Assembly (NCBI RefSeq): GCF_001447785.1
Contig: NW_015163096.1
Coordinates: 1,681,280 to 1,737,264, forward strand
Source of the DNA: Gekko japonicus
Taxonomy: Eukaryota
Reading direction: 5' to 3'
Length of the DNA: 55,985 bases
Positions 1-55,985 of this stretch are shown in pieces. The stretch's first letter is position 1; each line of letters begins with the position of its first letter. The notes beneath the pieces were generated by a model. The model had not been told where the DNA came from. It did no database searches and saw only the letters and a program-made list of their open reading frames with translations. The position numbers and the translations under genes are program-made.

Positions 1-574
1 CTAATTTGCATCCTACAACACAAAAGACCGCTTTTAGCAATCTCATTATCACTTTCCTTTCAGGCATGCTGCAGGTGAAAATGATATTTTCACAATGCCT
101 CTAAATGAAAGATGGATGTAGGTGGAAAATAGAAATGAAAGTTGTTCTTTGCCTCATTCTTTCATGGTGTTTGGGATGGATATACGAACAATCAATTCTG
201 TTTTCAAGGACCTGTGGGATTAGATAAAGTGTGTATGTGCACGCACATACTAGCAAGAGAAAAAAGAATGATACTGCTTCTGAGGCTATAAAATTTATCT
301 CTGAACAACTATCTAGAAGAAAGTGTACAATGGTGTACAAAAAGGCACGACTATGCCCCACAAAACCCAAAGATATGTGGCATTCACTTGAAAACGAGCT
401 TGCTAAGCAATTCCCTTGGATTTATAACCAAGTACATGCATAACAATTCTCAAGAGTTACAAAGGAATCGTAGTTATTCACACAGATCAGAAACAGGTGC
501 CACACACAATTGGTTGGGTTACTCTGAAATAAGAAATGGAAAGTAGGAAATTTAGACTGTTTATTATTTATGAA

Positions 575-790
575 TTTATTTAATTGATTTATACCCCACC
601 TTTCTCCCCAATAGGTTCCCATAGCAGCTTACATCATTCTCCTCCCCTTCATTTGATCCTCAGAACAACCCTGTGAGGTAGGTTAGCCTGAGAGAGTGTG
701 ACTGGCTCAAGGTTACCCACTGAGTTTTCACAGCATGAATGGGGATTCGAACTTGAGGCCTTCCAGAGACTAGTCCAAGACTCTACATAT
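575..790 (-). mobile_element. Old tRNA-derived CORE-type SINE (MIR/Squam3-like)
   Basis: CORE-SINE body 'aaccctgtgaggtaggttag...gactggctcaagg', B-box-like 'gggattcgaac', T-rich tail at the left end. Confidence 0.7.
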
Positions 791-811
791 ACAGCTGAAT
801 ATGAAGGGATC

Positions 812-945
812 ATAGGATTGCCAGCCTCCAGGTGGGGCCTGGAGTACTCCTGGAATTCCATCTGATCTCCAGACTGCAAAGATCAATTCCCCTGGAGGAA
901 ATAGGAGCTTTAGAGGGTGGGCTGTACGGCATCATATCCCCAATG
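812..945. mobile_element. Partial hAT-type MITE (TAGGGTTGCCA-terminus family)
   Basis: Starts 'taggattgccagcctccagg'; body matches the copies at 17960, 32833 and 11548. Confidence 0.7.
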
Positions 946-1021
946 ACCTCTTTCACCAACATGGTTGCATTATATTTCTCTCTGCACATAACAGACTTAA
1001 AAAACTTAATTTTCACCCAGC

Positions 1022-1445
1022 TAGGGTTGCCAGGTGTACTCACCTGACCAGCGGGGTGCTCTCTGGAAGTGCTGCCCCCCGACGTGATGACATCATCCAG
1101 AAGTGACGTCATCATGTTGGGGATGTTGTGGGTGATGCTCTGCTTTTTGGGCAAAACTCTATGGTGATGACCTCAAAACCATAGAGTTTTACCCAAAAAA
1201 CAGAGTGTCACCCCCAGCGTCCCCAACATGATGATGTCACCTGGAAGTGATGTCATCATGTCAGAGACACACTTCCATTTTACCTGGAAGATGGTTGGAG
1301 GAGTGCAGATTTGCAGGCAGGGGTTCTCCCGCTGGCCAACTGGCTGGCATTGGAAAGGAACCTGCCAAATCAGGGGATTCCCCCAACCCCACCAGGGGGC
1401 GGGGGATCCCTACACCCAACTCCAACTGACCTGGGGGCAATCCTA
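1022..1445. mobile_element. hAT-type MITE with long internal palindrome
   Basis: Termini 'tagggttgcca' and 'ggcaatccta'; internal imperfect inverted repeat ~1088-1166 / ~1178-1256. Confidence 0.75.
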
Positions 1446-1692
1446 TTTTGGGCTGCCCGAGAAAAGTTTCAACTACTAAAGCAATCAAGATTTCTCCATC
1501 AAGACCCTTTTGTATGTAACCCATGCTTTAAATTTCTACTGTTTGAAACAATTTACTAATCACTTACAAAAAGAACAAGGTGTCAGAGAACTGAGAATAG
1601 CATCTCTAATGCTTAGCCTGTTGCCTTCCTAATTTCATCATTTCACAGAAGTAATTTATTCAGCTACTAAAATAACATTTATGTATTATAAC

Positions 1693-2147
1693 CAGTGTTC
1701 CCTCTAAGCTGAGTTAGTGTGAGCAAGCTCACAGTTTTTTAGCCTCGGGCTCACACATTTTTGTCTCAGCTCAGGATTTATTTTTTTTTGTTTATTTATA
1801 AAATTTAAAATTTAAAAAACAGTCAGTAGCTATAAGTCGAAACAGCAGCAAAAAATAAAATCGGGAAGGGGGACACATTCACGATATCTGGGGAGTTTCC
1901 TCAATACACGTAATGAACTTGTGGATGAGCAGGAGCGTTCAGCCTTGAAGCAAATGTGACAGCCTCAATTGATGTGGAAATACTCTTAATTGGTTCAGTG
2001 GATGCAACCACGTCTCAGCTCAGGATGGATGGCTCCAGAACAAACTAATTTATGCAGCAGCTAAATCGCTCGCTCACAACATTAATGCCAGTAACTCACA
2101 AAGTAGAATTTTTGCTCACAAGACTCCACAGCTTAGAGGGAGCATTG
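1693..2147. mobile_element. hAT MITE interrupted by a LINE fragment
   Basis: TIR CAGTGTTCCCTCTAAGCTG...CAGCTTAGAGGGAGCATTG; perfect 8-bp TSD ATTATAAC (1685-1692, 2148-2155); uninterrupted sister copy at 24353. Confidence 0.9.
1778..2011 (-). mobile_element. 5'-truncated non-LTR retroelement 3' end (family unassigned)
   Basis: 15-bp TSD GTCTCAGCTCAGGAT (1763-1777, 2012-2026); AATAAA and A-rich tail on the minus strand. Confidence 0.8.
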
Positions 2148-3413
2148 ATTATAACTAGACATTATCAATCAAAATTGTGTTACCCTGGAATAATTCACCT
2201 CTACTGTACATAGTGTTGGCTGGGTCATTATCATGTTTGGGGGAGTATAATAGAGAGTTATATGAAACGATAAATGTACAACAGAAATAAACTTTCACTT
2301 TTTTTTAGTCTGTTTTTCCCCATGGCATATACTTGCTCTCTATATTATACACCTTGACTATTCCCTGACTGAAGTTATAGTTTTCACTCAATAAACTACA
2401 GCATGTATTCTAACAACAACAAAAAATGTAGAAGGAACCTCAGTGGTATGAACTGTTCCTACCAAAGGGAAAGAAAAAATCCTTTTCAAAAAGCAACATG
2501 ATATGCAATCCCTAGGTGACTCTTTTATTATCCTGTCTTATTATGAAAGACCTGAAATGGAAATTTATTATTGGCTGTTATTCTTTCTCTGATGACTCCA
2601 GATGCTACTGTCTGAAACAAAATGTAAGGGGAGGAGGAAGTGGGGGTTGAGCCCTGGAGACATAGCGCACAACATTTCTATCATAGGAGGGATAATCACA
2701 ATTTACTCTTCTGAGATAGAACTCCTTTATGGACCACTTTGTATATGGCAGGAGATTATTGATTCACCATCCATCAGAGATGGAAAGTTTTTTTTTTAGC
2801 CTGATAGCTTTATAGATAGATCTTTTCTCTCGGTGCACATCATAAAATTGTTCCTCATATAATGGGTTATTACTGCATGCAGAAATGGTATCCCAAATGT
2901 GAAAGTAATTTTGATTCGCCCTCACTCCTCCATAACAGTATATCTCTTATAATGCAAAGTGCATGATTTACCACAGCCAGCCTGCTTAAGATAACTTGGA
3001 CTTACAAAGAACACACAGGACTGCAATAAATTCAGCTAGAAAAAAGGTATTTTTTTCCATTTCAAATGAAATATGTTTAAATTTTTATAGAGCAAAGCAC
3101 ATTTCATGTAAAAGATTTCAGTTTCAACAAGATATTTCTATTCACAGAAAATATGACTCTCGGAGTCAAAACAGAAAACACTGGTTATTTTCATTGGCTT
3201 GTCCAAAGAAACACATCATACCAGAAATAAAATCCACTTCTAAATTACTTATTTTCAAATTAAATTGTCTTCTAAAAGATTATGACTGCAATCTGGAAAC
3301 TAGAGTTAGAAAGCTCCATTGTGTGGCTTACTCCTGAACTTACCAAAATCAATGAGGTAAAGTTCACCTTGTGACTACCACTGGGTGCTCACATGCCTAC
3401 AGGCAGTATGTCT

Positions 3414-4365
3414 GAGAGCCAGTTTGATGTAGTGGTTAAGAGCACAGACTCAAATCTGGGAGAACCGGGTTTGATTCCCCACTCCTTCACTTGCACCTGC
3501 TAGATGACCTTGGGCAAGCCATAGTTCTGGCACAGCTGTTCTTGAAAAAGAGCAGTTTCTGTCAGAGCTCTCTCAGCCCCACCTACCTCACACGGTGTCA
3601 CGGCTGCTTCTCAACCCAAGCATTTGGCCCCAGCAGAAGAGCAAAGGACTACCGGGGATGAGCATTTGGCCTAGCGGAAGACCTAAGTACTGCTGGGGAT
3701 GAGCTCCCGGCTCCTGACAGCCCTGCACCTGAAGCCACGGAAACTACTCCAGCAGCAGCTGAAGCAGGCCTATGCCGGAGCAACACACCCCGTGACTCAC
3801 CCCCACCGGTATCCCGTCTGCGGGAACAACGCCGACAGGACATGGCATCCTGGCAATGGGATGCGCGCATGCGCGGTAGGCACTTGTTTAGCCCTGAGTA
3901 CTACCAGGAGTCGGGACACCATCAGGGCATGCTAATGACCAACAGCCTTCCAGGCTATTTAGTTATCGCACTCACGCCAACTAGTTGTGCTAGCAACTAG
4001 CCATTTTGGATAAAGCTCTGCACTTCACCACCCATGTTCCAGTTCTTGCTCCTCGTCTTGACTCCTCATCTCCTGACCTCAGCTTGTATGACTCTGCTCA
4101 TGACCTGCAGCTCGGACTTCTGACTCTCTAGCTTCTGACTTCTGATTTGGACTTGGTCTCTCGATATTACTGCTTGCCCAGTTTTGACCTTGGGCTGCTT
4201 TTGGAGTCTCTTGCTGTTGCCTGGCCTAGTACCATGTTCGTGACACATGGTGTCTGTTGTGGGGAGGGGAAGGGAAAGGAGTTTGTAAGCCGCTCTGAGA
4301 CACCTTTAAGTAGTGAAGGGCAGGGTATAAATCCAATCTCTTCTCTTCTTCTTCTTCTTCTTCTA
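3414..4365 (+). mobile_element. Squam3-type SINE split by a solo LTR
   Basis: tRNA-like head 'gtagtggttaagagc...gggtttgattccc'; body resumes at 4246; (CTT)n tail; sister copies at 16437 and 46543. Confidence 0.85.
3596..4245. mobile_element. Solo LTR (Gypsy/ERV-type)
   Basis: Terminal inverted repeat TGTCACG...CGTGACA; 5-bp TSD CACGG/CATGG (one CpG transition); cleanly interrupts a SINE. Confidence 0.85.
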
Positions 4366-4639
4366 TGTTCCTCCATTTAACAAAAATAATGCATATATAA
4401 AACTACAGGTCAGGTGAAAATATGGCAGCCTAGCCCTGATAATAAATTGTCAATTCTTCTGAAGCGCAGAACCTGAGACTCAGGGAGCATAGCACAAGAG
4501 TTCAGTCATGGTTCCTGTCACAGCAGGCGGGAGCCTGAATGCATTAGCTCTTAAGCCTCTCCTCCTATTGCCATCCAGTGTAGAACCATCATCCTCTTTC
4601 TCATGTGTTTTTAAAAGAATTTATCACATTTTCCTATCT

Positions 4640-5480
4640 CAGGTAGCTCTAACTGGATATACAGTTCTTTCAGCAGCCCCAAGTAGAAGGGCAGGGTGAA
4701 GCACAGCAGTGTCCATTCCTGAATTATTCTTTCATTGTGGGTTCTTAGTGCAGACAGAAGCTGATATTGATACTACATACCTGGTGGCGGGCTCCAGGGT
4801 CAGGTTAGGGTTCCATTGGTTTACCATCCACCTAACGCCAGCAGACACCTTAGCTAAGCTGGCTGAGATGGTCTCCAGTTTGGGTTTGGGAATACCAATG
4901 GTTACAGTTCCTGGGGATTTCAAAATCCATGCAAGGTTGCCACTAGACAAGCTCCAGGCTTCACGGTAGATTGTCCCAGATTGTTACTACATCAACATAT
5001 GGGAAAGTTGAATCTACCTTTCTGTACTGAGAATATTTCTGGTGGGCTGACGAAGGAAGCAGAAGTGAAATTTCTGTCATGGTCAAGCTTTTTACCTGCT
5101 AAAGGTTCAGGCAAACTTGATACCTTCTCTCCACGGAGGTGAGGACCTGATTAAGAAAATCCATTCCCACAGACGTATGGATCCAACTGGTTTCCAAAAT
5201 GCTGTCAGGAACATTGAAAGCTTAACGGGCAACTTGACTGAGGACCTAATGAAGGACTAAAATGCCAGACTCTCAAGATCCTTGGATTTGGTTGTTCTTA
5301 GACATTGGTCATTCATAGACATACAGCGCCAGAACCTCTGGATACAAATGAGATGAGGGAGCAAAAGAGGACTGGGAGAACAGTGCTGACAGAAGTCTGA
5401 GGCCAAATCAGAGAGAATGCATTGCAGGGCTCATTTGAAGATCTATGAGGTGGCGCCAATGGTGGCTGTGCACTCCATTG
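4640..5480 (+). mobile_element. Degenerate L2 LINE, endonuclease and linker region
   Basis: Relic translation 'VTVPGDFKIH' resembles the APE motif GDFNIH; collinear with the downstream L2 RT relic. Confidence 0.55.
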
Positions 5481-5496
5481 TGGGCTACATCACTAT

Positions 5497-6154
5497 TGAG
5501 AGTTCCGAGGCTATAAAATTCCCACATTCAATGCAAGACGTTTCTCTGTTGGTACAAGGACAGGAAACAGGAAGACATTAGTTGCTCTCCAGTACTCCCC
5601 TCCAACCGATGACTCTCACAAGCATCCATTACTTAAGGCTTGGTTATGTAAATGTTTCTAGCCAGGAGAGAACACAGGGCCATCTCACACCCTAGTAGAA
5701 ATGTGACACCTACAGACTTAATGAGCCAGAATGCTAGATTGTACCTGTTTCTGGAAAGGACAGGAAGAGAAAGATTGATCTATAAGAGCCAGTTAACTTC
5801 CTTGGACACAAGAGTTTCGTTTTGCAAGGTCCATCTCAGCTGATTCCATCTCAATGGCTGCCATCACCACATCGAATTAACAAAGGGGCAGGCTACCTGG
5901 ACAAAGACTCAAGATGACCGACAGAACTTTAACTTTAAAGATCCTACCCTGGAACAACAGTCAGGGTTCATTTAGCTAAGGGACAGAGGACTGCGTATAC
6001 ACAGTTTAATTTGTAACCTTGCTCGATCCATTGTTGTGCAGATTATGTGTGTGTGGCATTTTCTTTTGAATAAATTTCTTACGATTTTTATTGCTGGAAA
6101 TGTCTCTGTAACCATGATATTGTAACCATGTTGTCTCTGTAACCCACTTGAACA
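5497..6154 (+). mobile_element. Possible old LTR relic
   Basis: Interrupts the L2; AATAAA near 6069 and a CA end near 6154; no convincing TSD found. Confidence 0.3.
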
Positions 6155-6649
6155 TGTTACTAAAAGAATGCCTGGAAAGGTAGGAGGCTGATCAATAAAG
6201 CACTAGGTCCCTGGAAGTGTGCAAGTGTGGTAAACTGTCCCTGCAAAGGCTAGTTGGAGCAAAACTAACAGATGTGGGTAGTAGGTGAACACTGTAAATG
6301 GCAACATAGACAGAGTGCTAGGAATGCTAGCCCTCTTCGTGGGGAACATTCTTATCAACCAGCTGGTTGCAGTGTAGCCTTTCTGGGTAGAAAGAAGCAA
6401 CAAGCACCTCTGGGAGTCAAGTGAACTTGGGAGAATGGGACACTGCCAAGCAGAAACCTGGAAGAGCTACTGAGTGTCTTGACCCTCCAGAGGACACAAA
6501 GAGGAATGGTGCACGTGGGTCAGTGGGGCATTCTGCGACAGTGGCAAAGGAAGCATCACCTTCTTCCACCACGGAATCTGCAAAATCTTGTCCAGCTAAA
6601 TTGTTTCAAATTGTTCAAAATGTAATGGTATCTAGGTAAGATGTGGTTG

Positions 6650-7301
6650 AACTGGATGTGGATATAGACTGTTGACACTGTTGTCAATTCTTTTCAGATT
6701 AAATCTCTTTGATCTGATCCCACTTGGATACTGATTTGGCTACATATCAAGGAGTAGACATAGGTCAGAAAATGTTTTTTTGAAATCTTTAAAGGAAACC
6801 ATTATTAGACCTTTACTGAAAACAATTACTGTCTGCAGACAATCCTACAAGCTACAAACTGATGTCTAATGTATTGTTCTTGGGCCAAGTGAGTGAATGG
6901 AAACTGGCAGAGAGCTACTTCAGACGATTCTGGGTGATGTATCTGCACCTGACCCATTTCAGTCTAGCTTCAGGCTAGCTATTGGGACCCAGACAGCGAA
7001 GGTAGCTCTGAGGGATGATTTCAGGTTACAACTAGACAGAAGAAATGATTCTGTGCTGATCCTTATTGATATATCAGCTGTGTTCAATACAGTGGATCCT
7101 GCCACTTTGTTCCATCATCTTCAAGCATATCAGAGTATTACAATGGCTTCAGGTTTCTGTGTGACAGAACATCCAGAGTACCGGGAGGAGATATGGAAAA
7201 CACTGCCTGCGAGTTGACATACGAGATGCCACAGGGATCTGTTCTAAACTCTATGTTGTTTAAAAAATATTTAAGACCTCTCAGAAAGATTGTTCATACC
7301 T
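6650..7301 (+). mobile_element. Degenerate L2 LINE RT region (left part, host of the L1 insertion)
   Basis: 'FQSSFRLAIGTQTAKVALRDD...LILIDISAVFNTVD' matches the L2 RT motif QSGFR..GTETAL..DD...LLDLSAAFDTVD; 'ccacagggatctgttct' corresponds to PQGSVL. Confidence 0.8.
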
Positions 7302-8235
7302 GAAGAGTAATGGCAATATCATCCGCATAGGCTTGGATTTTGTACTCTTGGTTTTTAACTTTGATCCCCTGTATTCGGTTATCTTTGCGGATATTTTCAC
7401 ATAGACCTTCCATAGTAAGGATAAATAGAAGCGGTGAAAGGGGACACCCTTGTCGCGTGCCCTTAAATATGTTTATTCCTGTAGTCAGATCTGAATTAAT
7501 TATTATATTCGCTTCTTGATTTCTGTAAATTGTTTCAATTACACTGATAAAGTCTTGCCCGCAATCTATTTCTTTTAGATTTTGGATCATATAGTCCCAG
7601 TTGACGTTATCGAACGCCTTTTCGGCGTCTATAAAAATTATTGCTAACTGCTTGCTTATATCTGTCTCACAGTACTCTAGAACATTCAAGATAGTTCTAA
7701 TGTTTTGCTTTACTTGCCGGTTGGGTAGAAATCCCGCCTGATCTGAGTGTATTAATTGTACCAGTATCTTCCTCATACGTTGGGCCATTATATAAGCGTA
7801 GATCTTATAATCCACGTTGAGTAATGATATAGGGCGGTAGTTCTTGATTTCTTTTTCATCAGTACCCTTTTTATGTATTAGTGAAATTAATGCACTATTC
7901 CAGGATCTTGGTGTTGCCTTTGTTTCTGGTATATCTGTTACTATCTGTTTATAAACTGAGCTCAGCTCATCTTGGAAAGTTGTATAAAATTCAGAGGGTA
8001 GCCCGTCAGGGCCAGGGGCTTTATTTTTCTTTTGGTTTTTAATTGCTCCCGCTATTTCTGTCGATGTTATTTTTTGGTTTAAGATATTTTTTTGGTCCTC
8101 ATTTAATTTCTTTGTGTGTACTCTGTTCTTTAAGAAGGTCTGGATAGCGTCTGTATCAATAGTTTCCTTCCTATATAATTTGGTGTAAAAATTCTTAGCA
8201 ATATCTTTCAGGTCATCTATTCTATGCTTATCTTC
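7302..8235 (-). pseudogene. Inverted L1 ORF2 segment (linker/Z region through RT YADD motif)
   Basis: Open minus frame reads '...NKAPGPDGLPSEFY...NYRPISLLNVDYK...GTRQGCPLSPLLF...YADDIAITL'. Confidence 0.93.
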
Positions 8236-8585
8236 ATGCCGACGACCTAGTTTTTATTTTAGAAGAACCCCTAGAGTCAATTGAACATTTATTAAATACC
8301 CTTCGTATATATGGGCAAGTAGCAGGTCTGAAAATTAACCTACAGAAATCTAAAATACTAACGAAAAACTGTTCAAAAGAAACTGAGGATTTGTTAGCAA
8401 ATAAATCTGGATTCATAATTAGTAAAAAAGTTAAACACCTAGGAATCTGGTTAACAAATAAATGTAGTGCTCTATTTGATAACAACTATAAGAGAGTCCT
8501 GACGGAGATAAAAACCGACTTAGAAAAATGGAAAGACCTACAGCTATCCTTGATGGGAAGGGTGGCAACTATTAAAATGTGTATT
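8236..8585 (+). pseudogene. RT fragment from a second, divergent L1 family
   Basis: Open frame 'ADDLVFILEEPLESIEHLLNTLRIYGQVAGLKINLQKSKILTKNCS...LQLSLMGRVATIKMCI'; homologous to but clearly different from 9097-9445. Confidence 0.9.
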
Positions 8586-8607
8586 CCGCCCTATATCATT
8601 ACTCAAC

Positions 8608-10728
8608 GTGGATTATAAGATCTACGCTTATATAATGGCCCAACGTATGAGGAAGATACTGGTACAATTAATACACTCAGATCAGGCGGGATTTCTACCC
8701 AACCGGCAAGTAAAGCAAAACATTAGAACTATCTTGAATGTTCTAGAGTACTGTGAGACAGATATAAGCAAGCAGTTAGCAATAATTTTTATAGACGCCG
8801 AAAAGGCGTTTGATAACGTCAACTGGGACTATATGATCCAAAATCTAAAAGAAATAGATTGCGGGCAAGACTTTATCAGTGTAATTGAAACAATTTACAG
8901 AAATCAAGAAGCGAATATAATAATTAATTCAGATCTGACTACAGGAATAAACATATTTAAGGGCACGCGACAAGGGTGTCCCCTTTCACCGCTTCTATTT
9001 ATCCTTACTATGGAAGGTCTATGTGAAAATATCCGCAAAGATAACCGAATACAGGGGATCAAAGTTAAAAACCAAGAGTACAAAATCCAAGCCTATGCGG
9101 ATGATATTGCCATTACTCTCCTGGACCCGTTGCAATCTGTCCCACCCCTGCTAGAGGTGATGCATGATTTTGGGCATTTATCGGGCCTGAAAATAAATAA
9201 GACTAAGACAAAAATACTAACGAAAAATTGTGGCCCAGCCCTAGAGAGAAAACTGCAAGAAATAACCGATTTTGGTTTAGAAAAGAACGTGAAATATCTT
9301 GGGATAAACATTACGAATAGAACAAGTACATTGATACCAGGTAATTACGATACGCTCTTGACCCAGGTTAAAAAGGATTTAGAAAATTGGTCCAAGCTTC
9401 AACTGTCTCTTATGGGGAAAGTGGCAGTGATTAAAATGGCTATACTTCCCAGGATACTATTTCTATTTCAAAACATCCCAGTACTCAATAATTACAAGTT
9501 TATAAAAATTATGGATAAGTTAACATCAGATTTTATTTGGGGGGGAAAAAAACCCAGAATAAAGATTTATTCTTTACAAGAAAAAACAAAGAAGGGCGGA
9601 TTGGCAGTGCCGAATTGGCGACTATACTATCAGGCCGCGGCACTGACATGGTTACGTGAATGGATATTGCTCAGAAATCAGAGGATTTTAAGCCTAGAAG
9701 GCCACAACCTAATGGCAGGGTGGCACTATTTTTTAAGCGTAGGAACAGAAAAACATTCCTACTTTTGTCAACACCGAATCAGAGCCTGTTTAATAAAAAT
9801 ATGGAAGGAAATTAAAACTAACTACTATGACAAAAAACCAAGATGGGTTGCCCCCCTGGAGGCTATCTCATTACCAACTTTGATGACGGAAACCCGAACT
9901 TTAAGTTACGAAGTCTTACTAAACAAGAATAATCAACTAAAATCACAGGAGGCCTTGCAAGCCCAACAGGTCAAACTAACATGGTGGGAAAGAAACCAAT
10001 TAACATCTAAATATAACAAAGATATTCAAACAGGGATAAATAAAAACTTTACAGTACTAGACAAAATTTTATTGGGTCCAGAAGTAAAAATGATAGGCAA
10101 AATATACGCCTTTCTATTAGAAAATAGACCACAAGATAAAAATAAGAAAACACCCCTGACAAAATGGAATAATAATATAGGGAAAATAATTGACCCACGA
10201 AAATGGGATGGGATATGGAAAAATATGAGACAACTAAAGGCGGTATCACTAAAAGAAAACCTGTTTAAGATCTGTCATCGCTGGTACTTAACCCCTGCTA
10301 GATTGGCCAAATTTTACCCCGGTAGTAACAATAAATGCTGGAAATGTAAAGCACAAATTGGGTCGTTTTTCCATGTTTGGTGGTCCTGCGATGCGGTAAA
10401 GAAATACTGGAAAGAGGTACATCAGGTGATCACCCAGGCAACAAAGTTGCAAATAACACTGGACCCTGAAATATTTTTATTAAATATTCTACCCGAGAGT
10501 TGGGAAAAAAAAGATAAACACGTCCTGACAAATTTGTTAGCAGCAGCTAGAATCGTATTAGCCAGTTACTGGAAAAGAGATGAAATTCCGGATAGACTAG
10601 ATTTTATAAACAAAGCAATTGAGGTGATAGAAATGGACAATCTAACACAAAAACTCCACGGAAGGAAAAACTCTGTATTTTCAGCTATGTGGTCAAATGT
10701 TTATGATTGGATCGATAAGAATGTATAA
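8608..10728 (+). CDS. L1 ORF2 C-terminal part: RT domain and Cys-rich C-terminus; no endonuclease and no true start
   Basis: Uninterrupted 706 codons with DAEKAFD, QGCPLSPLLF, YADD, KYLG and CWKC...HVWWSC. The listed start is an internal GTG; L1 homology begins at 8586. Confidence 0.93.
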   Translation: MDYKIYAYIMAQRMRKILVQLIHSDQAGFLPNRQVKQNIRTILNVLEYCETDISKQLAIIFIDAEKAFDNVNWDYMIQNLKEIDCGQDFISVIETIYRNQEANIIINSDLTTGINIFKGTRQGCPLSPLLFILTMEGLCENIRKDNRIQGIKVKNQEYKIQAYADDIAITLLDPLQSVPPLLEVMHDFGHLSGLKINKTKTKILTKNCGPALERKLQEITDFGLEKNVKYLGINITNRTSTLIPGNYDTLLTQVKKDLENWSKLQLSLMGKVAVIKMAILPRILFLFQNIPVLNNYKFIKIMDKLTSDFIWGGKKPRIKIYSLQEKTKKGGLAVPNWRLYYQAAALTWLREWILLRNQRILSLEGHNLMAGWHYFLSVGTEKHSYFCQHRIRACLIKIWKEIKTNYYDKKPRWVAPLEAISLPTLMTETRTLSYEVLLNKNNQLKSQEALQAQQVKLTWWERNQLTSKYNKDIQTGINKNFTVLDKILLGPEVKMIGKIYAFLLENRPQDKNKKTPLTKWNNNIGKIIDPRKWDGIWKNMRQLKAVSLKENLFKICHRWYLTPARLAKFYPGSNNKCWKCKAQIGSFFHVWWSCDAVKKYWKEVHQVITQATKLQITLDPEIFLLNILPESWEKKDKHVLTNLLAAARIVLASYWKRDEIPDRLDFINKAIEVIEMDNLTQKLHGRKNSVFSAMWSNVYDWIDKNV

Positions 10729-10908
10729 GAACATACAAGATAATTTGATTGTAATCATAATCGATATATATAGATTTTTGTTAAGCTTTAAGGATCATTT
10801 TAATGTGCAACATGGTGGGTTTATGGGGATCACGGGTGTTGGATGTACCACTACTTATACTTTAATAAAAAACTAACAATAAAAAAAAAAGAAAGATTGT
10901 TCATACCT

Positions 10909-11540
10909 TTGGGGTTTGGAGTCTTCAGCATATATCAGCCTCCAGTGCTGCCGTCTTGGTTCTTGGCCATTATCCTGAGACCATGTTAAAGTGGCTAAGG
11001 ATAAACAATCTGAAGTTAAATCCAGATAGAACAGAGGTGATACTGGCTGGAAAAGCTGGTGTCCTGGAGGCATTCCATTAATTATGCTAGATAGGGTTCT
11101 ATGAAGGCTAGTAGAATCTGTAGGCCCTAGGACCCATCCTTATGTATGGGGAAAAACAGATCATGTTGCTGCTATGAATGCTCCTTTTCAGTTACATCTG
11201 GCACAGGGACTCTGTCCATCTGAACATAGTTGATCTGACCACATTGATTCATGGTACTGTAACCCTGAGACTAGATTAGTCTAATACAACCTATGTGGAG
11301 CTGCCTTTGAAGGCAACTTGGAAACTGCAGCTGGTCGAGAATGCAACAGCTTATCTACTGACAAAATGAGATCTGGGACTGTAAGGGAGAGAATCTTGCC
11401 TGTGGCAGTTCCCATCTTTGTGGAACTTGCTGCCAGATGAGCTAAGAGCTGCCTCTTCCCTTGTATAGTCTAGATGGCAGTGTAAATCAACACTGTTTAT
11501 GTGAGCTTTCACATGACTGTTATTTATTTATTTACTTCGT
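10909..11540 (+). mobile_element. Degenerate L2 LINE, right part to the 3' end
   Basis: Continues after the TSD; typical L2 3' motifs 'agactagattag' and 'ggaaactgcagctggt...gaatgc'; (TATT)n tail. Confidence 0.75.
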
Positions 11541-11547
11541 TTATACC

Positions 11548-11778
11548 TATGGTTGCCAGGTCCCCCCTGGCCACCAACGGGAGATGGGGGATAGGGTAGC
11601 CAGATCCAGGAAATTTGGGGATGGAGCCAGGGGACAACAGGAACTTCAATGGGGTACAGTGACATAGAGTCCACCCTCTGAAGTATCCATTTTCACTAGG
11701 GAAACTGATCTCTGTAGTCTACAGATGAGTTGTAATTCCAGGAAACCCCCAAGCCCCACCTGGAGGCTGGCATCCCTA
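11548..11778. mobile_element. hAT-type MITE (TAGGGTTGCCA family)
   Basis: Termini 'tatggttgcca' and 'tggcatcccta'; body is the reverse complement of the 32833 copy. Confidence 0.75.
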
Positions 11779-13489
11779 TTTACTATTCTCCCCAATGAGA
11801 ACCCAAGCAGATTAAAACATTCTCTCCTCAACATTCTTGTCACAGTGTGTTTTGATGATGATTTAATTAATGCCCATGTTTCAATTAGTTTTAGATTTTG
11901 GGGTACATTGGAAACTTCTTTAAGCATTGCAAAAAAGTGACTTCCATACTATAAAGCCCACCACAACATATTCTTTAAAAATGGGTGAGAGTTTTTCCAA
12001 AAATGTTTTTTTCCAACAGAAGAAATAAGAATTTAGAAACCACTTTCTAAAAAAACCCTGTGGAATGCTGTCACTTTTGAAATAGTATTTTAAAAGGTAC
12101 CTGGTTAAATATGACTTCTTTTGCAGAAAAGTTAACAAAGTAATGCAATTAGTAAAAATATTAAAGCAGCCCTCCGAAAGTTTTTATAAAGTATCCCTGA
12201 TCTAGACTGAGGACAGAAAGGCCCACCTTCATCAGTGTTTTCCTGCTATACCAACCCAAGAGGAAGCATATGGCAAACGGAGATATTAATGCAACTTAAT
12301 AATGTCTGAGTAATCTACTGAACTTGCCAAGGCACACCACCTACACTTGAATTAGTGTTCTAAATGAATAATGGATATAGGGGTTACCAAAGAGAAAGAC
12401 GAATTAATGCCAATCTGTATTTTTCTGATGCAGAAAAACAGACCAGATAAACAAACAAAACCACTATACTATGTATACTACTTTTAATTAAAGCAGTATG
12501 AATCATCCCACTACAGCTTAATCAAGCTGTTTTTTAATTGCATTTTCGATAAGGCCAACTCTTTCCTCCCTCTTGCTAATGCTTTCTAAGATTTTTTCAC
12601 AGTATCAAGAATTTGTCTATGCTGAAAAACTGATTGCAGCTAACTCATATATTACGGGTTTTAATTCTGTGTGAACCTCCAGAATCATTCCCACAACAAC
12701 GGATTATGGCCATAACAGTCAATTATATTATAACTAAAGACCTTCTCACATTAGTTCAGTTATCAGATTCCCAAGATTAGAAAAAAATTAAGATGCTGTT
12801 ATTGCTTTTACAGAGATTATGTTTGTTTTGTCTAAAGATCACATGACATTAATGTTTAAATGTTTGTGAAAAATATATATTTCCTCAAAAGATGCTTAGT
12901 AGAGCAAGAATAATTTATACTGCATAGAAATTGAGAACTAGATGTGGAGAAGCCATGGCTTGGAGTCCCAGGTTCAATCTCCAGCATGTACAAATTCAAA
13001 ATCTCCTTCTGTGCAAATAGTCATCTGAATTATGTTACATTTGAAGCCACAAAACGTAACATGTCTATAAATATATATTACAGTGATTAGTGGAGTTTAG
13101 AAATACACAAGAATACTTCTGTGTTCTTCCTCCATCATAATCTTCACAAAACTGTTAAAATTTCTAAAACAAATTCTCTCATAAAAACATTTCACCACTA
13201 TAAACAATAGCAGCTTTGCTAGTTCTCCATGTTGAAAATCTGAAAGCAGAATTAATGTCAGTAGTATATCATCATAGGCAACGTTACAGAGCTTTCCTAA
13301 AGTTGGTCAAAATTATAATTTGTACTAATAGCACCTCAACTGACATTGATACTTGATGGGCCTATAAATAAGAGGGTATTATTTACAGATCTTCAGGTTA
13401 CTCCCAAGAATCCTGTAACATATCCAGGCATACTATGGGCATGTCAAGTCAAACTACAGACAGTGATTTAAAATGGACAACTATGTTGT

Positions 13490-13960
13490 CCATTTTGAAA
13501 CAACTACATTGGCTATCAGTCTGTTTCCGAGTTCAATTCAGAATGCTGGTTATGACCTTTAAAGCCCTTCGTCAGTCAAATATATGAAGGGCAATCTCCT
13601 TCTACATGTTCCTGTGTACCAACTATGGTCATCAGGTAGATCTGTTGGCTCTCCCATCACTTAGAGTGGCCCATCTGGCATCCTTTTCTAGGCCTTTTCC
13701 ATCATGGCTCCCATTCTGTGGAATGTGCTTCCTGACGAAGTGAAGGGCCCCCTCCCTGGAGACCTTCAAGAGGCACTGCAAGGCCTGCCTGTTTGCCAGG
13801 GCTTATGAGGGGGTTTAAATGGCAGGAATCTTTTAAGGGGGGGGGATTTTGGGCTTGCTATCTTATCTTTGGTTTTAGCTGGTGATGTAAGCTGGTATTG
13901 TAAGCTGCCTTGAACCAAGAGAAAATGCAAGATATGATTTAATAAATAAAACAAATAAAT
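13490..13960 (+). mobile_element. L2 LINE 3' end relic
   Basis: 'ctacattggct...caattcagaatgctggttatgacctttaaagccct' is a typical L2 3' motif; A-rich tail. Confidence 0.75.
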
Positions 13961-14258
13961 CAAGTCTATCCCTACTAAATAGGGAATGGGTGGGTGTATA
14001 GGAAGAGAGACCCTTTTTTGTGCCCCCTGTACGGGATTTTTTTATTGCAGCTTCTATAAACTACAAAGAAACAAGGAAGAGTATACTACCAACTACAGGG
14101 GAAAGAAAAGAAAACCTCTAAAACCCAATGGTGGTCATTCACAATGCTTACAACATTGGCTTATAATACATTGGCTTATACTTGCTACCTTAAGTAAGTA
14201 CATAATTCTGTTTTGCTTATAATAGCATCTCCAGCAAAAATGACTAAAGAGAAATGCT

Positions 14259-15260
14259 TCAAAATAGTTTAAAATAGGATCTAGAGAAAATCATAACCCA
14301 TTTTTTCTCCTTTTTGTTTCTCAAACAATAGCTTAATTTAGGGGCTGCAACCTCCAGTTCAGAAACTGAGTCCTCATCGGAAGGTGCCAGTGCTCCTTCT
14401 TCTTCACTTCCCTTGCTGCTGCCATCTTCATCTTTATCCTTCTCCCCTGCTGGACCGGCATGTTGATGTAAAAATTTGCGTGCCTTTGCAACAGAGTCAA
14501 TTCTTTCTTTCTTGTCTTTAAATTTGAAGAGCATGCCTTCAGGGACAGCCCATATGTAGGGAATGTTATTTTGCTGTAAAAACAGTGCCGAGTCTCTGTA
14601 TTTCTTTTTCTTCTTCCTTATTTCAAATGGAACATCCTTCAAAACTTTTATTTCTTTGTCTTTGTTCTTCAGGTTGGCTCCATTTGTTGCTTTCAAAACT
14701 TGATCTTTTACTTGTCTCCTGAAGAATCTCACCACAATCTCGCCGGGCAGATTATTCTTTCTTATGAAGTCAGAATATGATCTATATATCATATCTACTT
14801 CATTTTGTAAAAACTCCGCTTTTAAATCTGCAACCGGACCCAGTAAATTGCACATAGTCTGTTTTAGATCTTCCCCTCTTGCTTCAGGGACCCCCTGAAA
14901 TCTTAAGATGTAGCTTGCTTTTTCCATTTGCAGCTGTAGTAGTTGCGCCTCCTCAGTTGCTTGCTTTTTTTCCATCCCCTGCATTTGCTTCTGCAGCTTT
15001 TGTGTGTTGGCATCCACTTCTTTAAGCTCTTGCTCCATTTTTTCTGTCTTCTTAGTAGTTTCATTTAGTTGGCTTTGTTGTGCATTGAATTTTGAATGGA
15101 ACGATGTCATTTGCTCCAGCAGAGGGCGCAGAGCCTCAGTCAGCATAGTTTGGAAATCTTTGGTAGTGTCCTGTCTAGGACCAGAGCTCGCTGGGCTGGC
15201 ATTTCCAGCAGAGAATTTCAGTTTCGATTGCTTGTCCTTCTCCTTCTTCTTCGGTGCCAT
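14259..15260 (-). CDS. L1 ORF1p-like RNA-binding protein (coiled coil, RRM, CTD)
   Basis: ATG start with basic N-terminus MAPKKKEK; heptad-rich segment; RRM-like 'ILRFQGVPE' and 'LPGEIVVRF'; CTD-like 'KVLKDVPFEIRKK...IPYIWAVPEGMLFKF'; acidic tail; no stops over 333 codons. Confidence 0.9.
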   Translation of the reverse strand: MAPKKKEKDKQSKLKFSAGNASPASSGPRQDTTKDFQTMLTEALRPLLEQMTSFHSKFNAQQSQLNETTKKTEKMEQELKEVDANTQKLQKQMQGMEKKQATEEAQLLQLQMEKASYILRFQGVPEARGEDLKQTMCNLLGPVADLKAEFLQNEVDMIYRSYSDFIRKNNLPGEIVVRFFRRQVKDQVLKATNGANLKNKDKEIKVLKDVPFEIRKKKKKYRDSALFLQQNNIPYIWAVPEGMLFKFKDKKERIDSVAKARKFLHQHAGPAGEKDKDEDGSSKGSEEEGALAPSDEDSVSELEVAAPKLSYCLRNKKEKKWVMIFSRSYFKLF

Positions 15261-15765
15261 GTTTGGGATTTGTTTACTTTTTAGAAATTGTTATCAAAGT
15301 CTCAAAATCCTTTAAATTCGCTTGGTAAGTTCTCAAAAGTTCTTTATTTTTAGTCCGCTCACTTTTTCATTCCCCCCCTTTAGTATCGTTTATCAGTCCG
15401 CTTTTCTTTCGTGGGGGAGTTCCCCCCCTCGTTCTATCAAGGGGAGGCTTTCAGGTTGCTTTCTGGTGTCTTTGCTTATACAAACACTCACTTTTCCGTG
15501 TAGATCTCGCTTTTCTCGATTAAATCCCCCAGCCACCAAGCACTTTCCTAGTGTGCTTTCCCATGTCCATTTCGGAAAACAGCAGCGGGACCATCGGGGC
15601 ATGGATTGCCTCCCCCCTTCACCAGCCATTTGCTGGAGGAAGGGCCCTCCTAGTGCCCCATGGCTATGGAGCCCATTGCAAGGGCTCCGGGGGGGGATGC
15701 ATAAGATTGCACCCCCTCCCATCCACCGATTCACTGTCCACGTCTCCCAGAGCTCCGAGAGATCG

Positions 15766-15798
15766 TGGCCGCCATTAGGAAGTCAAAACCGGAAGTCT
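15766..15798 (-). promoter_or_regulatory. L1 internal promoter 5' motifs (ETS-like and YY1-like)
   Basis: Minus strand begins AGACTTCCGGTTTTGACTTCCTAATGGCGGCC: ACTTCCGG (ETS/GABP-like) and AATGGCGG (YY1-like) directly inside the TSD. Confidence 0.65.
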
Positions 15799-15963
15799 GG
15801 AAGAGGGACCCTTGAAAAGGGAAGCAGATGGATGTGCCAGCAAGATATAAGGGAGTATAAACTGGGAGATTAAAGAGTCCAAGGACTGAGAGCAGGGTAT
15901 CTGTTGTGGGGAGGGTGCTATGAAACTCAGCTGCTCTGAAACTCCTCTGGGTAGTGAAGGGTG

Positions 15964-16172
15964 NNNNNNNNNNNNNNNNNNNNNNNNNNNNNNNNNNNNN
16001 NNNNNNNNNNNNNNNNNNNNNNNNNNNNNNNNNNNNNNNNNNNNNNNNNNNNNNNNNNNNNNNNNNNNNNNNNNNNNNNNNNNNNNNNNNNNNNNNNNNN
16101 NNNNNNNNNNNNNNNNNNNNNNNNNNNNNNNNNNNNNNNNNNNNNNNNNNNNNNNNNNNNNNNNNNNNNNNN
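15964..16172. other. Assembly gap
   Basis: Run of N. Confidence 1.
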
Positions 16173-16436
16173 ATGGAGGGAAGACATGATGTTGGAAGAG
16201 CCTGCAGCAGTGGTAAGGAGGGTGGTGGAGGAGGTAAAGGATGATCCAATTGCAATGGAGGGAGTTTTCCTGCTGTAGCACCAGCATGAGCACCAGGTTC
16301 TGACACATCAAATACATGGTCTAATTTTCTCTCTTTGCCAGGAAATATAGTAATTCATTCTAGATTAGGGAGCAAATGGCTACCCACCACTAATGGGATG
16401 GACCAAGCAATATCTTGCAAGTCCTAAGGACAGAAA

Positions 16437-16733
16437 GGAGGAGGAGGAGGAGGAGGAGGAGGAGGAGGAGGAAATTGGATTTATGCCTCACCCTTCACTA
16501 TCTGAAGGAGTCTCAGAGCAGCTTCTAATTCCCTTCCCCTTCCCACAACAGACACCCTGTGAGGTAGGTGGGGCTGAGAGAGCTCTCTCAAGAACTGCCA
16601 TTGAGAGAACAGCTCTTAAAGAACTTATGACTGACCCAAGGTCACACTAGCAGCTGCATGTGGAGGAGTGGGGAATCAAACCCAGCTCTCCCAGATTAGA
16701 GTCTGCGCTCTTAACCACTACACCAAACTGGCT
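16437..16733 (-). mobile_element. Squam3-type SINE with (GAG)n tail on the plus strand
   Basis: Reverse complement of the 3414 family; tRNA head 'cttaaccactacaccaaactggc'. Confidence 0.85.
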
Positions 16734-17585
16734 TGTGAAAAACTAATCAGGGAAGCCTAGAAGAAGTTTCCCACTGGCCATCCAATTTAATTCACTGGAT
16801 GCAAAAAGAATGGCTGATCTTCACCTCTGGGCTAGTCTATCCAGATATTTAAAAATTCCTTGAAGTAATTCAGTATAACTATCAAGAGAAAGATCCTATT
16901 GTCCAGGTGACAAGCAAATAAATACAGACCAAATTAGCACTTCCTAAAATAGAGGTTTTCTCTTGCACCCCCTTTGCTGTTCGAGTGTAACACAAATGTC
17001 TTAGAGAGTTCCCATTATTTTTGAATATGCCACACTTAAGACGTTTCCTTTGTTCTCCTTGGCAAAATGAACATTTGCTCTGGTCTCAAAAGGAGTAGTA
17101 TTCAGAGTCTCCAACTTCTTAGCCTATTCATTTCCTGAGACTAATCTGATGTAATCATCTTAATGTACGCCATCAGAAATGTAACAAGCAAAATGGAAGA
17201 AAAAGAGAATGATGGATAAAGAGACAAGAGGAACATCATACGAAACAGTCTCTATTAAAATATCTCACAGTACTTTCTTGCCCCCTAGCTTCATAACTAT
17301 TTCTATATAGACAGAACATCAAGTTCCTTCTTAGCAGACCAGACTTGGCAACATCATCACTGCAGATATCCACATTTGATTTTGTCTCAGCAAGAGTCAC
17401 ACATTCATCTGCCTCAAAGTCTCAGTAGGGGTGGAAGAATATGCTCATTTCTATTGTTTCCATGTGTTGGCATTGTGATCTCAGTCCCCTAATTTTTGTT
17501 GCAAACATTGATGATTTGTTTGTTTATGCATCTTTACACAAGTTATATAACATTTATACATACAACTATATCATGTATGCACATA

Positions 17586-17637
17586 ATCATCTTGAGAAAT
17601 ATCTTTTACAGATCATCTTGAGAAATATCTTTTACAG
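17586..17637. repeat. Perfect 26-bp tandem duplication
   Basis: ATCATCTTGAGAAATATCTTTTACAG twice in tandem. Confidence 0.95.
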
Positions 17638-17959
17638 GAAAAGTTCAGTGTGAAGAAAGGACTCACAGTCATTTAGCATAAAGGACAAGCAAAACTGAAA
17701 TGACAGTGTTTAAAGTGAATCAGCAAGCTTGTGAAATTCAACATCAACCTATTTCCGTACTTATTTGTAAAGCCTATACCTTTCTCAACAACCAGGCATA
17801 TGAGATAGCTGTTTCTTACATGGAGTTCTCCTTCAGCACAAATCCTAATATTTCCCTTCTTTTTGTGTTACTTCAAACAAAACACATATTGCCCTACTTC
17901 CCCCTAAAAGGGTTACAAGTTAACGGACTTGGTTGCCTAATTGCCAGTTGGTCACTACT

Positions 17960-18178
17960 TAGGGCTGCCAACCTCCAGGTGGGACCTAACCTTCTCACAG
18001 AATTACAACTGATCTCCATACTATAGAGATCAATTCCCCTGGAGAAAACGGCAGCTTTAGAGGGTAGAATCTATGGCACCACATCCATGCTGAGATCCAC
18101 CCCCTTCCCCAGATTCCAACCTCCCCTAGCCCCTCCGCAAATCTCCAGGAATCTTCCGGCCCACAGTTGGCCACCCTA
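17960..18178. mobile_element. hAT-type MITE (TAGGGTTGCCA family)
   Basis: Termini 'tagggctgcca' and 'tggccacccta'; body matches the 32833 copy. Confidence 0.8.
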
Positions 18179-18899
18179 TCACTTATTCTCCCCTTTGCAC
18201 CTTACAGAGTTACAAATTAGAGGCCAGCTGACACCATAGTCAATATGTGCCAAGTTCATCACACAGGTGCCCAAAGTAAGAAACTGTCAATATCTACCCC
18301 ACCCAGGCCACATCATTCACCCAAGCAGTCCCCTTTCCTGACTCACCAGCAGAGCAGTGATTCTTCTCTGGAAACCCAAAAGGCTTTAAAAGAAAAAAGG
18401 TCCTAGTTTGCAGGCCTGTGCCGACTCATCTAAGCCTAACAGAACAGTACACAGCAGTTTGGATAGATACAGTTTTATGTATCTGGCATCAGTGGAAGCT
18501 TTGAACAATAAGAAACAGACAGGAGCCAAATATGGTTGAATTTTAAATACTGACTGGAGAGTATCACAATGGTGGCCAAAACTGAATTAGCCATTCCCAC
18601 ATTCTATAACTCCAATTTCTTCTTGTCTAACGATGGCAGTAGCTACAAGTCTCTGCTGTATGGCAGCATTCCATTACACAGAAGCACCCTGTCATGTAGA
18701 TTTTTGTGTGTACAACTGAATATTCAGACCAGGGGAAAGCCATATTTTACCAGAAATGAAAAGGAAGGCCTTCTAGCATGAGTATTTCAATGGCATTCAA
18801 GAAACAGTTTAAGGAAGCAAATTGTGTGACAACAGAAATAAAGTTATTTCTCACACCTCTATCACCTTGCACGCTTTCAACAACTTTCTGCATATTAAC

Positions 18900-19237
18900 T
18901 AGGGTTGTCATGTGCCCACTGGGGGGGGGGTTTGAGATCTCCTGAGCAAGCCTTACTCACTGGCACTCCAGTGCCTACTGGGAGAAGGATTTTTTTTTAC
19001 AGCACTATTGGTGACAATGTGATGTCATATATGGGAAAACCCAGAAGAAACGTCAGTCCTCTCTAGGAATTGGCAGAAAATCCATGGTTTTACCAGAGTT
19101 TCTGGTGATTCCTAGAGAGGCATAAGATCAATTCCAGATTTTCCCAGAAGTGATGTCATGTTGTCACTGATGGCTGATCCCCCTGCCCACCTCCCCCCCA
19201 TGTCCTGCTGGTTTCCAAGCTAGGCCTGGCAACCCTA
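18900..19237. mobile_element. hAT-type MITE with internal palindrome
   Basis: Termini 'tagggttgtca' and 'tggcaacccta'; internal inverted arms 'cctctctaggaat...attcctagagagg'. Confidence 0.75.
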
Positions 19238-21914
19238 GTTCAGGCATTATGTCTTCATGGGACATCTGAATTTAACAGCATATATCTATACAACAAGAAA
19301 AAGAAATAAAGTTTCCACTATATTTCCAACACATCTATATATTCTTCAATCAACAACACTAAAAGTTTAAGGCTGCCATCACACACACTTTCCAATTGGA
19401 TTTTGACAGTTCACACAGTAAAATCCTGTTGGGAAGTTCACTGAAAGTGGATTGCAAGTGGATTATTTAGTGTGTGTGACCGCAGCTTCAGTGTGCTAAA
19501 GTCACTTTGATCCAGTTTGTAAGAGCAAGAGATTTTGCAGAAATACAGGAGTCGCTTTAAGCTCCATAAAACAGCATTCACACACAAAGATTTGTTCATC
19601 ATCCCTATATTAGCAATTTGCTGACCATTATGCAATAATTCCAGAGCACTTCTAATACAGCACTTGGAATCCAAGTACTGAGTGTCAGAAGCAGTGGGCA
19701 GGCAGATTTCATTTGCATATCTCAGTTGTGAGGCTTTTATGGAACCAATGTTGCATAGAGAGGTTTTATTGGGATTCTGGATACTTAGAGCAGGAAATTT
19801 CTCGCACTGTATTTTATATTCCCAAATGCATAAGCTATCATAAAAGGTATTTTGTCAATATTAATTCAGAAAAGGGTTATTAAATTGAGTCTCAAGAGTT
19901 GGCAGATTTTCTCCAACATACGACGGAACAAATTTATGTATATTGTTGTGCGTAACAGCAAAACTGTAGCCCCATTATTCTTAATAACAAAAGCTTTGTA
20001 ATTCACGTTTTCATCTAAAGATAATATCAACTAATCTTATAATCACTATGATTTAAAATGAAAGCTGCGTGAGATTAAAAAAAAACAGATGGGAACTGTA
20101 GGACAAAGAAAGACAATGCAGAATCTGGGGGTGGGGGGGACACCTAAACAGATGCAAGTTTAGGATAGGTGCTCTTGATAACAGTAATGACAACGACGGA
20201 TTCAGCAGATCAGAAAAACAACATATGGGACTCTGTTTCGGAATTAATTTCCTCTTTCTTTCTTTTTTTTAAATCTAAGGATCAGCTAAATTGGCAGATT
20301 TTTTCGCTGCATTTGCTTTACTTGCAGAAAGTTTTCATGTCTCAAAATAGCTTCAATAAAAGGCTGATTCTTGTTACTGTTCTCAGAGCAGGTAATCTCT
20401 CTGTAGTACTAATTCCTTCGGGATTTAGTTACCTTAGTAGTAAACAGGTATATATTTGCACAATACACATGAACGCAAACTTAAAATTGGCTGCTGGCAC
20501 TACAAATTAATATTTTTGAAGCAGGGTTGAAAGGTCTGTCCACAAAAAGCAATTGTGAGGCTGTCTGAAAAGTGAGTCAAGAGATAACCCTAACAGTAAT
20601 TACAGAAACAAAATATATAAAACCACATATCTCTCAAAGTTGGGAAGCTCAAGTTTTAAAACACAGCACTGGCAGCAGATAAGGAATACCAAATAGGCTA
20701 CTTTGCAACTACAAACACAGCCTACTGTGTTCACTGCAGATAAAAGAATGTTGTTTGCATCATGGGCAGGGCCTTGTACCCCATGATTCTGTATAGCAAA
20801 GCATTCTCCCCAGCTTGAGGCCAACAGCTTCACAAAGAAAAGAGTCATTCATGGTTTAAGATAAACACATTCTATTTGGACAAAGAAGTCGGGCCAGTCT
20901 TAAGATACCAGTAAAGATACATGTTTCCTCTCTTTAACATCTTTATGGAAGTTTTCTAGGGGCGGAGATCTAAACTACTTATGAGGTGCATCTGTTTTGA
21001 TTCATCTGGTGTCTGCATTGGAACTCCACCTCCAAATAAATCCTGTGGTGCAGGCTTCAAAAGATTTATCAAATGTGAGGAGCTTCACTTAGAGATACAT
21101 GGGACTAAATTATAAAGGAAGAGGTTCATCTGTAGCCAGTGTACAAAACAATCCACACTGTACATCTTCATCCTCATTTTATTTTCTTGTTCATTAAAAA
21201 AGTCACTGTGATTAAATTTTAAAAGATTAATTAGATTAATGAACTTTGAACACTAAACTATGCCCTAAATCCCTTGGTATTTGCATTCCAACAGTCTGGA
21301 ATTCTGTATAGAAAGAACAACTGACAGGGAAGGATATGCTTGGGGAATGCAACGGCAGCAGTGGCAACACTTTGCCCTTTCAGGTCATTACTGATTGTGC
21401 AGACGCAGTCTATGGTGGCAACAAGTCTAGAACTAGCCAGATGGACTTTCACGTCCCTGGGCATCTCAGCCATGGGGAAGAAGGGGTGGAACTTGGGCAC
21501 TGCTCTAAGCATGCCAACAGCAATGTAACAGGGCAAAAGGAGGCGCTCTGGCTGTTGGCGAAGGCATGGCAGAACAGATAGGAGGAAAGACAATTAAAGC
21601 TAGTTCCCAAGGGAGAAAAGACCTACTCAAGGGCAAAGGCCTCCATGCAAGAAAAGACCTACTCAAAAGTAGGCATTAGGCAGCAGGAACTGGGCGGGTC
21701 CAGGAGAAGGACAAAAAGGGTATACCTAAAGGGAGGTAGGGGGGAAGGAAGAACCTGGCTGGGACCTGCTAGGAACCAGGAAGGAGAGTAGCGAACTTGG
21801 CCTGAGCTCTCTACAGTGGGCAGAGACACAGAGCTCCCTGCCACTGGGAAAGTGGCATTCCTGGTCAAGAGGCCATGATTACCACTGGGCCAGACCTGGG
21901 TGGACTAGCTACAG

Positions 21915-22091
21915 TAGGCTTGCCAAGTCCCCCCGGGCCTCTATGGTTTTCCCTCAGATGGTCGTAGCCCCGCCCCAGCATGCCCAGCGTCGTCACGTCA
22001 CTTTTGGGTGATGTGCGCGCGGTGCGCGCACGCGCTCCAGACCCTGGGCGGGAGTCCCCCACTCCGGAGGAATTTACACTTGGCAACCCTA
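21915..22091. mobile_element. hAT MITE
   Basis: TIR 'taggcttgccaag...cttggcaacccta'; perfect 8-bp TSD AGCTACAG (21907-21914, 22092-22099). Confidence 0.9.
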
Positions 22092-24070
22092 AGCTACAGC
22101 CAGCATTAACCCTGTCAGAAGGTGTGGTGGCCAGAGCTAGAAGCTACCAAGACCTGGTGAAGGAGTTCATCGTGTGAAGGACGCCTAAGAACCTGGGTGA
22201 AAGCAGGTGGAGGTAATCAGGGACAAACCAGCCAGGCTGCAGGGTGATTGTTAAGTGTGGATTGGAGAGCTGACTGGAACTGAGCTAATCGATGAAAAGG
22301 GTAACCTTGGCATCTCTTGAATGTTGACCCATCTTTGACAATGTGGATATACCATGGTACATCCCTTGGGGGGATGGGGCCCCTGGCCACGAGGACATCA
22401 CATGGACACAACACTCACAGGTAACCTGTGCCTGTGCATACGTAAAATGTCACATCCACTTAGGCTCTTATGTTCTCTTCCTGGATTAATTCTGTACAGA
22501 GAAAGGAAAGACCAGAACATACCACAAGATGGCAGGATCTTGGTAATCCACTGAAGTCTGTATATTGTTCTCTTCTCTGTTTTTCCCCCCCGCAAGGGGC
22601 AGAGGAATCAGAGAGAGCAGATGACAGGAGAGGAAGGCTCAGAGCACTCCTCAAATGGCCAGATTTGTGGCACGAGCTGCCAGCTTACTAATAGTAACAT
22701 GAATATTGAACTTCCACCTTTTTCCATATTGCACTTGTCTATGAATGACAAGAATCCTCTCCCCCACTCAGCCCCAAGGTTTTCCTGTGTGTTGTTGTTC
22801 CCACTCCATCTGTCATTCTGACAACTTACCATTTACCATCTCTTTCTGCCCCCTCCTTTCCTATCTGCCTACACTGCTTCAATAACTGCATCAAAAGTCT
22901 TTTGTGCTTGTACTTGGAGAATACCTCCCAACAGCTTTCCCCCCATATTTTACAAAGATTATGATGAAGTATGCCTTTATCCATTATCTTAGCCAACTTC
23001 TATACCAAGTAGCAATATGCATAATATATATTGTATATGGGTGTCAAATGTACCAACACCCCTCAGATTTTCATGAATGCTGCAAAAGTTGGAAATGACC
23101 GAAATAAAATCCCTCCCTTTGTAAGGCAAATCTGCCTCCACAAGCCAAACCATATGGCGCTACAAGGGGAAACAACACCTTTTTGAAAGACAAGAAAGAA
23201 CCCCTCATTATATTTTTATTTTTTTACTATTTGTTTAAGGATTTACACCACTTTAAGCATTAGTGGGTAAACTGATATATCTATTAATGTGAAAACAATT
23301 AAAGGTGTGAAAAAGCTTACTTCTTTTGGCACAAAGCAATAAAACCAGTTTAAAAGTTTTTTTACAGCAGACATGCACTGTTTACTCTCAAAATTACCAT
23401 GACTGATTAACACATTGCACTAGAAAGCTGCAAAAACATCTCCTTTTTTGCACTCCTGTAATTGCTTCAATGGCCTAAATACTCCTGTGTCAGCAATTAG
23501 CAGTAGCAGTGTTACATTAATCCATCAGATTTCTGATGTGGCACATTCCAAGAACAGACGATAATAGCGAATCATTTGTTTAAACCTCAGGATTAGCCCG
23601 AACCCTACCACAGTACAGTATGTTATTAACTGCAATGGTGTTAGGGCAGCAGGAAAAAAGGCAGTCTGAGGATAAAATGTCACAACAAATCAGTTAAGAG
23701 CCTGGGATTCCTTAGCACTTTTTTCTGCTTGGCAATACTCTACAGACTCCATAGCAAATCAAATATACTAATTAGAACAGATAGGCCATGATCATGCTCT
23801 AATAACGTGCAGCCAGCCACACATAACCTGTATAGTCCCAAATATAGACACGCATCATTTTCTGTAGCAAACAACTAATCCAAGCCAATTCACCGGCGCT
23901 GAATGACCGTTACAGCTAGGAAGGCTCACCTAGATGGGCACCAGCAGCTTTAAAAAGAGCCTGCTTCCACGCACATAGGTCCTTCACTGGGTTGTAACAT
24001 GTATCTGGGACTGCAACCATGGAAAAAGATTCCCTTTGCTCCACCCCACACACATACATATTTAAAGAAG

Positions 24071-24206
24071 NNNNNNNNNNNNNNNNNNNNNNNNNNNNNN
24101 NNNNNNNNNNNNNNNNNNNNNNNNNNNNNNNNNNNNNNNNNNNNNNNNNNNNNNNNNNNNNNNNNNNNNNNNNNNNNNNNNNNNNNNNNNNNNNNNNNNN
24201 NNNNNN
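24071..24206. other. Assembly gap
   Basis: Run of N. Confidence 1.
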
Positions 24207-24289
24207 TATAGCTAGGCGATCCTAAGACTGACTAGCAGCCAGCAGTTATCTCTTTTTTTGCAATTTGCCCTACTAGGTGGCAAGCTAGA

Positions 24290-24640
24290 CTTGTTTTTAA
24301 GGCAAGAGACATTTCAGAGGTGGTTTGCCATTGCCCACCTCTGCGTCATGACCAATGCTCCCTCTAAGCTATGGAGTATTGTGAGCAAAAATTCTACTTT
24401 GTGAGCTACTAGCATTAAAGTTGTGAGTGAGCGATTTGGTTACTGCATAAATTAGTTTGCTCTGGAGCTATCCTTCCTGAGCTAAGTAAAAAATGCGTGA
24501 GCCGGAGGCTAAAAAACTGTGAGCTAGCTCACATTAGCTTAGCTTAGAGGGAACACTGGTCATGACCCTGGAATTCCTTGGTGGTCGCCCTTCCAAATAC
24601 TAGTCAAGGCCAATCCTGCTTAGCTTCTGAGATCTAGGTC
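24290..24640 (-). mobile_element. 5S rRNA-derived SINE interrupted by a hAT MITE
   Basis: Minus strand 'gatctcagaagctaagcagg...tagtatttggaagggcgacc' resembles the 5S internal promoter region, followed by 'ggcaatggcaaaccacctc'. Confidence 0.7.
24353..24558. mobile_element. hAT MITE (intact sister of 1693-2147)
   Basis: TIR CAATGCTCCCTCTAAGCT...AGCTTAGAGGGAACACTG; 8-bp TSD GTCATGAC. Confidence 0.92.
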
Positions 24641-27129
24641 AGGGCGGAAAATTCACTAACTCAATGTAAGAAAGGTCTCTTGTCTTGCTGCAGGAGAGCA
24701 CCTGATATGGTTAAAATGAACAATTACAGATTTTTCCAGAGGCGTCTAGCTGTTGCCAAAGCACTGAAATGACACAGGTAATGCCACAAAAAAGCACAGT
24801 GGGGCAGGTGGACTTCCCCCACCGAGCAACCCGTGGGGAATTTTATACCTCCAGTAGCCCAGTATAGCTCTGTTGCAATAAAGAGGGACGAGGACAGCAG
24901 GCTAATACATGGCTGGAACAACAGACTGCATAATGATCAATGGTTTTACCTGGCAGAAAGTAGCTTCATATGTTCACATGACTAGGCTCCAGTTTGCACA
25001 AAATCCAAAGCAAAGCAGAGGCTTCCCAACTCACCTCAGCATTGGTAGAAGCTCCTAATGCGGTTACAAACTGCACGTGCTGAATTGTCCGTAGCATGAA
25101 ATGTCTATGTTCAGAACTCTAGAGCACAGCAAAGATCCAACTTCTTACTATAACACCCCCCCAAAAAATTCTACTTCCTCTATGCATATTAAGATGAACT
25201 TTAATTTCACTTTCATCATGATTTTTGGATTTTTATTTGCAACTGCCGTTCTCTAAATGTGTTACATTCATGAACAAGAAATATCACATGTAATTATGTT
25301 AAATCCAAGTTTAGCTGATTTCCTATCAACCATATTTCTATCAGAAATGTTTTACATACTTGATTACAGCTAGCTAATTGCATATGTGCAAGTTTTATTT
25401 CCATAAAAACCAAAGCCAAACTACAGACATACAGATTTATGGGTTGGATATTGCCCCCCAACGTTGCTTTAGACATTATCACTAATATGTCCTGCTCAAA
25501 CCCTTCCCATAACACTGATACTAGAAATAGCTATCAACTGAAGGGACCCACACAACCTCCTATGATTCTGGGGGGACCAGGTTTATTTTAAACCACAAAC
25601 CTTCCACTCAGTTACCAGGTATTTTAAAGGTATAAGCTTTGGGTTCGCTGCTGTAAGGTAAGTTTTGTGGTGCACAAATAGAATAGGGAAGTCATGGGGG
25701 AAGGAACTGTATATCAGCCACAAAGAAGATTTGTTATTTACAGACTGGTTTCCAGGAACATAGCAGCAGCACAGGACTCCAGATAGACAAAAGAGAAACC
25801 TGGCTGAGGCACATTAATCTAAAGAGTAGCTTCAATTTTCTTTAATACTTTCCAGCATAAATGGGCTTTTATTGATTAACCACATACAGGATTCCACCCA
25901 CATCAGCCTGCCCTTTCCCAAGAGTCAGATTAAACAGCACAAGGTCTGCTCATTGCCAGAGACAGACCTAACTATCAGGTACTCTGTACTTTGTCAGAAG
26001 CAGAGCCAAACCACTCTGCCACGCTACCAAGCACAGCTACCCTTCACTCTGCTCTTTTTCCTGAACCAGACCAGAGCTGACAGTGTGGCTTACATAGATT
26101 GTATTGCAAATTTTCTATTTTTGCAGCAATGGATAACCTTCACTTAGGTAAAGATCTTGTTTGTTTACATTTAGCATGCATAGTCAGCACCATATCTAGT
26201 GGCAAGTTGCTGCCAACCATTTAACCCATCCCCGATGATACCCCCATTCTCCCAGCCATGGCTCACCACAGCCAGAAGAAAGGGGGAACCAAACTCACCA
26301 AACTGGCTCAGTTTTGCTTGGTTCAGGTGGGGGCCTTTTGGCTCGGTTTGGGGTTCAGTGCATGGGCTGCCTCGAACCGGATTTTTTAGGTTTGTGTTAT
26401 CCCTAATCTCAATGCTTCTCAGCTACCTTATATAAAGCCACAATTTGCCCCTGTTTATGAGCTACTTGCAGAGAAGTTCTTTTTAAAACTGGGATCAGAA
26501 TTGCTGCAGATTTCCAACTAAAATGCTTTCTAAATTCTGTGTCCAGGGAATTTCACTGATATTAAATTGTCTTTTCTCCTTTTCTCTGTTCTGTTTTTAT
26601 TTAGAATGAACTTCTCATATTTGTCCCAGGAGATAAATGAATCCTCCAAATTTGAAATGCTATGATTTTTTTTCTGTAGGGGATGTTTCTGTTCATTATT
26701 ATTATATTGTTTATCCTGCTCCCCCTCCAAGAAGATACTTTGTTTTTCTCTCTTAAATTTTGTCACCACAATGACCCTGTGAGTTAGGTCAGCCTAAGAA
26801 GGAATGCCTGTTACTGTACATAAGAAAATCAAATTCCTGTTGTGTACCAGAAATTCAAACAAATCAAGGGTACAGAATAGTCTTCCTTTACTAAAACAGT
26901 CTGTATAAGGTCCAATTAATCTAGAAATTAACTAATGTTAAAGATAGTATTGTAGTGGGATCAATTTTTACAGCTGGCTAGTAGAAAATGTTTGTGTACC
27001 AAGCCAGATACTCCTTGTGTACCACTGGAGAGATACAGCACAGTGTTAACCTTAGATGTCCTTTCAGTGACTGTATACTACAAGCAGTACCTGGACGAGG
27101 TCAAGGAGTCATATCTTTACGTTTCAGAG

Positions 27130-27461
27130 ACATAGAGCTGGAAGGGTAATCTAATCCAGCCCCTCATACAACGCAGGAAATTCACAACTCCCCCCCCCCG
27201 CTCACTCCCCCCATCCATGCCCAGAGGAAAGCAAAAAACCTCCTGGATCCCTGGCCAATCTGGCCTGGAGGAAAATTCCTTCCTGACTCCAAAGTAGTGA
27301 TTAGCATTAACCTGGCTATTTAAGAAAGGTCCACAAGAACCAAGCACTGGCTCATCCCTTTCCTCCCTCCCACTCATGCCTACATTCACAGAATCAGCAC
27401 TGCTGTCAGATGGCCATCTAGCCTCTGCTTAAAAACCTCCAAAGAAGGAGAGTCCGTCACC
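27130..27461 (-). mobile_element. CR1 LINE 3' end
   Basis: 'agatggccatctagcctctgcttaaaaacctcc' is the reverse complement of the CR1 ORF2 end (EVFKQRLDGHL). Confidence 0.8.
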
Positions 27462-28431
27462 AGCATCAGGTACTAAATTTGCCCTGGGACACCCCGACAA
27501 AATTAAAGTGACTGTGTTGCTAGAGGGGAAGCTTTGCAAGATGGAGCTGGACACAGGGTCCTCCATCTCCATCATATCTGAAGAGACTCTCCGGAGGCTC
27601 TGTCCACAAGGCCCCCCCCCGCCTGAGGCCCGCAGGCTTCACCCTCCGGGACTTTCAGAAGAACAAGGTGGCCATTAAGGGGTGGAGCAAATTCCATGTG
27701 AAATACCGGCACTTTGAGGAACACTTGGACTTATTGGTGGTGGAAGGGCAGCTCACCAGCTTGCTTGGACTGTCTTGGTTTGCGCCCTTAGGTTTCAAAG
27801 TAACGGGGGTGCACCACGTGTGGCCTACAGACTTCAGAAACGTGTGTCAGGAGATCCTGGCTGTCTTCAACAGGACACTCAGACGGTACACGGGTCCCCC
27901 AGTATTGCTCCAACTCAACCACAAGGTGTGCCCCATCCGCCTCAAGGCCCGGAGAGTCCCAGTCACGCTCAAGCCCAAAACTGAGGCGGAATTAGACCAT
28001 TTGTTGGTGCAAGGTGTTTAGAGCCGGTTCCCCACGTCACCTGGGAGACCCCCATCGTAACCCGGATTAAGCCAAATGGGGATGTCCGCATCTGCATGGA
28101 TTATAAATGCACAATCAACAAGGTGCTGGAAGACCACGCTTATCCAGTGCTGGTCATCAGCCACGTTGTAGTGGCATTGGCCAGGTCCAAAATCTTCGGG
28201 AATCTGGACTTGGCCCAAGCCTATCAGCAACTCCCAGTGGATGAACCAAACCATTATCACACACCAGGGTGCGTTCAGAGTCAAGCAGTTACAGTTCGGG
28301 GTGAGTGTGGCTCCGGGAATCTTTCAAAATCTGATGGACTCTCTTTTGAAAGGAATCCCTGGGGTCCAGCCCTTTTTCGATGTTTTGATCACCGCCCCCT
28401 CGGAGGAGGACTTCGCCACCCACCTACGCAC
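27462..28431 (+). pseudogene. Ty3/Gypsy pol fragment (aspartic protease and RT), frameshifted, no LTRs
   Basis: 'KMELDTGSSISIISE', 'PIRLKARRVP', 'VRICMDYKCTIN', 'LDLAQAYQQL', 'LQFGVSVAPGIFQ'. Confidence 0.9.
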
Positions 28432-29460
28432 TAGAGTTGTCTTATGTTCTGCTGAAATCACTTAATAAACTATGAGCTGATCACTACACGCGTCTAGAAC
28501 CCAGTATATTTCAACAAGTCTCCCTCATCCAATAATTATGTATTTGATTCTTCTTACCTAAATGTTGGTCCATGGGGTCGCGAAGAGTCGGACTCGACTG
28601 TGCGACTGAACAACAACAACAACAAACCTAAATGTAGAACTTTACATTTATCTCTTTTGAAATTCATTGTCAGTTTTAGCCCAGTTTTCCAGCCTATCAA
28701 GATCATCCCGTATCTTGACTCTGTCTTCTTCTGTATTTGCTACCCCTCCCAATTTAGTATCATCTGTAAATTTAATGAGCACCCCCTCTATTCCTTCATC
28801 CAAGTCAATTATAAAGATGTTGAATAACACAGAGTCCAGGATAGATTTCTAAGGCACTCCACTGGTCACTCCTCTATAAAAGGATGAGGAACCATTAACA
28901 AGCACTCTTTGAGTATGAGCTGTCAATCACTTACAAATCCACCTAACAGTAATAGAATCCAAACCACATTTTATCAACTCATCAACAAGAATATCATGTG
29001 GGACCTTATCAAACGCTTTACTGAAACCAAGATAAACTACATCCAGAGCACTTCCCAGGTTCAACAAGGTAGTAACTCTCACAAAAAAGGAGATAAGGTT
29101 ACTCTGACATGACTTGTTCCTGAGAATCCATGCTGGCTCTTAGTAATGCTCAAGGACTGCTAAATGCTCAAGGACTGACTGATTATTTGTTCTAAAACTT
29201 TTCCAGGTATAGACTTCACACTGAAGGTCAGTAGTTACCTGGATCCTCCTTTTTTCCTTTCTTGAAGATGGGGACAACAGCTGCCCGCCTCCAATCTTCT
29301 GGCACCTCACTTGTTCTCCAAGAATTCTCAAAAATAATGGACAGAGGCTCTGAAATTATACCAGCAAGTTCCTTAAGTACCCTTGGATGCAATTTGTTTG
29401 GCCCTGAGGACTTAATTTTATTTAAAGGAATTAGGTGTTTATGTACCACCCCTGTGCCTA
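28432..29460 (-). mobile_element. CR1 LINE RT region relic
   Basis: 'LFNIFIIDLDEGIEGVLIKFTDDTKLGG' and 'HPRVLKELA...VPEDWRRAAVVPIFKKGKKEDPGNY'. Confidence 0.92.
28566..28625 (+). mobile_element. 60-bp RTE-BovB 3' tail insertion
   Basis: GGTCCATGGGGTCGCGAAGAGTCGGACTCGACTG...(CAA)n; perfect 10-bp TSD ACCTAAATGT (28556-28565, 28626-28635). Confidence 0.88.
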
Positions 29461-29771
29461 TCCAAGCTGCAACTCCCTTCCCTCATCTTCGTCAACTTGA
29501 TAGGGGGGAAAATAATCTAAATATGTTACAATTGTTCTTCCCTTCATAATCTGAGGCCAATAGTGCCAATGCTGTATAATTAATCTCCCCAGAATCATGT
29601 ATTTGAAGCCAGGGCCAGTGTTAGCACACCCCAAGGTGGGGCAGCTGCTGAATTCCAGAATTTCTGATGTCATCCACCTGCTGACCACCCCCCACCCACA
29701 TGCCTTCTGCTCCCTTCTGAGTGGTCTGCCACCTGCACTCTCAGAGGTACGTGCTGATGTAAACTTTTTCA

Positions 29772-29990
29772 GGGACTGATTTCGCACTAGGGATGCATTT
29801 TGACTCGCGGCTTCGCCCGATTTCCCCCGCAGTTTTGTGATCCTGTTTTTTGAGGATCACGAAACTGTGGAGGAAATCGGGCGAAGCCGCGGGTCAAATG
29901 CAGCCCCGTGGCTTCAGGTGTGAAATTGACCAATAGTATCGGGGCAAACGGCGGCACAACATCGAGGCAGCTCTAGTGTGAAATCAGCCC
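29772..29990. mobile_element. Palindromic MITE (PIF/Harbinger-like)
   Basis: TIR 'ctgatttcgcactag...ctagtgtgaaatcag'; internal ~50-bp hairpin. Confidence 0.75.
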
Positions 29991-30727
29991 ATAAGAGTTT
30001 GCCTGACAACATGGAAAGCATCTATGGTTTACCTTACTTTAAAAAGAAAAAAAAGTACAATGATGCAGCATTGCAAAGGTGGACCTTTTCAGCAGAACAA
30101 AGAGCATGCTGTTAAAAAGAAAGTCTCATTTTTAATATCTGGCTTGAATTAAAACCATACCTACAAAAAATCCAATTGGGAATCTGTTCTTTCTTCTTCA
30201 GGGTTTATAACAAAAATTATATCCAATATAATCCAACCTTAATTATGTATGATATTTCCTGACCTTTGAAATTCAATTAAAAAGAGAAAATGGGCTGCAA
30301 GTTCTCCGTTGTTCCTGACATCATACTCTGATTCCAATTGCTGGTCCAACAGTGTCAGTGCAAATGCAGAACATCATTATTAATTTCACATTAACACCGA
30401 AAATTTGATCTGCATTCATTAGCTTCAGCTGTCATTTAGTCATTTCATTATTCATTAATTGTAACTTCTTCTGTACCATATATTTGGACAAAGGATTGGA
30501 ACCATTCACTGGGAAAAAACAGGTATTAATTTCATCACAGTTATTTCAGATGAAGGAATAATAAAGATGTAAAATATCCAGAAATGTTGGAGCCATGGGA
30601 ATAAACCTTTTTTTTAAAAAACTTGGTATATGTGTGTAATTGTCTGTCTGTGTGTGCAATACTTATTGCCTCAAACCCGAACTTACCTTGCTGTATAAGA
30701 ACATGCAATATATTGAGCAATATATTG

Positions 30728-31015
30728 TGCCAACCTAGCAGTTTGAAAGCAAGAAATTGCAAATTGGCGGAATCTGGTCCATGGGGTCGCGAAGAGTCGG
30801 ACTCGACTGTGCGACTGAACAACAACAAAAAAATAGGTAACGCTTTGGTGGGAAGATAACAGCATTCCATGTGCTTTGGCATTTAGTCATGCCGGCCACA
30901 TGACCATGGAAACGTCTTTGGACAGCGCTGGCTCTTCAGCTTGGAAATGGAGATGAGCACCACCCCCTACAGTCGGATTTGACTGGCTTTCAAGCAAGGG
31001 AAATCTTTATCTTTT
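30728..31015 (+). mobile_element. 5'-truncated Sauria SINE with a nested BovB tail
   Basis: Reverse complement of the 33082 and 39625 copies ('tagtcatgccggccacatgacc'). Confidence 0.85.
30765..30830 (+). mobile_element. ~66-bp RTE-BovB 3' tail insertion
   Basis: Identical to 28566-28617 over 52 nt; interrupts the Sauria SINE. Confidence 0.85.
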
Positions 31016-31099
31016 TAATATATATATTGTGTAAAACTTCATACATGGAATTGTACTGTGGTATAAGTATAAATGCCTTTATTTGATTAAAAGAATGAG

Positions 31100-31760
31100 C
31101 TGGACCCAAGCTTCCACTGTATGAGCGGAATGAGCACGGCCTCTCCACTCAACTTTTACTGTGTCTTGGGTACCAAAAAGCAAAATTAAACAACGGCTAT
31201 GGGACCATGCCCTACAATCAGATAGGGCACAGATACAGAAATATCCAACTATTCTGCAGCATACCAAATGCTTCCAACCAGCAGATTATCTTAGATCCTT
31301 TGAGATCTCCAAATATCAGAGAATCTTTACCCTTGCACACTTTAACATTCTACCCTCAGCCCTCCTGAAAGGCAGATACCATTGCGTCTCACTCCTTCAA
31401 CAGCTCCTCCCATGCCATGCAGGGAAAGCAGAGTCTATCGACCTTGTTCTGCTGCACTCACTGCCCATTCTACAATGACTTTCAGACTCAGTACATAGCC
31501 CCAATTCTATCAACTCTACCAGGAAAATCTGGACAACATTATGTCTCCCTCCTTCTTGCAGATTCCTCCCAGGAGATAACAAATAAAGTAGCTAAATGTT
31601 GCCTTCGGGCATGTGGGATATGCAAGCGGCTGACTGAGTCTTTAATAATAACCCCCTTGTCTTTGTCCCCTCACAATCAGCGTTCAATCTTATATTTTAT
31701 TCTTTTTTATCCTTATCCTTATTGTTACTTATCTTGTATCAAAATAAGCTTTGAACTTGA
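31100..31760 (+). mobile_element. LINE 3' end with C-terminal Cys/His motif (RTE-X-like)
   Basis: 'RIFTLAHFNILPSALLKGRY...PC...ESIDLVLLH/CPFY...LLLAD...ITNKVAK'. Confidence 0.6.
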
Positions 31761-32832
31761 ACTATGAGCTGACGGGCACTCGTGTTTTCACACCGGCAGG
31801 ATTTACTGCTGACTGCACCTTCCCATTACTCCTCCCTATATTTCATCTCACTGTTCCAGAATATCTCACAAACAAACCACAATGCTGCCTTTCACAGGAC
31901 GCAGAAAGCTACGTAGAGGACAGCGGCAAAAATCCATCCCATGAGCTCCACTCCAGCCGGTCCTTCAGTCCAATCCAGTAACTACAAATACACCAACGGT
32001 TAGAAACGGAGTTCAAAGCTACTTTATTCTAATGACTGTTTCAAGGATAAAAGGATAAAATGGAGGTCGGGATACCAGTGCATCCTGCTAGAAGATCCAC
32101 GAAGAATGGGCACGATCAAAATTTGATGGACAGAAGAAGAATTAATTCTTATTTTTAGAGAACAGGCTTAGAAAATAAACACACCTATATAGGAACTGAA
32201 GAACTGCACTGAATTGGATATTTGATGATACTTCGTAATGGTGATATTAATTGATCGTCATGGACAGTTAGATATGAAATCACACAAACCTTTCCAGCTG
32301 CCAGTCACACTGGCTCATGGCAGTCATCACAGCACCCTCAGAGATACACAAACCATAGCCAATATGCACATAGCCCAGATGTTAGGTATCGCAACACAGG
32401 ACTACATCTTCCTGTTTCAAGTCATGCACACTTAGAGCACAACCTCACACTGTACTATAGTGGTAGGAAATGCACTCCAAGAGCACTTAGCATAAACAGA
32501 CAAGGGGGAGAACAAACCATGCTGCATCTCAAAACTAACAAACACCCTTTGGTGAGACCATATTTGGGTACAACAAAGCACAAAACAGAACTCCAAGGGG
32601 AGAAAACAGCCCTGTTACCAACAGTAAGGCAAATGCATCCAGCACTGCTAAGCCAGGGAAGAGGAGGTCCTGGGCTAAAGAAGAGGAGTGCCCCAGTTTC
32701 CAACAAGCTCAACATGTATATGCAAGGGGCACCTGTCAGAGTGCAGTCCCCCCCAAATGGTGTTTCCACAGCACTGTGTCATGGCACTATAATGGGGAGC
32801 AAGCAACACAATCAGTGGCCGAGACCCCAACC

Positions 32833-33052
32833 TAGGGTTGCCAGCCTCCACGTGGTGGTGGCAGGAGATCTTCTGGGATTACAACTGATCTCCAGGTGAT
32901 AGAGATCAGTTCAAAGGGAGAAAATGGCCACTTTGCAAGGTGGACTCTATGGCATTATACCCTGCTGAGGTCCCTCCCTCCCCAAACCCACCCTCTCATG
33001 GCTTTACCTCCAAAATCTCCAGACATTTTCCAAACCAGAGCGGGAAACCTTA
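32833..33052. mobile_element. hAT MITE (TAGGGTTGCCA family)
   Basis: Perfect 8-bp TSD CCCCAACC (32825-32832, 33053-33060). Confidence 0.9.
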
Positions 33053-33081
33053 CCCCAACCCAATAACAACATGACCATTAG

Positions 33082-33433
33082 TAAAGGTAAAGGTTCCCTT
33101 GCTCGGAAGCCAGTCGAGTCCGACTCTAGGGTTGCGGTGCTCATCTCCGTTTCAAAGCCGAAGAGCCAGTGCTGCCCGAAGACGTTTCCGTGGTCATGTG
33201 GCCGGCATGACTAAACACCAAGGAGCACGGAACGCTGTTACCTTCCCACCGAAGTGGTACCTATTTATCTACTTGCAATTTCTTGCTTTCGAACTGCTAG
33301 GTTGGCAGGAGCTGAAACTAGAGACGGGAGCTCACTCCGTCATGCGGCACACTCAGGTCTCGAACTGCTGAACTACCGACCTTCCACAGCCTGCAGTTCA
33401 GTGTCTTAATCACTTGAGCCACCGCAGCTCCTC
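33082..33433 (-). mobile_element. Full-length Sauria SINE
   Basis: Minus strand: A box TGGCTCAAGTG, B box GTTCGAGAC, (ACCTTT)n tail. Confidence 0.9.
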
Positions 33434-34468
33434 TAAGAGGACCATACTGAGTCCCAAAAAGTTTCAGGCAGGTCAAAATTAAGATCTGTAGGCCAAGACG
33501 CAGCATAAGAAGGCAGCGTGTAAGGTTTTGGATCTATTAAAATTTTATATACTTTCGATATCATCCCTCTGTTTGTTCCATTTGAAGATATTACTAATTT
33601 TTCAAACTCTGTTAGCGGTCTTGTACACGCTTCTTTAATCTGCGGCATTAAAAATAGGTGTTGCAGCTGTATATATTCGAACCATGGTAAATTGGCTTTG
33701 CTATGTTGTTTAATTTAAATTTTTCCATAGGTTTCCTGTTGCGAGTTAGATCATATAGAGTACCTAAGTGGAAAAGAATTAAAGCCTTGAGCTGGGTAAA
33801 ACCAAGATTGGCCGAAGAACATGGCCGCTAGGGATATGTCAGGAGCCAAAGAGGAGTGTTTAAGTCTCCATATCTTGAAAAGGGACTGGAGAAATGGGTG
33901 TTTGTCTATAGAATCCTGATTTTCAGTTGTCTTGTTCCAAATGGCTATTTGATATTGTGTCTTGCCAAGGAAGTTTTCTTCTATCTTAACCCATTTTGGC
34001 TGCGGACTGGATTTTAAAATCCTAATAAAACTTGAGAGCAGTGTGGCTTCATAATACAATTTAATATCAGGAAGGGCTAAACCTCCTATTCTAATTGGTC
34101 TACGTAGTGTGGTAAATCTAATTCTGGATCTACGGTAACTCCAAATGAATTTGTTCCAATAGGATTGCCAACTGCTAAATTGAGAGGACAAGAATAGGTA
34201 AGGGGAGTGTACGGAAAAGGTATAAAAGTTTAGAACAAACAAAGGTTTTAATGGAATGAATTCTCGCTAGCCATGTCAAATTTTGGTTATGCCATCGCTC
34301 TAGTTGTAGTTTGGATTTCTCTATGGTGTCTACATAGTTAATTTTGAAAAGATTTTTCAAATCTTTGGCAATTTGGATTCCCAGATATGACCATGAATGC
34401 GTTACCCATTGATACTTGAAATGGGAGTGAATGAAATATTCAGATGAAGGTGAAAGATTAATCTCCAA
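33434..34468 (-). pseudogene. L1-clade ORF2 fragment (post-RT region), third family, frameshifted
   Basis: 'SYLGIQI...LERW...LLYLFRTLP', 'KFIW...GGLALPDIKLYYEA', 'GMISKVYKIL'. Confidence 0.88.
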
Positions 34469-35493
34469 GACTGCTCTTGTTAGCTGTTTGTCCTCTGAGG
34501 CATTCTTACTTAGGTGGCAGAATATCCATGTATAACATATGAGCTCCTTTGCCTTGTTGTCAGCCTTCAGACTTCTTGAAGTTCACTGCTTCCATGTTTC
34601 AAGAAACATGCTGACAAGTCACTTAAATGCTTTTAATATGTCAGTCCAAGTACTTTGGTTGGCATTCACATCATTTATAGTCTTTAATTCAAATCAGTTA
34701 TATTTGTTTCTCCCAGAATTACATTCTGTGAACCTGGACACTCTTTTTCAAGATTCAGTAGAAGGCACTGTTGAAGTATCAAAGAAGGTCCCCTTACTCA
34801 TACATGGAAAATCTAGTTCTGGTTGATATTTACAGCAATGGCATTATCTTCTCGAAAACAAAGCAGTCTTCTTATTTACAAAACATGATGCCTTGATGGG
34901 ATTGGTTTCCCAAGGGAAAGTAGTCCAGAGGTCTTGCTGACTTCTTCAAGGCAGGCTGTTAGGACCTGGTCTCTGAGAAGAACTTTCACAAACTCATGTT
35001 TTTCCATTGACTAAGGTCCATCTTACTTCAAGATGTATTCCTCTGCACCTGGATTTTTCTTTGTTATTAAGATAATCATCTTATCAGACCTACATTAAAC
35101 ACCCATTTCTCCAGACAAAGAATGACCAGTCTATGGAGGCAAAAAAAGAAGAAGTTAGTCTAGTCCAGCTGTATTTCCCTGTAACCCTGTATTTCTATTT
35201 CTTCCCTAATTTCTTCCTATGCTTCCTTGTAGTCTCTCACTCTCTCTCAATAAGCCACTTAATTAATTTCAGTTAAATCTGTGAAGTCTGTGTCTTCCTT
35301 ATTAATCCAGTGATTGTCTAATGAGGCTATTACATGACCCCATTTTCAACATGGAGGCAGAATGGTTTCAATAGAGCCTACCCTGATCACTGTGTGCATA
35401 AACTGGCTGCATTCATATGATCATGACTGTTATGTATTGTATGGAATGGAATGTATGTATATAGAGCTTGAGTCTGATGTAAGGCATTGAAAA

Positions 35494-35643
35494 GGCGAAA
35501 GATTTATGCGATCTGAAGAGAAACCAGAGTGTGCAGATAGTTGTAAAATGGTTAGTAATGATCTTAGTTGCTATATGTAGAAATCTAGAACCAATAATGT
35601 GTCGTATGTAATGTATTTTACAAAACAATAAAAAGATTTAAAC
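35494..35643 (+). mobile_element. 150-bp LINE 3' end (L1-like)
   Basis: 17-bp TSD ATGTAAGGCATTGAAAA (35477-35493, 35644-35660); AATAAA at 35627. Confidence 0.75.
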
Positions 35644-35663
35644 ATGTAAGGCATTGAAAACCA

Positions 35664-36143
35664 GAAAAGGGGGGGGGAAGGGAAAAACTCAACCCAAGAT
35701 AACACTGTGAACCAGAAGGGTTAAGCTGACCGTATATATTATAAAAATACAAAATTTATTAAGGTGTACACATATTAAAATATATTTGGGTTAAACATTT
35801 TTTTCAAGTATCAGACTAATAAAAGCATATCAATTATTAATACACATGATGGGTTAACACTTTCCAACTGAAGACCAAACGCGTTTTGGCCTCAAAGGGC
35901 CTTCCTCAGTGGCCACTATACAACATAGTATAGACACACATTCAAACATATGTATACTTATTTAAAGACCATATGTTGTATCCTTATATGTTTGTAATTG
36001 TGTTGCTGGTATTAACGAAATCTCAGTACCAGAATAATTGGAATGAATATGGCCATACCTAGGGCCCATCATTAATACCAGCAACACAATTGCAAACATA
36101 TAAGGATACAACATATGGTCAGCTTAACCCTTCTGGTTCGCAG
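35664..36143 (-). mobile_element. Penelope-like element remnant with inverted pseudo-LTR structure
   Basis: 15-bp TSD AGGCATTGAAAACCA (35649-35663, 36144-36158); inverted repeats 35705-35735/36113-36143 and 35967-36015/36072-36120; hammerhead motif. Confidence 0.75.
35873..35914 (-). ncRNA. Minimal type I hammerhead ribozyme motif (Penelope-type), GAAA box mutated
   Basis: GGCCA-CUGAGGA-A-GGCC-CUUUGA-GGCC-AAAA-CGCG-UU-UGGUC; stems I and II pair; stem III is palindromic. Confidence 0.7.
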
Positions 36144-37977
36144 AGGCATTGAAAACCAACCTATCAGAACCAGGGAAGTTCTGGAGGGAAGCAAACTGAT
36201 TGGTCTTTATGTACAATATCTGATTGGATGTTATCCGACAAGGGGGCGTGGCTTGCCAAGCCGGGACTGTTTAAAAAGGAGCCCGTTGCTCTGTTTGTTG
36301 GTCTTGTTCTGATTTCTTCTGACTTGTTGAATAAAGCTGTTATCACTGTTCACCTGCTGCCTCGAGTCTCATATTCAACAATGACACACTTTTAAAAAGA
36401 GCTTTCCGGGGTCTAGCTACCCATTCAGTCCACAAGAGCCCTGGGATGGAACATGCATACTCATAAAGTATAAGCACAATTGTGAATACCTGTATGAACC
36501 AGCTACTAAAAAGCAGTGAATATCATGTTCTGCAGGTAAGAAAAACTGACAAACGTTTAAATTCCATACAGTTTTATGAAGTTCGGACAAGAGAATCCCT
36601 GAGGACAAATAAGAGTTGCTTTCCTTTTAAAATCTTGCAACTGGTTCTGCTGACCTAAATAAAAGTGCTTATACTACCTTAGTGAAATGTCACTAAAAGG
36701 GTCATTAAAAAAAGAAGCTAAACTAAAAAATACAGGAAAAGATCTCATAAGAGCTAACAAAAGGCTTGATGCTTTTTAGATTCTTTAGAAGGTAAGATTT
36801 ATATTTTTGTACTCTACTGTTCCCAGAAACTGGAGTCACACCACACAACATGCATGGTTCATACCAGATATTTCTCAGAAGTTTTTCCTTTCCGTCCCAG
36901 TATTTCAAGTGAAAAGATTCCTCTTCATGTATACAGAAAGTTTTCCCCAGAACCATCACCAACTGCTGGTTACTATGTAGACACAGCAGCCCTTCTAGAG
37001 CAAAGGATCCACTGGTCTCAATTACATTTGATTAGCACCTTTCTTTTCATATATTGAGCATGAGTATGACTTTTCAAAAAGGCAGCTTATATGCATCCTT
37101 TTTAAAGATAAAGAGGCTATTAGGTCCACTTCCAGAAACCCTAGGAATGGTTGCACAGTATTCTGCAAGTGGAGAGATACAAGTGGAGATACAATACATT
37201 TTACTGTAGTCCTTGTCTGCATTTCCGTTTGTGCAAGAGCTCCAGAACAACTTTTGTCCTTCCTATAATTTCTGAGGGGGGAAAATAGTACAGTTCACAG
37301 ATGGGTAAAAGAATGCCAAACAGCATTTTCCTAACAGGAAAAAAAAATCTAGAAACAAATATTATTTCTGAGGCACACATGAACTGCCAATGTTGTTTGC
37401 ACTTTGACTTCATAAGGCAAATTTGTGAAAGCAAAGTCCCTCCCCCCCCCCCCCCCCACCACCACCACCGCGACAAATCTTGTCCTTTAGGAATCTTCCA
37501 TCACATAATCAACACAAACCTTATTTTTAAAAAAGACAGCCCCCCCACCCAAAAAAAAAATAGCTGGCATAAGATTTTAGTTTAAATAAAGTTCTTAAGA
37601 GTTGAAGTAGAGAGGATTTATTTCCTTAGATCTTAGATACTACAGCCATTGATGTCTCAAAATCATAGCATGGCAAATTTAATCTGATGCTCTAACCTTT
37701 TTATTTGCACCATCCATGATGCATCTAACTCAATATTATCATTATGATTTGTGATTTCAGAAGGCGAGCCAGAATGAAAAACAAAAACAGAAGTCATGTA
37801 ACAAAGCAAATGTGGCAGCTATGTTAACAACTCCTGTCTTCCTCTCATGGACAGTATGCTCCACTGTTGGGAGACTTGGAGAGACAGTGGGTGAGTGGCT
37901 ATTTACAGGGCAGAAATGGGAAGTGGATAAAGCGTAAAACACCCCCATCTGCTGCTTCTGCCCTGCAAGTGACAGAC

Positions 37978-38210
37978 CACCAGTGTTGTATAGTGGTTAG
38001 CATGTTGGACTAGGCTCTGGGAGACCATGTTTGGATCCCCACACTACCAGGGAAGCCTGGTGGATGACCGTGGGACAGTGATACACTCCTGGCCTTAGCT
38101 ATTTCACAGGGTTATTGTGAAAATAAAATGGAGGAAAAGATAAGAATGTAAGCTACTTTGGATCCTCACTCGGGAGAAAGGTGGAGTATAAACCATACAA
38201 AAAATAAGTA
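37978..38210 (+). mobile_element. Old tRNA-derived CORE SINE
   Basis: 'gtatagtggttagcatgttggactagg...tcacagggttattgtgaaaataaaatggagga'. Confidence 0.75.
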
Positions 38211-39624
38211 GCATAAAGAGGGAAACACAGATCGTATGCTTATCTCACGATACCTGATTCAACTATCAGATAAAAGAACTGTCAAATTACATGGATTTTT
38301 AAATGAGACCATCACACTTAGGAAGCTCCAACTAATTAGACTGTATTCCCATGGTCTAATTTGACAGAAGTCCTACTATACCGCGTGCTCTATATACTAC
38401 ATGGCTCAGATATTGCAACTGTATGCCCTACATTATTTACTTTTGCAGTTCTTCCATGCTTCTACTTTTATACGTCCACTGGATACAGAGATTTGCTCTA
38501 AACTGACCACTTCCAGCTTCAAAAGAAACTGTGGTAAATAAAACTAAGCAGCGATGTTTTACATTTAAGGATGCAAAATCTGCCCCATGCTTACAATAGG
38601 AAGAATGCCAAGGATTGATCGCCTCAAGAATTAATCTTTCCAGGGATAAAATACATAATACGTGAACAGGCATGGTAAGTGCACAAAAAAACACTTTGTA
38701 GGAACAGCAAACTTTCAGATGTTTACAACTTTATCCGTGGCATCAAAAACAAAATCTTGGCATACTAACAGTGCACATTTTTAATTTAAGGACTCAATAC
38801 GTATCTCTGACAGGAATTACTGATACCTTTTTCCAGCATTCCAACAGAACCCCCAGATCACTAGTAACTGTTCCATGGGGAACAAAAAAGAAAAAAGAGA
38901 AGATCTTCTGATATTAAATCTTCTGTGAAATTAAGCTTTTAGATACATCCAACAGTCTGGCATGCAGACATTCTTGTAACTCTAAATTATGTATTCACCA
39001 ATTTTTGTGCAACTTCCCACACACCACTGGAGATCTGGACAATTTCAGCTATTTGATGTTACATCTTCTCAAGTGGCTAAAGAGGCTATAAAGCACCCCA
39101 TTGCTTAAGCCTGCCATCTCAGTTCCATTAGCAGTAAAGACCTCTCCATTCAAACCGCTAAGTAAATCCTCCGAGAGCCAGGGGACTGTTTCATGCTTGA
39201 AAGCAACTGTTAAGAATTTGACAACGACCAAACTGTTCCTATTTAATTCTTCTCCCAAGGTAAAAAGAATTATAGGTAAACATATGCCTTCATTATTTGC
39301 TTTGTTGCATTTCAATACTCAATCCCAAACTAAATTGCCAGCAAAGGATTTAATGCAACCGCTCCTGTATTTTAGAGCAACTGCCTTTGCAGATGGAATG
39401 TGCTTAAAAAGGACAACAAAGTTGGAAGGCAAAGCTACCATGTTTTATATAATCATGTAAGACATTAAACCCAAGAGAAACCATGCTGATTCGATGTTTT
39501 TATCATTATTATTATTGTTATGGATGAATCTGAAGGAGTCAAGTTATTATCCACTTCTGTGGCAATAAACAACCAACAAAAGGTATAACATTAACTTAAC
39601 ACTGAATAATGCCACTGCAACTTT

Positions 39625-39876
39625 AGTAAAGGTAAAGGTTTCCCTTGCTCGAAAGCTAGTCAAGTCTGACTCTAGGGGGCGGTGCTCATCTCCGTTTCCA
39701 AGCCAAAGAGCCAGCACTATCCAAAGACGTTTCCGTGGTCATGTGGCCGGCATGACTAAATGTTGAGGCACACGGAACGCTGTTACCTTTCGACCAAAGC
39801 AGTACCTATTTATCTACTTGCAATTTCTTGCTTTCAAATTGCTAGGTTGGCAGGAGCTGGGGCCAGAGATGGGCGT
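39625..39876 (-). mobile_element. 5'-truncated Sauria SINE
   Basis: Closely matches 33082-33330, including the (ACCTTT)n tail. Confidence 0.88.
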
Positions 39877-42800
39877 TACTGAGTCCCTAACCTTTCAGAT
39901 TCAATAGCAGTTAGCAAAACGTACTTTCAATGTATCTATATATTTTTCCTGACTCTTGGATTTATTTGTTTATTAAGAATGAGGATAACAAAAAACACAG
40001 GCATAGAAGTAATCTTGAGAGAGAATTACCTCTAGCCTCCTCACATAACATAAAGTGCAGTGTAATCTAAAGTATCAAGCTCCCCCCCCCCCGAGTGTGC
40101 CCTGCAAAATTACAATAGAGACTCAACCCAGTCAAGGCTACAGTTTAGAAAACCACACCTCCAACCCTGCATGCCCATTAGGACTTTCCTTAATTTTGGA
40201 CTTTTCTTAATTTTGCATGGTGATCAGCTTTTCAAGCCACATTTCACTGGAGGCTGTTAGAAAACTAAATAAATCAAGGACTGGTTGGCAAAGGCAAGGC
40301 TACTGGGACTCTCTCTATTGTACAGCCATAGTGCAAGCACAGATCCATTGGTTCAAATAATCCGCTAGGAATTCACTGGATAAAATGTCTCCTGATGGCA
40401 CTCAGTAACACTATGAGGTTATCCTGCTCTAAGCAGGTTTCTGAATGACAGAGCATCCTTGATTCAATTTAGCACGACTGTCCACTTCTGTCCAACAAGG
40501 GAAGGGGTTGAAGGAGGGAGATTAGCAGAAAGCTTAACCATGGTTTAGGACAAAACTATGTAGCCATCTAAGAAAAGATGCACACCCCGATCCAATCATA
40601 TATCTAATTCTTAACGCACTATAAAGTATATGATTAATAAACAAATTAGAGCATGAACAGATAGGGTAGATTTCTCTACAAATTTGAAGGAAGTTCCAGG
40701 TTTGCAGAAAAATCTGAATATACATATATGGGGAATTAATACTCTGCAGCTTTAAGAAAAGAACACCCAATGAGCCACATTGCTGAGCCTTCTAAGCCTT
40801 GCTCTCTGTAATGAGAAGGCCAAAACTGCCCTAAAAAAGATCTCATCCCCTTCCCCTATCGTATCCCCTGACAGAAGAGGACTCCTTAGCAACAGGCCCA
40901 GAGGTAACCACCAGAGACTCACTTAACCACACATATGGGCCCGAATCAGCAGCAGCACCTGCCTCCATACAATTCAGCCTGGCCTGCCAGCAGTGCCCAT
41001 TACCATGTCACTTGGCCAGACTTTTAATGGGGAGAGGCCACCAGGAGGAGGAAATGAGGGAAAGTTGAAGACTGGGGAAGATAAACATTGGTCTGCTGGT
41101 GAGTGGAAGGAAGCGGGAAAAGGAGAGAGACTATGGACAGGGAAGGTAAAGAAAAACAGTGGGAAAAGGGATACAGGGAAAAATTATATGTCCCCTGCAA
41201 GTCATTGGGGGTCCCCTGCTTGTACATTTTTAATTTTTAAAAAGTACTATATTCTGTGAGACTTATTTCCAAGTGTGAATAGGAGTGCAATCTTTGTTTT
41301 TTTAAAAAAGCTAGAGGTTTACCTAATACAGTATACCCTCAGTGTTGAAGAATCTAAATTGGAAGCTCTAAACCTCTTCCAGTGGCTGCACTCTCACATT
41401 TATCTTGCTGGGTTTTAAAACACTGCATAATTTAAAAATGGGAGCTGTTTTTAAAGCTTGCTGAGATCACTAATACCTTGAGAACATAAATGTCTATAGA
41501 CCTCAAAACTGAGCCTTGACTGGATGAACTTTGTATGTCCCCAGTCCACTCTGAAAAAGCTTTCAACCTATTAGAGGTTTTTCTCTCTTTTTTTGGCCAT
41601 TCAATGTAGTCCTTAAAAATGGCTTTTCAAATTAAGGTCTGGCTTTGAGAAGACAAAATACAAGGGAAGGTCTGGGGGGGTTCATCTGTTGTAAAGATGA
41701 AGAGACACAAGCTAAACAATGTGAAGTCCAATGGGGGAATGGGAATGGAATGGCACATTCATAGCTTTCTGTTTTTTCAAGAAGTTGTGTATTAGCACTC
41801 AGAAGGCGAGAGACAGCATCCGATATGACAGTCCAGAGTTGATCATGGTGAATGCACAACAACCTTTACCCTATGCTCTCTTCTGTAAGTGCTCACAAGA
41901 GATTTACGCTCCTCTGGACAGTTCCTGTTTACACTATAATGTGGCTGCATAGAAAAGAGTTTATCTGTAACACAGCCCAGAATCCTGGAGTTTATGTATA
42001 ACATCGCAATTACTACACAGGAGTCTTACATTCATGATGTTGCTGCCAGTTGTGGGTCAATGGAAACCCTTCCTTTTGCTGTTTCACCCAAAACCTTTGA
42101 ACATTTACATTGTGTTCTACACTGTGTTCCTCTTTGTCTCTTGTAATGAGATACTTTCCCCTAAGCTGTGGAAAGAAAAGACAGCTGACAGGTGAGCCAT
42201 GTGGCTTCATTTCTTCACATTTCTGCTCACCCCCAATTTGTTTTATCTTCGTCCCCCCCACACACATATGCTTTACTGCCATTTCAGACTTCTGCTTCGT
42301 GAGTGGCTGCCCACAGGTAATCAAGCGGGCTTTGTCATAGTATCCAATCTTACATCTCTCTGCCCACATCCATGAATAATATTATAAACTATGGGTGGGT
42401 TGTTCCATTTTTTACACGGGTAAAGAGCATAGATAGTAACCTCTGTTTCTGTATAGTTTGCATTAGGAACTAATCAGAATATTACTTAGTAACAGCAACT
42501 TCTGGCTGTTTCATTTTCACTTACATTATTCTCTCCTGCTATCACACCTCCCCCCACCCCGCCCCCAAGTATCAGAAATACATTATGGCACGGAGTCTGC
42601 TCCACCCCACAGTAGAATAAGATTGTTCTAGGATTGTCTCAGTGTTTGGCTAAATGTCTGCACAAAGCCCCAAATACCTTTGACTTATACACTAGCACCA
42701 GTGTTTCTAATAACTGTATTGCACAAGGAGAAAAAAAGAAGTTCAGGAACCTACAAACATGTATTCGCTGTAGTACTGAGACAGCTGGGAAATCTGTTAG

Positions 42801-43966
42801 AACTATTAGGCCTGAGTATAATAGTATTTCCAGGAACCAAAGAATTCATTTGACACATGAAAAAAAAACCAACCAGAATTTGTCGTCACTTTAGTCTATG
42901 ATGGAGTTGACGATGGAGAGCAGATTTTGATTTATACCCTTTTTGGCACAGATTCATATTGTACTTGATATAATGGGCCAGTGGTATCCTGATTTTAGCC
43001 TGATCATCTCTTCAAACTGTAGAATTCTACGGAAATAGCTGATATGCCATAAAATTATACAAAACTTGAACTACAACACTGGCAAAATAGCAGATCGGAA
43101 CAGAAATCATTCAATCCCATAATCCAGATTTCCCCCCCTCGTGTGTGAGAGTTCCAATACAGGATGCTTCTGTACCAGTACCTACTTGTGGAAGACCATA
43201 CATGCATCAGGAGCATGATGTACTTACTGAATTACCTACAGCAAGGATCTCCAATAGGCAAGTCACCATCTCCTGAAGAGTAGCTTGTACAGCCACTAGA
43301 CAACCCAGGAAACGATCACAAGAGACAATGTGATAAGACTCAATGACCTGGGAATGCTTAATCAACTGACCTGCTGGGATGAGTACTTTTGGGGACATTT
43401 CTGGATATATTTGGCAGTATATGCCTCATATATGAATTATACGATATCATACACAACCAAAATGGATCAGTTATCTGCAAGACTCTGCTTTGTGAAGGAT
43501 TTCTGTTATGATTTCTGATAGGAAAGATTTCTAATATATCATATGTTCATCAAATAATCTTGTGATGGGTTAAGGTGGCAAAATTGGGCACTAAAATGTT
43601 TTTGGCAGGAAAATCCTCACATAGCCCAGTGTCACTGTCCTTATGATGGCAGTGTGTACTGATTTGGGGATTAATTGAGGAGTATCTACCCACAACACAC
43701 TTGCCCATCAGAATACCAAGCAAACCAGTGAAAGAGACCAAAGCAATGTTTATTTACTGTCCTGACAGTGCTCCAAACCACATGTGAATTGTGATAGTGT
43801 TCCTCAGGCATCTTGTTCTGTACTTTGGTAAACCCAAATATAACTTTTCCAGCCCTTAATTCCAAGGAATAGAACAGAGATTGACCATAACAGGAAAAAG
43901 ATTAGTTTACAGTGTTAGGGGGGGGGGAGTAAATTGGGGATGTACGGGACCAATTTTATACCACTG

Positions 43967-43968
<2 letters not shown>

Positions 43969-44020
<52 letters not shown>

Positions 44021-44040
44021 GTGTGTGTGTGTGTGTGTGT
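43969..44040. repeat. Compound microsatellite (CT)n(GT)n
   Basis: Seen directly in the sequence. Confidence 0.97.
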
Positions 44041-44426
44041 ATAAGTAAAATAAAAGATTGAAAATCTGAGAGTGGAAAGCTAGCCAGGAAGTGCTAAGTT
44101 CCCCTAACCTTTTAGATGACCACTAGAGTCTTTTTAAAATGCAGATCTCACCATGTCCCATTGGGCAGCCCCAATAGTTTTCCAATCACCCAGAAAGACT
44201 ACATATGAGATCCACATACCAATGCCGGCCATACCAGGCCACCACACTAAACAGGCCATTTTCACCTGAAGTGACTAGAGACAGTGGACGATCCCTGCCT
44301 TCTTTCAGGAACCGCTACACTCTGTCTCAGTTCCAAACTAGACAAGACAGGTGTCCCCAAATTTGCCCAGTATTTGCACCATTTTAGAGACTGAGCTCCC
44401 ATCTAGAAACTCTTTTAAACTGCTTT

Positions 44427-44637
44427 GTGGGGGCCTAATTCTGGTCAGGATCACCGTGGTGTGGGGGGAAGAGGGAATCCTGCTTTCCCTAGCTGATGTT
44501 TTTTCTCACCCATAATGGCACCAGAGGCATTTAGGCAAATAGTGCCCTCCAGGACCATTTCAGGTCAGAAAAATGGTATGGGGGGACCCCCTCCTCCTCC
44601 TGCGCTGTGCTACTCCTGACTAAAATTGGGCCCACAC
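44427..44637. mobile_element. Old palindromic MITE
   Basis: Imperfect terminal IR 'gggcctaattctggtcagga...tcctgactaaaattgggccc'; the whole element folds back imperfectly. Confidence 0.6.
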
Positions 44638-45849
44638 AATGCAGTTTAAAGGAATTCCCGGGGGGGGACTCTCAAAAATAGTGGTGCACCCTCGAGGAAA
44701 ACTCATGGACATCCATCTCATCTATACCCTCAAATGTACACTAAAGAGAGCTCTCCCCCCCCTCGCTTCTGCCCCTCCCTCCAAGTGTTCCAAGGGCCCT
44801 GACTGGTCTTGTCTGCCTTTTTCCCCAGACCAGCAGGATACAAAGGGGATGGACACACTCTGGAAAAGGGCTTGGCTCTGTTCATCACAAATGTCTGTAA
44901 TAAAGACATGCCCCCAAAAGAAGATTTCAAATATTTCAATATAGATTTTTTGTTGCAAACCAAAAGAGGGAGACACAGAGCTAGAAAAATTTCTTCAGTG
45001 AGCATTTTTTAAAAAGTCTAGGCAACAGCAAACTTTTAAAGAGAATCTCAATATATAACAAATATCTTTTGCACAACCCAGTCTGATACACCTGGAAAAC
45101 AACTTCCCAATCTAAGCAAGTTTTGTTCCAAAACGAAGATCAACAATTTGGATTGCATACAGAACTAAACACGCCAATATTTACAAAAGAATGTCACAGT
45201 ACTCTCTCTTTCCTGAAATGAAGCCTCAAATCCCTCTTGCCATGAAGTTCCTCAAAAATAATTGTTTACAGATGACCTAGAAAAACAAAACCAAGTCAGC
45301 TCAAACTAACAAACGATATCCCCAGAGCTGCCTTGTCTTTACTGATAACGTGAATAAAACATTCTAGGCTAATAAACAAATCCATGTTAATTTCATGCTC
45401 AATTAGAACCTCGGCAGAAGTGTTGAAGAGGGGAGAGAAAATCTATATTTGCCCAATTTGCCCAATTTGGAAGCATTTTTAAATTATAAGACAAAGGTTA
45501 AAACATCCATATGGCATTGCACAACGCTGAGTGCATCAGAAACAGAAATGAGCACACAGTATTTCAGCTTTATGCATTAAAACATTCTGATCCAGGAAAT
45601 ACATACAGCTTTGACAGAGCACCACAGCACACAGTAAGGTATCAACGTTAGCTTCACACATAAAGTAAGTCCAGCAGATCTGTCCTATCATGCTGTTAAT
45701 CCTGCCAAAATATCTGTGTTGTCACCACCTTTTGCATAAGAAGTTGTACAATGTTGTAGCTATTTTCATTGTCCACTTAGTTTCTAGAAGCCATGTATAC
45801 AAATGACTTCTGTATAATGCATTCTCCATAATGCTACAAAAACATTTCT

Positions 45850-45998
45850 AGACTATTTCAGGTGGGTCGCCGTCTTGGTCTGAAGTAGTAGAACAAAGTT
45901 TGAGTCCAGTGGCACCTTTGAGACCAAGAAAGGTTTATTCAAGGTATCTGAAGTCGTATGTGTGCACATGAAAGCTCATACCTTGAATAAAACTTTGC
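45850..45998. mobile_element. Penelope-derived short repeat with degenerate hammerhead motif
   Basis: 14-bp perfect stem 45934-45947/45978-45991 enclosing CTGAAG...GAAAGCTC; related copy at 49143. Confidence 0.6.
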
Positions 45999-46199
45999 CA
46001 AATGGGCTGGAAGGATAGGGTCTCTTCTTCTTACACGTATACATTTAAGCAAAGACAGTACAAGATGTGTAAAAGTTGACCTCCATCTGCTATGACACAA
46101 TAGAAAGAGGCAACACTACAAAATGGTTGGAATGCTTCTGGAAGGGCAATGACCAGTCCATATGAACCTGAGAATTATGCACAAAGAAAAGGAGAGTAT

Positions 46200-47310
46200 T
46201 TGGAATGGCTAACAAGCTGAAACTTAATCCAACCAAACCGGAATGCTACTGGTGGGGGGAAGGTCTGATCCAGGAAAACAGTTATCCCCTGTTCTGAATG
46301 GGACTGCATTTCCCCTTAAAGGGCTAGGTTTGTAGCTTGGGGGTGCTCCTGGACCCAGGCTTCCTGCTCAATAAACAGGTGGCAGTGATGGCCAAAGGTG
46401 CCTTTCACTAGCTTCAGCCAGTGAGCCAGATGCAGCCCTTGCCACTATACTGCATGCCCTGATAACATCTAGATTAGATTTTTGCAGTGCACTCTGTGGG
46501 GCTGCCCGGATGACTGTCCAGAAGCTGCAGTTGGTACAGAATGAAGAAGAAGAGATTGGATTCATACCCCGCCCTTCACTTGGAGTCTCAGAGCGGCTTA
46601 CATACTAATTTCCCTTCCCCTCCCCACAACAGACACCCTGTGAGGTGGGTGGGGCTGAGAGAACTCTGGCACAAACTGCTCTTTTTCAAGGACAGCTGTG
46701 CCAGAGCTTGTGACTGACCCAAGGTCACATCAGCAGGTGCAAGTGGAGGAGTGGGGAATCAAACCCGGTTCTCCCAGATTAGAGTCCACCCACTTAACCA
46801 CTACACCAAAATGGTATGGCTAGAATGTTGACTGGAGTGGGTCGTAGAGATCATATCACTCCAGTCTTATTCTATATATACTAGCTTCCAATTTGCTTCT
46901 GGGTTCAATTCAAGGTGCTAATATTGAACTTCAAAGCCCTGTACAGCCTGGAAACAATGTAGCTTAAGGACCTCCTTCTCCCATATGAACCTACCTGTTC
47001 ACTCTGGTCATCTTCAGAGGTCTTTCTTGGTCATGAAACCAAACCTATGGAACTCCCCTCCCAAGGGAGATTCATTTTTTGGTGTCTTTCGCCAGTGGGT
47101 GAAGACTTTTTTGTTTCATTTGCCATACTCTTAATAATAGTTATTGGCCCTCCTCCTGGTTCTGGTGTTGTATGTTTATGAGTTTTAATGAATTATTGTA
47201 TAATTTTAATACTGACAACAATTGTTCAAATGTTTTTATGCTTTATATGCACCACCCTGGGGACCCTCATTGGGTGGAAAGGGGGCATGAAAATGTTTTA
47301 AAGAAAATAA
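46200..47310 (+). mobile_element. L2 LINE 3' part
   Basis: 'aagctgaaacttaatcc', 'tctagattagattt', 'cagaagctgcagttggtacagaat', 'caattcaaggtgct'. Confidence 0.8.
46543..46811 (-). mobile_element. Squam3-type SINE nested in L2
   Basis: Matches 16437-16733; (GAA)n tail on the plus strand. Confidence 0.85.
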
Positions 47311-49142
47311 TAACAAAAGAGAGTTGAGTGGGAAATGATAGGGAAAGCCTGTGTGCAGCTAGAAGAGGATGCTCCACATTCTAGCAACGAGGAGAAAAGC
47401 ATTTGTACACAAGAATTCACAGACTTACAATGGTTAAGACAGGCCAATACTGAAACAACTAGACATCCCCTCTGAAACATGTTAGTGTTCCTCATGTATG
47501 TATCACACAAGAGAGGGTTTTATATTAGGTATTGTGTTGTTGGAAAAATATGGTTGGCACACGCACACACCAACAGATCATCTGGACAAGTGGGTGGCTC
47601 TCATGAAACTCTCATCCCACATCACTCCAGATACTGTTAACAAGTCATATATCACAGCTTGCTCGATGATACAAAAGTGGAAGTACAGAATGTCTGTGCT
47701 TGTTATAACAATGGGGGTTACATTGCTGGCCTTGAAATACATCACGGTATCAAAACATATTATCTACTTATTTTTTCAAGATTTATAATCCATTCTTTCC
47801 AACTTTTTAGGCATTCACAAAGGTTCACGAATAAGTTTGAACAAACAAATTCATCCAAGAACAAACAACAAAAAATGCTCTCCTCCTTCACCAATCTCAG
47901 AGGTAGTTCTGGCTCCTTGTGGCGGGAGCAGTGGCACGGCAGAAGCCTGAGTTGGGAGAGTCAGAGCTGCTCCTGACACACAAATAATGCAGCTGAACTT
48001 ATCCTTTCCCAGCACAACACCAAAAGATGCAACCTTTTTAACCTAAAAAAAAAAAAAATCTTAAGTAGAGATTCTGTAAGAAAGAACTTGCTGATTCACC
48101 CATTAACAATAACAGTTACACTGAAGGGAGCAAAAAGATATCAAGATTCTGAACTCTGATACATTCAGCATATTTTTAAGTATGTTCGTGCTTTTCCTCC
48201 AGTCACAGTTCTTTGTTTTTGTGTTTTGCAGATTATAGGGTGGAGCTGCCCAGACTTCTTCAGTCTCCAAAGCCTCGTACACTGCCTGAAAAACTACTCC
48301 CGACAAACAGCATGGAATGCATCATGAGGTGATGCAGCTGCAGGAGGAAATCTGCAGAAATGATGGAACCAAACTCATGCAAGTGCCTTCTGTTCATACA
48401 AGGGCCATTGTGGATGTAGCCCACAAAAGTCTTAAACAACAAATATGACTCTAAAATCTGTATACCCCACTATCAAGACTTCAGTGAGAAAAACTTGGCC
48501 AAACTGGAGGACCCACTGGGAGAACTAATAATGCGTGGGAAACTGTAAAGAAAAAACTCAGGTGATATAAACATTTAAAAAGAAGAGATCAGTGTCCCTG
48601 AATTCTCATCAAGTCCATTCAGGCCCATCCCAGTGGGATTCCAATGACACTGCTGCCTAGAGAGAGAAAGACAAGTCTAGACCGTTCCAGCATTCCGAGT
48701 GAGAAAAATCCAACTGATAAATCTAAAAAAACAGTTAATGAAATAATGACAACAGAAGTTTGAGAATGGTATAAATCAAATGGCATCCAATGTACTGCAA
48801 GAGCTGTGAAAGAAGGGGGGGGGAATGTTTTTCTTCCACAATTCTCTTTAGGCCAACATGTTCTTTTATTATCTCCCCTACAGAGCAAACCCCTTGAAAC
48901 AATGAATAACTATACTTTGCCTTCTGCTGCTATGCAATGAAAAATAAATCAGAAAGAGTGCAGTGCTTCTATGCCCTAGCCACCAGTTGCCTCTAGCTAT
49001 ATGCACTTTTTCTTCCTTTGGGCTTTATGCTTATTTTTCTTCTCTGTGTATATTTCTTATCCAATAAACATACACATATAGCACAGAAAAAGGGAAACCT
49101 TCTGATTTCACTTAAGTAGGTGACAGCATTATATAGCTAAAA

Positions 49143-49232
49143 TCTGGGAAAGTGTGCATGCACATGAAAGCCTATAGCAAGAATTAAACTTGGCTGGTCT
49201 TAAAAGTGCCACTGGACTCAAACTTTGTCCTA
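49143..49232 (+). mobile_element. Penelope-derived repeat fragment
   Basis: 'aagtgtgcatgcacatgaaagc...gtgccactggactcaaactttgt' shared with the 45850 element. Confidence 0.55.
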
Positions 49233-50029
49233 TAGCTAAAATGAGATATATACACCTAGTCCCGAACACCTTCATTTGTGTTTCAAATTATGGTGATACG
49301 GTTGTAATGTTACTGGCATACCACCATGAAATCATGTTTCATGATATTCTGCTCGTGCAGCCATTTCTCACTGCACATCGAAGGACTTGCATCTTGGCTG
49401 TCTTGCTCTCCTGCCCTTATCTCCAGGGCCAAATCCAAGAAAGTAAACAGATGAAAAGGAAACAATATTTATCCTATGACAGTGATCCAGGCACAGGAGC
49501 TCTTGGCCAGTTGGAAAGCTAGAAGTTCTACAGATGCTCATGACTCACAAAGTCACTTAGGACTTTTCTTCCAACAGAAAAATACAATGTGTTTGTATGA
49601 AATCAAGACTCTATGATCTATTAGACTTGGCTCCCAAGCCATTCAAGTGCAGTCATACTAGAAGAAGATTAACTTCACCTTTCGCAGGAAACCAAAGGAC
49701 CAGGAAACACAGGAAGTCTACAGGGAAATAATCACCTATTCATACTTTAGCATGGTGAACTGTCATCTAAAGTGAGCAGGTATACATAATAAAGTTCTTT
49801 TCATTCATCTCCATTACAATATACTGCAGTAATCTCCAGTGCATTGTGAAATCTAAAACATAGAGGAAAAGAAACCTCCCTAGGCAAGTATTTGGCCAAT
49901 GTACCTATTCTATACCTCTTACCTTAAAACACTATTAGGCAACCACTGGGCCACTATAGAAAACTCCTAATTGGCAAGCAATACATGTAGCCTAAGGAGC
50001 TTTGCCTGCCTGTACACAGCAACCCCCAC

Positions 50030-50110
50030 CCAACTATCAACCAAGGCCAACCCTGCTTAGCTTCCGAGATCTGATGACATTGGGCTAGCCTGGGCCATCC
50101 AGGGCAGGGT
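50030..50110 (-). mobile_element. 5S-derived SINE head fragment
   Basis: Minus strand 'gatctcggaagctaagcaggg' matches the 5S rRNA core. Confidence 0.65.
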
Positions 50111-50258
50111 AGGCCAGGAAGCATTTATTCACCCATAAATCTAGCACCTTATCTCTTGCAGTGACTGGTAAATGAGATTTCAAAACAGCCTATGATAAAT
50201 CTTATACCAATTGTACAACAAAGAAATATACATGTATACGCCTAAGATCACTAAACAA

Positions 50259-50434
50259 TAGGTTTGCAACCTGCCTGAAGGGGGGGAAATCCTGTCCTTG
50301 TAATAGAAGCTTATGTTATTTACCAGGCAATTTCATTTACCTCCATGCCATGAAAGGCTTCAGCCACCCATTTCCACACATTAAGCCTCTATTAAAAGGA
50401 TGGGGCATTTTTCTCCAGGACTGTTGGAACCCTA
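50259..50434. mobile_element. hAT-type MITE (palindromic subfamily)
   Basis: Degenerate TAGGGTTGCCA termini; similar to the 54046 copy. Confidence 0.6.
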
Positions 50435-52485
50435 GTCAGTAATAACAAGACCAAACACTGAAGACAACATAAAAGTAGATGAAGTTATGAATACTCCGCC
50501 TTGTTCACATTAGGATTGTAAAAGAACATCAAACTAGATTCCAATTTTACAGCAACCAGCAACAGCTTCCCCTTCAAACTGAGGAGAATGATTTTAGAGA
50601 ACGTGTTATAACCCACCCATCTGCTGATCAACACAGAATTCTGATGTTCATGAAGGAGACCCTCTTAAGGAACCACTGAGACTTAAGGCAAGAAAGTTGT
50701 AGAAGTTTCAAACTCAGACTCTACCTCGATGGACAGTGCACTGCCATCACTAAAGGGCAGCTGTCCTTCGACATTAAAATGGCAGATAAAGAGCTTGGCT
50801 TGCACTGACTCCAGACAACACAATGAATGCTTGGCTAATATGCTAAAAAGTGGATGCTGGAGTACTCACAAACACAAACTAATGGAACACTTCAAGAAGA
50901 GGTTGGGTCAAAAGAGCTAGATACAAAAAACCCTCAGTCCTTGCCTGGTGCAGGATCCTTGCAATTCAGAACTCTTGAAAACATAATTTATAAACGCAGT
51001 GTTAAAACTCACTTACTGTAGAGACATCCTTTGTTGTAAGTTATCACTACTAACCCTACTTTTATCCAGGAAGAAAAGGGCTCTTCTTTTACAGAAAAGG
51101 TCAAGGTGAAACATTTGTGATGTATAATCGCAGCATGCATTTCCCTCTTTACCAAGCCCTCTGGACTGAAAAAACTGATGCCTATGAATTGAATACAAGT
51201 AACACTAATGCATTAATGACTGACATGTGGCAGCAACACCAAGACACACAGATGCAGTTTGACATTAATGGAGAGATTCGCCTGTGGTCATATGCATGGA
51301 AGGGAAAAAAATAGACCCACCTGCCTCTTGCCTTTAACCTGGGTATGAAATCAAATGTCAGACAAGATTAATTAGATGCCTGGAGTTTTATTCTTTTCTG
51401 TTGAAAGAAAAAGCCCATTTCCATAATGTGAGGAAGCATTTATGTGCGCAGCAAATCAGGTTGACATTGAAGGAAGGTTTGCTTTATTGTGAATGCTGGC
51501 TGTGTGGTGCTTGTCAGTGCAATTACTTTCTACTCAAGTGGGTTGCTTTTTAACATTTTATTATCTTAAGAACAAACCCCTGGAAGCAATAATTGTTTAT
51601 TATGTTAATTCTTTAGATATTTTTATTATACATGTCTATAAAATGATTAAACTTCGCTGTGCCCCAGAAATGAATAGAATTTATTAATACTCAGCCAATT
51701 AGGGAGGGAAAGGAGAGCAACAAAACCACTGTACTGGTAATTAGTCACTAAGTAGTCAATTTTGTGTACTTATCAGCCATACCACAAGTCCTTCTTTTCT
51801 CTTACCCAATCCTCCACAATCTTTAGAATCATTCTAATTAAAATACAAAACTCATCCTAGCCAGGGCGGAGGGAGCAACATGGACAATTAGGAAGATCGC
51901 AGGATTTTATAAATATTGGGAAGATACATAACTCACAGATAGAGCATATCAACTACAGAATAATTTTACAGCATCCATGTTTTATTGAGTGAAAGCCATA
52001 AACAGAGCTTCTGGGTTGTGTGTTGCTTTTCCTACAATTTAGCGAAGCCAAATATAGAGGCAGATGCACAAAGCTTTTATATCCATCCATAAGTATTCAT
52101 AATACTAAGTGCCTTCCATTAGAAACTATGAGTGCTTGAAGTGATAGGCATGCAATTAAGCCACGTTTACCTTTTAGAGATGCGCTCCCTTTCTGGGCTA
52201 CTTTTGGACTTTGAAGAATGGGGAAGCGTAGCCAGGGAATTTATTCCACAGAGGCTGTTGTTCTTCTAGTGCTTGCATGCACACAGAAAAGGCCCTCTAT
52301 CCATTGGCTGGAACATTTTCTCCAGTTCCACTCAACATGATCTACACATGTTTCACTCGAAACACAAAGAAGTGAAAAATATTTTTAGAGCACTAGCTCA
52401 ACTAGATGGCACAAAGAATAGGAAGCATAAAGAATCTAGAAATGTACATTTTGCTAAGGAAACTTGTGAAAGAATAACCATCTTA

Positions 52486-52995
52486 GGCCCCGGTCACACG
52501 GGCCGGATATTGCGGGGGGGGGAGGCGTGGCTGTTTGCCCCGGGGCTAAAGAACGCGCGGTTGCGCGAGCAGACCTACCGTGGAGGTCCCGTGGTAGGGG
52601 GGAGGTGCCGATCACTCCACAGTCCTGCGGCGCAGCAAAGAAGCGGGGCGCGGGGGCAAACGGGGTTCTTGGGTTTTTTAAATTCAAATGTGCGCATGCT
52701 CCCTTGGGTGCTTGTGCGCATCCGTGGAGACTTTGGGAAAAAAACCATTTTGCGAGGGGACATGGGCGGGCGCCGGAACTACCACCGGAAACCCGATCAG
52801 ACGCCTGCCCTTGCCCCGCGGTTTCAAGAAACTAGTACCTCCGAGGTACTAGTTTTTTACCCCGCATCTTCGGCAGGAAGCCTCGGGTGAGCCACGGGAG
52901 CTCTACGCTTCCCAGTTGTGGCGGTGAGATCACGCCTGGAAAATCCGCCTATCTTCCGTCCCTCTAGCATGCCTACTGCTCCGTGTGACCGCAGC
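52486..52995. mobile_element. CpG-rich PIF/Harbinger-like MITE
   Basis: TIR core CGGTCACACGG/CCGTGTGACCG; TTA on both flanks; internal palindrome 'aaactagtacctc-c-gaggtactagttt'. Confidence 0.75.
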
Positions 52996-54045
52996 TTATT
53001 TTCCGTAAAACAATCATGCACTTATTGGTTGAGTATAACTATCACTTCTTTCTAAAGTAACAAAACAGTCTTGATTTCTTTCCTGCCTCTCTCCTACCTT
53101 GTTTTCTCTCTTCCACCTTATTTTAAAGGTCAAAATATTAGACAACAAAAGACAAAGACCCACATCCCCCCTTATAAAATAACTTCTAAGCAGCTTCATC
53201 TCACTGTCAGTATCTCTCTGCTCGCTTTACCCCACCTGACAATTCTGGATGACAAAAAAATAAATAAATCTAACCTCTTTTCTTTTACTCTTCTTATCGT
53301 TTTTTCTAATGTGCACTGACTTTAGCTTTATGTTATAAGCCTGAGGGCAGGGGCTCTATTTTTAATTGTTTAGAGCACCTTCGGTTTTCATATGCTTTAC
53401 TAAGTAATAACAATATATAGATTAAAAGTTATTTTAGGGCAGATCTAAACAGCAGGTATAAGACTACAGTGAAGACATCAAAGAGGCTCCCGATAAGAAG
53501 CAAAACACTTTTTTCCTCTCCATTCTCCAATCAGGCAGCCAACTGTGTGGATTCACAGCCACTGACAGAGTTTCATTATTCCCTTCTGCAGAGCGGAGCA
53601 CAGGATTGCTACCCTTTTTACTGTCTGTGGCCCCATACCGTTATGTACAATCCAGGACACAAAAATTCAGCAGATAAAGTTTTCCATACACTTACGATTT
53701 TTCTGCTAAAATTTTGTACAGGAAATGGACATGTAAAAATGGCAATCATAGCGGACTATCAAAACCATCAAGGAAGAATCAGCAGTATCAACATCAACAT
53801 ATTTGTGTGCATCATGCATAGCTTTATTTTTGCAAATAACCATTTATGAAATGAAGCGGCCTTCAATGGAGCCCAGTTAAGTTAGAATGCTCTTTCTGAA
53901 GGAGGGGTTTTATTATTGTCACTCAGTTTTGGAAGCCCCAAGTTTCAAACTAATCACAGAGAATCGAAATTATGTTATGTTATCTGAGCACAGATGAAAA
54001 GAAAACATATAATCACACGATGTCTATTAACAGTTCAGTATCACC

Positions 54046-54234
54046 CAAAGTTGCCAACAGCCTGGAAGAAAAAAAAAGTCCTGTCCCTCCAACTGAGGTT
54101 GAATGCATGGAAATGGGAAGGTGAAGTTTTTCATGGCATGGAGGTAAATGACATCATGTCATAAATCACACCCCATCCAACTTCTATTAAGGGGACAGGA
54201 CATTTTTTCCCCCTCCAGGTTGCTGGCAAACCTA
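54046..54234. mobile_element. hAT-type MITE
   Basis: Degenerate TIR; 8-bp TSD GTATCACC/GTATCATC. Confidence 0.7.
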
Positions 54235-54245
54235 GTATCATCACT

Positions 54246-54524
54246 ACAATTGCCAGGCACTGCCTGCAAACCAGTGGGAGATGGGGAGGCAGGAACTTAT
54301 TGTTGGGGGGCAATCAGCACCCCCAGGTCAATGACGTCACTTCCAACACAACCTGCAAGTGACATCATCCCACTGAGGTTGGCTCAGACTCTAGGGTTTA
54401 ACCACAGAGTTTTGGGTGCATGCTAGAGCATCACCCAGTGTGATGTCCTGGAAGTGACATGGCAGTAGGCAATGGCAGAGGGGTTAGAGAGGTATACCAC
54501 TATACCAGGAGACCTGGCAACCCT
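54246..54524. mobile_element. hAT-type MITE with internal palindrome
   Basis: 'ttgccagg...cctggcaacccta'; body related to 1022-1445. Confidence 0.65.
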
Positions 54525-54613
54525 AAATTCACCTCTGGTTAACTCACCACCCCCATAAGAAATAGTGACAAGTCTCTTTGTCCATTCCAAGCTTAGTATG
54601 TTTATATCACATT

Positions 54614-54973
54614 GGCCCTGGCCACACGTGCCAGAAAATGCGGGGGGTGGGGGGTGGGGTGGCTATTTGCACCACTCTGATCCGCCGTTATGCAATCAGA
54701 CGCGATGGCGGCACATTGGGGTTTTGTCCTTCGGCACGCGCTGCAAAGAGGATGGCTGGAGGGAATAGGTGCACGCCGGTGCAATCACACCAAATGAGTC
54801 CGTCTGCAGCCCGTGGCAAACCATTTGCTAGTAGATCTCTGCAGGTACTTTTTAACTGCGCATCTTCGGCAGCACACCACGGGTTGGCCACAGGTGCGCA
54901 GTGTGATTGCGCCCCGAAAATCCACCCAGCATTCGTGCCTTTTGTGCAGCAAATTCTCCATATGACCGGGGCC
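54614..54973. mobile_element. PIF/Harbinger-like MITE
   Basis: TIR 'ggccctggccacacg...catatgaccggggcc'; 3-bp TSD ATT; same TIR family as 52486. Confidence 0.7.
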
Positions 54974-54979
54974 ATTGTT

Positions 54980-55985
54980 GAGTAACCAGAAATTCGGAGG
55001 ACAGCATCAAAAAGGTGGCAGAGCAGTTTTTAAACTGAATATTGGGGGAAAGCCGACAGGAGATGAAAAGTCTCTGGTTCGGGTTGGCTCATCTCAGAGA
55101 GATGAGGGGGTACCTGTTGCTTTTCTACAGGGAGGTGGATTGAAATTGTCCACTGAGACCATGGCTAGTGACATGGACTGCCTGACAAGGTCTCGAGATA
55201 GCAAGAGGAAGGTGGCAGGCTTAACTTGTATGGGACATTATAGCTGTTTCTATGCAAATGCTAGAAGTGTCCGAGGTAAAATCGGGGAGTTGGAGTGCTT
55301 GGTGTTGGAGGGAAAAACAGACATTGTGGGTATTTCAGAAACTTGGTGGGATGAGGAAAATCAGTGGGATACAGTGATTCCCAGTTATATATTATATCGG
55401 AAGGATGGGGGGGAAGGGTTGGAGGTGGGGTGGCTCTGTATGTCAGAGAGGGTATAAAGTCAAGAAAGATTGAGAGGCTAAGAGAATTGGATTCGCTTCT
55501 GGAAATTCTATGGGTTAAAATAGGGGGCCAAAAGGAAACTTAACACTGGGAGTTTGTTATCACCCACCAGATCAAAAGATAGAGGAGGATTATAAAATGA
55601 TGAATGAATTCAAGATAGCAGCTAGACAAAAACACTGTGTCGTAATAGATGATTTTAAATACCCACACATTGATTGGGTCAATATGTGTTCTAGTCGAGA
55701 AANNNNNNNNNNNNNNNNNNNNNNNNNNNNNNNNNNNNNNNNNNNNNNNNNNNNNNNNNNNNNNNNNNNNNNNNNNNNNNNNNNNNNNNNNNNNNNNNNN
55801 NNNNNNNNNNNNNNNNNNNNNNNNNNNNNNNNNNNNAAAAGTGAGTGCACTGCTTGGGAACAGTGATCATAATGTTATTGAGTTCAACATTTGTGTAAAT
55901 AGGGAATTGGCCAAAAAGACTGACACAATCACTTTTAACTTTAAAAGGGGTAACTTCTCTGATATGAGAGGACATATGGGGAGGA
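54980..55985 (+). mobile_element. CR1 LINE 5' portion with degenerate APE endonuclease
   Basis: 'CFYANARSVRGKIGELECLV...DIVGISETWWD...YRKD', 'DDFKYPHIDW', SDHN-encoding 'agtgatcataat'. Confidence 0.9.
55703..55836. other. Assembly gap
   Basis: Run of N. Confidence 1.

What the first reader, a model, noticed from the sequence alone, without database searches (positions are those of the whole stretch)
7283..10908. One L1 insertion built from three cDNA pieces: inversion, large duplication and a foreign template
Seen: a single perfect 19-bp TSD brackets (a) an inverted 0.93-kb ORF2 segment, (b) 350 bp from a different L1 family and (c) a sense 2.3-kb 3' end with poly(A). Established: twin priming explains 5' inversions, usually with a small deletion or short overlap at the junction. 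Here the two primed products overlap by 534 nt and are bridged by an unrelated RNA. Inference: at least two and possibly three RNA templates were copied at one target site, which suggests RNPs containing several L1 mRNAs, including ones from different families. All frames are open, so the event is recent and may be polymorphic.
Basis: partly seen in the sequence, partly recalled or inferred. Interest (0 to 1): 0.75.

Follow-up and report, generated by a model that had tools for sequence, protein, structure and literature searches.

The report
Flipped L1; foreign insert likely artefact
A young L1 jumping gene in a lizard- or snake-type genome sits with its front part flipped, likely from the known "twin priming" copying accident, and the extra duplicated and foreign-family pieces shown in the assembly are likely an assembly error, because a sequenced DNA clone that most likely comes from this site lacks them.

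Summary
The assembled sequence is as described. A 19/19 TSD brackets an inverted 933-nt ORF2 piece (a), 351 nt of another L1 family (b, 50% aa) and a sense 2.3-kb end (c). The arms match at 533/534. Reads confirm the left junction and the inversion.

The middle is in doubt. In a clone-type run, a contig forks off the locus contig and follows (a) to 8236. It then carries 1146 letters not on the stretch laid and resumes as sense (c), with neither (b) nor the second arm. That geometry is canonical twin priming: about 2 kb inverted, with at most 30 nt overlap or 91 nt deletion. The window has three N gaps, and its doubtful parts equal the family's majority sequence.

Best reading (0.68): an ordinary 5'-inverted squamate L1 whose middle was filled wrongly in assembly. 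The case rests on one low-depth contig; no read across either internal junction was seen or excluded. No empty allele was listed.

The parts
7283..7301 (+). 5' copy of the 19-bp target site duplication. The bottom-strand nick would fall at a pyrimidine-run/purine step (TTCT/GA), an imperfect L1 endonuclease site (consensus as quoted in PMC11702581).
   Evidence: read-confirmed in X1 and X2
7302..7303 (+). Two junction letters; only imperfect microhomology between the TSD end and the template at (c) 9120-9124
   Evidence: the family continuation before 7304 equals (c) from 9120
7304..8236 (-). (a) inverted ORF2 piece, from about aa 393 of a ~1245-aa ORF2 to just past the YADD motif. 7304-8087 is confirmed at this locus by a clone-type contig. 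Record 10 implies the real inverted piece likely runs 1025-1146 nt further.
8236..8586 (+). (b) ORF2 fragment of a second L1 family (YADD to the IKM motif), homologous to (c) 9095-9444. A roughly single-copy variant of a higher-copy family; likely does not belong here.
8586..9119 (+). Second copy of the 534-nt arm; absent from X2 record 10; likely family-majority sequence filled in by the assembly
9120..10728 (+). Sense 3' part of ORF2 (RT end and C-terminal CCHC region) to its stop. 9211-9290 lies in record 10; the true sense start is constrained to 9090-9211.
10729..10889 (+). Short 3' UTR, A-rich end and 9-A tail
10890..10908 (+). 3' copy of the TSD
6897..7282 (+). Old degenerate RT-bearing host element, left part (the L2 label is recalled from motif likeness)
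   Evidence: weak RVT_1, E 0.034; frame continues across the empty site
10909..11370 (+). Right part of the same host element (end approximate)

Best explanation
This is one young, 5'-inverted squamate L1 insertion with a 19-bp TSD, likely made by ordinary twin priming on one RNA, and the foreign piece (b) and the 534-nt second arm are likely a mis-filled middle of a short-read assembly. SHOWN: the TSD, the left junction, at least 784 nt of inverted ORF2 attached to the left flank, and a contig path with inverted then sense sequence of the same family that lacks (b) and the arm. INFERRED: that this path is this locus; that its 1146 unseen letters are 1025-1146 nt more inverted ORF2 (reaching about aa 11-51) plus up to 121 nt of sense sequence. 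INFERRED MECHANISM: ORF2p nicked the bottom strand and copied from the poly(A) to about 9090-9211; the top-strand end primed at about 9119-9121 and copied about 2 kb toward the 5' end; the two cDNA ends were joined. The assembly then either extended both sides along the family's majority sequence and abutted a stray piece, or slid into another copy where the two junctions are real.
For: (1), run X2 (3 records laid; their depths reproduce the bins 50.1, 7.24 and 2.34 exactly). Record 9 spans 6300-8087 with 0 differences and forks at 8058-8087 into record 11 (ends in plasmid-polylinker-like letters, label recalled; depth 30.2) and record 10 (depth 8.69). The two depths sum to 38.9 against 37.4. 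(2) Record 10 follows (a) to 8236, has 1146 other letters, then (c) in sense: its loose end equals window 9232-9261 at 30 of 30 (compared by eye). (3) All 31-mers in a Logan contig set are distinct (10.1101/2024.07.30.605881, passage). 473 31-mers of (c), starting at 8586-9089, are already in record 9's span, and the assembled allele would force branches at 7304 and 7837. So record 10 cannot hold the arm, and the sense start is 9090-9211: at most 30 nt overlap or 91 nt deletion. Human medians are 22-bp duplications and 14.5-bp deletions (10.1101/2024.08.27.596794). (4) An unrelated copy would have to share this inversion point within about 120 nt and leave no branch in record 9; my rough estimate is about 5% for each. 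(5) The window has N gaps of 209, 136 and 134. The assembled span is only 172 nt shorter than record 10, as a gap-size-bound fill would be. (6) Window 8022-8236 equals the X1 family path at 0 differences, while record 10 has 2. Four family contigs each carry one unlisted difference compatible with 7612, so the (c) arm likely equals the majority letter (inferred). (7) The (b) variant is near single-copy depth in X1 (96.9 vs 77.2) and X3 (73.7 vs 71.7-95.3), each with 1-2 differences from the window: one copy, as a misplaced piece predicts.
Against: The case rests on one contig at depth 8.69 whose 1146 middle letters I could not read. Record 10 differs from the window at 2 of 179 letters, and 2 of 10 RNA reads covering 8178 carry one of these letters, so it could be another copy or the other chromosome. 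The a/b and b/c joints share only 1 letter, so a k-mer overlap assembler would not make them by itself; how they arose is not shown. (b) starts in register with (c) 9095, 25 nt from the inversion point; mis-assembly explains that only as chance (about 1-2%, post hoc). The unbroken family contigs over the two branch points in X1 (records 3, 5) and X3 (record 17) are weak evidence: graph simplification can drop a short low-depth edge between high-depth paths (SPAdes-like heuristics; thresholds recalled, not checked). Single-copy (b) also fits a real insert whose donor was lost.
Confidence: 0.68

Rival explanations
1. Two real alleles. The canonical twin-primed allele (record 10) came first. On the assembled chromosome about 1 kb of the inverted part was later replaced, during break repair, by a templated copy of the arm and a patch of another L1 family.
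For: X2 looks like two clones (depths 30.2 and 8.69). The one identical to the window ends at 8087, before the doubtful part, so record 10 may be the other chromosome. It differs from the window at 2 of 179 letters. One-letter joints suit end joining.
Against: Needs two template switches with 1-nt homology and a net length change of only -172 nt. The junction edges are not in the final graphs of X1 (both junctions) or X3 (b/c), although X1 looks homozygous for the insertion (weak because of simplification).
Confidence: 0.15
2. One reading: one insertion event copied two or three RNAs. The poly(A)-primed cDNA ran 534 nt past the second priming site, switched to an L1 RNA of another family for 350 nt, and was joined to the inverted cDNA. 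Record 10 is then another inverted copy elsewhere.
For: One perfect TSD brackets everything. Both families are CpG-rich (obs/exp 0.63-0.76 vs 0.13-0.22 in flanks) and have reads in RNA run X21 (45 reads laid). 20 of the 25 (b) differences that I tested are synonymous, so (b) comes from a selected lineage. Precedent in human cells: nine two-RNA insertions and one SEMA3C inversion with two extra RT pieces at its junction (PMC11702581, section read). A shared pause site near the YADD codons could explain (b)'s register.
Against: Record 10 would need the same inversion point and no visible branch. A 534-nt duplication is about 24 times the human median. No second near-identical (b) copy, the donor, is evident in X1 or X3. 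The RNA reads over (b) carry the main family's letters (5 of 5 at 8477, 8486 and 8499), not this variant.
Confidence: 0.1
3. Chimeric source RNA or cDNA fold-back: either a pre-existing a-b-c hybrid element was twin-primed at its a/b seam, or the first cDNA folded back on itself and the centre of the palindrome was later patched.
For: In element sense, (a) ends 25 nt past the register where (b) starts, so a and b are nearly colinear.
Against: A hybrid source predicts more than one copy of the (b) variant and of the b/c joint; depth is about one copy. Neither form explains record 10, which has more inverted sequence and no arm.
Confidence: 0.04

Closest known systems
5'-inverted (twin-primed) L1 insertions. 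Model of Ostertag & Kazazian 2001 (not read; seen as described in passages of PMC2912911, PMC11702581, PMC4245944 and 10.1101/2024.08.27.596794)
   Same: Inverted 5' part plus sense 3' part with an A tail inside one TSD of 10-20 bp, at an endonuclease-type site. By record 10 the breakpoints are adjacent within +30/-91 nt.
   Different: Squamate-type host and L1 family (40-45% aa to most Anolis, Podarcis and snake ORF2s). By record 10 the inverted part (~2 kb) would be longer than the sense part (~1.7-1.8 kb), whereas in human tumours the poly(dT)-primed part is on average 2.6-fold longer. 5' microhomology is imperfect.
Non-canonical multi-template L1 insertions in cultured human cells and tumours: two-RNA insertions and the SEMA3C inversion with extra RT pieces (PMC11702581, section 7 read); 'twin priming and switching' (10.1101/2024.08.27.596794, passages)
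   Same: The assembled structure, if real, is an inversion with an extra reverse-transcribed piece at the internal junction.
   Different: Here the extra piece would be another L1 family, in the germ line, with a 534-nt overlap; and read evidence argues that it is not at this locus.
U6/LINE and other RNA/LINE chimeras, including U6 with L1, L2 and RTE in Anolis (PMC4476161 and 10.1101/2025.02.02.635956, passages)
   Same: Shows that template joining during LINE insertion occurs in a lizard.
   Different: The foreign RNA sits at the 5' end, not inside an inversion junction, and is not another L1.

Membership tests
L1-clade LINE | ORF2 with RT domain and C-terminal CCHC region, closest to vertebrate L1 ORF2 | tested here: met
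   RVT_1 E 5e-38, weak zf-RVT. The 120 best hits listed are mostly squamate RT-domain proteins, two of them named L1/LINE-1 ORF2.
L1-clade LINE | A-rich 3' tail, 7-20-bp TSD, endonuclease-type target | tested here: met
Twin-primed L1 | 5' part inverted and joined directly to the upstream TSD | tested here: met
   X1 record 1 and X2 record 9
Twin-primed L1 | Inversion breakpoints adjacent on the element (short deletion or duplication) | tested here: inconclusive
   Not met in the assembly (534-nt overlap plus insert); met by X2 record 10 (+30 to -91 nt), whose assignment to this locus is inferred
Twin-primed L1 | Microhomology between the top-strand 3' end and the internal priming site | tested here: inconclusive
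   3 of the 5 letters 7299-7303 pair with template 9120-9124; the terminal TSD letter does not
Twin-primed L1 | Both parts copied from one RNA | not testable with these tools
   Same family (533/534), but the source copy cannot be traced without the genome (none held)
Multi-template (chimeric) L1 insertion | Foreign piece physically present between the arms on molecules from this locus | tested here: not met
   The one contig path through the middle lacks it; single low-depth contig, so absence is not proven for all alleles
Multi-template (chimeric) L1 insertion | Donor RNA or donor locus of the foreign piece exists | tested here: inconclusive
   Family b is present and has RNA reads, but the exact variant is at about one copy and is not the one seen in RNA

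The most novel reading that the evidence does not exclude
The assembled allele is real and arose in one germ-line event: a squamate L1 ORF2p ran 534 nt past the twin-priming site and switched to the RNA of a second, 50%-diverged L1 family, and both copies stopped or started at the same YADD-coding position. That would show cross-family L1 templates at one target site and a conserved pause site in L1 RNA.
Probability: 0.1. Interest if true: 0.55.

Novelty: new member of a known kind. Interest (0 to 1): 0.2.

Why it matters
If the best explanation holds, this is a read-supported 5'-inverted L1 in a squamate-type genome. That is mildly useful: in cell culture, human L1 gave inversions in human cells but none in chicken DT40 cells, and the authors call inversion host-dependent (PMC4245944, passages). 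My searches for twin priming with 'lizard' or 'reptile' listed 3 papers each. In the passages I read of two of them I saw no lizard L1 inversion; the third I saw only as a listing, and most subscription papers are not held. It is also a warning that complex young L1 structures in gapped assemblies can look like new mechanisms. If the three-template reading were true, it would be natural germ-line evidence that RNAs of different L1 families meet at one insertion site, a possible route to inter-family recombination.

Tried and rejected
No genome is held, so no genome-wide count of inverted copies or junctions was possible.

The run search listed no holder on record as RNA; this is not used as evidence. 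Only 4 of 24 listed runs and one 2316-base stretch (6300-8615) were laid; 268 pieces, 89 loose ends and 1 variant row were not shown. Holes in depth were not taken as absence. The unbroken family contigs in X1 and X3 were downgraded to weak evidence because simplification could remove true junction edges.

My first reading of the arm mismatch as CpG decay after a real duplication was dropped: the family contigs likely carry the (c) letter. Decay of (b) after insertion was rejected: 20 of 25 tested differences are synonymous. I tested 25 of the 31 variant rows in (b) and left out six rows that were RNA-driven or second letters. Plasmid instability in the cloning host was rejected as the source of record 10, since that path is longer than the assembly and holds sequence not on the stretch.

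tblastn found no donor for (b) in the window, only an old fragment near 33.4-34.5 kb at 21-27%. Earlier scan notes: nothing by place, by sequence or by the first word search; one search listed 8 of 20 unchecked notes from other genomes.

Kojima & Okada 2009 on 5' inversion is not held, so the known taxonomic range of L1 inversion is not checked against it; one search found nothing. The gap-filling search gave 3 listings that I did not read. No supplements were read; Fig. S7 of PMC11702581 and Supplementary Fig. 4c of the tumour paper may show longer duplications or closer precedents.
Full report
OBSERVATION. A 19-bp direct repeat (7283-7301, 10890-10908) is perfect and unique in the window. 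It interrupts an old RT-bearing element whose frame continues across the empty site (the L2 label is recalled). Inside lie (a) minus-strand ORF2, (b) plus-strand ORF2 of another family and (c) plus-strand ORF2 to its stop at 10728, with a short UTR and a 9-A tail; all frames are open. (b) is 58 of 116 aa and 186 of 344 nt identical to (c) 9095 onward, no closer than either is to other squamate L1s (best hits 49-53%). The arms agree at 533 of 534. Relatives of (c) are squamate L1 ORF2s, mostly at 40-45%.

READS. No genome is held. Of 24 runs listed, I laid four on 6300-8615, which holds three of the four junctions. The left junction is real. In X1 one contig runs from the flank through the TSD to 7333 at depth 77.2, with two flank differences from the window. 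It is unbranched at the TSD, which suggests both chromosomes carry the insertion. In X2 one contig covers 6300-8087 with no difference. Loose ends show both families continuing normally on each side of the internal joints and fix one shared letter at each (8236, 8586).

THE DECIDING RECORD. X2 looks like a clone pool: record 11 is 8058-8087 followed by polylinker-like letters (label recalled). It may be the material behind the assembly, so it is not independent. Only three records were laid, and their depths reproduce the table exactly. Record 9 forks at 8058-8087 into record 11 (depth 30.2) and record 10 (8.69), which sum to about record 9's 37.4. Record 10 follows (a) to 8236, then has 1146 letters that match nothing on the stretch at 90%, then (c) in sense: a 21-letter piece equal to 9211-9231 and a loose end equal to 9232-9261 at 30 of 30. 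So it is an inverted element of the same family without (b). The Logan paper states that all 31-mers of a contig set are distinct (10.1101/2024.07.30.605881, passages). 473 31-mers of (c), starting at 8586-9089, are already in record 9's span, and the assembled allele would break record 9 at 7304 and 7837. Record 10 therefore cannot hold the second arm, and its sense part starts at 9090-9211. With (a) starting near aa 393 of ORF2, the missing letters fit 1025-1146 nt more of inverted ORF2, ending near aa 11-51, for an insertion 172 nt longer than assembled. That is canonical twin-priming geometry: in human tumours 66% of inversions have a deletion (median 14.5 bp) and 17% a duplication (median 22 bp) (10.1101/2024.08.27.596794, passages).

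IS RECORD 10 THIS LOCUS? This is inferred. The family has roughly 6-8 near-identical copies by depth (446-622 vs 77 in X1; depth is a rough guide only). A different inverted copy would have to restart within about 120 nt of this locus's inversion point and leave no branch in record 9; I put each at about 5%. Against this, record 10 differs from the window at 2 of 179 letters, and one of these letters also occurs in 2 of 10 RNA reads at 8178. The window at 8022-8236 equals X1's majority path exactly. Four family contigs (X1 records 2 and 3, X3 records 15 and 16) each carry one unlisted difference that fits the single site 7612. So the clone-confirmed part likely has private letters and the doubtful parts are majority sequence, as a consensus fill predicts. 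This last point is inferred from counts.

OTHER RESULTS, FOR AND AGAINST. Family contigs run unbroken over the b/c branch point in X1 and X3 and over the a/b point in X1, while X1 breaks at the left junction. This is weak, because short low-depth edges can be simplified away. The (b) variant is at about one copy in X1 (96.9) and X3 (73.7), with 1-2 differences from the window; the main family is at 850 or more and differs by about 8% (9 of 109 letters in X1 record 6), mostly synonymously (20 of 25 rows tested, of 31). One copy fits a misplaced piece, but also a real insert whose donor was lost; lizard LINE insertions are mostly rare alleles (PMC5389967, passages). RNA run X21 gave 45 reads from both families, no listed joint, and main-family letters over (b). 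Two things remain unexplained: how an assembler abutted pieces with one-letter overlaps (the joints may be real at another copy), and why (b) starts in register with the inversion point (chance about 1-2%, post hoc, or a pause site).

MECHANISM. Likely ordinary twin priming on one RNA. The bottom strand was nicked at a TTCT/GA site and the poly(A)-primed cDNA ran to about 9090-9211. The top strand was cut 19 nt away, primed near 9119-9121 with imperfect homology, and copied about 2 kb; the ends were then joined. The TSD, the orientation and the left junction are shown; the priming steps follow from the established model; the middle rests on record 10. Odds: mis-assembly 0.68, rearranged second allele 0.15, one three-template event 0.10, hybrid source or fold-back 0.04.

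KNOWN SYSTEMS. It works like a mammalian 5'-inverted L1, and meets the inversion, TSD and tail tests; breakpoint adjacency and microhomology are inconclusive. It fails the one test I could run for a multi-template insertion. Even if real, the tripartite form has precedent: nine two-RNA insertions and an inversion with two extra RT pieces at its junction in human cells (PMC11702581, section 7 read; other passages), switching variants in tumours, and U6 chimeras with three LINE clades in Anolis (PMC4476161, passages). What I saw of other papers: PMC2912911, 10.1101/2025.02.02.635956 and PMC4245944 as passages only; Ostertag & Kazazian 2001 and Gilbert 2005 only as cited; Kojima & Okada 2009 not held. 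PMC4245944 found no inversion of human L1 in chicken cells. Searches turned up no description of a squamate L1 inversion in the listings and passages seen; that gives the plain reading modest value and is not proof of novelty. Unchecked scan notes report twin-primed LINEs in other non-mammalian genomes; they are leads only.

VERDICT. A real, young, 5'-inverted squamate L1; the striking three-piece middle is probably an assembly composite. Interest 0.2. The three-template reading keeps probability 0.10 and would merit 0.55.

Noticed in passing
window ~14016-15798, minus strand: An L1-like element that appears to carry ORF1 only: a 333-aa open frame (15260-14262) with weak hits to human LINE-1 ORF1p structures (E 0.007; Pfam gave only coiled-coil hits), a short A-rich tail, and a 15-bp direct repeat with one mismatch (15799-15813 and 14001-14015). 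It resembles half-L1 (HAL1) elements; that label is recalled.
   Followed up: partly
window 15964-16172, 24071-24206, 55703-55836: Three N gaps of irregular length; the assembly is scaffolded, so other young repeats in this genome may be mis-filled.
   Followed up: yes
window 33442-34522, minus strand: Old degenerate L1-like ORF2 fragment, 21-27% identical to (b) and (c).
   Followed up: no
window 27524-28434, plus strand: Broken frames with protease- and RT-like motifs that look like a Gypsy-type LTR element (label recalled); a 57-nt 98% repeat at 28566-28622 and 30775-30831.
   Followed up: no
window 1064-1277, 29790-29906, 35967-36120: Short palindromic elements, 79-83% self-complementary, possibly MITE-like.
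   Followed up: no
window 8236 vs 9095-9120: (b) starts at the position homologous to this locus's inversion point (YADD codons); unexplained beyond chance or a pause hot spot.
   Followed up: partly
window 6456-6767: A few RNA reads (depth about 1) in the left flank in run X21, perhaps intronic transcription through the locus.
   Followed up: no

What the first reader, a model, noticed from the sequence alone, without database searches (positions are those of the whole stretch)
14001..15813. Self-contained ORF1-only L1 (half-L1-like) with intact ORF, promoter, poly(A) signal and TSD
Seen: a 1.78-kb unit bounded by a 15-bp TSD (1 mismatch) at an EN-like site (CCTT/GA). It has a full 5' end (ETS/YY1-like motifs), an intact 333-aa ORF1 with an acidic C-terminal extension, a short T-rich 3'UTR, AATAAA and an A-tail, and no trace of ORF2. 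The TSD implies it integrated in this form rather than being broken at its ends later. Established: HAL1 elements are non-autonomous ORF1-only L1 derivatives, described mainly from mammals. Inference: either a squamate HAL1-like family that borrows ORF2 in trans, or a one-off retrocopy of a prematurely polyadenylated L1 mRNA. An expressed free ORF1p could also modulate L1 activity.
Basis: partly seen in the sequence, partly recalled or inferred. Interest (0 to 1): 0.75.

Follow-up and report, generated by a model that had tools for sequence, protein, structure and literature searches.

The report
Reptile half-LINE-1 carrying only ORF1
A 1.8-kb jumping-gene copy in what is likely a lizard or snake genome keeps the LINE-1 start, its RNA-binding first gene and a polyadenylation end but has no detectable copying-enzyme gene, and it is probably one of many such "half-L1" copies that would borrow the enzyme from complete LINE-1s, a way of life already known from mammals.

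Summary
The observation mostly holds. There is a 15-bp TSD (1 mismatch), a lizard-clade-1-like 5' terminus, an open 333-aa ORF with the L1 ORF1p fold (Foldseek E 3e-10), AATAAA, and no detectable ORF2.

Three corrections. The A-tail is only 4-6 A and follows a 17-nt extension. The acidic C-terminus is ordinary for this ORF1 group (32 of 41 homologues). A TSD does not exclude an internal deletion after insertion.

In a public DNA run, ORF1 and the 3'-terminal ~130 nt are both repeated; 54 distinct contigs carry the 17-nt extension with a base this copy lacks. The two ends have similar depth, which favours a short HAL1-like family mobilised by ORF2p in trans (0.65). The ~140 nt joining ORF1 to that tail were not shown to be multi-copy, so a one-off ORF2 deletion stays open (0.24). 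Selection on ORF1 was inconclusive, and no expression of this copy was seen.

HAL1 is a known kind. My searches found no squamate example, but Repbase and Dfam could not be searched. This scan noted ORF1-only retroposons before on other DNA. Verdict: new member of a known kind.

The parts
15799..15813 (.). Target-site duplication at the element's 5' side; the opposite-strand nick site reads CCTT/GA
   Evidence: contig record 8 of run X1 spans 15667-15958 with 0 differences
15770..15798 (-). 5' terminus matching the lizard clade-1 L1 start motif
15261..15798 (-). 5'UTR, 538 nt, CpG o/e 0.59 against 0.28 for the window; presumed internal promoter (inferred)
   Evidence: repeated in run X1, bin depth 0.9-8 thousand against about 80 for single-copy contigs
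14259..15260 (-). ORF1, 333 aa: coiled coil (helix aa 33-115), RRM (about aa 118-208), CTD (about aa 212-267), disordered acidic tail; last ~13 aa possibly read-through
14016..14258 (-). 3' region, 243 nt, T-rich, with a 13-nt tandem duplication (14168-14180 and 14153-14165); no ORF2 remains detected
14149..14287 (-). Stretch that joins the ORF1 end to the shared 3' tail; not shown to be multi-copy (the open question)
   Evidence: bin 14194-14267 depth 628, no RNA reads; 5-10 bp of overlap from neighbouring bins would explain the excess
14041..14046 (-). AATAAA polyadenylation signal, followed by 4 A
14020..14036 (-). 17-nt extension after the signal, shared with other copies (possibly an old 3' transduction fixed in the lineage; inferred)
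   Evidence: 54 contigs and 42 of 43 RNA reads at 14032 show a base other than this copy's
14016..14019 (-). Short A-tail (4 A, 6 with the two A of the TSD)
14001..14015 (.). Target-site duplication at the element's 3' side
   Evidence: contig record 1 of X1 (13828-14084) and record 9 of X2 (13750-14365) span it with 0 substitutions

Best explanation
This is a complete insertion of an L1-derived element that has an L1 5' end, an open ORF1 and a polyadenylation signal but no detectable ORF2, and it is probably one copy of a non-autonomous, HAL1-like family that would be copied by the ORF2 protein of a complete L1. Shown: the anatomy, the TSD, the ORF1p fold, and that ORF1 and the 3'-terminal ~130 nt are repeated elsewhere. 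Inferred: the 5'UTR drives a ~1.8-kb transcript; its own ORF1p trimers coat the RNA in cis; an ORF2p supplied in trans nicks a pyrimidine/purine junction (CCTT/GA here) and reverse-transcribes from the A-tail, leaving the 15-bp duplication. The founder likely arose when an autonomous clade-1 L1 lost ORF2 and its ORF1 was joined to an L1-type 3' end.
For: Run X1 (DNA contigs): contigs across the two flank junctions have depth 74 and 86. Inside the unit, many distinct contigs carry bases this copy lacks: 54 at 14032 (inside the 17-nt extension), 72 at 14050, 16 at 14080, 10 at 14090, 7 at 14100, 18 at 14346 and 23 at 15579. At two alleles a locus, 54 contigs mean about 27 or more loci with this 3' terminus (inference). 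Depth at 14032 and 14080 is 0.94 and 0.91 of the median over the 23 ORF1 rows, and the 3' peak is 1.28 times the ORF1 peak. In two autonomous anole families all copies outnumber full-length ones 144:24 and 75:22 (PMC3787681 passage), so a 3' excess of about 3-6 would be expected from a 6-kb parent. The 3' region fits a clade-1 3'UTR and not a spacer. The table of best-supported joints shows none that skips between 14100 and 14300 (15 of 24 rows shown). An ORF this long stays open in only 2.6% of simulations at 10% neutral divergence, while most laid contigs are 90-95% alike, which points to divergence gained in an active lineage. An autonomous-type L1 with an open 697-codon ORF2 part, a 19-bp TSD and a similar TTCT/GA nick site lies 3 kb away, so L1 ORF2p has been active in this genome.
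Against: The stretch 14149-14287 is not shown to be repeated. Bin 14194-14267 has depth 628 (about 8 times single copy), but 5-10 bp of overlap from the neighbouring bins would give that, and RNA run X21 has no reads there. No contig from another locus was seen to run from ORF1 into the tail. The tool states that summed contig depth is no copy number. The 85% cut-off penalises non-coding DNA and so lowers the 3' depth, which biases the ratio towards my reading. In X21 the 3' end is 2.7 times (14032) and 5 times (14050) the median of the ORF1 rows (43 and 81 against 16 reads), nearer to the autonomous expectation, though 3' bias of RNA libraries could also cause it. The listed differences from other copies show no purifying selection: 8 synonymous of 23, expected 27%, p = 0.28 (only 40 of 439 rows were shown). 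Only 14 of 608 loose-end rows were shown, so a continuation of other copies into ORF2 could be hidden. No second full copy with its own TSD was seen.
Confidence: 0.65

Rival explanations
1. One-off internal deletion. An autonomous clade-1 L1 lost ORF2 in this copy only, by splicing or a template jump during reverse transcription or by deletion after insertion, which joined the ORF1 end to the parent's own 3'UTR. The repeated ends belong to the autonomous parent family.
For: The depth dip falls just where such a junction would lie (14194-14267). A TSD survives an internal deletion. Rearranged L1 insertions occur here: the neighbour at 7283-10908 is inverted, duplicated and chimeric, and one X1 contig joins 14342 to 15622 (table 5c). 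The RNA run shows a 3' excess of 2.7-5.
Against: 3' and ORF1 depths in the DNA run are about equal. Similar dips occur in the 5'UTR (1,368 and 922), where no junction is supposed. No contig of this locus of 136 nt or more is listed across 14085-14707 in X1, although a unique junction should assemble as one (weak: 8 of the X1 pieces were shown).
Confidence: 0.24
2. Retrocopy of an L1 transcript polyadenylated early, within the inter-ORF spacer.
For: The tail is very short, and cleavage about 21 nt after AATAAA is the spacing of an ordinary polyadenylation site (established knowledge, recalled). A stretch at 14203-14180 loosely recalls the start of an L1 endonuclease (recalled, no call supports it).
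Against: Anole clade-1 L1s have a spacer of 0-110 nt or overlapping ORFs, and clade-2 spacers are G-rich. The 243 nt here are T-rich like a 3'UTR and hold no endonuclease match. The terminal 17 nt lie on 54 distinct contigs, as would be expected of an end with many flanks.
Confidence: 0.07
3. A domesticated or regulatory ORF1 gene (L1TD1-like) that restrains L1.
For: The ORF is open, and the filled site is present in runs under two organism labels (X1, X2). The precedent L1TD1 is discussed in PMC4161310 (passage).
Against: The TSD and both mobile ends are intact; relatives are many; no selection signal; 1 of 2,813 laid RNA reads is 99% or more alike.
Confidence: 0.02
4. Assembly artefact (a collapsed full-length L1).
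For: The window has N gaps, one 150 nt beyond the 5' TSD. X2 may be the source of the assembly.
Against: One X2 contig runs from the flank through the tail and the stop codon into ORF1 (13750-14365) with 0 differences, and X1 holds both flank junctions.
Confidence: 0.02

Closest known systems
HAL1 (half-L1) of mammals (Smit 1999; Bao and Jurka 2010, not held here; known through passages of PMC5753468, PMC5786205 and PMC3627910)
   Same: L1-derived, encodes ORF1p only, keeps 5' and 3' parts, is presumed to use ORF2p in trans; HAL1s arose several times independently.
   Different: The host is very likely a squamate: all 10 named homologue clusters of 20 looked up are gecko, snake, monitor or fence lizard. 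The parent is lizard clade-1-like, so the origin would be independent of the mammalian families. Family status and long-term ORF1 conservation are not yet shown.
Lizard clade-1 L1 of Anolis (Boissinot and Sookdeo 2016, PMC5381506; sections 7, 9, 10, 11, 13 and supplement passages read)
   Same: 5'-terminal motif, ORF1 length and coiled coil-RRM-CTD layout, T-rich 3'UTR of 194-570 nt, AATAAA end.
   Different: No ORF2; 5'UTR 538 nt against 792-1465 nt; 17-nt extension after the signal; 1.8 kb against about 6.4 kb.
HeT-A (Jockey clade) and Ag-Sponge (CR1 clade), ORF1-coding non-autonomous LINEs (PMC5786205 passage)
   Same: One ORF1-type protein, reverse transcriptase borrowed.
   Different: Other LINE clades, insect hosts, unrelated ORF1 type.
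L1TD1 (PMC4161310 passage)
   Same: A free-standing L1 ORF1-derived coding sequence.
   Different: L1TD1 is a domesticated host gene; this element keeps its TSD and mobile ends and has many relatives.

Membership tests
HAL1-type non-autonomous L1 | Encodes an L1-clade ORF1p | tested here: met
   profile E 9e-15 and Foldseek E 3e-10 to human L1 ORF1p; 17 of 50 aligned members hit Pfam Transposase_22, this protein itself does not
HAL1-type non-autonomous L1 | No ORF2 | tested here: met
   best tblastn E 0.22; no endonuclease or RT family in 4 post-ORF1 stretches; the first ~30 aa of ORF2 were not available as a query
HAL1-type non-autonomous L1 | L1-like 5' end and polyadenylated 3' end | tested here: met
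   the tail is only 4-6 A
HAL1-type non-autonomous L1 | Insertion hallmarks of L1 target-primed reverse transcription (TSD, pyrimidine/purine nick site) | tested here: met
   15-bp TSD; the CCTT/GA site departs from the recalled human consensus TTTT/AA but resembles TTCT/GA of the neighbouring L1
HAL1-type non-autonomous L1 | Many independent insertions with the same ORF1-to-3'-end junction | tested here: inconclusive
   both ends are repeated at similar depth, but the junction 14149-14287 is not shown to be repeated; no genome is held
HAL1-type non-autonomous L1 | ORF1 coding capacity kept under purifying selection across copies | tested here: inconclusive
   8 of 23 listed differences are synonymous, p = 0.28; the open frame is unlikely at 10% neutral divergence
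HAL1-type non-autonomous L1 | Mobilisation in trans by L1 ORF2p | not testable with these tools
   needs a retrotransposition assay; indirect support from the TSD and the neighbouring L1
Named mammalian HAL1 families (Repbase) | Sequence descent from a mammalian HAL1 or L1 lineage | tested here: not met
   about 18-20% identity to human ORF1p; the named closest relatives are squamate. It works like HAL1 but is not a member of those families
Autonomous lizard clade-1 L1 | 5' terminus GACTTCCGGT...ATGGCG | tested here: met
   (spacer 12 against 9 nt)
Autonomous lizard clade-1 L1 | ORF2 with endonuclease and reverse transcriptase | tested here: not met
Domesticated ORF1 gene (L1TD1-like) | Conserved and expressed at one orthologous locus | tested here: inconclusive
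   filled site under two organism labels; no reads assignable to this copy in X21; X22 laid no reads and is no test

The most novel reading that the evidence does not exclude
An undescribed reptile HAL1-type family, born independently from lizard clade-1 L1, with hundreds of copies. It would outnumber typical autonomous lizard L1 families because at 1.8 kb it escapes the selection against full-length L1 reported in anoles, while still making ORF1p that could mix with, and tax or inhibit, the helper's particles.
Probability: 0.4. Interest if true: 0.5.

Novelty: new member of a known kind. Interest (0 to 1): 0.32.

Why it matters
If the family is real, it extends the ORF1-only parasite strategy from mammals to squamates as one more independent origin. 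That would suggest that keeping ORF1 in cis while borrowing ORF2p is a recurrent solution among L1s. It would also give a natural test of length-dependent selection on L1 in reptiles: a short element with a promoter and ORF1 separates a cost of length from a cost of transcription or of ORF1p. The protein misses Pfam's L1 models, and several homologues are annotated as apolipoprotein-, myosin- or trichohyalin-like, so such elements are easy to miss or misname. The mechanism itself is not new.

Tried and rejected
No whole genome is held, so the genome-wide BLAST was not possible.

Searches for other copies found nothing, as expected for a vertebrate repeat, and are no evidence either way: the protein in metagenome contigs and viral contigs, and the 3'-end motif in the same two collections. 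The window holds no second copy. The word-indexed protein search found nothing with the single protein and 2 hits with an alignment.

Expression: no RNA holder was listed. X22 laid 0 reads and is no test. X21 reads fall on both strands about equally and are mostly 85-95% alike, so they come from other copies.

A 3'-terminal RNA hairpin was considered and rejected: z-scores -0.04 and -0.56 against shuffles. Homology of the 3' region to the neighbouring L1's 3'UTR was rejected: score 29 against a shuffle mean of 29.5. Rfam gave 3 matches far below their gathering scores. The bacterial promoter scan does not apply. No tRNA was found. No host gene was identified: 2 weak hits in 83 stop-free stretches, 83 of the 88 listed; short exons would be missed.

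The ORF1 tree is a quick tree only. It pairs this protein with the unnamed P0001 (SH-aLRT 98) on a long stem; deeper placement is unsupported, so I draw no rate conclusion. An empty allele was not seen among the 15 of 24 joints shown; contigs drop rare variants. No complex prediction was run.

Full report
OBSERVATION. The unit lies on the minus strand between two 15-bp direct repeats with one mismatch, 15799-15813 and 14001-14015. They are the only such pair around the ends and the only two matches in the window, and 3 of up to 20,000 random window pairs hold a repeat as good. From the 5' end there follow a terminus that fits the lizard clade-1 L1 motif of PMC5381506, a 538-nt CpG-enriched leader, an open 333-codon ORF and a 243-nt T-rich region with AATAAA at 14046-14041. 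After the signal come 4 A, a 17-nt extension, and only 4 A before the TSD, which begins with two more A. The locus is not a collapse: a contig of run X2 runs from the flank through the stop codon into the ORF without a difference, and run X1 holds both flank junctions. X2 may be the source of the assembly.

THE PROTEIN. Alone it escapes Pfam's L1 models and hits human ORF1p only at E 0.007. The full HMMER scan found 411 relatives at E 0.001 or better, the best 40% identical. I aligned it with 49 relatives, nearly all among the top 75 hits. The profile hits human ORF1p at E 9e-15. The model shows a long helix, an RRM and a CTD, and its top 11 Foldseek hits are human L1 ORF1p entries. Of 20 clusters looked up, 10 carry names and all 10 are squamates, so the host is very likely a lizard or snake (inference). 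One relative, P0023, is predicted as ORF1 run together with an endonuclease-like stretch (my reading of the sequence), so this ORF1 group includes autonomous L1s. The acidic tail is usual in the group (32 of 41). The closest relative ends about 13 residues earlier in the alignment, so the hydrophobic end of this ORF may be read-through. No ORF2 remains were detected.

FAMILY OR SINGLE EVENT. No genome is held, so the one lay of public runs (4 of the 24 listed) is the main evidence. In X1, contigs across the flank junctions have depth 74 and 86. ORF1 bins have 8,000-112,000, 5'UTR bins about 900-8,000, and the 3'-terminal positions 14032 and 14080 about 13,000. The tool warns that summed depth is no copy number, so I use it only as a relative measure and lean on counts of distinct contigs that carry a base other than this copy's: 54 inside the 17-nt extension, 7-16 along the distal 3' region, 18 near the ORF end and 23 at one 5'UTR position. 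Both ends are therefore repeated. Depth at the 3' terminus is 0.91-0.94 of the ORF1 median, whereas autonomous anole families have 3.4-6 times more copies than full-length ones (PMC3787681 passage). That favours a short element. Against this: the identity cut-off lowers non-coding depth; the RNA run shows a 3' excess of 2.7-5; and the stretch 14149-14287 is not shown to be repeated, since its lowest bin (628) could come from 5-10 bp of overlap. A spike of about 240,000 at 14050 suggests that the ~30 nt around the signal are shared with a far larger set of L1 ends, and that only a subset carries the 17-nt extension (inference). The 23 listed coding differences show no excess of synonymous changes, but they are a small, selected part of 439 rows and mix subfamily with private changes.

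MECHANISM. Most likely (0.65) this is a copy of a non-autonomous, HAL1-like family. Shown: anatomy, fold, TSD, repeated ends. Inferred from the established L1 pathway and the HAL1 passages read: transcription from the 5'UTR, ORF1p acting in cis, ORF2p borrowed in trans, target-primed reverse transcription at a pyrimidine/purine junction. An L1 with an open 697-codon ORF2 part, a 19-bp TSD and a similar nick site lies 3 kb away; its 3'UTR is unrelated, so it shows ORF2p activity and is not the parent. The main rival (0.24) is loss of ORF2 in this copy alone, which a TSD cannot exclude. Early polyadenylation in a spacer is unlikely (0.07), because clade-1 L1s have almost no spacer and the region reads like a 3'UTR. 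Domestication and artefact get 0.02 each.

COMPARISON AND NOVELTY. It works like HAL1 as far as tested. It is not a member of a named mammalian HAL1 family, and two defining features, many insertions with one junction and selection on ORF1, came out inconclusive. Seven literature searches and a search of 12 of 13 supplementary files of PMC6050309 showed no squamate HAL1. Bao and Jurka 2010 is not held, Repbase and Dfam could not be searched, and most subscription papers are outside the library, so such an entry may exist. Papers seen: PMC5381506 (abstract, five sections, supplement passages); PMC5753468, PMC5786205, PMC3787681, PMC3627910, PMC4161310 and PMC5203782 (passages only). Earlier notes of this scan describe ORF1-only retroposons in fungi, a protist and other genomes; none matched this sequence or genome, and they are not evidence here.

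VERDICT. A real, well-formed ORF1-only L1 insertion, probably a member of an undescribed squamate HAL1-like family: a new member of a known kind, interest 0.32.

Noticed in passing
window 7283-10908: A second, complex L1 insertion with a 19-bp perfect TSD (7283-7301 and 10890-10908). It has an inverted ORF2 piece (7302-8251, minus strand), about 340 nt from a different L1 family (64% identical to the matching part of the main piece), and then an open 697-codon ORF2 end with 3'UTR and A-tail. The inverted and the main piece share a 534-bp inverted duplication at 99.8%. It looks like twin priming plus a template switch to another family's RNA.
   Followed up: partly
table 5c, window 14342 and 15622: One X1 contig (depth 48.5) joins 14342 to 15622 with 11 letters between: possibly another locus of this family that has lost almost all of ORF1 and part of the 5'UTR.
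   Followed up: no
window 14020-14036: The 17-nt extension after AATAAA is shared by other copies, and nearly all of them differ from this copy at 14032. It may be an old 3' transduction that marks the lineage and would make a good search tag.
   Followed up: partly
window 14298-14300 and 14259-14297: Codon 321 (Trp) lies where the closest homologue ends; the following hydrophobic residues may be read-through of a lost stop in this copy.
   Followed up: partly
window 14001/15813 and 7283/10908: Both L1-type insertions have a nick site ending in T/GA (CCTT/GA and TTCT/GA), not the human TTTT/AA; only two cases.
   Followed up: no
P0003, P0006, P0007, P0023, P0033, P0049: Squamate L1 ORF1 sequences are annotated in public databases as apolipoprotein A-IV-like, myosin-6-like or trichohyalin-like, or are joined into UBE2E2 and PRDM9 gene models.
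   Followed up: no
window 13500-13960, 15893-15963 and 6897-7283 / 10909-11400: Both L1-type elements sit next to or inside older repeats: a decayed LINE-like stretch left of the ORF1-only unit, a very high-depth short repeat to its right, and a decayed RT-bearing element interrupted by the second L1 (weak RVT_1 hit).
   Followed up: no
window 28000-28460: Weak reverse-transcriptase match (RVT_1, E 0.001), probably a decayed LTR-element fragment.
   Followed up: no
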